In this document: piece by piece, positions 1 to 45,230 of the stretch
Position numbering within the stretch: position 1 is the stretch's first letter
Layout: every line of letters starts with the position of its first letter
Virus record (IMG/VR): IMGVR_UViG_2718218139_000011
DNA: 45,230 bases
From: a virus
Taxonomy: Duplodnaviria; Heunggongvirae; Uroviricota; Caudoviricetes
Strand: one strand, 5' to 3'
Made by a program: the position numbers and the translations under genes
The notes under the pieces: generated by a model
Databases searched by the model: none
The model's input: only the letters and a program-made list of their open reading frames with translations
Told to the model about the DNA's origin: nothing

Positions 1-10567: not shown

Positions 10568-13179
10568 CGCCCGCCTCCGGAAAATACGCCACCGTCACGC
10601 ATCTGCGCCTGAATCTCATCCCGCGCCCCCTTACGGGCCATGTCATACACCGCTTTCAGCAACTGCGGCCCTGGCTGACCGCCGGTACCGTCATTCTGAA
10701 TCACCACGTTGTTGTTCTGCTCAAACCGGATACCCTCAGCGCGACGCATCTGCGCCGGACTTCCTTCACCTCCCACATAACCGCCTTCCGCATACCCCCG
10801 CATCAGGCGGTACAGGTTACCGACGCCAATACGGCTGGTCGCCTCCTTCGTGAAGACAAACTCACCGCGGTGAACAATCCCCGCAGGTTCGTATTTGCCA
10901 CCCGTGCCCGTAAATCCGCCGGTCGCAAAGTTGAAGTTCGCTGCCGCACTGCTGATGGCCGTTCCCGTGGAGACATGCGCCCCGCCCCCGGCGAAGGCAC
11001 CGCCAATGGCACTGCCGATACGCCCGACAATCCCCACCATGGCCTGCTTCAGCAGAATTTCTGTCATCATGGACAGCACGGAACGGGTGAATCCCCGCCA
11101 GTCTGCCTCTGCACCGGTCAGCATCGCCGCCATATTCTGTGCAATACCATCAAAGGTCTGCATGGCCGCACTTTTCACCTGCGAAAAACTGTCCGTCGCA
11201 CTTTCCGCCCACTCTCCCCAGCCGGACTTCAGCCCGGCCAGCCAGTCACCGCGCAGCATGTCTTCATCCGCCCATGTCTGTTTCAGTGCCCCGGTGACCT
11301 GTGCCAGCGCCTGCGGATTATCGCCGTACACGTCACGAAGACGCTGCTCTTCAGACTCCCGCTGCGCCTGACGGTCAGTGAGACCGCGGGCTTTTGCGCT
11401 GATGGCTGCCTGCTTCGCGCTCTGCTGCTGTTCAAAACGCGCCGCCTGCTGTGCCAGCTCATTGAGCCGTTTCTGGTGTTCAACCTTGTCGCCCAGCTCA
11501 GCCAGCTGGCGTCTGTACTCCAGTGTCTCTTTCTCATGGGCCAGCAGGGATTTTTCCTGCCCGGATAACTGCCGTTTCGTGGCCGCCTCCTTCAGGACCG
11601 CATACTGGCTTTCCGCCTTCCACAGCGCCCGGCGCTGCTGGCTGATTTTCTCATTCGCACCGCTGTGTTTTTCCAGCATCCGGAGTTCAGCTTCAAGGGC
11701 AAGCAGCGCTTCCCTTGCCTGCTCTTCCTCCCTCTCCCCGGCAGAGCGCGTTTGCCGGGATGTGCGATTTTTACCTTTCAGCTCTTCCGCCAGGCGACTG
11801 ACGTCATCCTGCTGGCCCGGTCCCTTGCTGACGCCTGTTGCACGAGAACGCCTGATATACCCCATTTCCCCCTGGCGTATACGCGCATCCCGTTCCGCAA
11901 TGGATTTTCTCAGCGCCAGCTCATCGCGTTTTGTTTTCTCAATAAATTCCCTGTTCTCTTCTGCCAGCTCGCCAAACAGCGCACTGACGCCGGGGACATC
12001 TTTTGTCGTTTCCCAGGCTGACTGAATAAATTCAGCCAGCGCCAGATCCCCCTGCACAAGCAGCAGCTTCACCTGCTCAACGGTTCCGGCCACCACGTCA
12101 GTGATCAGACTGAGTGCCCCCAGCGTGTGATCACCTATCCATGCCCATGCGTCAGCGGTCCAGGTTTTAACATCGTCCCAGATTTTTTCCACCGGCGTGG
12201 CCGCTTTATCGAGTTGCTCCAGACGCGCATTCATGACATCCGCAAACAGGTTCATCGCCTCCGTCACCGCCGCCTGTTTACCTTTCGTGCGCTCAAGCTC
12301 ATCAATATGGCGCAACTGGGAGACGCTCAGGAAGTTATACTGCTGATTCAGGGAGGCCAGCGCCTTCACCGGATCTGCTGCAATCCCTTCAAAGGCTTTT
12401 TCCACCTTCCCGGCATCGTCCCCCACCGTCTGCAGCCACCGCTGCGAGGTTTCCCCCATGATCCGGAGCTGCCCGGCGGTATATTTTCCGCTTTCTGCCA
12501 GACGGGCCAGATTTTCTGCCGCCTGTCTGACGCCACCACCGGCTTCATCGCTGATCCCCCCGGCCATTTTCCACAATTCTGCCGTTGTGGTGGCCGCAGC
12601 CCCGCCGGTCAGGGTCAGTGAACGCAATAAGGCCCGATCAGCCTGCTCTGCCTGCCAGGAGGCAGCAGCAAGCGCGGCCAGTGCGGCAACCCCGCCGCCT
12701 GCCGCCAGACGGGCCACCGACATAAATCGCCCCAGTTCACCGGCATTCCGGGCATTTTCAGCCAGTGCATTTGCCGTATCTGACAGCGAATCCTCTGCTG
12801 AGTCAGTGGCATCCCTGATCCCGAGAAGTTCCTCCTTCAGCAGGGTAAGCAGGCTGAGCGGCCCGCCGAAGGAGTCGCTGATCTGCCCACCCTGCTGAAG
12901 CATGATAAGGAAGGGATTCTGACCACCGGCAAGCTGAGTGACTATATCCGTGAACTGTGCGGGCAGTGTGCGCATGGCCGCCTTATACTGCCCGAGGGAT
13001 ATTCCGGCTTTTTGTGCAGCCAGCGCCTGACGACTCAGCCCCTGTTCAACAGCAGCGGCGGTTTTTCTTGCATCCGCCTCCATCCCGGAAAAATGACGCC
13101 TGACCCGGGCCATCTGTTCATCGAACCGGGCCGCATCCAGACTCAAATCAATAACCAGATCACCTGCTGGCCGGGACAT
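10564..13179 (-). CDS. H: Tail tape measure protein H
   Basis: 871 aa; collinear with lambda gpH. Confidence 0.95.
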   Translation of the reverse strand: MSRPAGDLVIDLSLDAARFDEQMARVRRHFSGMEADARKTAAAVEQGLSRQALAAQKAGISLGQYKAAMRTLPAQFTDIVTQLAGGQNPFLIMLQQGGQISDSFGGPLSLLTLLKEELLGIRDATDSAEDSLSDTANALAENARNAGELGRFMSVARLAAGGGVAALAALAAASWQAEQADRALLRSLTLTGGAAATTTAELWKMAGGISDEAGGGVRQAAENLARLAESGKYTAGQLRIMGETSQRWLQTVGDDAGKVEKAFEGIAADPVKALASLNQQYNFLSVSQLRHIDELERTKGKQAAVTEAMNLFADVMNARLEQLDKAATPVEKIWDDVKTWTADAWAWIGDHTLGALSLITDVVAGTVEQVKLLLVQGDLALAEFIQSAWETTKDVPGVSALFGELAEENREFIEKTKRDELALRKSIAERDARIRQGEMGYIRRSRATGVSKGPGQQDDVSRLAEELKGKNRTSRQTRSAGEREEEQAREALLALEAELRMLEKHSGANEKISQQRRALWKAESQYAVLKEAATKRQLSGQEKSLLAHEKETLEYRRQLAELGDKVEHQKRLNELAQQAARFEQQQSAKQAAISAKARGLTDRQAQRESEEQRLRDVYGDNPQALAQVTGALKQTWADEDMLRGDWLAGLKSGWGEWAESATDSFSQVKSAAMQTFDGIAQNMAAMLTGAEADWRGFTRSVLSMMTEILLKQAMVGIVGRIGSAIGGAFAGGGAHVSTGTAISSAAANFNFATGGFTGTGGKYEPAGIVHRGEFVFTKEATSRIGVGNLYRLMRGYAEGGYVGGEGSPAQMRRAEGIRFEQNNNVVIQNDGTGGQPGPQLLKAVYDMARKGARDEIQAQMRDGGVFSGGGR

Positions 13180-14022
13180 ATCTCACACCTCCGTAAATCC
13201 CCGCTGAAGCCATCATTAATGCGGCATCATCCACCGGGACATCCTCCACATCCGCAGAAGGTAAAATATCGCGCCCTTCGCCCCCACCGAACCGGACACC
13301 ACCGGCAAGGCCCTCCGCCTTCTGTATCAGTACATCATTTTCGTCCGGCATTGCCGTCAGTTCTTCCTCTGTCTTCGGTACAAGCAGACTGAAATCCGCC
13401 GGATGCATCTCCGGATCGCAAAAAAACAGGCTGAGTACGGCGTACATCAGCCCGGAAAAATGTGCATCCAGTTGTGTGTCCTGAAAATAATGCGTGCAGT
13501 AAAAACGTCGCCAGTCGGCATATTCCGTGGATGTCATCCCGGCAAGCATGGCGCGCCAGTCAGGCCTCCCCATCTCGCGCGCCAGTTTCAGGACAAAATT
13601 CAGCTCGCCTTCGAACGCTTTTTTGATGTTACCGGCTCAGTTGTGCCTGCTTTCCCGGTTTGTTCAGGATCTGCATCACTCCGGTTATCCAGCATACCTG
13701 AAAGCGAAAGCACCCGGTTCGTTGCCTGATTCAGTGCATCAGCAGGCCATCCCAGCATCACTTCACGGCGGATCTGCTGCATCTCTGTCTCCGGAGAGAC
13801 CAGTGTGCCTTTGAGAGGATGCGTGTGCCAGAGCGACATCGCCACAAGCAGGGACGCCGTATCCAGATAACGCTGGTTAATACGCACGGCATCATGCTCC
13901 GTTGTCTCCTGTTGTCCTGCGTCTGAAACAAACCTCATATAATCAAAGCGCTGCAGTGCCGACAGTTCCGAAAGCGTGACGGATACCCCGTTATATTCAA
14001 ATTGTTCTGTTTTCAGGAACAT
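13160..14022 (-). CDS. GT: Tail assembly chaperone GT fusion made by programmed -1 ribosomal frameshift
   Basis: T frame (13160..13573 track ORF) is -1 relative to G and open upstream to the slippery heptamer; -1 reading gives ...KKAFEGELNFVLKLAREMGRPDWR. Confidence 0.8.
13600..14022 (-). CDS. G: Tail assembly chaperone G
   Basis: 140 aa; MFLKTEQFEYNGVSVTLSELSALQR matches lambda gpG. Confidence 0.95.
   Translation of the reverse strand: MFLKTEQFEYNGVSVTLSELSALQRFDYMRFVSDAGQQETTEHDAVRINQRYLDTASLLVAMSLWHTHPLKGTLVSPETEMQQIRREVMLGWPADALNQATNRVLSLSGMLDNRSDADPEQTGKAGTTEPVTSKKRSKAS
13618..13624 (-). other. Slippery heptamer A AAA AAG for the G-T -1 frameshift
   Basis: Minus-strand AAAAAAG in X XXY YYZ phase in the G frame, 6 codons before the G stop; other GGGAAAG-like sites are out of phase or blocked by a stop in the -1 frame. 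Confidence 0.75.
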
Positions 14023-14037
14023 ACTTTATCTCCTCCC

Positions 14038-14787
14038 TCAGCCCGCTGCGCCATCCGTGACGGTAATTTCCGCCACCGCCGCAAACTCACCGTTACCGGT
14101 GACAACAGGGATCTGCGCTTTACCTGCCGCAACACCTTTCACGGTGATCGTGTTCCCTTTCACGGTAATGGTGGCGAAATTCTGATTCGCCGACGTGGCG
14201 CGGAACGTTTTATCCGTCGCCCCTTCCGGCTGAACGGCCACGGTCAGGGTGGTGCTCTGACCTTTTGCCACATTCCCCGTCTGGGGTGTCACGGTAATAC
14301 CGGTGACCGGCGTGATTTCACCCCGATCTTCCGCCAGCGACGGACGACCAATGTTGGTAATTTTTACCGTACGGGTGATCACCTCTTTAGCCGTCACGGC
14401 TTTACCAATGGCACTCACCCAGCCACGGAACACATCCACCGTGCCGTTCGGGAAGCGGATTTTGTAAGCCCGGGTCTCGCTGCTGTCAAACCAGGCAATC
14501 AAATCACGCTGCCCTTTCTCGCCGGGCTTCCAGGCCAGCGTAAAACTGGTTTCACCGGCAGATTTCTGGCCCTGCCCGGTGGATACCCAGTCCGCATCCT
14601 CATCATCCAGATAGTTATCGTCGTAGGATTCCGCCGTCATCTCGCCCGGCGTCAGATCCTTTATTTTTGCCAGGCGCGTCCACTCGTCATCGGACAGCGG
14701 GTTTGCATAAGCATCGCCCTTTCCGGTGTAAACCCAGAGCGTGGTGCCGGAACCTTTTACCGGCGCCAGGGGATTTGGTGTTGCCAT
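14038..14787 (-). CDS. V: Major tail protein V with C-terminal Ig-like domain
   Basis: 249 aa; lambda gpV-like. Confidence 0.95.
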
Positions 14788-14794
14788 ATCGTCC

Positions 14795-15190
14795 TCACAT
14801 TTCGTAGGTAATGGAATAAGTCAGATCTGCCGAGCTCCATAACGCCATATCGTCATCACGACGATACTCATAGCCCTGCGTAACCATCGTGGTAATCAGG
14901 CCTGCCAGTGCAGGGATCGCTGTCATCGCCGGATAAATCCGGCTTTCCATCCACTGATCAAGTTCTGAATCCGGTACCTGTGCCGGTAAAAACACCTCAA
15001 TATGCAGCGTGGCCCGCCAGGTATCTGCATCCAGCTCTTCGCCGGTATACTCTGCATCGGTCAGATAGACCGCGACTGCCGGAAAATCCTCTTCCTCAAA
15101 AACAACGGGGCGACCATCAAACAGCGTCGCCCCGTGTTTATGCTGCTCCAGTGCATCCAGCACTGCCGCACGGATATCAGTATGTTTCAT
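14795..15190 (-). CDS. U: Tail terminator protein U
   Basis: 131 aa; near-collinear with lambda gpU. Confidence 0.95.
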
Positions 15191-15762
15191 CGTTTTATCG
15201 CAATTCTGAGTTGTTGTTTCAGCGCATATGCCAGTTCTTTGGGCAGGCGTTCACGACGGATACGGTCAACGTTTTCATCAAACGCCTGTTTCAGTGGAGC
15301 CGCCATCGGGATTTTCACCACCTGAATGGGAAGGCGATTACGCTTTTTCCTTCCCTTGTCGTCATTGCCCTTCTCATATCTGGCTTCGGGAAGACGTTGC
15401 ATAACATGCCAGCGCCCATTATTTAATCGCTGGATAAATGCCCGCTGATAACGATGCTGACCGGCTTTGAGTATGCTGTTCGGACGACGCCCCAGCATTC
15501 TGATCCCCAGCTTAATCACAGGGAGATCACCGCGGTTAACGATAATTTTTGCATTCGGATTTCTGACCGTCGCCCGTTTCAGTCTGGACCGTTCCTTAAC
15601 CAGTTTCCGGCGTACCTTTGTCTCCCGGGCAACCTGTGATGAAGACTGATTAATCGCCGTTGTGGCCACGCGGTTAATCGTCATTGCTGAAGCCGCCGGA
15701 ATGGCGTTTTTACGAACCCGGCTCAGATTTTCAATCGCCTGATCAAGCCCTTTTATCGCCAT
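15187..15762 (-). CDS. Z: Tail completion protein Z
   Basis: 191 aa; lambda gpZ-like. Confidence 0.9.
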   Translation of the reverse strand: MAIKGLDQAIENLSRVRKNAIPAASAMTINRVATTAINQSSSQVARETKVRRKLVKERSRLKRATVRNPNAKIIVNRGDLPVIKLGIRMLGRRPNSILKAGQHRYQRAFIQRLNNGRWHVMQRLPEARYEKGNDDKGRKKRNRLPIQVVKIPMAAPLKQAFDENVDRIRRERLPKELAYALKQQLRIAIKR

Positions 15763-15777
15763 AATTTCACCCTGCGT

Positions 15778-16131
15778 TTATCGTCGCCGGTTAACAGCGG
15801 GTGGTTGCCCACGGTTGAGCCAGAGATAACAACTGCCCCCGTCATCCGGAGAAACACGATCCACCCAGAACATCTCGCCGTTAATGGTCAGAGTGTCACC
15901 ACGCCGCACAGCACGCACCGTATCCGTCCGCACAAATAATGACGGGCAGCTTCCTTCAATACGGACCCCGCCACCGGCAAAACCCAGCGACTCCGGATCG
16001 TCAAAAACCCCCTGAACTTCGCCGCCACGCTGTGCACCGGAGGTGAACTGCGCACTGATGCCCATCACTTCAACGATCGTACTGTCCACCCCGGCGAGGG
16101 CAGCATCAAAGGCATTCTGAAAATCACGCAT
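15778..16131 (-). CDS. FII: Head-tail connector protein FII
   Basis: 117 aa; lambda gpFII-like including C-terminal DRVSPDDGGSC.LWL.RG.PPAVNRRR. Confidence 0.95.
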   Translation of the reverse strand: MRDFQNAFDAALAGVDSTIVEVMGISAQFTSGAQRGGEVQGVFDDPESLGFAGGGVRIEGSCPSLFVRTDTVRAVRRGDTLTINGEMFWVDRVSPDDGGSCYLWLNRGQPPAVNRRR

Positions 16132-16507
16132 ATTCAGCCGTTCCGTGCTGTATCATGGCCGTTGCCAGTGATGATGGCACCAGAACACGCATACCCCGTA
16201 ACGCCAGCTCAACGGGACGACCTGTCTCCGGGCAATACCCCATTACTTGCAGGCACTTCCGTACCCGGACGGCTTTAACATCATCCGGAGCATCCGTGTT
16301 GTTCAACTGCTCACCATCGTCTGTGTGATTTTGATCAGACCCGCTCTCATCAGAGTGCATAATGCCCTCCGGGGAAACAGCAAACTCCTCTTCCCACTCA
16401 GACACACGCTGAGCAATATCCGCAGCACTCCCCGACATATCCGCCTCGCGCCCCAGCAGGCCAGCCAGTTGACGAAGACGATTCAGATTTTCTTCTTTTG
16501 TTGCCAT
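16124..16507 (-). CDS. FI: DNA packaging protein FI
   Basis: Start taken at internal MATKEENLNRLRQL; acidic middle region as in lambda gpFI. Confidence 0.8.
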   Translation of the reverse strand: MATKEENLNRLRQLAGLLGREADMSGSAADIAQRVSEWEEEFAVSPEGIMHSDESGSDQNHTDDGEQLNNTDAPDDVKAVRVRKCLQVMGYCPETGRPVELALRGMRVLVPSSLATAMIQHGTAEYA

Positions 16508-16558
16508 CTCAGTCTCCTGCGAAAAAAGACACGGGGGCATTCCGCCCCCGCTCACGGC

Positions 16559-17587
16559 TTATTTCACCTGTACCACCACAAACTCATCCGGATCCGGCAG
16601 CACCATCAGCGGTGCGGACTGCATCATGGTGAATTCACGGGCCGGATCGCCCACGGTCATCCAGTGTTTCGGATAACGGGAAGAGGCCACCACACCTTCG
16701 GACAACGCCTGCGCATCCTGAATGGCACCATAGCAACGGATGCCCTCAGCAGCCGTATTTCCCAGGACCAGCGTGCCCTCCGGCAGATAACGTTTTTCGG
16801 TACCGTCTTCTGCCACATAAGACGTTTTCGCCACCACAATGGCCAGATCGCCGTAATACCCCTTGAAGGACACCACTGCGCCCAGATCTTTCACTGCCGT
16901 TTCGAGTTGTGAATTTGAGCCGCGACGGGTATCCAGTTTTTCGCGGAACAGCTTAAAGCCATTCAGCAGACGCCAGACAGTACCGTCCATAATGGCGATA
17001 TTCACAAGACCGCTGGCCTGATCGCAGTAGAGGTCAATATCATGCGTCGGATCAAACGTATCACGGTCCTGCTCAGACCATTTTTTACCGTCAGCCTGCT
17101 CAATGTTATTTCCTTCAGAGCGCCCGAAATCCACCTCGACAGTATCAAACTGCTCCCCTTCCATGGTGTATTTACCATACAGCACGGCATTCACCGCCTG
17201 CATTTCCTCCACCTGGACAATGGCATGCTCTTCCTGTTTGAGGTTATCAGTGATGATACGCAGACGACGGTAGGCCGGGTCGTTCAGTTGCGCCGGATCT
17301 TCACCGGGAAGGCGCTCCACCGCCTGCTGGTAATTAAATTCGTGTTTCGGCTTGACGTAGCCCGGACGCAACACGCGGGTTTCACCACCGCGATGACGCA
17401 GCACTTTTCCTTCAACAACCGGGGAGACATAGGCTGCCACCGGCGTTTTTCCGGTAATTTTGTCCAGCATCACCTCTTCGGTGTGGAAATTCACCGTACG
17501 GCGGAAAAACAGCTCCAGAAACAGCGCACGAAATTTCACTTTTTGTTCGGTATAACCGAGTAACTGGCGAGTCGTAAACAATCCCAT
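16559..17587 (-). CDS. E: Major capsid protein E
   Basis: 342 aa; collinear with lambda gpE. Confidence 0.95.
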   Translation of the reverse strand: MGLFTTRQLLGYTEQKVKFRALFLELFFRRTVNFHTEEVMLDKITGKTPVAAYVSPVVEGKVLRHRGGETRVLRPGYVKPKHEFNYQQAVERLPGEDPAQLNDPAYRRLRIITDNLKQEEHAIVQVEEMQAVNAVLYGKYTMEGEQFDTVEVDFGRSEGNNIEQADGKKWSEQDRDTFDPTHDIDLYCDQASGLVNIAIMDGTVWRLLNGFKLFREKLDTRRGSNSQLETAVKDLGAVVSFKGYYGDLAIVVAKTSYVAEDGTEKRYLPEGTLVLGNTAAEGIRCYGAIQDAQALSEGVVASSRYPKHWMTVGDPAREFTMMQSAPLMVLPDPDEFVVVQVK

Positions 17588-17644
17588 AAATCAGTTCCTT
17601 TCATTCAGAAATCAGTCAGGCCACCGTGGTGGCCTGATAACGTG

Positions 17645-17992
17645 TTACGGCAGCGCCGCGTGACTCAGGGCTGTGCCGACAAAGGCATTGGCCTTTTTGT
17701 GTTCATCCACACTTTCAGGCCAGCGGATTGCCTCCGTCGCAAAGGTCCCCGACTTGTAATACGTCAGCACCTTCTCTGTGCCTTCAAGCGGCAGTACCAG
17801 TATGCCAACCGCACTACCGGCTTTCTGTCCGTCCCAGACCACCAGTTTCCCGGTGGACTCATCCAGCATCAGGGGGGTCAGTGCCGGTGTTGCAGAAGAA
17901 ATCCCGCTGCTGCCTGTGGCGGTATGAGCCGGATCATTACCGGCAAAAATACGTACTTCCGTACGCTGTTCAGTGATGGTTTTTGTTACCAT
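17645..17992 (-). CDS. D: Head decoration protein D
   Basis: 115 aa; lambda gpD-like (NDPAHTATG, TPLMLD, YKSGTF). Confidence 0.95.
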   Translation of the reverse strand: MVTKTITEQRTEVRIFAGNDPAHTATGSSGISSATPALTPLMLDESTGKLVVWDGQKAGSAVGILVLPLEGTEKVLTYYKSGTFATEAIRWPESVDEHKKANAFVGTALSHAALP

Positions 17993-18028
17993 ATTCTTGA
18001 AACCTCCTATTGATGATCAGCACTGACT

Positions 18029-19534
18029 TCATGGCATGGCCATGAGCATTTTCACGTCCGCATCACCGTCTGCCGACGTCTGTGACACGCCACCCTGCAC
18101 CGCTGCCGGTGAATGGTTCGCCATGAAATGCTCAAACATGGCGGTTGTGGATGCAGAGACCGGTTCTGCCTTACCTGATCCCGCAGCCAGCACAGCCCGG
18201 GCGTTCTCCACGGTCATTCCCGGGCAGGCAGCCAGTTGTTCAGCCTGCGCCTCAGCCCCTTTTGCCTCATCCAGGGCCATAATCTGATCACGGAGTGAAG
18301 GTCCGGCATCTGCCTGCGGTGAAGCCGCCAGGACAGGGCGGGCTTTTTCCACCGTCATATCCGGCATCGCCGCCAGCGTTGCCGCCAGTTGTTCACGTCC
18401 TTTCGCCTCTTCACACGCCATAATGCGATCGGCTTCACTCTGCGCGGATGTCACCGGCTGCTGCGGTGCTGCCGCGGCCAGAATCGCCCGGGCCTGTTCA
18501 ACGCTCATGCCCTGTTGACCTGCCAGCATCGTGGCAAGCTGTTCACGTCCTTTCGCTTCCTGACACGTCAGGATCCCCATCACCCGCTGGTTCTCCTGCG
18601 CGGCGGCTTCCGTTGCAGTTAATTGCGGCATAGTGCCTCCTGTATCATGTGTGTTCAGCGCCGTTGCCATCACACTGATGGCATCCGACGCATTGATTAA
18701 TTCATCCGCCAGCCCGGCCTCAATACCGGACTGACCTTCAAAAACGGCAGCCTCTGTCCCCGTGACAGCTTCCACAGACAGCCCCGTATACATCGCCACT
18801 TTTTCGGCAAACATCCGGTGCGCCGCATCAATCCGCTGCTGCATGTCCTGGCGAACCTCTGACGGCAACGCTTCAAACTGATTGCCATCCACCTTGTGCG
18901 CCCCGGCGTAAATCAGCGTGATATCCACACCGGCCTGCGCCAGATGACCGGCATAGCTGACATGGCTCATCATCACGCCAATGGAGCCGATACGGGATGT
19001 CTGGGTAACCAGACGTCGGGAGCAGGCCGACGCCAGCAGCATGGCCGCAGAACAGGCCGTGTCATTGCACAGTGCCCAGACAGGCTTCTGCTGCCGGAGG
19101 CGATAAATCATGTCAGCGCAGTCAAACGCACCGGCGGCCTGACCGCCCGGACTGTCAATGTCCAGCAGTACGCCCCGCACCTGGCTATCCGCCATTGCCT
19201 GCTGAAGACAGGCTACAATGCCGTCATAACCTGTCATTCCGGAAAATGGCCGCATACCGCCCAGCCGGTGCACCAGCGTGCCGGTCACCGGCAGTACAGC
19301 AATGCCGTTCACCACCCGGTAAACACGGGCCGGTCGTTTTCCTCCGGCCATGTACTCGTCCGTTTCAGCCAGCATTCCGGGAGCATCAAGCTGTACCTGC
19401 TGTTGTGGTACCGAAAGACTTGCTGCCCCCATCTCGCGCCCGAGCGCGCAAAAGAAAACCCGCGCATAGGCGGGCTCCAGAAGCAGCGGTTCATTGAATG
19501 CTGCGGCAATAATGTGTGAAAGATTACGTCTCAC
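18029..19534 (-). CDS. C: Prohead protease/scaffold C (S49 ClpP-like) with Nu3-like repeat region
   Basis: 501 aa; lambda gpC-like N-terminal protease; three internal ~35-aa repeats of EAKG.E..A..LA...GMTVE.AR..LAA in the C-terminal third. Confidence 0.9.
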   Translation of the reverse strand: MRRNLSHIIAAAFNEPLLLEPAYARVFFCALGREMGAASLSVPQQQVQLDAPGMLAETDEYMAGGKRPARVYRVVNGIAVLPVTGTLVHRLGGMRPFSGMTGYDGIVACLQQAMADSQVRGVLLDIDSPGGQAAGAFDCADMIYRLRQQKPVWALCNDTACSAAMLLASACSRRLVTQTSRIGSIGVMMSHVSYAGHLAQAGVDITLIYAGAHKVDGNQFEALPSEVRQDMQQRIDAAHRMFAEKVAMYTGLSVEAVTGTEAAVFEGQSGIEAGLADELINASDAISVMATALNTHDTGGTMPQLTATEAAAQENQRVMGILTCQEAKGREQLATMLAGQQGMSVEQARAILAAAAPQQPVTSAQSEADRIMACEEAKGREQLAATLAAMPDMTVEKARPVLAASPQADAGPSLRDQIMALDEAKGAEAQAEQLAACPGMTVENARAVLAAGSGKAEPVSASTTAMFEHFMANHSPAAVQGGVSQTSADGDADVKMLMAMP

Positions 19535-21116
19535 GTGGTGTTGTCTCCTCTTCCGGCCTGCGACTCTCCGCTATCTGCTGCTGATACGCCTGCGCTATCC
19601 ACACCGGGCGTGAGAGTCCGGCTTTTTCCCGCTCTGCAGATTCCCTGACCTGCTGGCGGAAAATGTCCTGATAATCCTCGCCCATCAGCGCCAGCTCTTT
19701 CTCATACGTGCTCAGTCCGGCCTTAATGCGCATCACCGATTCCTGGACTTCCTTGAGCCCGTCAATGGCCATTCTTCCGGCACCAATCCACTCTGCCCGT
19801 GACCAGGCTGATCGCGCCTGATAAAAATCAAAACGCGCCCGTGGCGGACGGATAATCCCCCGAAGAAGTGCCTCTTCCAGCCAGCAGGAAAACATCTGCG
19901 TGGCCAGCCGGGCCGCAATAAATTTTCGCCGCCCCATAAAATAGCGCCACGACTCATTGGCGGAGGCGCGGGCACTTGAGTAACTGACCTTCGAGTAATC
20001 ACTGGACAACTGTTCGTAGGAAACGCCAAGACCGGCAGCGATATACCGCAGCAGCGCCTGTTCAAGCGCCGAAAATCCATTGTCTGAATCCTGCGCAGTC
20101 TGCAGTTTCAGCTCGTCACCGGGAAAAAGGTGCGGAATTTTGACACCGCCCAGCGTCACGTGATTCGTGTCATACCAGCTGGAGAACTTCTCCAGAATAT
20201 TAATAAGCGGATTATCCTTCTGCCCCTGCGGCGCACCGGCGATATATTCAAAGGCCTTTTCGGTATCAAGTTCACTTTCAATCGTCGCTGCATACATGGC
20301 TTTCACAATGGCCGACTGAAGCTGCGTGGCCTGCAGGGAATCGAGCATCTTCAGCCGTTCCATAACGCTGTAAAACTGATTGGCCCCACGGGTCTGCCCG
20401 TCCTCCACCGGCTCGAAAATATGCAGCATGGCCGGACGCCCGGTGGGAAGTTCACGCGGGATCCGCTCCCATCGACCACTACCCGGGAACGGAAAATCAT
20501 CCTCACAGATATGGTACGCAACGGCCCGTCCATGCCGATCGACCTCCACCCCGGCCCGCAGAAAACGGTTCCCCATACCGTGTCCCGGCGTGTCCACCCG
20601 TTTCGGACTCACGGCTTTAAAACGCGTACGAAACAGTTGCGTGGTCTCCGCATCCCAGACCGGCTGCACAAAGATTTCGCCGTTAAACGCATGAACGCCC
20701 ACACCTTCACGGATAAATTCCGTGAACGTGCGTTTTCCTTCCACGTCGATCTCGCCAGACATCCCTTCGGCGTATTCCGACCAGGCCGCCTCCACCTCAT
20801 CGACAAAGCTTTTTGCTGCGGTCTCCCGCATCCCCAGCCAGCGCCAGTTCGGACGGTAGCTGATCAGAAACATATGCCCGACAATGTGATCCTTATGCAG
20901 TGCCACCGCATTAGCCGCTATTCCGTTATTGCGCACCAGATCATCTGCCCGGGCATTCCCCAGACGCAACGCGGGCAGCAGGGCCGCATCGGCACTCTGC
21001 GCCGGTGGCAACCACTCCGCCATTTGCCCGCCAAATCCTGCGCCGCCCCCGTTGTAGCTGAGACTCTCACGAAGCGGAATGCCGTTCACATCAATCAGGA
21101 CAGGTGTTCGTTTCAT
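19524..21116 (-). CDS. B: Portal protein B
   Basis: 530 aa; lambda gpB-like. Confidence 0.95.
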   Translation of the reverse strand: MKRTPVLIDVNGIPLRESLSYNGGGAGFGGQMAEWLPPAQSADAALLPALRLGNARADDLVRNNGIAANAVALHKDHIVGHMFLISYRPNWRWLGMRETAAKSFVDEVEAAWSEYAEGMSGEIDVEGKRTFTEFIREGVGVHAFNGEIFVQPVWDAETTQLFRTRFKAVSPKRVDTPGHGMGNRFLRAGVEVDRHGRAVAYHICEDDFPFPGSGRWERIPRELPTGRPAMLHIFEPVEDGQTRGANQFYSVMERLKMLDSLQATQLQSAIVKAMYAATIESELDTEKAFEYIAGAPQGQKDNPLINILEKFSSWYDTNHVTLGGVKIPHLFPGDELKLQTAQDSDNGFSALEQALLRYIAAGLGVSYEQLSSDYSKVSYSSARASANESWRYFMGRRKFIAARLATQMFSCWLEEALLRGIIRPPRARFDFYQARSAWSRAEWIGAGRMAIDGLKEVQESVMRIKAGLSTYEKELALMGEDYQDIFRQQVRESAEREKAGLSRPVWIAQAYQQQIAESRRPEEETTPRET

Positions 21117-21319
21117 AACCTCACTCCCAGCGGACGACGGCGACGGCGGGTTGTCCCCAGCACTGACTCCGCATCATTGATCGCACGGTTAAGCTCATCC
21201 AGAGAGGCCGCCGTATATTCAATTCTGCGACCATCTTTCTGGACAGACACCACCCGTTTACCGGTTAATAAATCAAGGCGCGCCTGACGCAGCGCCTGCA
21301 GTTCAGCGACTGTAACCAT
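21113..21319 (-). CDS. W: Head-tail joining protein W
   Basis: 68 aa; lambda gpW-like (LLTGKRV..VQKDGRR.E.TA.S). Confidence 0.9.
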   Translation of the reverse strand: MVTVAELQALRQARLDLLTGKRVVSVQKDGRRIEYTAASLDELNRAINDAESVLGTTRRRRRPLGVRL

Positions 21320-30966: not shown

Positions 30967-31042
30967 TGGTGGCCCTTGCTGGATTTGAACCAGCGACCTG
31001 GCGATTATGAGTCGCTCGCTCTCACCACTGAGCTAAAGGGCC
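30967..31042 (-). tRNA. tRNA-Ile2-like, anticodon CAU (ileZ-like)
   Basis: GGCCCTTTAGCTCAGTGGT...CTCATAATCGC...GGTTCAAATCC...CCA; resembles E. coli ileX-type tRNA. Confidence 0.8.
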
Positions 31043-31068
31043 GGGCCGAAAATAATAATCAGATGAAA

Positions 31069-31782
31069 TCAAAAATCAAGCCCTTGCATAGATACATATC
31101 TGTCTGGCGGGAAGCCATAATAGCGGTGAAATACAGAGATAAAATAGGACCTACTTGAATAACCGCATTTTTCTGCCACTGTCTGTCCATACCCATCCCG
31201 GGAACATAACATATTTACAGCAACCCGCATCCGCTCTTCCAGCAACAAGCGACTGAACATATGCCCTTCATTTTTCAGTTTTATCTTTAACAAACTCTCA
31301 CTCATATGCAGGCGTAACGCAATCGCACCGAGCATCCAGTTTGCAGATATATCTGTTTGAATTATCGCCCTGACTTTGGCACTTATACTGGATAAACATC
31401 CACTTAAAAATAATGACATCCGTTCATCTGATTCAAACAGCGACAGGCAGGCCATCATAAGAAACATATCCGTGGTATCTCCGTAAAATCTCTGGCTGGT
31501 AATTAAAGCCGCAGCCAACGCAGGATTGTTGGGTTCCAGGAACAGGTAAAGCGGAATGTCAGTCAGACGAGTCCTCGTCAGCTTATGCTGACTTTCCAGA
31601 TATTGACTTACTATGGAATGGTTTATATCGACAATTTTAACTTTGCCATAATGCATAAGGAACAGTTCCCTGATGCATTTGGTGGCCAGAACGACTGAGC
31701 CGGGCTTAAGTGACAACTTATCCTTTTCAAGAAAAATATTAATTGGGGAGCAAACCATGATAACTGAACAGACAACAGCCAT
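31069..31782 (-). CDS. AraC/XylS-family transcriptional regulator
   Basis: 237 aa; C-terminal double HTH region (...RSYFISVFHRYYGFPPDRY). Confidence 0.75.
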   Translation of the reverse strand: MAVVCSVIMVCSPINIFLEKDKLSLKPGSVVLATKCIRELFLMHYGKVKIVDINHSIVSQYLESQHKLTRTRLTDIPLYLFLEPNNPALAAALITSQRFYGDTTDMFLMMACLSLFESDERMSLFLSGCLSSISAKVRAIIQTDISANWMLGAIALRLHMSESLLKIKLKNEGHMFSRLLLEERMRVAVNMLCSRDGYGQTVAEKCGYSSRSYFISVFHRYYGFPPDRYVSMQGLDF

Positions 31783-31918
31783 TATAATTTTACTTTAATT
31801 AGCAATTGGTTGGCTCAATTATAGCCCCAAAAGGTAAATTCTCATCAACACATAAGAGCATGACTGACAGGTGCCGCTAACACCCACCAGCCGCCCATTA
31901 CCACAAATTAAAAAACCT

Positions 31919-32116
31919 TCACTGCGGAAGGCGTCTGTAACAACCGAACTGATAATCTGCCAGACCCGCCATAACAAGCTGGGTCAGTATTAACTGGCAG
32001 CGTTCACGTGAAAGGTAAGTATTCTGCGCAATCTCCCCGACTGTCGCCGGGTCGGTAACGCTTAATTCATTAAACACCACTCTGGCGGTTTTTGTCATAT
32101 CCTGCTGTTTTAGCAT
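31919..32116 (-). CDS. Hypothetical 65-aa protein, possible small winged-helix DNA-binding protein
   Basis: ORF MLKQQDMTKTARVVFNELSVTDPATVGEIAQNTYLSRERCQLILTQLVMAGLADYQF...; no recognised homolog. Confidence 0.4.
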   Translation of the reverse strand: MLKQQDMTKTARVVFNELSVTDPATVGEIAQNTYLSRERCQLILTQLVMAGLADYQFGCYRRLPQ

Positions 32117-32238
32117 GTCTTTTTTCCCTTTTAGTTAACGTGACATACCAATAACTCTTGTCCAAAAAGCCAGCAAGCAGAAAGACCGGTATTCGCAACC
32201 ACCAGCGCATTTAACGCCCCGTGCCGTTTTTCAGTCAT

Positions 32239-32260
32239 AAAAAAACCCGCAAAAAGCGGG
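32239..32260 (-). terminator. tR-prime-like intrinsic terminator downstream of the Q-like gene
   Basis: Minus-strand hairpin CCCGC-ttttt-GCGGG followed by T7, about 80 nt below the Q-like stop. Confidence 0.55.
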
Positions 32261-32339
32261 CTCTTTCAAATGTCCATGTCTGCTATTCGCCTCGCGGTAC
32301 AGCTTTGCGAAGCGTACCGGAATTGAAGCAGTTTTTACG

Positions 32340-32906
32340 TCAAAAAGCAATAACTTTTTTCTCTATACCAAAAGCCATAACCATTGGTTTGTACAAAATA
32401 AATTCTGCCACCTTTAGCCAATTCTCAATGCGCCTTTCACAGGTTCTTAAACTCCATTCCGGATGTGCATCATTCAGCAGTTCAGCCATTTTGCGCTTAG
32501 TCATCCCCCGCCCCACATAACGCTGACTCAGAACATTGAGCAGCCCGGGATAACCTGCCAGTACTTCACCAATAACCCTGTCGATTATTAACGCCTCTGA
32601 ATCGGTACAATGTGCCAGCCAGCTTTTTTGATTGCCGTTGATCATATCCCGCAAAAAAGCCTCAAGTTCAGGTTTGTCCAGACCCGCTTTTTTCATCCTC
32701 CGGAGCGCCTCGTTAATTGCCGTTTTTGTCAGCTTTTTAGAGGTCAGTAATTGGTTGAACATATTTCCCGTCTTACCGTCGCCAATATACGACCAACGCC
32801 CCCACATACGCAGTTTCCCCTGGATCCAGACACTTTCCAGCGTTTTCAGGCGTAAATGCTCACCGCTTTTGCCTGTAATTTCCGGGTATATCATATTTAT
32901 GCTCAC
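32340..32906 (-). CDS. Putative late-gene antiterminator Q
   Basis: 188 aa; assigned by position (directly after rusA, followed by a terminator, upstream of tRNAs and lysis genes); sequence family not confidently recognised. Confidence 0.55.
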   Translation of the reverse strand: MSINMIYPEITGKSGEHLRLKTLESVWIQGKLRMWGRWSYIGDGKTGNMFNQLLTSKKLTKTAINEALRRMKKAGLDKPELEAFLRDMINGNQKSWLAHCTDSEALIIDRVIGEVLAGYPGLLNVLSQRYVGRGMTKRKMAELLNDAHPEWSLRTCERRIENWLKVAEFILYKPMVMAFGIEKKVIAF

Positions 32907-33262
32907 TCACTTTCAATTTTGTAAATCTTCACACCCAACCGACCACCAGAAACGAGCTGACCGCGCACAATATTAATTTCGTCAAACTGCTCGTCGTCTA
33001 TGAGCAATCCGGCATGCGTCAGCGCATCCAGCGGTGCTTTCAGGATATTGTCCAGGTCACGACGGCGCTTATCCGGTGGCTCTGCAATAATCTTTATCGC
33101 CAGCCTTCCGGACAGGTTTAATTTCAGCCGCTGCTGGCGAACAATAAGCGCCACTGCCCGGCGATAACGCTCCCCGGCTTTTGATACAAAATATGTGCTG
33201 CCACGACGTCGCCAGTAAGTGTTCACCGTCGGCGGGTAAGGTAAAACCAAATCTATGAGCAT
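32903..33262 (-). CDS. rusA: RusA-family Holliday junction resolvase
   Basis: 119 aa with YPPTVNTYWRRRG, RRRDLDNILKAPLDALT and GGRLGVKI motifs. Confidence 0.85.
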   Translation of the reverse strand: MLIDLVLPYPPTVNTYWRRRGSTYFVSKAGERYRRAVALIVRQQRLKLNLSGRLAIKIIAEPPDKRRRDLDNILKAPLDALTHAGLLIDDEQFDEINIVRGQLVSGGRLGVKIYKIESE

Positions 33263-33274
33263 CAGTCACCTCTT

Positions 33275-34324
33275 TTACCCAAGCACGCCAGTTGCAAAGG
33301 CGTGATCAAGAAAACGAAAAATTAAATCAACCTGAGAACCATGCTTTTCTTCGAACGCCAGCGGATCCGCATGAAGCTCGTTGTGATGCTCCCGACACAG
33401 CGGTAGCGTGAAAATATCGTGAGATTTTGTCCCCATTCCGCCCTGACCATGACCAATCAGGTGATGGGGATCGTCGGCTGGCTTACCACAACACGCACAC
33501 GGCTGTGTCTTCACCCAGCGTGTGTATTTCTCGTTAACCCAGCGGCGACGTTTAGGTCGTTTCATGAAAGATTCCGGAGACTCAGGATCAACGGCAATGC
33601 TGACCACCGTCTTTTCCTGTGGTGGGTTCTGTTGCTGGTGGGCGTGAGGCAGCGGCGCAAGATTTTTTGTGCGCTGTTTCAGTATGCTGGTGGCGGTCTG
33701 CTCTCCCGGTACGATGTCGCTTTCACGGTACATTGAGCGGATTTTTTCCGCACGCAACCCCAGCGAACGACGTAATACCGCTTCCGGTAGCGCGTCCGCC
33801 ACCTGATTGCGGACCGCCCACCAGGATAATTCAGCCAGAGATAATTCACGCTCCTGCGTACCGCTTATTGCGCGACCGATGACGTCAATCATCCATGCTG
33901 ACAGGTTTTGATGAGCAAGTTGCTCGAGTGATTCGGATGTCTGGTCACGCAGCTGGTTGTCGCAGTGCCAACACAACACCATTGCGCCGGTACCATAACG
34001 GTGAATGACGGTTTCAGAGTGATGGTAATCGCCATTAGGCCACTGGCAGGATGTAACATGACGTAATAGCCAGTCAGACAATGCGCCAACGCCGCCAGCA
34101 GCGCGAATCACCCGCTCATCGCTGAAAAATGGCAGCAGAGATTTGTCTTCCGCCAGCGGCTGGCGAACGGCAGGAACGACTCCGGATGGCAGACCTCGCA
34201 TGCTTTTTGGCTCCGGCTCCACCAGCACACGCCCCTGCATAAACAAAGGCATCGCATCAGGACCGGGCCTGAAAAGTACAATCCCCAGACGGTGAGCAAT
34301 TTCAGGAGTCACTAATACCCGCAC
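33275..34324 (-). CDS. DUF968-family protein (YdfU-like) with C-terminal Cys/His-rich HNH-like region
   Basis: 349 aa; C-terminal CACCGKPADDPHHLIGHGQGGMGTKSHDIFTLPLCREHHNELH. Confidence 0.7.
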   Translation of the reverse strand: MRVLVTPEIAHRLGIVLFRPGPDAMPLFMQGRVLVEPEPKSMRGLPSGVVPAVRQPLAEDKSLLPFFSDERVIRAAGGVGALSDWLLRHVTSCQWPNGDYHHSETVIHRYGTGAMVLCWHCDNQLRDQTSESLEQLAHQNLSAWMIDVIGRAISGTQERELSLAELSWWAVRNQVADALPEAVLRRSLGLRAEKIRSMYRESDIVPGEQTATSILKQRTKNLAPLPHAHQQQNPPQEKTVVSIAVDPESPESFMKRPKRRRWVNEKYTRWVKTQPCACCGKPADDPHHLIGHGQGGMGTKSHDIFTLPLCREHHNELHADPLAFEEKHGSQVDLIFRFLDHAFATGVLG

Positions 34325-34325
34325 G

Positions 34326-34604
34326 TTACCTCCAGATGCGTTGCTGGAATGTGCGGGACGGACGCGGTGGGCGTTCGGAATAAGGGAGCCTGACGGAAAT
34401 TATCCAGTGTCGGAAGTCAAGACTGAGATCCTTCCTGACCTCGCGTCCGCGCCTGCGATAACACTGAATCAGCCATTCGGCCTGTTCTTCAGTGCACGGA
34501 TCATGCTGATACCAGTCAGTTTTAAAGACGTGTGAACGCCGCCCGTACCGGATGGCAGGGTCGGCTGAGTTATCAGAATTGTGATGTTTGGTATTGTGCG
34601 CCAT
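34326..34604 (-). CDS. Hypothetical small protein (occupies the position of rem in Qin)
   Basis: Internal ATG (MAHNTKHHNSD...) of the 34326..34658 track ORF; start uncertain. Confidence 0.4.
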   Translation of the reverse strand: MAHNTKHHNSDNSADPAIRYGRRSHVFKTDWYQHDPCTEEQAEWLIQCYRRRGREVRKDLSLDFRHWIISVRLPYSERPPRPSRTFQQRIWR

Positions 34605-34739
34605 CGGTTTTCTCTGCTGGCGCAGCAGGTGCCAGTTGTTCAGGCTGACGTGCGGCAATATTGTCTCTGATTTCTGTTGTCGTCAACAGGCAACGTGCTA
34701 TCATCGAATGGTGTTCTATCCTACTCCGTGAGGTTTACC

Positions 34740-34997
34740 ATGCGTACAACCCAACAATTCAGCATTACATTAACTAACGAAATGGCTGACATGGTGCGCG
34801 CCCGTGTGGCTTCCGGTGCCTATGCTTCAGAAAGCGAGGTCATTCGTGAAGGGCTTCGCGCACTGAATGAGCGCGATAAAGCAATCGAAGCGTGGTTAAC
34901 GCATTCAGCCGCCCCCTCTCTTGATTCTATCCGCGAAAATCCAAACAACGGACGCTCCATTTCACAGGTTCGCGCCGCGATTCGATCCGGGAAGTAA
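34740..34997 (+). CDS. parD: ParD-family antitoxin (ribbon-helix-helix)
   Basis: Start MRTTQQFSITLTNEMADMVRARVASGAYASESEVIREGLRAL with GTGAGG RBS 6 nt upstream; plus strand. Confidence 0.8.
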   Translation: MRTTQQFSITLTNEMADMVRARVASGAYASESEVIREGLRALNERDKAIEAWLTHSAAPSLDSIRENPNNGRSISQVRAAIRSGK

Positions 34998-35002
34998 TCT
35001 GC

Positions 35003-35302
35003 ATGACATATGAAGTCATCATTACTCCTGAGGCCGAACAACAAATAATCAACCTGCACAAATATATAACGGAGAAAGCAGGGAACGTCATTGCTGACAA
35101 TTATGCCAATGCGCTTCTTGATTATCTTGATGGGTTTTCTACATTCCCGCATCGGGGCAATAAACGCGATGATATTCGCCAGGGGATGCGGGTAACTCAT
35201 TTCCGCCACAGAACGATTATTGCTTTTGCCGTTGATGGCAGAAAAGTCTTTATTGTCGGTATCTATCATGGTGGGCAAAGTTATGAAACCGATTTCTTAT
35301 AA
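35003..35302 (+). CDS. parE: ParE/RelE-superfamily toxin
   Basis: 99 aa starting 5 nt after the parD stop; size and organisation typical of ParE. Confidence 0.75.
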   Translation: MTYEVIITPEAEQQIINLHKYITEKAGNVIADNYANALLDYLDGFSTFPHRGNKRDDIRQGMRVTHFRHRTIIAFAVDGRKVFIVGIYHGGQSYETDFL

Positions 35303-35385
35303 ACTTTTACCCACATCATTCCGGTGTTAGAATAAACCGTCCGCCCCCTCTCTTACTGGCGGATTCGTAGGCTATATAAATCAAA

Positions 35386-35419
35386 GATCCCGGCTCATAT
35401 TTGTGTCGGGATCTTTTTT
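35386..35419 (+). terminator. Intrinsic terminator downstream of parDE
   Basis: Hairpin GATCCCG-(14 nt)-CGGGATC followed by T6. Confidence 0.55.
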
Positions 35420-35506
35420 CGGCGATTTATCCCCAGCGGCAAATCGAATACACCACCAGCGCCACCGCCATCGCAATTCCTACCGTTGTGAATGCTTCAG
35501 GCCAGG

Positions 35507-36007
35507 TCATCGTAAAATATCCTCCACGCTTATCAGTCCGTTTCGCTTCAGGTAGTCCATCGCTTTATCCGGTAATTTGCAGTCCGGTTTCGCTTTCCTC
35601 AGTTGCCAGGCCAACTGCTTTACCAGCATAGTTAGTCCTCTTGCCGAACCTGATGGAATCGCCAACTCTTTGCTGGCAAGCTTCAGCATGGCATCTCCGT
35701 ATCTCGCCATACCTTTCTCAAGCGCAGCTTTAACCAGTCCTTCAGGCACTACCGGCACAGGTGGAGCGGCAAATAATGGTTTGGGTGATATCTCCGCACG
35801 TTTTGCATATGCCTCAACTGTGTCAGGATTAAACAGGATTATGTTTTCACCGCATTCCCATGCTATCGGTTCTGCTTCCAGCGATGCCAGCGCAATTTTG
35901 AATAACTCGCACTCTACCCGTGCCATTTCTGAACTTGGGTGACATTTCGCAATCGCTATTCTTAATTTAGCCTCTTCGATTAATTGCTCTTTGGTTAATT
36001 CAGTCAT
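35507..36007 (-). CDS. Hypothetical phage protein (Ea22-like flavour)
   Basis: 166-aa ORF; family unverified. Confidence 0.5.
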   Translation of the reverse strand: MTELTKEQLIEEAKLRIAIAKCHPSSEMARVECELFKIALASLEAEPIAWECGENIILFNPDTVEAYAKRAEISPKPLFAAPPVPVVPEGLVKAALEKGMARYGDAMLKLASKELAIPSGSARGLTMLVKQLAWQLRKAKPDCKLPDKAMDYLKRNGLISVEDILR

Positions 36008-36137
36008 TTTTCATTACCGCCCTTTCGGGCGGCCTCCTGATGATTTGAGGGTGCAGAAATCCCTCCGGTTAAGGATTTAATAAAAATCACTTCTGATTTA
36101 AATTTTCAGTGTTTTGTTGCCAGGTGATTTATCGCCT

Positions 36138-36449
36138 TTACGCTTCAGCCTTATTTCGCAACCAGACACAAACCGGGCCATCTTCGGTGTCATGTATTGA
36201 ACCAATAAACCATCCATCGCCCTCTGGTCGTTCCGGTTCCCAGGTGGAAATATCAGGACCATCTGCGTCCAGATTAAAATCATCTTCATCCATAGTTCTG
36301 ATGGTCCATTGAAGATTATTTTCCTCCATCCATGCGTTAAACTCTTCCGTTGAAATATGTTCTCTACCATCACAGAATTTTTCATATTCAGGATGCGTCC
36401 AGCAGCCATATTCATCACGTACTACTGGTATTTCTTTAATTTCATTCAT
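36138..36449 (-). CDS. Hypothetical acidic protein (possibly DUF551-like)
   Basis: 103-aa ORF; family unverified. Confidence 0.5.
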   Translation of the reverse strand: MNEIKEIPVVRDEYGCWTHPEYEKFCDGREHISTEEFNAWMEENNLQWTIRTMDEDDFNLDADGPDISTWEPERPEGDGWFIGSIHDTEDGPVCVWLRNKAEA

Positions 36450-36696
36450 TTCTGTTCTCCCACGTTTTCAGACTTTCACCACAGAACGGACAAAATGAAA
36501 CCCGAACTGGTAATTTAGAAAATTCACCGGAACGCAACATCACCAAATCAGGGCCGCGAGTTAAACTCTCATTCCAGATTTTGTATATCAGCAGACCTTT
36601 TCGCGTCGTGTATTCAGCATCATGCTCAAGGGATTTTGCCAGAGCCGTACACGGTTCTATCTTGTTGCCATTAATTTGGCATTTTGACTCACTCAC
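36442..36696 (-). CDS. Hypothetical 84-aa protein with C-terminal CxxC
   Basis: GTG start overlapping the upstream stop (GTGA) with AAGGAGA RBS. Confidence 0.5.
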   Translation of the reverse strand: MSESKCQINGNKIEPCTALAKSLEHDAEYTTRKGLLIYKIWNESLTRGPDLVMLRSGEFSKLPVRVSFCPFCGESLKTWENRNE

Positions 36697-37340
36697 TGGT
36701 TGTCTCCTTTGCGAATCTGTTCCACCCATTCTTCAAGGGATTTCTCCGCATATTCACCGGACAGACCATCAATCGGGTGCGGTTCATTAGCCAACTCTTC
36801 TTTCGCTGACAGAATCATGCGCGTAACGTCGAAAACCTCACGTAAAGACTTATTGATAAATCCGTGATTGAACGCAGCAGCAAGACGGCTGGCGGTATAG
36901 TTAATCCCCTCGTTGCGTGCTTTCGCACGTACTTCAGCCAGGAAAGCATCGGTGGCTGGGGTTTGCGGCATCCTTCCGTCTATTGCACAGATATACGCAT
37001 CAGATAGTTCATCCTGCTCGCCATCAAACACGTAGCAACTCTGTGCGATAAATTTATTCAGCCCCGCATTCTCCGCCGCAAGTGCAGCAAGATTAGTCTC
37101 CAGCTCTGCAATGCGTTTGCTTTGGGCTTCCCGTTCATCAAGCACTGCCAGCACGGTAGCCGGATTGGCTGCCGCTATGAATCGCTTATTGGCGCGATTA
37201 TCTGGTCCTGAGCATGATGCTATGTAGTAATTTGCGTTCAGTCCGGCATCGGCAATTACCCCATAATCATCAGAACACCATTCGCCAGAGGTTGCATTTT
37301 CTGCCGCCATTCGCAGTGCCTGGTAATTAATGTTGCTCAC
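36693..37340 (-). CDS. Hypothetical phage protein with coiled-coil segment (Ea22-like)
   Basis: GTG start preceded by AGGAGG; 216 aa. Confidence 0.55.
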   Translation of the reverse strand: MSNINYQALRMAAENATSGEWCSDDYGVIADAGLNANYYIASCSGPDNRANKRFIAAANPATVLAVLDEREAQSKRIAELETNLAALAAENAGLNKFIAQSCYVFDGEQDELSDAYICAIDGRMPQTPATDAFLAEVRAKARNEGINYTASRLAAAFNHGFINKSLREVFDVTRMILSAKEELANEPHPIDGLSGEYAEKSLEEWVEQIRKGDNQ

Positions 37341-37632
37341 TGGTTGCCTCCTGAAAAATAACTGCATGCCCCAGCTTCTCCGCCAGTGCCAGTTCTGCCT
37401 TAGCACCTGCTGACCGCTGCCAGCCTTTCAGCATGTAAATCGCATCCACACAACGAATCATTGCCATGCAAATATCCATGTAGTGCGGCTGTGTCAGCCC
37501 GTCCGAAAGTACTGCCGGGTTTAAGACGGTATACCCTTCCCGTTTCAGTTCCTCTTCCGCCTCGTGGAACGCCTCACGGTTGAAATTTTTATACCCGGTC
37601 ATCGGACCAGCGATATAAACCCTCACCCTCAC
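37327..37632 (-). CDS. DUF4406-type protein (nucleoside 2-deoxyribosyltransferase-like fold)
   Basis: 101 aa MRVRVYIAGPMTGYKNFNREAFHEAEEEL; GTG start overlapping upstream stop with AGGAGG RBS. Confidence 0.65.
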   Translation of the reverse strand: MRVRVYIAGPMTGYKNFNREAFHEAEEELKREGYTVLNPAVLSDGLTQPHYMDICMAMIRCVDAIYMLKGWQRSAGAKAELALAEKLGHAVIFQEATSEQH

Positions 37633-38051
37633 GCCATCACCTCCTGAAAATTACCCTGATAAAACGCCAGCACACGCTGCATAACCTTGCTTTTCCGGCA
37701 CTCGCGACAGATTATGTTCTGACGCCTGTTGTAGCGGCGTATTTCTCCGTCTGGTAATGACCAGATAAGGTCAGGATCAACCACAACCGGTTTCTTCAGT
37801 TTTGCCCTCGATAATTTTTTGCGGGCGTTTTGCCAGTCCTTACGAGCCTGTTCAGATGGGAATAACCCGTAACCAGAGTTGTATACATCGCCGCTGGCAA
37901 CCAGCTCTCTTGCGAGAACGCTCATCAGATATCTTGTTGCCCCAGTTTTAGCTTCCAGTTGTCGTAACGTCTCACGCCCACTCTGGCGTACGAGTTCAAC
38001 AACCTGCCCTTTAATTTTTTCTCGCTCTTCCTGTGTAAATACTTTTGCCAC
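37629..38051 (-). CDS. Hypothetical basic protein
   Basis: 140 aa; GTG start with AGGAGG RBS; C-terminal CRECRK. Confidence 0.5.
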   Translation of the reverse strand: MAKVFTQEEREKIKGQVVELVRQSGRETLRQLEAKTGATRYLMSVLARELVASGDVYNSGYGLFPSEQARKDWQNARKKLSRAKLKKPVVVDPDLIWSLPDGEIRRYNRRQNIICRECRKSKVMQRVLAFYQGNFQEVMA

Positions 38052-38091
38052 AAGTCCTCCTGAAAATTACCTCATGACCTGAAATAAACAC

Positions 38092-38772
38092 TTACCCCCT
38101 GAAGCCCGGCGGAATTTCGGTATCCGGTTCAGAAATATGATTCACACAACGCTGGTTGTTCGTGCCGCTTACCGGGAGCAACCAGGGGTTTTCAAAATTC
38201 CGGTCCGGTCCAAAAAAGGTCGTCGCTCGCTGAACAAATTCCGTTCCCGTTTTCCCGGTAGCCGCCAGATATCTTGCGTAACGCCTCACGCCATCCAGCA
38301 TGGCCTCTGGTGGCACCCCCTCGCGTAATCTGGCCTTCCAGGCACTGAAAGCGGATTTCTTCGGGTTTGCTCCGGCACGCAACGGGTACTCCCGCCAGAC
38401 CTGTTCGAACACATCCGGATAATCCACTCGTCCCACAGGCTGCCCGGTGTTTTCCGGGACTACCCGATCGGCTTCCCGCTGAATGGCGGAATCGGCTTCA
38501 GGCTGCTGCAGTTGGTGTGATTGCTCCGGCCTTCCGGTCATCACCTGCTGCACAGCGCCCGAATCGGCTTTCAGCGCATACGCTGAATCGGCTTCCGGTG
38601 TCGTGCCTGCTGGCTGACCAGGATTGACGGTCTGAACATCCCCTGCCTGGTCCATGGCGTTTTTTACGCCATGGACCATAGTGTTTTGATCTTCTTGATC
38701 TGTATCTTTATCTGTATCTTTATCTGTCGTGACTCGTCGTGACATTTCGTGACGCGCCGTGACAATCGCCAT
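38092..38772 (-). CDS. Putative replication protein, C-terminal part (start uncertain)
   Basis: 226-aa ORF; its first 30 codons are read through the iteron/AT-rich DNA so the true start may be the internal MVHGVKNAMDQ; conserved-looking C-terminus. Confidence 0.5.
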   Translation of the reverse strand: MAIVTARHEMSRRVTTDKDTDKDTDQEDQNTMVHGVKNAMDQAGDVQTVNPGQPAGTTPEADSAYALKADSGAVQQVMTGRPEQSHQLQQPEADSAIQREADRVVPENTGQPVGRVDYPDVFEQVWREYPLRAGANPKKSAFSAWKARLREGVPPEAMLDGVRRYARYLAATGKTGTEFVQRATTFFGPDRNFENPWLLPVSGTNNQRCVNHISEPDTEIPPGFRG

Positions 38773-39157
38773 TTTGTTCCCGCTTTCTTTCCCTCTCTCG
38801 CTGCGCCCTCTTGCGCTCTGCAGGAGATTTTGCGGTTTGCGAAATATTGCCGTTGTCCTCTTTAAGCACCTGGCGTTTTTCCCATCCAGTGATTAAATCA
38901 CCATCAAGTACCCGCCCCTGCATCGTCTGCAAAATTGAATCAATTACCTCTTCTGTCACGTCGAGCGCACTTGCCAAATCTTCTGTCGTGACATCAATGT
39001 GACCTCGCGTGACATTTCGTGACGCGCTCACCAGGAGGTGGATATACACTGCCATCACTGTTGCAATTGGCTGCCCTGACACCCTGGCAATTGTTCGCCA
39101 CTTAGGGTCATTTGGCATGTCATGCCATAATCTGAGCCAAGCGTTAGCCATACTCAC
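38720..39157 (-). CDS. Putative replication initiator, N-terminal DNA-binding part
   Basis: 145-aa ORF directly downstream of cII-like gene; contains one iteron cluster and ends in the second. Confidence 0.5.
   Translation of the reverse strand: MSMANAWLRLWHDMPNDPKWRTIARVSGQPIATVMAVYIHLLVSASRNVTRGHIDVTTEDLASALDVTEEVIDSILQTMQGRVLDGDLITGWEKRQVLKEDNGNISQTAKSPAERKRAQRERERKREQNGDCHGASRNVTTSHDR
38728..38763. repeat. Four direct CGTGAC repeats at exact 10-bp spacing, beside an AT-rich GATC-containing tract
   Basis: Direct reading: CGTGAC at 38728, 38738, 38748, 38758; TATCTTTATCTG x2 and two GATC sites at 38682..38727. Confidence 0.8.
38989..39023. repeat. Second cluster of four GTGAC repeats at 10-bp spacing
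   Basis: GTGAC at 38989, 38999, 39009, 39019; 20-bp segment CGTGACATTTCGTGACGCGC identical to the first cluster; inverted copy GTCACG at 38955. Confidence 0.8.
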
Positions 39158-39222
39158 CTCTTCTGATACCGAATCTTTTTACTCACGAGTTGCCGGAAGC
39201 GATTCGATATGGCTATTGTCAG

Positions 39223-39648
39223 TCAATGTACTGCCACAGCATTTCCTGCCGGGCCACCACGGTTCATCTGATTGAAACCGGCGATTGCCACTGCGACAAA
39301 ATCATCAGCGTCTCTCACCAATCGCTCCCGCGTCTCCACCAGCTCCCGAAAATAAGCTGAACTGTGGCTGCGCATTCTGGCCACCAGCAAAGGTGGCATT
39401 GCCTTTTCGATCGCTGGTAACAACGCCTGAATTTTTTCAACTGCATCAGGGGTGTCTTTCTCTACCCAGCGGAAAATTTTCTGGGTATTGCGAGCCAAGG
39501 CTTCCGGATGGCTGTCGTCATACAGTTCAGGAAACGTCATACCCAACTCAAAATAAGCCTGGGTTATTCCAGCTGCTGGAACTTTTTCGCCATCAGGACG
39601 CGCCCAGGCATTCATCGCCATGCGGATGTGTTCATGCTTGATTTTCAT
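39223..39648 (-). CDS. CII-like regulator (YdaT-like)
   Basis: Start at internal MKIKHEH; position after cro-like gene; recalled similarity to Rac YdaT. Confidence 0.6.
   Translation of the reverse strand: MKIKHEHIRMAMNAWARPDGEKVPAAGITQAYFELGMTFPELYDDSHPEALARNTQKIFRWVEKDTPDAVEKIQALLPAIEKAMPPLLVARMRSHSSAYFRELVETRERLVRDADDFVAVAIAGFNQMNRGGPAGNAVAVH

Positions 39649-45230: not shown

Follow-up and report, generated by a model that had tools for sequence, protein, structure and literature searches.

Previous work on phage lambda has established that the C and Nu3 genes overlap in frame and that Nu3 is a scaffold needed for prohead assembly and present in proheads only transiently, and interactions of Nu3 with itself, with C, with E and with B have been reported (PMC3224144). 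For phage 21, the record 'Bacteriophage 21 head gene operon' (M81255.1), which dates from the 1990s, describes gene 5, a homolog of C, and gene 6, a homolog of Nu3 that is 603 nt long, nested in frame and equipped with its own ribosome-binding site. Gene 6 bears three repeat regions in this record, named 'Tri1 box', 'Tri box' and 'Tri3 box' and labelled 'function unknown; putative'. The complete phage 21 genome of 2021 (OL657228.1) labels the pair 'capsid protease/scaffolding protein' and 'scaffolding protein'.

Here, we describe the corresponding gene pair in viral DNA of the class Caudoviricetes (IMG/VR record IMGVR_UViG_2718218139_000011); the whole stretch analysed, 45,230 nucleotides, is called the window below. 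The homologs of the 501-aa gene in question are phage 21 gene 5 and lambda C. It is 96.2% identical in nucleotides to phage 21 genes 5/6 over all 1506 nt, and full-length identity to phage 21 and its relatives is 96.2–96.3%. Gene 5 of M81255.1 has the same ends, and the phage 21 sequences of 1993 and 2021 are equal in length to that of the window. A reading of the DNA by eye and translation, which we call the sequence-only reading, had picked out an internal triplication in the C-terminal region of this gene. When the Tri boxes, each about 35–38 aa, are mapped to the window (Table 1), their translations coincide exactly with the three cores of that triplication. We are nearly certain that the triplication is the one already described, namely the annotated Tri boxes of phage 21. 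As public annotation of phage 21 has included it from the 1990s onwards, it is an ordinary known feature and has little discovery value. What is added here is that the repeat unit is widely conserved and nearly always single-copy, that it is predicted with high confidence to form a small domain of three helices, that no curated domain model exists for it, and that natural versions have one to four units.

Table 1. The protease/scaffold gene, its internal features and the neighbouring head genes, in window positions
Feature	Position	Strand	Remarks
gpC-type S49 prohead protease/scaffold fusion gene (predicted)	18029..19534	(-)	ORF, 501 aa, GTG start
Peptidase_S49 catalytic domain	18656..19099	(-)	aa 146-293; Pfam PF01343, E = 1.6e-35
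Shine-Dalgarno AGGAGG of nested scaffold gene	18636..18641	(-)	4-nt spacer to ATG 18631
Nested in-frame Nu3-type scaffolding gene (predicted)	18029..18631	(-)	200 aa; same ends as phage 21 gene 6 CDS
Repeat unit 1 (U1)	18437..18595	(-)	aa 314-366, 53 aa; core 18473-18574
Repeat unit 2 (U2)	18296..18436	(-)	aa 367-413, 47 aa; core 18323-18424
Repeat unit 3 (U3)	18146..18295	(-)	aa 414-463, 50 aa; core 18182-18283
C-terminal tail	18032..18145	(-)	38 aa, TTAMFEHFMANHSP...DADVKMLMAMP; from alignments
Phage 21 'Tri1 box', mapped	18461-18564		within unit 1
Phage 21 'Tri box', mapped	18314-18424		within unit 2
Phage 21 'Tri3 box', mapped	18170-18283		within unit 3
Terminase gpA	21303-23288	same as protease gene	lambda-type head module
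68-aa ORF	21113-21319	same as protease gene	lambda W by position
Lambda-family portal	19524-21116	same as protease gene	Phage_portal_2; upstream
Head decoration protein D	17645-17992	same as protease gene	HDPD; downstream
Major capsid protein E	16559-17587	same as protease gene	Phage_cap_E; downstream
FI	16124-16555	same as protease gene	Packaging_FI; downstream
FII	15778-16131	same as protease gene	Phage_attach; downstream

With the portal gene upstream and the decoration and major capsid genes downstream, the gene occupies its place in a lambda-type head module. This position, together with the Pfam Peptidase_S49 match (122.8 bits against a curated cut-off of 24.9) and 57% amino-acid identity to lambda C, bears out the earlier naming of the product as a prohead protease. 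The gene encodes a protease of the lambda gpC type, its proteolytic role being predicted. The SppA structures 3RST and 4KWB match aa 77–289 (E = 1e-16). In the alignment to 3RST, the B. subtilis SppA structure, Ser162 falls at the position of the SppA serine; lambda, phage 21 and the window all have this residue. Lys214 is invariant, yet stands opposite no lysine in the pairwise SppA alignment. Scores against the NCBIfam SppA models fall short of the equivalog thresholds, which is no surprise in a phage paralog. The gene pair is very probably the phage-21-type version of the lambda C/Nu3 nest, and the lambdoid prophage that carries it belongs to an E. coli of the attaching-and-effacing type.

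The three repeat units have 34-aa cores that read, from unit 1 to unit 3, ILTCQEAKGREQLATMLAGQQGMSVEQARAILAA, IMACEEAKGREQLAATLAAMPDMTVEKARPVLAA and IMALDEAKGAEAQAEQLAACPGMTVENARAVLAA. When the protein is compared with itself under BLOSUM62, diagonals stand out at offsets of 50, 47 and 97 aa, with window scores of 79, 70 and 62, against 30 for the best remaining diagonal. Pairwise local alignments of the units score 106, 87 and 104; shuffled controls average about 25, with an sd of about 5, and never exceed 53, so that z = 11–17. The presence of three copies is thus upheld, and the motif first read from them, EAKG.E..A..LA...GMTVE.AR..LAA, fits every unit, with the deviations GMSVE in unit 1 and DMTVE in unit 2. 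The length of about 35 aa originally assigned to the repeat suits the conserved core, but the repeat period is 47–53 aa.

The claim that matching DNA repeats accompany the protein repeats stands, with a qualification. A DNA repeat search does find a 46-nt family in three copies, 70–74% identical and spaced by 141 and 150 nt, but the copies are diverged: nucleotide identity among the cores is 58–68%, the longest exact run shared by units is about 17 nt (read by eye), and the codon is identical at only about half of the conserved core residues. Tandem Repeats Finder, run over 17600–19600 with a minimum score of 30, reported only an 11-nt microrepeat and no array with a period of 141–159 nt; the array is detectable solely at the protein level or through gapless seed extension. 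The triplication is a diverged protein-level repeat, not a DNA tandem repeat.

An internal Nu3 start had been suggested as a possibility, and the predicted start can now be placed at ATG 18631, which is preceded by AGGAGG at a spacing of 4 nt, aligns with lambda Met309 and is the same codon that opens phage 21 gene 6. The letters upstream are ...ACAGGAGGCACT, directly followed by the ATG. This AGGAGG is the strongest Shine-Dalgarno match within the gene, and a ribosome-binding site is annotated at the homologous position in the phage 21 records. The methionine forms an invariant column in the alignment with lambda C; in lambda the Met309 codon (record coordinate 5342) also has AGGAGG upstream, and the Nu3 product from it is 131 aa. 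The RefSeq lambda nu3, of 201 aa, starts at 5132, where an AGGAGG-type site is absent. Three database proteins (P0002, P0003 and P0006), which are independent 199–200-aa products of gene callers, begin at the same MPQLTA.

The scaffolding protein of 200 aa predicted from this start is the C-terminus of the protease. PHROG 8399, the 'head scaffolding protein' family of lambda Nu3, matches it in three stretches (E = 6.4e-34) and matches one repeat unit at E = 8.9e-15, which agrees with the earlier placement of the repeats inside a Nu3-like portion. The interval originally drawn around the repeats, 18029–18640, makes up the 3' third of the 501-aa ORF and turns out to hold the whole nested ORF and most of its Shine-Dalgarno sequence; the repeats proper span 18146–18595. 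The C-terminal tail beyond them is conserved within the 21-type group and differs from the lambda tail. As a side observation, further internal starts are weak candidates only, GTG 18583 and ATG 18580 in unit 1, with AGGAG 9 and 12 nt before them, respectively; no counterpart of this AGGAG was seen by eye at the aligned lambda position.

How widespread is the unit? A profile built from the window's three units, run against representative proteins numbering 1.84 billion, hit 538 clusters at E <= 1e-3. Among the best 150 of these, one copy is present in 134, two in seven and three in four; the unit sits near the end of S49 proteins of about 350–580 aa (median distance to the C-terminus, 47 aa) or in Nu3-sized ORFs, and 71 of the one-copy proteins are shorter than 250 aa. 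The distant Nu3-sized proteins P0108, P0159 and P0212 have two divergent copies each, which suggests independent duplications. The consensus of the unit is xxERxRIxxILxCxEAKGRExLAxxLAxxPxMTVExAxxILAAAP, with near-invariant positions at I, E-A-x-G, A, A, A and L. Nothing else in the Nu3 region is conserved as widely as this unit. When one unit was compared by tblastn with a phage collection, it was found in lambda, N15, phi80, HK225 and phages of Xylella and Stenotrophomonas; these matches serve for presence and are unusable for copy counts, as the low-complexity filter trimmed them to residues 1–34 and one place was given per record. The unit is covered by no model in Pfam or NCBIfam, Pfam being blank on the C-terminal 200 aa, and PHROGs covers it only within whole-protein families.

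Copies per database relative were counted with an HMM built from the units. The homologs retrieved with the 200-aa query were for the most part gene fragments, and we use them for variants, not for frequencies. Conservation in homologs, on which the sequence-only reading had staked the repeats, is indeed found: Salmonella and metagenomic homologs with 47–63% identity (P0028, P0033-P0041, P0064, P0075, P0093 and P0094) retain three units. Variants in E. coli include P0022, whose two units comprise a clean hybrid of units 1 and 2; P0018, with two units; P0014, with two units and a remnant of unit 2; and P0026, with four units in an intact-looking D-E-FI-FII module. Units 2–4 of P0026 are mutually 0.81–0.84 identical, which suggests recent amplification in that lineage. 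An in-frame deletion of 57 nt in unit 2 occurs in NZ_CP173546.1, NZ_CP173570.1 and several clusters; in NZ_CP173546.1 it corresponds to 18332–18388, and the 8-nt direct repeat CTGGCGGC lies on either side of it.

The window units are most similar to the Salmonella units of the same number (identities of 0.85 for unit 1, 0.72 for unit 2 and 0.60 for unit 3), as against at most 0.57 with their own neighbours. Because each unit is closest to its same-numbered Salmonella counterpart, the 21-type triplication must be ancient and vertically maintained. The lambda unit groups with unit 1 (0.62 identity to that of the window). Other lineages have gained or lost units independently. Within E. coli, the 21-type Nu3 region is present at >=90% identity in 1,869 of 5,426 complete genomes, about one third, where its annotation is just 'S49 family peptidase'; in 1,863 of the 1,869 the match spans at least 80% of the region. 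The E. coli copies number roughly 2,900 in all. From the 1,874 ranked matches we took 60 E. coli records at even spacing: the 612-nt match is uninterrupted in 58, while the other two comprise a record with the 57-nt deletion and a truncated one. E. coli thus keeps the three-unit form stably, and length variants are rare.

AlphaFold2 models a single unit (aa 311–361, alignment of 78 sequences) with a pLDDT of 92.8 and a pTM of 0.74, placing helices at residues 2–13, 21–28 and 35–44. The predicted layout runs from helix A (R-[IV]-M-x-I-L) through the EAKGRE turn, helix B (LAxxLA) and the PGMTV loop to helix C (ExARxILAA). For the 200-aa scaffold (alignment of 15 sequences) the mean pLDDT is 70 and the pTM 0.29. 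The same pattern of three short helices recurs in every unit of this model with pLDDT of about 80, the linkers and the last ~45 residues are of low confidence, linkers and tail come out disordered, and the arrangement of the units relative to one another is undefined; the 38-aa tail is modelled as one low-confidence helix, with pLDDT below 50 elsewhere. Every copy is predicted to fold by itself into a small, compact domain of three helices, and the three would be joined by Pro/Ala/Gln-rich linkers in the manner of beads on a string. A Foldseek search of the 200-aa model, which is not one compact fold, gave no meaningful match in the PDB (E above 2), and no structural similarity was found between the unit and a solved scaffold domain such as the helix-turn-helix coat-binding domain of the P22/phi29 type.

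Overall, the locus is probably best explained as a phage-21-type C/Nu3 pair with three binding modules. One reading frame would yield two proteins, the 501-aa S49 protease and the 200-aa scaffold from 18631, and their shared C-terminus holds three tandem, anciently duplicated copies of the single module of lambda Nu3. As to mechanism, we are evenly divided on whether the unit is the contact module through which the scaffold binds other proteins and which also brings the protease into the prohead. This role is drawn by analogy from what is known of lambda C/Nu3 and of protease/scaffold pairs in general, and it is attractive because the unit alone is conserved across hundreds of clusters and is common to scaffold and protease. 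The partners of the unit would be other scaffold chains, through self-association, and/or the major capsid protein or the portal. A protease bearing the same modules would mimic the scaffold and so be co-assembled into the prohead, where it would then digest the scaffold and itself. With three copies the scaffold chain would be trivalent, and that of lambda monovalent. The three copies may nonetheless be dispensable, since lambda works with one and prophage variants with two units or a partial deletion exist. It could also be that the capsid-binding element is the C-terminal tail instead of the units.

On another reading, the repeats are neutral padding, an Ala/Pro/Gln-rich and largely disordered spacer that only lengthens the tether from the protease, or from the N-terminus of the scaffold, to a functional C-terminal tail, and the triplication is a historical accident. 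One unit is enough for lambda, natural prophages have lost all or part of a unit in frame, and the low pTM of the 200-aa model leaves the arrangement of the units undefined. Moreover, the title of a 2011 paper by Medina and colleagues reportedly calls lambda gpNu3 'intrinsically disordered', a description that would suit a spacer and sits uneasily with a confidently folded module. Padding would not, however, be expected to show the pattern of conservation seen here, in which the unit, rather than the linkers or the tail, is maintained in 538 clusters with near-invariant positions, and in which units 1, 2 and 3 are each orthologous between the E. coli and Salmonella lineages. The high pLDDT of the single-unit model and the exact length kept in 58 of the 60 sampled E. 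coli copies also speak against it, and we regard this reading as unlikely.

The sequence-only reading had proposed the array as a possible site of repeat expansion or contraction. This holds among relatives, which have from one to four units, and for the 57-nt deletion, but not in the sense of an active slippage or recombination hotspot whose frequent copy-number changes would give scaffold length variants within populations. Such a hotspot is very improbable, because the DNA copies are only 58–68% identical and 58 of the 60 E. coli records keep the exact 612 nt; the longest exact run of ~17 nt, the lack of an array in Tandem Repeats Finder and the match in length between the window and the phage 21 sequences of 1993 and 2021 point the same way. 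These observations have to be set against the three near-identical units of P0026, the clean unit 1/unit 2 hybrid in P0022 and the direct repeat CTGGCGGC that bounds the 57-nt deletion, all of which a hotspot would accommodate. Scarcely credible, in our view, is a role at the nucleic-acid level, whether as CII-binding sites, as an antisense promoter or as RNA structure controlling Nu3 translation. It takes its cue from OL657228.1, which annotates two 'transcription factor CII' sites (TTGYN6TTGY) at what are window positions 18379–18392 and 18613–18626. The pattern is at chance level, occurring seven times in the window where 9.95 are expected and at least seven times in 86 of 100 shuffles, and we rejected the reading of this annotation as CII sites or an antisense promoter. 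In addition, two of the three units lack the pattern, what is conserved is the amino-acid sequence whereas the codons diverge, and the repeat motif recurs as protein in hundreds of distant clusters.

We also put forward, tentatively and with some doubt, a broader proposal: that the Tri unit is an uncurated autonomous three-helix domain, that every lambda-type Nu3 scaffold, like the C-terminus of the matching S49 protease, has this unit as its functional core, and that its copy number sets bridging valency. If this were true, a folded Tri unit would contradict the view of gpNu3 as intrinsically disordered, and the copy number (one in lambda, three in phage 21, four in some E. coli prophages) would be the valency with which capsid subunits or scaffold chains are bridged. 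The natural versions with one, two, three and four units provide a ready series of variants bearing on lambda-type scaffold–shell contact and protease recruitment.

Finally, we compare the locus with the systems that it most resembles. Phage 21 genes 5/6 share with it the gene ends, the nested start, the ribosome-binding site and the three boxes, at 97% amino-acid identity; the differences are allelic changes only, a few substitutions such as K/N in the EAKG motif of unit 2, and the window copy sits in a prophage that also encodes a TccP/EspFU-type effector. In lambda, the protease domain, the internal Shine-Dalgarno sequence and ATG, the common C-terminus and the position between portal B and D/E are the same, and the capsid proteins of the two are 62% identical. 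Comparison with lambda C, a protein of 439 aa, and with Nu3 brings out both a homologous start and a homologous unit, ENSRIMGILNCEEAHGREEQARVLAETPGMTVKTARRILAAAPQ, which corresponds to window unit 1. Lambda, however, has this one unit only, with an insertion of 36 aa before it, which accounts for a Nu3 of 131 aa there as opposed to 200 aa here, and the sequence of its C-terminal tail is unrelated. We note separately that 'TALDRLM', after the lambda unit, looks like the beginning of a second unit.

Beyond these phages, a shared C-terminal scaffold portion also co-assembles the protease in the procapsid of herpesviruses (UL26/UL26.5) and in other phage protease–scaffold pairs. We know of no tandem three-helix units in UL26/UL26.5, and to our knowledge the herpesvirus pair has no sequence or detected fold relationship to the proteins described here. 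Tandem three-helix-bundle binding modules are familiar from other settings, among them the domains of staphylococcal protein A, GA modules and UBA/CUE domains, which are analogs of the predicted unit in fold only.

Directly after the last Tri unit, the third of the diverged protein repeats in the Nu3-like part of the S49/Nu3 gene, lies the stretch TTAMFEHFM (window 18107–18145, aa 464–476). In lambda C (aa ~415–425) and other one-unit proteins, the equivalent stretch following the unit is TALDRLM. Since these post-unit sequences resemble helix A of the unit itself (EADRIMA, LRDQIMA), it is possible that Tri arrays terminate in a partial additional unit. Two proteins in the representative library, P0162 and P0129, present lambda-identical S49 proteins joined to domains of the tail tape measure (TMP_2) or of tail protein L. 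These may be lambda deletion or cloning-vector derivatives rather than natural architectures, though this is a guess.

In the RefSeq lambda record (NC_001416.1), nu3 begins at 5132 and encodes 201 aa, with no Shine-Dalgarno sequence visible there. At 5342, AGGAGG lies upstream of a start that yields a 131-aa product and is homologous to the starts of phage 21 gene 6 and of the scaffold in the window. The coordinate 5132 looks out of date. Binding sites for CII are annotated within the scaffold gene of phage 21, and the homologous positions are listed in the table. Across the window, the motif TTGYN6TTGY is not enriched, with 7 occurrences observed versus 9.95 expected; it is found at chance frequency.

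Other features of the window
Feature	Position	Strand	Details
EspF repeat-containing type III effector, TccP/EspFU-like	1–753	+	250-aa ORF; proline-rich 47-aa repeats
Tandem repeat inside effector ORF	256–732		period 141 nt, 3.4 copies, 97% identity (DNA)
Counterparts of annotated 'transcription factor CII' binding sites, TTGYN6TTGY	18379–18392, 18613–18626		inside scaffold gene; homologous to OL657228.1 annotation (2021, phage 21)
645-aa protein	27776–29713	-	domains DUF1737, SASA esterase, DUF6645
tRNA-Met/Arg/Arg cluster	30793–31042	-	part of late region
Tandem duplication	43420–43564		72-nt unit, perfect (100%)

The minus-strand segment at 27776–31042 is a late region, of the type found in Stx-converting phages. 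About 1.08 kb separates the gene for the 645-aa protein from the tRNA cluster, a gap that appears too short to accommodate stx genes. Elsewhere, the 72-nt unit of the perfect duplication carries GGAGC, which resembles a Shine-Dalgarno sequence, ahead of ATGAGCA.

The first 4.4 kb of the window find their best matches, at 99.2% identity, in E. coli genomes. The genes annotated beside the effector gene in these genomes (window 834–4400) encode tail fibres, an Ail/Lom outer-membrane protein and an IS600 transposase of the IS3 family. For the S49/Nu3 gene, no match in complete E. coli genomes exceeds 96.8% identity. Of the repeats in the window, the one likely to vary in copy number is that of the effector, because its copies, in contrast to the Tri units, hardly differ in DNA sequence.

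What the first reader, a model, noticed from the sequence alone, without database searches (positions are those of the whole stretch)
31069..32116. AraC-family regulator and a 65-aa putative DNA-binding ORF just downstream of the tR-prime-like terminator
The pair is placed so it would be transcribed by late read-through from the Q-dependent promoter, and may also have its own promoter. Prophage AraC-like regulators in attaching and effacing E. coli are known to cross-regulate chromosomal virulence and acid-resistance genes. This one is unassigned, and the adjacent small ORF has no recognised function.
Basis: inference. Interest (0 to 1): 0.55.

Follow-up and report, generated by a model that had tools for sequence, protein, structure and literature searches.

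The report
Psr-type prophage regulator plus phage winged-helix gene
The larger gene is a new allele of the already studied PsrA/PsrB prophage regulators that raise acid resistance and damp type III secretion in pathogenic E. coli, and the 65-residue gene beside it is a separate, widely conserved phage gene of unknown function, so the finding is real but mostly ordinary.

Summary
Both ORFs are real and sit just downstream of a Q-like antiterminator gene and a tR'-like terminator, on the minus strand of an effector-carrying lambdoid prophage. The 237-aa AraC/XylS protein (31069-31782) is not unassigned. It is 92.0% identical to PsrA (Sakai ECs_1087, Sp4) and 92.0% identical to the copy in EDL933 OI-57, which is PsrB by position. 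It occupies the same slot as both, between the small ORF and the ileZ-argN-argO tRNA genes. By homology it should activate gadE/hdeA-type acid-resistance promoters and indirectly repress LEE type III secretion. The 65-aa ORF (31919-32116) is a genuine gene: dN/dS is 0.06-0.08 across phages of four genera, and a confident AlphaFold model (pLDDT 93) shows a minimal winged helix. It is not a partner of the regulator. It belongs to a conserved ~400-bp block that in most phages is followed by an N6/N4 DNA methyltransferase, and the psr cassette (31059-31845) has replaced that methyltransferase here. Next to the characterised psrA in Sakai, the small ORF is frameshifted. Verdict: a new member of a known regulator family, next to an uncharacterised but common phage gene. 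Interest is low to moderate.

The parts
32340..32906 (-). Q-like late antiterminator gene (DUF1133 type, 188 aa as listed; 184 aa from the Met used in EDL933)
   Evidence: Pfam DUF1133 at E 8.7e-105 and Phage_antitermQ at 33.2 bits against a cut-off of 26. phrog_753 'anti-termination protein Q-like' at E 1e-80. 97% identical to the Q-like protein of EDL933 OI-57.
32238..32331 (-). Short late leader: a first hairpin (about 32280-32331) and a tR'-like intrinsic terminator (about 32238-32268; GAGCCCGC-UUUUU-GCGGG followed by U7)
   Evidence: RNA fold of 32225-32345(-): -39.2 kcal/mol, z = -4.1, and none of 200 shuffles folded as well. Sequence read. A weak, sub-threshold Rfam isrK hit covers 32240-32313 (19.8 bits against a gathering score of 50). 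The pR' promoter itself was not located.
31846..32250 (-). Conserved ~400-bp block shared by many lambdoid phages: terminator tail, 135-nt leader, the 65-aa ORF and about 73 nt beyond its stop codon
   Evidence: blastn identity is 90% to phiP27, 82.5% to SfV and 70% to mEp460. Homology stops at 31846/31851 in all three. The alignment shows the break point.
31919..32116 (-). 65-aa winged-helix gene (phrog_331; phiP27 L23, SfV orf47, mEp460 gp52, Sakai ECs_1086 family)
   Evidence: phrog_331 at E 3e-36. dN/dS 0.06-0.08. AlphaFold2 pLDDT 93 and pTM 0.80, with H1-beta-H2-H3-wing topology. Foldseek probability 1.00 and TM 0.75-0.80 to MarR/OhrR and IclR winged helices. The Pfam TrmB hit is below threshold (16.9 against 25.6 bits). 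An in-frame stop lies 18 nt upstream of the ATG, and AAGGGA lies about 10 nt upstream.
31915..31932 (-). Weak hairpin plus T-run overlapping the stop codon of the 65-aa ORF (possible leaky terminator)
   Evidence: Listed by the terminator scan. The fold is not better than shuffles (z = -0.43). The stem is kept while the loop differs between alleles. This is inferred only.
31059..31845 (-). psr cassette: a low-G+C insert that replaces the DNA methyltransferase gene found at this position in phiP27, SfV, mEp460 and phiNP
   Evidence: Homology with phiP27 is lost at 31846 and resumes at 31058, just before the ileZ tRNA. G+C is 39-44% here against 50-58% in the flanks.
31818..31845 (-). Sigma-70 promoter-like site (ATGAGA-16 nt-TATAAT) 36 nt upstream of the psr start codon, at the cassette junction
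   Evidence: 10 of 12 matches. The number of such sites in the region equals the shuffle expectation (3 against 3.0), so this is not significant on its own. TATAAT is invariant in six psr alleles. This is inferred only.
31069..31782 (-). psr-type AraC/XylS regulator gene (237 aa)
   Evidence: Pfam HTH_18 and HTH_AraC. 218/237 identical to PsrA (Sakai ECs_1087 extended to 237 aa) and 218/237 to the EDL933 OI-57 copy. Full-length similarity to the YdeO model and to ECs_0287 (38%) supports the long start. The closest solved structures are the GadX DNA-binding domain and Rns.
30793..31042 (-). Three tRNA genes: ileZ-type (anticodon CAT, called Met by ARAGORN), argN-type (TCG) and argO-type (TCT)
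   Evidence: ARAGORN and Rfam tRNA. The same trio is annotated ileZ1/argN1/argO1 after psrA in Sakai.
30761..30780 (-). Strong terminator-like hairpin plus T-run after the last tRNA gene; likely end of a psr-tRNA transcript made without Q
   Evidence: Terminator scan: 8 pairs, 6 of them G-C, followed by TTTTTTG. This is inferred only.

Best explanation
The window is an effector-carrying lambdoid prophage of E. coli, with its late operon on the minus strand.

The regulator. The 237-aa gene is a Psr-type (prophage-encoded secretion regulator) AraC/XylS activator, a third allele alongside PsrA and PsrB of O157:H7. It is a low-G+C moron cassette that has replaced the DNA methyltransferase gene normally found between the small late-leader ORF and the ileZ-argN-argO tRNA genes. 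It most likely works as PsrA and PsrB do. From its own promoter in the lysogen, and additionally from pR' after Q antitermination, it is made and binds AT-rich sites in acid-fitness-island promoters (gadE, hdeA). This raises GadE and YhiF, which increases acid resistance and indirectly lowers LEE type III secretion.

The small ORF. The 65-aa ORF is an independent gene. It encodes a stand-alone minimal winged-helix protein and is the conserved first ORF after tR' in a large group of enterobacterial lambdoid phages. It is co-inherited with the methyltransferase, not with psr. I infer that it is a late-expressed nucleic-acid- or protein-binding factor tied to the methyltransferase module. Here it is a leftover neighbour rather than a co-regulator of psr.

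Shown and inferred. Shown here: gene reality, family identity, module boundaries, fold and linkage. Inferred: the targets of this allele, promoter use, and any activity of the small protein.
For: Identity. The protein is 92.0% identical to PsrA (ECs_1087; named psrA, Sp4, in PMC13502914; sequences). It is also 92.0% identical to the OI-57 copy. Those two copies are 90.7% identical to each other, matching the 90% PsrA/PsrB identity reported in the reviews.

Same slot and gene order in EDL933 OI-57: DUF968, RusA, DUF1133 Q, 65-aa ORF, AraC, tRNAs, TerB, DUF3927, SASA esterase. The same slot is used in Sakai Sp4.

The prophage carries an EspF-repeat effector, matching the reported association of psr genes with effector loci.

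Function of the family: PsrA and PsrB raise GadE/YhiF and repress T3S, and PsrB binds the gadE and hdeA promoters (reviews PMC10877973 and PMC8565820). psrA is expressed and regulated in uninduced lysogens.

Cassette boundaries come, and low G+C.

Small ORF: dN/dS 0.06-0.08; winged-helix model; a methyltransferase lies downstream in 72 of 76 informative IMG/VR loci, behind at least five Q types; the same arrangement holds in SfV, mEp460, phiNP and a Klebsiella phage; it is frameshifted beside the functional psrA in Sakai.
Against: No experiment exists on this allele. It has 9 private substitutions relative to both O157 copies, and 6 of them lie in the C-terminal DNA-binding half (N148, M150, D196, T201, M232, F237), so target range or strength could differ.

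The primary PsrA, PsrB and PatE papers were not available, so functional statements rest on two reviews and one 2026 paper.

The promoter-like site is no more than chance would give.

pR' was not located.

The identification of the OI-57 copy as PsrB (z2104) rests on coordinates, not on a locus tag.

Reviews place psrA (z1789) in OI-50/CP-933N, but neither Sakai Sp6 nor the resequenced EDL933 CP-933N has an AraC gene there.

The IMG/VR census took the 80 loci closest to the query, so it is biased towards E. coli phages.
Confidence: 0.75

Rival explanations
1. The two ORFs form a dedicated two-gene regulatory unit. The 65-aa winged-helix protein would act as a co-regulator, anti-activator or autoregulator of the AraC gene.
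For: The two genes are adjacent and co-oriented in 724 of 5426 complete E. coli genomes. Every psr allele examined has the small ORF upstream. About 73 nt of conserved sequence between the small ORF and the psr cassette could hold an operator.
Against: The small ORF occurs in about three times as many E. coli genomes as the pair (2142 against 724). It is normally followed by a methyltransferase (72 of 76 loci), including in other genera. Homology mapping shows psr to be a replacement cassette. The copy next to the experimentally functional psrA in Sakai and in strain Z1769 is frameshifted and loses helix 3's end and the wing.
Confidence: 0.1
2. The regulator is a Psr homologue that has diverged in function. 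It would recognise other promoters, or act only on phage genes, rather than on the GAD/LEE circuit.
For: Identity to PsrA and PsrB is only 92%, with 9 private substitutions, 6 of them in the DNA-binding half. Reviews report that even PsrA and PsrB differ in phenotype: deleting psrA raises secretion, while deleting psrB has little effect. Its position inside the late transcript means it is also produced during lytic growth.
Against: The second helix-turn-helix region (VAEKCGYSSRSYFISVFHRYYGFPPDRY) is identical to that of the OI-57 copy except T201 just before it. The first differs from PsrA only at N148 and M150. More distant prophage relatives (PatE-like ECs_0287 at 38%; AppY) still act on the same acid-resistance genes. 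The allele is a mosaic of PsrA-like and PsrB-like states, which suggests recombination within one functional family.
Confidence: 0.12
3. The 65-aa ORF is not a protein-coding gene, and the conserved block is a cis-acting RNA or DNA element of the late leader.
For: The ORF lies in a leader region directly after tR'. About 135 nt upstream and 73 nt downstream of it are conserved as well. Annotations are inconsistent, with 65-, 72-, 94- and 106-aa versions and some records unannotated.
Against: dN/dS is 0.06-0.08 at dS 0.2-2.8. The core length of 63-65 aa is conserved across Escherichia, Salmonella, Klebsiella, Citrobacter and Buttiauxella. AlphaFold gives a confident globular winged-helix model from a diverse alignment (pLDDT 93).
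Confidence: 0.03

Closest known systems
PsrA (Sakai ECs_1087, prophage Sp4) and PsrB (EDL933 z2104, OI-57/CP-933O), prophage-encoded secretion regulators of EHEC O157:H7
   Same: Same length (237 aa) and 92.0% identity to each. Same AraC/XylS architecture. Same genomic slot between the small post-tR' ORF and ileZ-argN-argO in a lambdoid prophage that carries T3SS effector genes. Same low-G+C cassette, and the same conserved TATAAT upstream.
   Different: It is a distinct allele: 10 sites match PsrA only, 10 match PsrB only, and 9 are private. It is untested experimentally. Here it sits behind a DUF1133-type Q, as psrB does, but the identical protein is also found behind lambda-type and 21-type Q genes in other strains.
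PatE (z0321, OI-8; presumably Sakai ECs_0287), AppY, YdeO, GadX/GadW: AraC/XylS regulators of the E. coli acid-resistance network
   Same: Full-length collinear similarity: 38% to ECs_0287 from residue 1, and the YdeO model aligns over residues 1-229. The GadX DNA-binding domain is the best PDB match. PatE and AppY are also prophage-borne and act on gadE/hdeA-type genes.
   Different: These are well below orthologue level: 104 bits against the YdeO equivalog cut-off of 348, and 84 against 500 for GadX. They occupy different genomic locations.
phiP27 L23, SfV orf47, mEp460 gp52 and Sakai ECs_1086 (phrog_331), the small ORF after tR' of lambdoid phages, with the adjacent N6/N4 DNA methyltransferase
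   Same: The 65-aa ORF is 97% identical to phiP27 L23, 91% to SfV orf47 and 52% to mEp460 gp52. It holds the same position after Q and tR'.
   Different: In those phages the next gene, about 150 nt downstream, is a PF01555 DNA methyltransferase. Here that gene has been replaced by psr. None of these proteins has a described function.
Winged-helix transcription factors (MarR/OhrR, IclR N-terminal domain; Pfam TrmB)
   Same: H1-beta-H2-H3-beta-hairpin topology. TM-score is 0.75-0.80 and rmsd about 2 A over 57-62 columns to OhrR and IclR-type domains.
   Different: The protein is only 65 aa, with no dimerisation or ligand-binding domain. The Pfam TrmB score is below threshold. Equally good structural matches are the non-DNA-binding N-terminal winged helices of small-molecule O-methyltransferases, so DNA binding is not established.
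Lambda 6S RNA and StxS (short pR'-tR' transcripts)
   Same: A structured leader of about 75-100 nt, ending in an intrinsic terminator, lies directly after the Q gene. In Stx phages such a leader is made constitutively in lysogens and acts as an sRNA (PMC7547250).
   Different: The promoter and the RNA ends were not mapped here, and no sequence comparison with StxS was made. The only Rfam hit is a sub-threshold one to isrK.

Membership tests
AraC/XylS family transcription factors | C-terminal DNA-binding domain of about 100 residues with two helix-turn-helix motifs | tested here: met
   Pfam HTH_18 covers residues 155-229 (39.8 bits, cut-off 33.6) and HTH_AraC scores 36.6 bits (cut-off 26.6). 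Residues 134-231 align to the GadX DNA-binding domain 3MKL at E 1.5e-16.
Psr (prophage-encoded secretion regulator) family, PsrA/PsrB | Close full-length sequence identity to PsrA and PsrB (which are about 90% identical to each other) | tested here: met
   218/237 identical to ECs_1087 (psrA) and 218/237 to the OI-57 copy. Those two share 215/237. The psrA = ecs1087 assignment comes from PMC13502914. The PsrB assignment rests on the OI-57 coordinates given in a review.
Psr (prophage-encoded secretion regulator) family, PsrA/PsrB | Encoded on a lambdoid prophage associated with T3SS effector loci, between the Q region and the ileZ-argN-argO tRNA genes | tested here: met
   The gene order is the same as in EDL933 OI-57 and Sakai Sp4. 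An EspF-repeat effector ORF lies at window 1-753. No pch (PerC) gene was looked for in the window.
Psr (prophage-encoded secretion regulator) family, PsrA/PsrB | Activates gadE/yhiF/hdeA and thereby represses LEE type III secretion and raises acid resistance | not testable with these tools
   This is known for PsrA and PsrB from reviews only. It needs EMSA, reporter and secretion assays with this allele.
YdeO / GadX equivalogs (NCBIfam NF007407, NF007432) | Score above the curated equivalog cut-off | tested here: not met
   YdeO scores 104.4 bits against a cut-off of 348, and GadX 84.5 against 500. The protein is related but not an orthologue.
PatE (z0321) | Orthologue-level identity to the OI-8/Sp1 regulator | tested here: not met
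   38% identity to Sakai ECs_0287, the AraC-like gene of Sp1 taken to be PatE.
TrmB family transcriptional regulators (Pfam PF01978), the RefSeq name of the 65-aa protein | Score above Pfam's gathering threshold for the TrmB winged-helix domain | tested here: not met
   16.9 bits against a cut-off of 25.6, E 0.006. NCBIfam gives no hit.
Winged-helix (wHTH) fold | Three-helix bundle with helix-turn-helix followed by a beta-hairpin wing | tested here: met
   AlphaFold2 model with pLDDT 93: H9-15, H26-33, H37-49, E53-56, E59-62. Foldseek probability 1.00 and TM 0.75-0.80 to OhrR, MarR and IclR domains, although E-values are only about 1e-3 because of the short length.
Winged-helix DNA-binding regulators | Sequence-specific DNA binding | not testable with these tools
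   The fold alone does not show this. Comparable matches are to non-DNA-binding winged helices of O-methyltransferases.
PHROG phrog_331 | Significant match to the family profile | tested here: met
   E 3.2e-36, with residues 1-64 on profile positions 35-98 of 111. The family has no known function.
Restriction-modification controller (C) proteins (considered because the small ORF usually precedes a methyltransferase) | Xre-type HTH of about 80 aa placed upstream of a restriction endonuclease gene, with C-box operators | tested here: not met
   The fold is a winged helix, not Xre-type. No endonuclease gene accompanies the methyltransferase in phiP27, SfV, mEp460 or phiNP. No fusion or other link was found among 84 family representatives. 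Operators were not searched for.
Lambdoid late-transcription unit (Q, pR', tR') | Q antiterminator gene followed by a short leader ending in an intrinsic terminator, with late genes downstream on the same strand | tested here: inconclusive
   A Q-like gene and a terminator are present, and late genes lie downstream. No pR' promoter or Q-binding element was identified.

The most novel reading that the evidence does not exclude
The 65-aa stand-alone winged-helix protein and the N6/N4 DNA methyltransferase that normally follows it may form a functional two-gene late module of enterobacterial lambdoid phages. The small protein would control or target the methyltransferase, or regulate whatever gene sits in the downstream slot. 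In psr prophages it may then have been co-opted to gate expression of a host-virulence regulator. That would link phage late-gene control to acid resistance and type III secretion.
Probability: 0.12. Interest if true: 0.5.

Novelty: new member of a known kind. Interest (0 to 1): 0.25.

Why it matters
Psr regulators let prophages rewire core E. coli stress and virulence circuits (GAD acid resistance up, LEE secretion down). PsrA contributes to persistence in ruminants. This window shows that non-O157 effector prophages carry further Psr alleles, here a mosaic of PsrA-like and PsrB-like states. The same allele moves between prophages with different Q antiterminators. A homologue even sits inside the late transcript of a Stx2k phage, upstream of the toxin genes. 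That is useful for annotation, because these genes are currently labelled only 'helix-turn-helix domain-containing protein'. It is also useful for comparing acid-resistance and colonisation phenotypes between EHEC/EPEC lineages. The side result concerns the small post-tR' ORF. It is a strongly constrained winged-helix protein co-inherited with a phage methyltransferase in hundreds of phages, and psr replaced that methyltransferase. This defines a tractable unknown gene in very well studied phages, but nothing here overturns current understanding.

Tried and rejected
1. I tried to read the primary papers on PsrB (PMC4288888), PatE (PMC3416394) and PsrA (PMC7099609). None is held, so functional statements rest on reviews and a 2026 paper.

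2. I looked for psrA as z1789 in OI-50/CP-933N. Sakai Sp6 and the resequenced EDL933 CP-933N have no AraC homologue. This was resolved through PMC13502914, which gives psrA = ecs1087 in Sp4. NC_002655.2 is not in the collection.

3. The first AlphaFold run, with a shallow alignment of sequences 79-95% identical to the query, gave pLDDT 67 and non-significant fold matches. I replaced it with a more diverse alignment.

4. I searched for fusions of the small protein to a methyltransferase or any larger protein, as a Rosetta-stone test. There were only 84 representatives among 1.84 billion proteins. All real matches are short stand-alone proteins. Two long hits match only about 25 residues of repeats.

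5. PADLOC (defence systems) and PDB sequence searches for the small protein gave nothing significant.

6. I rejected the controller-protein (R-M C-protein) idea as a family assignment (wrong fold, no endonuclease). It is kept only as a loose functional analogy.

7. The promoter scan did not find pR', and the terminator scan did not list tR'. tR' was established by folding instead.

8. A repeat finder for operators in the intergenic region failed on a strand argument and was not repeated.
Full report
OBSERVATION

The window is a lambdoid prophage whose late genes run on the minus strand. Reading 5' to 3' on that strand, the features are as follows.

- A DUF968 gene at 33275-34324.
- rusA at 32903-33262.
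- A Q-like antiterminator gene at 32340-32906. It matches Pfam DUF1133 at E 9e-105, Phage_antitermQ above threshold, and phrog_753.
- A structured leader ending in a G+C-rich hairpin followed by seven U residues, at about 32238-32268. The leader folds with z = -4.1.
- The 65-aa ORF at 31919-32116.
- The 237-aa AraC-type ORF at 31069-31782.
- Three tRNA genes at 30793-31042.
- A terminator-like hairpin at 30761-30780.
- TerB and DUF3927 genes.
- The sialate O-acetylesterase gene nanS-p at 27776-29713.
- The lysis and structural genes.

The finding's coordinates and description are therefore correct. The window matches contig PVMG01000001.1 of E. coli assembly GCA_003015325.1 at 99.99% over 12.7 kb. 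No complete RefSeq E. coli genome holds the pair at more than 98.8% identity.

THE REGULATOR

The 237-aa protein has the AraC/XylS double helix-turn-helix domain. Its nearest solved relatives are the GadX DNA-binding domain and Rns. Over its whole length it resembles YdeO and the Sp1 regulator ECs_0287, presumed to be PatE, at 38% identity starting from residue 1. This full-length similarity supports the 237-aa start over the 195-aa start annotated in some genomes.

It is much closer to the Psr proteins of O157:H7. A 2026 paper names psrA as ecs1087 in Sakai prophage Sp4 (PMC13502914). I fetched that locus and found the 237-aa reading frame to be 218/237 (92.0%) identical to the window protein.

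The AraC gene lying inside EDL933 O-island 57 has the same length and is also 218/237 identical. OI-57 is where the reviews place psrB, z2104. The two O157 proteins share 215/237 (90.7%), matching the 90% PsrA/PsrB identity given in the reviews.

Of the 29 variable sites, the window allele agrees with PsrA alone at 10 and with the OI-57 copy alone at 10. It is private at 9, six of which lie in the DNA-binding half.

The gene order in OI-57 is identical to the window: DUF968, RusA, DUF1133 Q, 65-aa ORF, AraC, tRNAs, TerB, DUF3927, esterase.

The prophage also carries an EspF-repeat effector ORF at its left end, at 1-753, with four repeats and E 5.5e-109. This fits the published statement that psr genes are found on prophages associated with effector loci.

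According to the reviews, PsrA and PsrB raise GadE and YhiF and thereby repress type III secretion. PsrB also binds the gadE and hdeA promoters and increases acid resistance. PsrA contributes to persistence in sheep.

By homology, I assign the window gene to this family with the same likely mechanism. The targets of this particular allele remain untested.

HOW IT IS PROBABLY TRANSCRIBED

The gene lies in the late-operon orientation, after the tR'-like terminator. Q-modified polymerase starting at pR' would therefore read through it.

In the inducible phage phiSTEC1575-Stx2k, a 90% homologue lies with the small ORF between Q and the tRNA-stx2k genes. It is therefore necessarily part of that phage's late or toxin transcript.

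pR' is constitutively active in lysogens and terminated at tR' (PMC7547250). Expression in the lysogen therefore needs a separate promoter.

A promoter-like ATGAGA-16-TATAAT lies at 31818-31845, 36 nt upstream of the start codon and exactly at the cassette junction. Its TATAAT is invariant in six alleles. However, such matches are no commoner here than in shuffled sequence, so this is only a candidate.

Independent support for lysogenic expression comes from psrA mRNA, which changes with an sRNA in uninduced EHEC and after host-cell attachment.

A strong terminator-like site follows the third tRNA gene. A psr-ileZ-argN-argO transcript is therefore conceivable.

The psr gene itself has 42% G+C. 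It uses ATA for 6 of 16 Ile codons and AGA/AGG for 6 of 14 Arg codons.

THE SMALL ORF

The small ORF is a real gene. Nei-Gojobori dN/dS against other phages is as follows.

| Comparison | dN/dS |
|---|---|
| phiP27 | 0.076 |
| SfV | 0.061 |
| Citrobacter phage phiNP | 0.073 |
| Klebsiella phage | 0.070 |

dS across these comparisons ranges from 0.18 to 2.8.

Homologues of 63-65 aa occur in Escherichia, Shigella, Salmonella, Klebsiella, Citrobacter and Buttiauxella. Longer annotated versions (94-106 aa) come from variable upstream starts. In the window an in-frame stop lies 18 nt upstream of the ATG.

The family is small and narrow. It has 84 representatives among 1.84 billion proteins. All genuine hits are short stand-alone proteins, with no fusions.

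With a diverse alignment, AlphaFold2 gives a confident model (pLDDT 93, pTM 0.80). The topology is H1-beta-H2-H3 plus a beta-hairpin wing. Foldseek matches winged-helix domains of OhrR/MarR and IclR regulators at TM 0.75-0.80. It matches the non-DNA-binding N-terminal winged helices of O-methyltransferases equally well.

The RefSeq name 'TrmB family transcriptional regulator' is not supported at Pfam's threshold. The fold is therefore established, but DNA binding is not.

THE TWO ORFS ARE NOT A UNIT

blastn against phiP27, SfV and mEp460 shows a conserved block at 32250-31846. It covers the terminator tail, a 135-nt leader, the ORF and about 73 nt beyond the ORF. Homology then stops and, for phiP27, resumes at 31058 just before the ileZ tRNA.

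In those phages, and in phiNP and a Klebsiella phage, the intervening gene is a PF01555 N6/N4 DNA methyltransferase. It starts about 150 nt after the small ORF.

Of the 80 IMG/VR loci closest to the small ORF, 76 had enough downstream sequence to be informative. In 72 of those the methyltransferase lies downstream, in 2 TerB, and in 1 psr. At least five different Q types lie upstream.

In complete E. coli genomes the small ORF is present in 2142 of 5426, and the pair in 724.

The exact window Psr protein also occurs behind lambda-type and 21-type Q genes.

Next to the experimentally studied psrA in Sakai, and in strain Z1769, the small ORF is frameshifted after about residue 49. This removes the end of helix 3 and the wing.

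I therefore read psr as a low-G+C moron cassette (31059-31845) that replaced the methyltransferase. The small ORF is the surviving upstream half of a winged-helix plus methyltransferase module.

COMPARISON WITH THE KNOWN, AND NOVELTY

The regulator is a new allele of a characterised family. That condition is not met, because the known paralogues do have host targets. The claim that the gene is unassigned does not hold either.

It is common, already present in classic phage genomes (phiP27 L23, SfV orf47) and functionally unknown (phrog_331).

The most novel reading that remains open is that the winged-helix protein controls the downstream slot, either the methyltransferase or psr. I give this about 12%.

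LIMITS

- No primary Psr or PatE paper could be read.
- The PsrB identification rests on position.
- The literature places psrA (z1789) in OI-50, but that conflicts with the current Sakai and EDL933 assemblies, where CP-933N/Sp6 has no AraC gene.
- pR' was not located.
- The census is biased towards close relatives.

Noticed in passing
window 1-753 (+): An ORF with four EspF-type 47-residue proline-rich repeats (Pfam EspF at E 5.5e-109). It lies beyond the tail-fibre and Lom genes, so it is a TccP/EspFU-like type III effector in the prophage's cargo region. This indicates a LEE-positive (attaching-effacing) host.
   Followed up: partly
window 1359-2515 (+), 43557-44713 (+), 44754-45230 (-): Two IS3-family insertion sequences with the same ORF layout (ORFs of 100 and 272 aa; the two 272-aa products give identical Pfam scores) bracket the prophage. 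A third copy is cut off by the window end. No integrase was seen among the ORFs scanned at the window's right-hand end, so the prophage may be defective.
   Followed up: partly
window 29851-30023 (-): Full-length Rfam match to the sRNA family STnc100 (104.7 bits against a gathering score of 47), between the DUF3927 gene and nanS-p.
   Followed up: no
window 32238-32331 (-): The short structured leader between Q and the small ORF resembles the constitutive pR'-tR' transcripts that act as sRNAs in Stx phages (StxS) and lambda (6S RNA). Its only Rfam hit is a sub-threshold one to isrK (19.8 bits). Neither the promoter nor the RNA ends were mapped.
   Followed up: partly
L002 (Sakai Sp6) and L004 (EDL933 CP-933N) against L100 (Sakai Sp4): Reviews place psrA (z1789) in OI-50/CP-933N. 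However, neither Sakai Sp6 nor the resequenced EDL933 CP-933N contains an AraC gene between Q and nanS-p. A 2026 paper gives psrA as ecs1087 in Sp4. The original EDL933 assembly or the O-island assignment may be wrong for this segment.
   Followed up: partly
L100 6344-6583 (Sakai ECs_1086); L003 6852-7048: The small winged-helix ORF next to psrA in O157:H7 is frameshifted after about residue 49. It is annotated either as a 79-aa hypothetical protein or as a pseudogene.
   Followed up: yes
L007 (phage phiSTEC1575-Stx2k) 4143-6824: An inducible Stx2k-converting phage carries the small ORF, a psr homologue (90% identical), the three tRNA genes and stx2kAB in one co-oriented string after Q. An anti-adaptor iraM-like gene follows on the opposite strand.
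   Followed up: partly
window about 34677-35302 (+): A ParD/ParE-type antitoxin-toxin pair lies on the opposite strand, between the nin-region genes and the DUF968 gene. This is inferred from the Pfam marks on the 99.99%-identical locus L015.
   Followed up: no
window 30192-30695 and 30028-30195 (-): A TerB-domain gene and a DUF3927 gene follow the tRNA genes, as in EDL933 OI-57. In the O111 strain 11128 homologue, an IS66-family element is inserted between the tRNA genes and TerB.
   Followed up: no
window 31069-31782 (-) with 30793-31042 (-): psr is rich in the rare codons ATA (6 of 16 Ile) and AGA/AGG (6 of 14 Arg). These are the codons read by the tRNA genes immediately downstream.
   Followed up: partly

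Follow-up and report, generated by a model that had tools for sequence, protein, structure and literature searches.

A probable self-contained parDE toxin-antitoxin cassette, antisense to the early genes of a lambda-like Escherichia coli prophage and likely serving selfish retention

What is a small two-gene operon doing on the opposite strand of the early region of a lambda-like prophage, and whom does it serve? The question is raised by a locus at positions 34740 to 35302 of a 45,230-nucleotide stretch of DNA (hereafter the window), a lambdoid prophage of E. coli that is read on the minus strand. We propose with good confidence that the two genes constitute a self-contained type II ParD/ParE toxin-antitoxin (TA) operon, carried as an accessory ("moron") cassette of the prophage, with selfish retention as its likely role.

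The prophage genes are arranged in the order S24 repressor (cI-like, 39966-40604, plus strand), Cro, YdaT, two further genes, DUF977, DUF4406, Ead/Ea22, several small ORFs and parDE, beyond which lie a small ORF, DUF968, RusA, DUF1133/Q-like, an AraC-type HTH protein, three tRNAs and TerB, followed by a SASA esterase, lysozyme, terminase and tail protein J. The nearest genes on one side are the conserved small ORF (phrog_1212; 34326-34598, minus strand) and the adjoining DUF968 gene (33275-34324, minus strand, with family support), and on the other side a 166-aa ORF (35507-36007, minus strand). All neighbouring ORFs with family support (DUF968, the small ORF, the 166-aa ORF, Ead/Ea22, DUF977, YdaT and Cro) are on the minus strand and parDE is on the plus strand, in agreement with the preliminary description, which had the pair antisense to the early-right operon. 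The same description had put it in the nin region, and it does lie between the Cro/YdaT/early genes and the DUF968-RusA-Q-like block, the nin equivalent. The GC profile gives no clear foreign-DNA signature. The prophage is flanked on both sides by identical 1266-bp IS copies and no integrase is present within the window, indicating that it may be unable to excise. No full-length match to the window exists among the complete RefSeq E. coli genomes; positions 33000-37500 are 100% identical to contig PVMG01000001.1 of assembly GCA_003015325.1. A second, identical parDE is found about 197 kb away in another lambdoid prophage of the same genome, which also has a PaaA2-plus-ParE pair.

Gene parD (34740-34997, plus strand, ATG start) encodes an 85-aa ribbon-helix-helix (RHH) antitoxin, and parE (35003-35302, plus strand, ATG start) encodes a 99-aa ParE-clade toxin of the RelE/ParE superfamily; both were identified from the ORF list and by HMM searches. 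ParD matches the Pfam ParD_antitoxin family PF03693 (32.1 bits against a cutoff of 21, 1.6e-7) and the NCBIfam model TIGR02606 (53.8 against 46.2, 1.5e-14), while ParE matches the Pfam ParE_toxin family PF05016 (41.1 bits against 23, 2.7e-10) and has no equivalog match in NCBIfam. The two proteins belong to PHROG 6494 "antitoxin" (1.7e-56) and PHROG 5232 "toxin" (2.9e-43), respectively, both placed in the moron category, and are named ParD family antitoxin and RelE/ParE family toxin in RefSeq. The homology search called for at the outset thus returned, for both proteins, matches to the ParD and ParE families above curated thresholds, and the identity assigned to them is borne out by PDB matches and predicted folds that agree with the HMM results. 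The pair is a standard ParD/ParE module, already annotated by RefSeq, by PHROGs and in the record of phage ArgO145. Searching the literature brought up neither a functional study of the parDE module nor a publication that cites its RefSeq accessions.

The layout is that of a type II TA operon, in which two small genes lie side by side in the same orientation, the antitoxin gene comes first, a gap of 5 nt separates them and the pairing is kept across taxa. At distant loci parE relatives have parD directly upstream in 16 of 17 cases, which span Beta-, Gamma-, Alpha- and Deltaproteobacteria (Paraburkholderia, Polynucleobacter, Desulfovibrio, Pantoea, Dyella and others). The ParE subfamily comprises 2406 clusters at 50% identity (E <= 1e-3) and the ParD family 2657 clusters at 90% identity; relatives with 45-52% identity occur on 224 plasmids, mostly of Rhizobium, Sinorhizobium, Paraburkholderia and Pseudomonas, as ordinary parDE pairs. 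The dN/dS ratios between the window and a Salmonella prophage copy are 0.06 for parD and 0.11 for parE, and that of parD against a Yersinia copy is 0.08, pointing to purifying selection on both genes.

These data bear on the suggestion that the pair is an inert relic devoid of activity. Decay does occur in the family, parE being frameshifted in the Y. similis copy and deleted in Stx2a phages, and the host prophage looks defective. However, both ORFs in the window are intact, the ParE protein is the same on each of the 24 contigs read out of 39 index blocks, 327 complete E. coli genomes have the gene, the dN/dS ratios lie between 0.06 and 0.11, and the control region is conserved, so that a relic is very improbable.

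The clade of the toxin was examined because PF05016 and the RefSeq name cover the entire RelE/ParE superfamily and would equally fit a RelE-type, ribosome-dependent mRNA endonuclease. In a sequence and profile search of the PDB, ParE matched ParE toxins exclusively (6x0a at 6.9e-6, then 5ceg, 7ycs and 8c24), and no RelE, YoeB, YafQ or HigB structure was recovered. The AF2 model of ParE (pLDDT 83) has a short strand, two long N-terminal helices (residues 9-26 and 28-46) and a three-stranded antiparallel sheet (61-67, 71-78 and 81-89), which is the ParE topology. Its top 21 Foldseek matches are all of the ParE type, with TM scores of 0.67-0.73; a RelE structure (9g12) appears at rank 22, and the RNases RelE, YoeB, YafQ and HigB reach TM scores of 0.4-0.57 only. 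Given also that the partner antitoxin is a TIGR02606 ParD and not RelB, YefM or DinJ, the assignment as a RelE-type RNase can hardly be right.

The antitoxin gives a consistent picture. Its sequence matches in the PDB are ParD proteins only, namely 3kxe_C (ParD1 of Caulobacter), 7ycv, 7b22 and 6x0a_a. The AF2 model (pLDDT 90) features an N-terminal RHH domain followed by a long C-terminal helical arm, with helices at residues 13-24, 31-66 and 74-84; residues 1-12 are the N-terminal strand region, which is coil in the monomer model. In the best Foldseek matches the RHH domain superposes on ParD structures with an rmsd of 1.1-1.6 A, and the weak E-values of these matches are attributable to the small size of the domain.

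Among known systems, RK2/RP4 ParDE is the founding member of the family; it stabilises its plasmid by post-segregational killing, and its ParE poisons gyrase. The window pair, which we liken to it by family, is assumed to share this mechanism and is borne by a prophage instead of a plasmid. The best sequence and fold matches are to the ParD1/3/4-ParE1/3/4 type (TIGR02606), represented by ParD1-ParE1 of Caulobacter crescentus (3KXE) and ParD3-ParE3 of Mesorhizobium opportunistum (5CEG/6X0A). The antitoxin-first operon, the RHH ParD with C-terminal helices and the ParE helical hairpin with beta-sheet are common to both; identity to the solved proteins is about 20-36%, and the window pair is located on a lambdoid prophage, not on a plasmid or core chromosome. 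A ParE-fold toxin on a lambdoid prophage is also known from PaaR2-PaaA2-ParE2 of the E. coli O157:H7 prophage CP-933P (5CW7/5CZF). In that system, however, ParE2 is only 18% identical, the antitoxin is the small, non-RHH PaaA2, a separate PaaR2 is present and the genes lie beside the immunity region. The window pair was rejected as a three-component system of this kind, as its antitoxin is an RHH ParD and no third co-oriented gene belongs to the operon, both neighbours being phage genes on the other strand. Two further prophage-borne TA pairs of the ParE superfamily have been described, ParESO-CopASO of the Shewanella prophage CP4So, with a demonstrated role in keeping the excised prophage (PMC8706911), and PfiT/PfiA of the Pseudomonas prophage Pf4, which limits phage production (PMC7264888); they come from other hosts and phage types and show 15-17% sequence identity.

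The preliminary description had credited the pair with its own ribosome-binding site (RBS) and terminator. A GAGG motif at 34730-34733 (plus strand) lies 6 bases ahead of the parD ATG. At the parE start there is a weak Shine-Dalgarno-like GGGAAG 8 nt upstream of the ATG which, together with the 5-nt gap, makes translational coupling of the two genes likely. The control region, which is also the left end of the cassette, extends over 34657-34739 (plus strand; promoter scan and alignment) and contains a -35-like TTGTCG (34677-34682) and, after a 16-nt spacer, an extended -10 element, TGcTATCAT (34696-34704), both on the plus strand and found by promoter scan. The same scan recovers the promoter-like site in the copies of ArgO145, Salmonella and Yersinia. 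From the -35 element to the RBS hardly any position differs among the window, ArgO145, the Stx2a-phage variant and the Salmonella copy, TCGTCGTCAACA and the -10/5'UTR block being nearly unchanged in the alignment of copies. This stretch is largely kept in the Yersinia copy, where the coding sequence is only 71% identical.

Overlapping the -35 element is a palindrome, CTGTTG-tcgt-CAACAG (34674-34689), read by eye, that we regard as a candidate operator for ParD autorepression. An automatic repeat search of the promoter region reported nothing, the 6-bp palindrome arms included. The palindrome may not be a ParD operator, as two overlapping, divergent -35 hexamers coincide with it and the Yersinia copy has a degenerate left arm.

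Downstream of parE, folding revealed a bidirectional, intrinsic-terminator-like hairpin, AAAGATCCCGGC...GTCGGGATCTTTTTT, at 35383-35421 (the hairpin proper at 35383-35416; -20.7 kcal/mol, z = -4.84), which is followed by a T-run and supplies the terminator ascribed to the pair. It is located 81 nt past the parE stop on the plus strand and about 10 nt past the stop of a 27-codon ORF on the minus strand. The hairpin is present in the folds of both strands and is preceded by an A-run, so that it can act in both directions. It is conserved in ArgO145, in E2865 and in the second prophage of the same genome. It escaped a simple terminator scan, which allows loops of no more than 8; a weak site reported by that scan inside parE (35224-35243) was disregarded.

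The position of the pair had been compared with that of relBE and hokD in the Qin prophage, and this comparison holds for the site and not for the strand. Qin of E. coli K-12 has the order ydfT(Q)-ydfU(DUF968)-rem-hokD-relE-relB, with every gene sharing the strand of the phage operon. The DUF968 protein of the window and YdfU are 83% identical, the TA genes occupy the slot next to DUF968, and DNA homology continues through the small ORF up to 34621; the small ORF itself is not a Rem homologue, there being no alignment with Qin Rem. The positional analogy is in fact stronger than first stated, because hokD directly follows the small ORF in all five E. coli prophages sampled for having the small ORF-DUF968 block and lacking parDE. 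In hokD-type prophages homology to the window ends at 34650-34654, the small ORF and its flank up to 34654 forming the left shoulder of the TA slot. Since the TA genes of Qin and of the hokD-type prophages share the phage-operon strand, it is parDE alone that lies antisense. The toxin families are also different, Hok being a membrane peptide controlled by the antisense RNA Sok and RelE an mRNase, both unrelated to ParE; the slot, promoter-proximal to the small ORF-DUF968-RusA-Q block, and the addiction-type nature of the TA systems are shared.

Among 5426 complete E. coli genomes, the junction of small ORF and hokD is found in 2649 and that of small ORF and parD in 327. The parE gene is likewise found in 327 genomes, at 332 places; the two figures of 327 are separate counts, and 332 places in 327 genomes imply that double copies of parDE, such as that described above, are uncommon. 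The slot is hence an interchangeable TA site, occupied by hokD, by relBE plus hokD in Qin, or by parDE, with parDE as the minority occupant.

The unit that enters the slot can be delimited by comparison with other phages. The core cassette covers 34657-35300 (644 bp: promoter, parD and parE), and homology to the Salmonella prophage is confined to it. The edge at 34657 is found again in three other contexts, and homology to both ArgO145 and Salmonella starts exactly there. In the Salmonella prophage the pair is antisense in a nin-type region, between replication genes and an antirepressor plus a Q-like gene; in Y. similis it is antisense in the early region, between the AntA and ERF genes; and in the Stx2a phage ArgO145 it is antisense in the early-left arm, adjoining an antirepressor. 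The ParE protein of the window is carried by only three distinct deposited phage genomes, and its parE allele is found at the DNA level on none of the E. coli plasmids. As judged from these alignments, the ends of the 644-bp cassette are sharp, and it travels between phage regions while staying antisense to the neighbouring genes every time. It shows the features of a moron, namely a promoter-like site and a terminator (with expression predicted from these), variable presence, and insertion between conserved phage genes. The description of the pair as an autonomous module is upheld by the same promoter-like site and terminator, by the RBS and by the recurrence in other phage contexts.

At the left boundary the cassette has kept what appears to be the remnant of a divergent promoter (TTGACG, an 18-nt spacer and AATATT; 34657-34686, minus strand), which scored 9/12 in the promoter scan. 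The corresponding minus-strand site of the ArgO145, Salmonella and Yersinia copies, TTGACG-18-TATATT, scored 10/12. In ArgO145, the Stx2a phage, Salmonella and Yersinia this site is directly followed by matches to the Rfam families isrK (RF01394) and C4 (RF01695), in the order isrK, c4 a1/b1 targets, C4 antisense RNA and antirepressor gene, a module resembling P1 immI and Gifsy-1 isrK. Conserved hairpins containing GGTTCGAATCC upstream of the cassette in these other contexts raised the suspicion of an att site or tRNA fragment; no tRNA was detected by ARAGORN, and according to Rfam they are the isrK and C4 RNAs. An Rfam scan of positions 34000-36200 of the window gave no match, and the isrK/C4/antirepressor module is absent. 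Because the module is absent and homology ends exactly at the -10 element, the minus-strand promoter of the window is best seen as an orphaned copy, and the promoter-like site now faces the small ORF-DUF968-RusA-Q block. A subsidiary, rather speculative idea is that this orphaned isrK-type promoter (34686-34657) could give ParD control over leftward transcription toward DUF968-RusA-Q.

Besides the intact pair, an orphan parD about 86% identical to that of the window is found in 51 deposited phage records, mostly of Stx2a phages, and in 37 complete E. coli genomes. In one Stx2a phage copy (L004) the promoter is the same, and parE breaks off after five codons to leave a 7-codon stub, followed by a lipoprotein-like ORF and then a HigA-like ORF. 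With a dN/dS of 0.16 the orphan gene is still under purifying selection. All 12 amino acid differences between the two ParD proteins fall within residues 49-84, the toxin-binding half, and the DNA-binding half of the orphan is consequently identical.

The proposed mechanism is modelled on the ParDE systems of RK2, Caulobacter, Vibrio, Mycobacterium and Pseudomonas. A ParD dimer would bind the promoter via its N-terminal RHH domain, with the palindrome that overlaps the -35 element as the most likely site, and repress the operon, and its C-terminal helices would wrap around ParE and neutralise it. If ParD synthesis stopped, freed ParE would be expected to poison DNA gyrase, leading to DNA damage, SOS induction and growth arrest. 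The insulated position of the cassette on the opposite strand would make expression of parDE independent of the phage repressor. The likely role, in common with hok/sok and relBE in the same slot, is selfish retention of the cassette and the prophage. This is the simplest explanation, given that the slot also houses hok/sok and relBE and that ParE systems of prophages are known to stabilise prophages (PMC8706911). A simple addiction model is weakened, however, by the second identical parDE in the same genome, by the counts of 332 places in 327 genomes, and by the location in an IS-bracketed, integrase-less prophage. The second copy would cancel post-segregational killing upon loss of either one, and a prophage possibly unable to excise leaves little to stabilise.

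Other roles were weighed against retention. In phage exclusion or abortive infection, the main rival, an infecting phage would shut off or degrade ParD and ParE would arrest the cell, protecting the lysogen population. Hok/sok, an occupant of the same slot, has been reported to exclude T4, and this speaks for such a function, as does the orphan parD of Stx2a phages and of the 37 E. coli genomes, which with its parE cut to 7 codons and its dN/dS of 0.16 has the look expected of a counter-defence gene. A 2025 study described ParD and HigA orphans in EHEC phages and speculated that such antitoxins might act against toxins of the host (PMC12502783). On the other hand, neither ParD nor ParE matches any defence-system model in PADLOC-DB at E <= 0.1, the literature search found no demonstration of phage defence mediated by ParDE, and cross-neutralisation by the orphan ParD is not assured, because every one of its 12 differences lies in the toxin-binding half. 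Exclusion as the main role is in our judgement unlikely. Related to it is the notion that parDE and orphan parD reflect a conflict between co-resident lambdoid prophages, the intact pair acting as an exclusion or abortive module of the resident and the orphan ParD of the Stx2a phage silencing or neutralising it; DNA damage induced by ParE could then also trigger SOS-dependent induction of neighbouring prophages. This conflict is a long shot.

The ParE-like protein might, alternatively, not poison gyrase at all and instead regulate phage or replicon biology in the manner of PfiT and PrpT, the latter a protein of plasmid replication control, with ParD as co-regulator. Both PfiT (9w3a) and PrpT (7ycs) are among the top fold matches of ParE at TM scores of about 0.7, level with the classical ParE structures. 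In four other contexts, moreover, the control region stands back-to-back with the isrK/C4/antirepressor promoter, so that binding of ParD could affect the immunity-type module there. Against this, the closest sequence relatives are classical pairs of the ParD3/ParE3 and ParD1 types, the 45-52% identical relatives on plasmids are ordinary parDE pairs, and the isrK/C4/antirepressor module is missing from the window; a regulatory role is distinctly unlikely. We thus retain the view that the pair is probably a self-contained TA cassette with selfish retention as its likely role.

The pair itself adds little, the family being among the best studied; the added value comes from the slot, the cassette and the orphan antitoxin. 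The occupancy of the slot suggests that a function in addiction or exclusion is selected for at this site, irrespective of the chemistry of the toxin. The intact and orphan parD versions found among STEC prophages offer a simple system for testing retention against phage-phage conflict. Should ParE be a gyrase poison, setting it free in polylysogenic STEC might conceivably contribute to the SOS response and to the induction of Shiga-toxin phages.

The antitoxin gene parD is also found as an orphan, in a form approximately 86% identical to parD of the window (34740-34997, plus strand), in 51 phage records and 37 E. coli genomes; in the 51 phage records the match at this identity is limited to the parD end of the query. 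The orphan gene carries the same promoter as its counterpart in the window. In the Stx2a-converting phage LC727840 (L004, 2584-3562), a 7-codon stub is all that is left of parE, and it is followed by a lipoprotein-like ORF and then a HigA-like ORF. Orphan ParD/HigA antitoxins have already been noted in EHEC phages (PMC12502783). The orphan differs from the ParD of the window at 12 amino acids, every one of them in the C-terminal half that binds the toxin, and dN/dS is 0.16. In Yersinia similis Y228 (L026, 4001-4284), parE is frameshifted next to an intact parD, so that an antitoxin can be orphaned in a second way as well.

Elsewhere among phages, the control region of parDE is joined back-to-back to the promoter of a P1 immI-like module consisting of isrK, c4-a1b1, the C4 antisense RNA and an antirepressor; the fused regions lie at 4059-4277 in the Stx2a phage ArgO145 (L002), 3462-3684 in Salmonella enterica s1 (L015) and 3458-3679 in Y. 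similis Y228. A promoter remnant at 34657-34686 on the minus strand, directed toward DUF968-RusA-Q, is the sole survivor of this module in the window. In S. enterica s1, the antirepressor/C4/isrK module separates parDE from a sok RNA of a hok/sok locus (2589-2739), with which parDE shares the nin-type region, indicating that both toxin-antitoxin types can coexist and that one does not strictly replace the other. The genome to which the window belongs, GCA_003015325.1, harbors a second lambdoid prophage (PVMG01000001.1, 796856-809155) whose parDE is identical and fills the same slot, and this prophage additionally possesses, adjoining its immunity region, genes for an HTH repressor, PaaA2 and ParE that resemble the PaaR2-PaaA2-ParE2 system.

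Within and just after parDE, the 14-nt sequence CCGCCCCCTCTCTT occurs as an exact direct repeat (chance expectation about 0.02 matches), with one copy inside parD (34909-34922) and the other (35341-35354) lying across the loop and stem of the hairpin at 35339-35365, after parE; in some prophages this second copy is shorter by a 1-nt deletion. On the minus strand, a 27-codon hydrophobic ORF (35427-35510; MTWPEAFTTVGIAMAVALVVYSICRWG) overlaps the stop of an upstream 166-aa gene (ATGA), ends about 10 nt ahead of the bidirectional terminator (35383-35421), and is conserved in ArgO145, E2865 and the sister prophage; no PHROG match was found for it.

RNA genes in the window include the DicF sRNA in the early-left arm (42514-42565, plus strand, 76.7 bits), which is common to the window and Qin, the STnc100 sRNA near the TerB/esterase genes (29851-30023, minus strand, 104.7 bits), and three tRNA genes (Arg-tct, Arg-tcg and Met/Ile-cat; 30793-31042) downstream of the Q-like region. 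The prophage is flanked by two direct, 100% identical copies of a 1266-bp IS3-family element (1294-2559 and 43492-44757) with ORFs of 100 aa and 272 aa, and a third copy, inverted and partial (44756-45230), abuts the right-hand one. The interval from 40.6 to 43.5 kb contains no integrase, which raises the possibility that the prophage is truncated or immobilised. Adjoining its tail-fibre end is a gene for a TccP/EspF-like type III effector, a partial ORF (1-753, plus strand) with four EspF proline-rich repeats (PF04806, 5.5e-109); the host is therefore likely to be an attaching-and-effacing E. coli.

What the first reader, a model, noticed from the sequence alone, without database searches (positions are those of the whole stretch)
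38680..39030. Two clusters of 10-bp-phased CGTGAC repeats with an AT-rich GATC tract inside the replication genes
Four CGTGAC repeats at exactly 10-bp spacing occur twice about 260 bp apart, and a 20-bp segment is identical between clusters. The 10-bp period cannot be a codon repeat, so the DNA sequence itself is under selection, consistent with initiator binding sites of an origin in the initiator gene as in lambda ori. The second cluster sits exactly where two replication ORFs overlap in different frames, so the gene may be frameshifted or the annotation needs a later start.
Basis: seen in the sequence. Interest (0 to 1): 0.65.

Follow-up and report, generated by a model that had tools for sequence, protein, structure and literature searches.

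The report
Prophage replication origin inside its initiator gene
The phased CGTGAC repeats are very probably the initiator-binding sites of a prophage replication origin lying inside the initiator's own gene, as in phage lambda, and in this strain one 11-bp repeat unit is missing, which breaks the gene in two.

Summary
The cluster at 38728-38763 has four exact CGTGAC copies at 10-bp steps. The cluster at 38987-39023 has three exact copies plus one TGTGAC, at 11/10/10 bp. A 20-mer is shared, and a 48-bp tract of 29% GC with two GATC sites adjoins the first cluster.

The window is E. coli CFSAN004176, in a lambdoid prophage of the dicB/ydfC type. The two overlapping ORFs are one frameshifted gene, annotated "phage replisome organizer". 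Intact alleles encode 356 aa and carry five repeat units; this strain lacks one 11-bp unit.

Across 56 homologous loci from many Proteobacteria the layout is conserved: cluster A in the winged-helix coding part, cluster B in the linker, a purine-rich AT tract, then often a hairpin. Synonymous sites inside the hexamers are frozen. The hexamer changes with the initiator subfamily (GTCACG, GTAACG, GTGACG, CGAACG, ACTACG).

Lactococcal phages r1t and Tuc2009 show the same layout in their rep genes; the Tuc2009 record says that gene contains the origin.

Verdict: a lambda-style origin inside the initiator gene, here inactivated by loss of one repeat unit. It is a new member of a known kind. Binding and replication are inferred, not shown.

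The parts
38092..39151 (-). Frameshifted gene for the prophage replication initiator ('phage replisome organizer'); 356 aa when intact
   Evidence: RefSeq marks it as a frameshifted pseudogene in NZ_CP014583.1. Intact 1071-bp alleles occur in strain Ecol_224 and phage Tritos. It matches PHROG 3729 'replication initiation protein' at E 4e-257.
38720..39151 (-). Upstream ORF fragment (143 aa from ATG 39151): winged-helix N-domain plus linker, ending out of frame
38092..38772 (-). Downstream ORF fragment (226 aa as listed): linker and C-terminal domain, ending in a tail like the DnaT C-terminus (SEPDTEIPPGFRG)
   Evidence: The last 25 aa match the extreme C-terminus of DnaT (6aep, E 0.0056; NCBIfam PRK02854 positions 156-179).
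38987..39023 (-). Repeat cluster A: GTCACG, GTCACG, GTCACa, GTCACG on the gene strand at 10/10/11-bp steps; encodes residues 43-56 (ASRNVTRGHIDVT), the end of a helix and the next loop of the winged-helix domain
   Evidence: Conserved at gene offsets +128 to +159 in about 27 loci from many genera. Synonymous sites are frozen.
38955..38960 (+). Single inverted copy of the hexamer, about 30 bp downstream of cluster A in gene orientation
   Evidence: An exact inverted copy is present at offset +191 in about half of the GTCACG-type loci, and codon V65 is GTG in 20 of 20 sequences.
38728..38763 (-). Repeat cluster B: four GTCACG at 10-bp steps here, five (10/10/11/10) in intact alleles; lies in the inter-domain linker
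   Evidence: All 80 IMG/VR E. coli-type loci have five units. Other genera have 2-7 units.
38743..38753 (-). Junction of the 11-bp deletion (one unit, CACATGTCACG or an equivalent register, is missing); the exact breakpoint is ambiguous within the repeat
   Evidence: Alignment A1 and pairwise alignment. The five-unit form occurs at 99% identity or more in 1595 complete E. coli records; the window's form occurs at that level in 2.
38680..38727 (-). AT-rich, purine-rich (on the gene strand) tract (GATAAAGATACA)n with two GATC sites; the predicted DNA unwinding element
   Evidence: 29% GC. Three 12-bp repeats. The same (A)GATAAAGATA-type tract directly follows cluster B across the family and follows the phased repeats in r1t and Tuc2009.
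38648..38678 (.). Palindrome with a 13-bp stem and 5-nt loop, next to the AT tract
   Evidence: I2. As single-stranded DNA it folds at -17 kcal/mol, z -8.5. Hairpins are enriched within 110 bp after the last repeat across the family (p = 1e-6). The perfect form is unique to this strain.

Best explanation
The region is the replication origin of a lambdoid prophage, and it lies inside the gene of the origin-binding initiator.

Read along the gene (minus strand), the parts are:
- Cluster A: four hexamers one helical turn apart, inside the part that encodes the winged-helix domain.
- About 220 bp of spacer.
- Cluster B: five hexamers in intact alleles, in the inter-domain linker.
- A 48-bp AT-rich tract that abuts cluster B directly.
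- A hairpin-forming palindrome.

Inferred mechanism. Winged-helix N-domains of the 356-aa initiator bind the GTCACG cores as monomers along one face of the helix. The spacing pattern 10/10/11 averages about 10.3 bp. The bound proteins oligomerise and bend or wrap the DNA, possibly bridging clusters A and B, and melt the adjacent AT tract. The C-terminal domain then brings in the helicase-loading machinery.

This C-terminal domain is exchanged between relatives to match the downstream gene: a lambda-P-like loader, a DnaC-like loader, or a primase-helicase. In this prophage no loader gene follows, and the C-domain ends in the DnaT C-terminal tail motif.

In this strain one 11-bp repeat unit has been lost. 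Slippage or recombination between the tandem repeats is the likely cause. The loss removes one binding site and shifts the reading frame, splitting the initiator into an N-domain fragment and a C-domain fragment. The prophage should no longer be able to start its own replication.

Shown here: the repeats, their DNA-level conservation, their co-variation with the N-domain, the conserved AT tract and hairpin, the predicted fold, and the frameshift. Inferred: binding, unwinding, helicase recruitment and replication.
For: Beyond chance: this is the only phased hexamer run in 45 kb, with 0.02 expected.

Gene context: it follows cI, cro and ydaT, the usual position of lambdoid replication genes. Nearly all homologs are one ORF spanning both clusters.

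Family-wide architecture in 56 loci: two clusters at about +120 to +165 and +340 to +450. Step sizes are 10 bp (149 cases), 11 bp (37) and 21 bp (12). The flanking 5 kb holds 0-1 copies.

Synonymous sites are frozen inside the hexamers only.

The hexamer changes in concert in both clusters with the N-domain subfamily: GTCACG, GTAACG, GTGACG, CGAACG, ACTACG. One such change is the synonymous switch GTC to GTA (Val) between Erwinia and Enterobacter/Pantoea relatives.

The downstream partner genes differ between relatives, so the N-domain is the only constant partner of the repeats.

An AT-rich tract of 15-35% GC follows cluster B in genes of 50-68% GC. Hairpins are enriched after it.

The N-domain is predicted to be a winged helix.

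The same layout occurs in r1t ORF11: four GGAACC at 11-bp steps, then AGATAAGAAT repeats. It also occurs in Tuc2009 rep, whose GenBank record says the gene contains the origin.

PMC8965321 states that the TP901-1 and Tuc2009 replisome organizers bind direct repeats inside their own genes and that these serve as the origin. Lambda and SPP1 have repeats plus an AT-rich unwinding element inside the initiator gene.

Frameshift.
Against: There is no experimental evidence for this protein family. No binding, unwinding or replication assay was found in the literature searches.

The N-domain matches Phage_rep_org_N only below threshold (E 0.0016-0.12), so homology to the characterised lactococcal proteins is not established by sequence.

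Neither r1t nor Tuc2009 shows an equivalent of cluster A, so its role is unexplained.

The AT tract is only moderately AT-rich (29% GC) and it also encodes a low-complexity acidic linker (DKDTDKDTDQEDQ).

The 11-bp deletion rests on one assembly; the reads were not examined.
Confidence: 0.8

Rival explanations
1. The repeats are regulatory binding sites rather than an origin. The initiator or another phage protein would bind them to autoregulate or block transcription through the replication operon, with replication starting elsewhere.
For: Two clusters about 230-260 bp apart inside a transcribed gene would suit looping-type repression. Cluster A has no counterpart in r1t or Tuc2009. No function has been tested.
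Against: Cluster B always abuts an AT-rich repeat tract and often a hairpin, which is the signature of an origin rather than an operator. The layout matches rep-gene origins described for lactococcal phages. No copy of the hexamer lies in the cI-cro control region.
Confidence: 0.08
2. The repeats form a contingency (phase-variation) switch. Because the units are 10 or 11 bp, gain or loss of one unit turns the initiator gene off or on.
For: Unit lengths are not multiples of three. Two independent one-unit losses exist: 11 bp in this strain and 10 bp in 22F46 and at least three other genomes. An in-frame 21-bp (two-unit) expansion exists in cluster A of E. albertii and O157:H7 relatives.
Against: Length variants are rare. 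1595 complete-genome records carry the five-unit form, against a handful of frameshifted ones, and 80 of 80 IMG/VR loci have five units. Five units is too few for frequent slippage. The hexamer conservation and its co-variation with the protein are not explained.
Confidence: 0.03
3. The periodicity is a by-product of a repeated peptide motif or codon bias. Selection would be on the protein only.
For: The same peptide, ASRNVT, is encoded in both clusters in the same frame.
Against: The hexamer is read in three frames. Synonymous positions inside the hexamers are fixed in 91-100% of sequences, while other invariant residues vary freely (p = 1.5e-5). All copies switch together through a synonymous change, GTC to GTA, in a sister subfamily. 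The linker protein sequence is otherwise unconserved.
Confidence: 0.01
4. The 11-bp deletion, and therefore the two-ORF layout, is an assembly or consensus error in the CFSAN004176 genome. The real gene would be intact.
For: The deletion form is essentially unique to this record (99% identity or more in 2 records against 1595 for the intact form). Tandem repeats are error-prone in assembly.
Against: Exactly one repeat unit is missing, as expected from replication slippage. A different unit (10 bp) is missing in at least four other independent complete genomes. Long-read errors are usually 1-2-base indels (general knowledge).
Confidence: 0.1

Closest known systems
Lactococcal P335-group replisome organizers and their in-gene origins (Tuc2009 Rep2009/orf16; r1t ORF11)
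   Same: Short repeats lie one helical turn apart at about +315 to +375 of the rep gene, at the end of the N-terminal DNA-binding part. A purine-rich, AT-rich repeat tract follows at once: r1t has four GGAACC at 11 bp and then three AGATAAGAATAGATT; Tuc2009 has CAACCAAATG at 11 bp and then AGGATAG repeats. The Tuc2009 record says the gene contains the origin. PMC8965321 says these proteins bind direct repeats within their own genes. From memory, not held in the library: Zuniga et al. 2002 (J Virol 76:10234) showed the r1t protein binding hexamer repeats in its gene.
   Different: Hosts are Gram-positive and the hexamers are unrelated. Sequence similarity is below threshold. No second upstream cluster like cluster A was seen. 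The C-terminal domains differ (Phg_2220_C in r1t).
Phage lambda O protein and ori-lambda
   Same: The origin lies inside the initiator gene, with repeats followed by an AT-rich unwinding region (PMC6022878). The N-terminal half binds the origin and the C-terminal half contacts the helicase loader. Repeat sequence and N-domain co-vary among lambdoid phages (established knowledge). Small deletions in ori-lambda are classic replication-defective mutations.
   Different: Lambda has four 18-bp inverted-repeat sites, each bound by an O dimer, in one cluster. Here there are asymmetric 6-bp cores at 10-11-bp steps in two clusters. There is no Pfam Phage_rep_O match. No P-type loader gene follows in this prophage.
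Bacillus phage SPP1 gp38 and oriL
   Same: A replisome organizer binds direct repeats inside its own gene, next to an AT-rich unwinding element. A second set of sites lies elsewhere (oriR) (PMC6316719).
   Different: The two SPP1 origins are about 13 kb apart, not 230 bp. A loader (gp39) and a helicase (gp40) are encoded alongside. No sequence similarity was detected.
E. coli DnaT (primosomal protein I)
   Same: The last 21-25 residues (…SEPDxxIPPGFRG) are nearly identical to the DnaT C-terminus. An O157:H7 paralog with the same N-domain carries a full DnaT DNA-binding domain (PF17948, E 3e-17).
   Different: Only the tail matches in the window's protein (18.9 bits against a cutoff of 201). 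DnaT has no sequence-specific origin-binding domain.

Membership tests
Repeat-plus-unwinding-element origin inside a phage initiator gene (lambda, SPP1, Tuc2009 kind) | Several direct repeats within the initiator's own coding sequence | tested here: met
   4+4 copies here and 4+5 in intact alleles; conserved in about 50 homologous loci.
Repeat-plus-unwinding-element origin inside a phage initiator gene (lambda, SPP1, Tuc2009 kind) | AT-rich unwinding element directly beside the repeats | tested here: met
   48 bp at 29% GC abuts cluster B. The same tract occurs family-wide, at 15-35% GC in genes of 50-68% GC. Actual unwinding was not tested.
Repeat-plus-unwinding-element origin inside a phage initiator gene (lambda, SPP1, Tuc2009 kind) | Repeat sequence co-varies with the initiator's DNA-binding domain | tested here: met
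   Five hexamer types track N-domain subfamilies, and both clusters change in concert. Downstream genes vary independently.
Repeat-plus-unwinding-element origin inside a phage initiator gene (lambda, SPP1, Tuc2009 kind) | Origin sits between an N-terminal DNA-binding domain and a C-terminal recruitment domain | tested here: met
   Winged-helix model for residues 1-95. Cluster B lies at residues about 130-145. C-domains are swapped among relatives that share the N-domain.
Repeat-plus-unwinding-element origin inside a phage initiator gene (lambda, SPP1, Tuc2009 kind) | Initiator binds the repeats, and the fragment supports initiator-dependent replication | not testable with these tools
   Needs gel-shift or footprinting and a plasmid replication assay. 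No such data were found for this family.
Phage_rep_org_N (PF09681 / TIGR01714) replisome organizers | Profile match above the curated cutoff | tested here: inconclusive
   The match covers the whole profile (1-119 of 119) but scores 12.8-18.6 bits against cutoffs of 23.3 and 49.8, with E 0.0016-0.12. RefSeq nevertheless names the protein 'phage replisome organizer'.
Lambda O family (Pfam Phage_rep_O) | Sequence match to the O N-terminal domain, and 18-19-bp dyad-symmetric repeat sites | tested here: not met
   No Pfam match at E up to 10. The repeats are asymmetric 6-bp cores at 10-11-bp steps. The lambda sites are described in PMC6022878.
DnaT (primosomal protein I) | Full-length match to the DnaT equivalog model | tested here: not met
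   Only model positions 156-179 match, at 16-19 bits against a cutoff of 201. PDB hits are confined to the last 21-25 residues.
Phase-variable contingency locus | Frequent repeat-number polymorphism within populations | tested here: not met
   The five-unit form is in 1595 complete-genome records and 80 of 80 IMG/VR loci. Frameshifting variants are in only a handful.

The most novel reading that the evidence does not exclude
The origin is bipartite and the initiator needs no phage-encoded loader. Initiator oligomers would bridge cluster A, which lies in the DNA that encodes the initiator's own winged-helix loop, and cluster B, looping about 220 bp of DNA. The DnaT-like C-terminal tail would engage the host restart primosome or DnaB-DnaC directly, so that no phage helicase loader is required. 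A corollary: the truncated 143-aa N-domain fragment made in this strain could still occupy the repeats and interfere with replication of related superinfecting phages, much as cloned origin and organizer do in the lactococcal 'phage-encoded resistance' phenotype.
Probability: 0.15. Interest if true: 0.6.

Novelty: new member of a known kind. Interest (0 to 1): 0.4.

Why it matters
The analysis assigns a probable origin and initiator to a replication module found in about 2000 of 5426 complete E. coli genomes. The initiator family has about 4500 sequence clusters at 50% identity, and no experimental work on it was found in the literature searches made here.

The family offers a natural data set for how a winged-helix initiator and its binding sites change specificity together: five hexamer types, each changed in concert in 6-9 copies.

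It is also a clear case of a DNA signal constraining the protein that it encodes. The hexamer is read in three frames and is tolerated only in a loop and a linker.

For genome annotation, it explains recurrent frameshifted 'replisome organizer' pseudogenes as losses of one repeat unit, a simple route by which prophages become unable to replicate.

Tried and rejected
Pfam on the two ORFs separately and on the intact protein gave no significant family.

Sequence search of solved structures with the N-domain profile found only low-complexity noise.

Literature searches for this family's origin, for GTCACG repeats and for DnaT-tailed organizers found no description of this family's origin. The r1t paper (PMC136552) is not held. 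The preprimosome paper says nothing about the DnaT tail.

No DnaA box with one mismatch or fewer lies in 37900-39400.

The promoter and terminator scan found nothing above shuffle expectation. The palindrome scores as a terminator-like site on the antisense strand.

Shigella Stx phage 75/02 gp15 shares only the C-domain and has no GTCACG repeats, so it cannot be used to align the repeats. It has its own repeat pairs instead.

TP901-1 rep is a different DnaD-like type without phased hexamers.

My coordinates for folding the hairpins of L008, L024 and L050 cut them off, so those three results are uninformative.

A protein-repeat explanation and a phase-variation explanation were considered and rejected.

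Full report
**What is in the sequence**

On the + strand, CGTGAC starts at 38728, 38738, 38748 and 38758, exactly 10 bp apart. It also starts at 38987, 39008 and 39018, with a one-mismatch copy (TGTGAC) at 38998, so that cluster is spaced 11/10/10. One inverted copy lies at 38955-38960.

The 20-mer CGTGACATTTCGTGACGCGC occurs at 38738 and 39008 and nowhere else.

Next to the first cluster, 38680-38727 is 29% GC against 52.5% for the window. It is built of three 12-bp repeats and holds GATC at 38688 and 38697. A perfect palindrome with a 13-bp stem lies at 38648-38678.

This is the only run in the 45-kb window of three or more copies of one hexamer at 10/11-bp steps. Markov simulations expect 0.02 such runs, and none of four copies appeared in 300 simulations.

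**Where it lies**

The window is 100% identical to the E. coli CFSAN004176 chromosome. The region is the early-right operon of a lambdoid prophage of the dicB/ydfC type, whose genes in order are:
- a cI-like repressor, 39966-40604 (+);
- a cro-like gene, 39632-39874 (-), as annotated in RefSeq;
- a ydaT-family gene, 39223-39648 (-), as annotated in RefSeq;
- the gene in question, 38092-39151 (-);
- a DUF977 gene, 37629-38051 (-).

RefSeq annotates 38092-39151 as "phage replisome organizer, frameshifted".

**The two ORFs are one broken gene**

In strain Ecol_224 and in phage Tritos the same DNA is a single 1071-bp ORF of 356 aa. It matches PHROG 3729, "replication initiation protein", at E 4e-257.

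The alignment shows that intact alleles carry five GTCACG units (gene strand) in the linker cluster, spaced 10/10/11/10. The window lacks exactly one 11-bp unit. That shifts the frame and produces the 143-aa and 226-aa fragments.

Strain 22F46 and at least three other genomes lack a different, 10-bp unit and are also frameshifted.

Among 5426 complete E. coli genomes, 2035 carry the region. 1595 records have the five-unit form at 99% identity or more, and the window's form reaches that level in only 2 records. All 80 E. coli-type loci from IMG/VR have five units and an intact ORF.

**Selection on the DNA**

A scan of one genome per species gave 56 homologous loci from Enterobacterales, Pseudomonas, Bordetella, Chromobacterium, Acidovorax, sphingomonads and others. 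Nearly all are single ORFs of 230-430 aa.

About 27 of them (57-99% amino-acid identity) keep GTCACG in two clusters:
- at gene offsets +116 to +159, with 3-4 copies;
- at +376 to +450, with 2-5 copies.

About half of them also have an exact inverted copy at +191. The 5 kb of flanking DNA contains 0-1 copies. Across the family the step between neighbouring copies is 10 bp in 149 cases, 11 bp in 37 and 21 bp in 12.

The hexamer is read in all three frames (Val-Thr, x-His, Ser-Arg). This produces the peptide motifs ASRNVTRGH..VT in the N-domain and VTxCHxxSRxVT in the linker.

In 23 non-redundant genes, the eight codons whose third base lies inside a hexamer use a single codon in 91-100% of sequences. 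Twenty-five other invariant residues use their commonest codon in 30-91% of sequences (Mann-Whitney p = 1.5e-5). Within E. coli alleles, substitutions fall mostly in the spacers between hexamers. The DNA sequence itself is therefore under selection.

**Co-variation with the protein**

More distant homologs keep the two-cluster layout but use other hexamers: CGAACG (15 loci), GTAACG (4), GTGACG (1) and ACTACG (2), changed in both clusters together.

Erwinia (GTCACG) and Enterobacter/Pantoea (GTAACG) relatives encode the same Val-Thr residues but use a different Val codon in every copy.

The genes downstream of the initiator differ among relatives with the same hexamer:
- DUF977 only, in this prophage;
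- a DnaC-like loader, in Aeromonas phage pAEv1818;
- a primase-helicase, in Pseudomonas phage P7869;
- a lambda-P-like loader, in an O157:H7 prophage.

**Origin-like anatomy**

In nearly every locus with a linker cluster, the last repeat is followed at once by a purine-rich, AT-rich tract of the form (A)GATAAAGATA(A/C)AGA, repeated. It reaches 15-35% GC in genes of 50-68% GC.

Within 110 bp after that, hairpin-forming inverted repeats are enriched relative to other parts of the same genes (p = 1e-6).

The order is therefore repeats, then AT tract, then hairpin, located at the junction between a DNA-binding domain and exchangeable C-terminal domains. This is the arrangement of ori-lambda inside gene O (PMC6022878) and of SPP1 oriL inside gene 38 (PMC6316719).

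**Closest characterised relatives**

The N-domain matches Phage_rep_org_N over the full profile, but below threshold.

I read the genes of two lactococcal members directly:
- r1t ORF11 has four GGAACC at 11-bp steps at +315 to +348, the only four copies in 6 kb. Three AGATAAGAATAGATT repeats follow at once.
- Tuc2009 rep has CAACCAAATG at 11-bp steps, followed by AGGATAG repeats. Its GenBank entry says the gene contains the origin of replication.

PMC8965321 states that the TP901-1 and Tuc2009 organizers bind direct repeats within their own genes and that these regions are the origins. From memory, since the paper is not held, Zuniga et al. 2002 showed the r1t protein binding hexamer repeats in its own gene.

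The window's feature has the same design as these origins, in a proteobacterial family. Neither lactococcal gene shows an equivalent of cluster A.

**The C-terminal half**

The last 25 residues are nearly identical to the extreme C-terminus of E. coli DnaT. An O157:H7 paralog with the same N-domain has a full DnaT DNA-binding domain and is followed by a P-like loader. This prophage encodes no loader next to the initiator. How the helicase is recruited is therefore open; use of host DnaB-DnaC or of the restart primosome is a guess.

**Conclusion and limits**

The best explanation (confidence about 0.8) is a replication origin embedded in its initiator gene, inactivated here by loss of one 11-bp repeat unit. 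Binding, unwinding and replication are all inferred, and no experiment on this family was found.

The main rivals are a regulatory binding array, a phase-variation switch, a protein-level repeat, and an assembly error for the deletion. Their evidence is set out in the Rival explanations section.

The family is large: 4509 clusters at 50% identity with E of 0.001 or better. The module is present in more than a third of complete E. coli genomes.

The principle is textbook, so this is a new member of a known kind. The points of moderate interest are the two-cluster layout, the concerted changes of hexamer, and the three-frame overlap with the coding sequence.

Noticed in passing
window 38648-38678: The palindrome is perfect (13-bp stem) only in this strain. 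76 of 81 related loci read ...CGCCACGAACC where the window reads ...CGCCATGGACC. The two substitutions, at 38654 and 38652, are exactly those that complete the inverted repeat, which looks like a template-switch (quasi-palindrome correction) mutation. As single-stranded DNA the hairpin folds at -17 kcal/mol against -8.7 for the common allele. On the + strand it scores as a terminator-like site antisense to the gene.
   Followed up: partly
L008, L024, L050, L056, about 20-45 bp after the last repeat: Hairpins after the AT tract in Aquitalea, Chromobacterium, Rhodoblastus and an unnamed Pseudomonadota genome share a loop sequence (CTCACTACGTTCGG or a close variant) while their stems differ. This suggests a conserved structured element, possibly a single-strand priming or assembly signal.
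   Followed up: no
L005:2075-2105 and 2330-2360 (Shigella phage 75/02 Stx gp15): This initiator has a different N-domain but the same C-domain. It carries two AAGGGGCTTC-type repeats 11 bp apart in its N-domain coding part. Two inverted copies lie about 230 bp downstream, just before a (GAACAG)n tract. This is an analogous two-cluster design with unrelated repeats.
   Followed up: partly
L065:312-1367 (E. coli O157:H7 strain 3-5-1): A paralogous initiator has the same N-domain but cluster A is expanded by 21 bp (two units, in frame). It has a full DnaT DNA-binding domain (PF17948) as C-domain and is followed by a lambda-P-like loader. This shows modular exchange downstream of the origin.
   Followed up: partly
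window 38092-38654 versus 38655-39151: Compared with the Ecol_224 allele, all 9 substitutions lie downstream of the frameshift and none lies in the 497 nt upstream of it. This could be relaxed constraint after the gene broke, or simply a mosaic C-terminal allele.
   Followed up: no
window 38467-38502 and 38563-38598: A 36-nt direct repeat (75% identical, 96 bp apart) in the C-terminal linker encodes a repeated PEADSA peptide. Its function is unknown.
   Followed up: no
protein hits (for example P0042, P0060, P0073, P0099, P0101): Some metagenomic proteins that match the N-domain at 56-72% identity carry precomputed HNH endonuclease domains (PF01844, PF14279).
   Followed up: no
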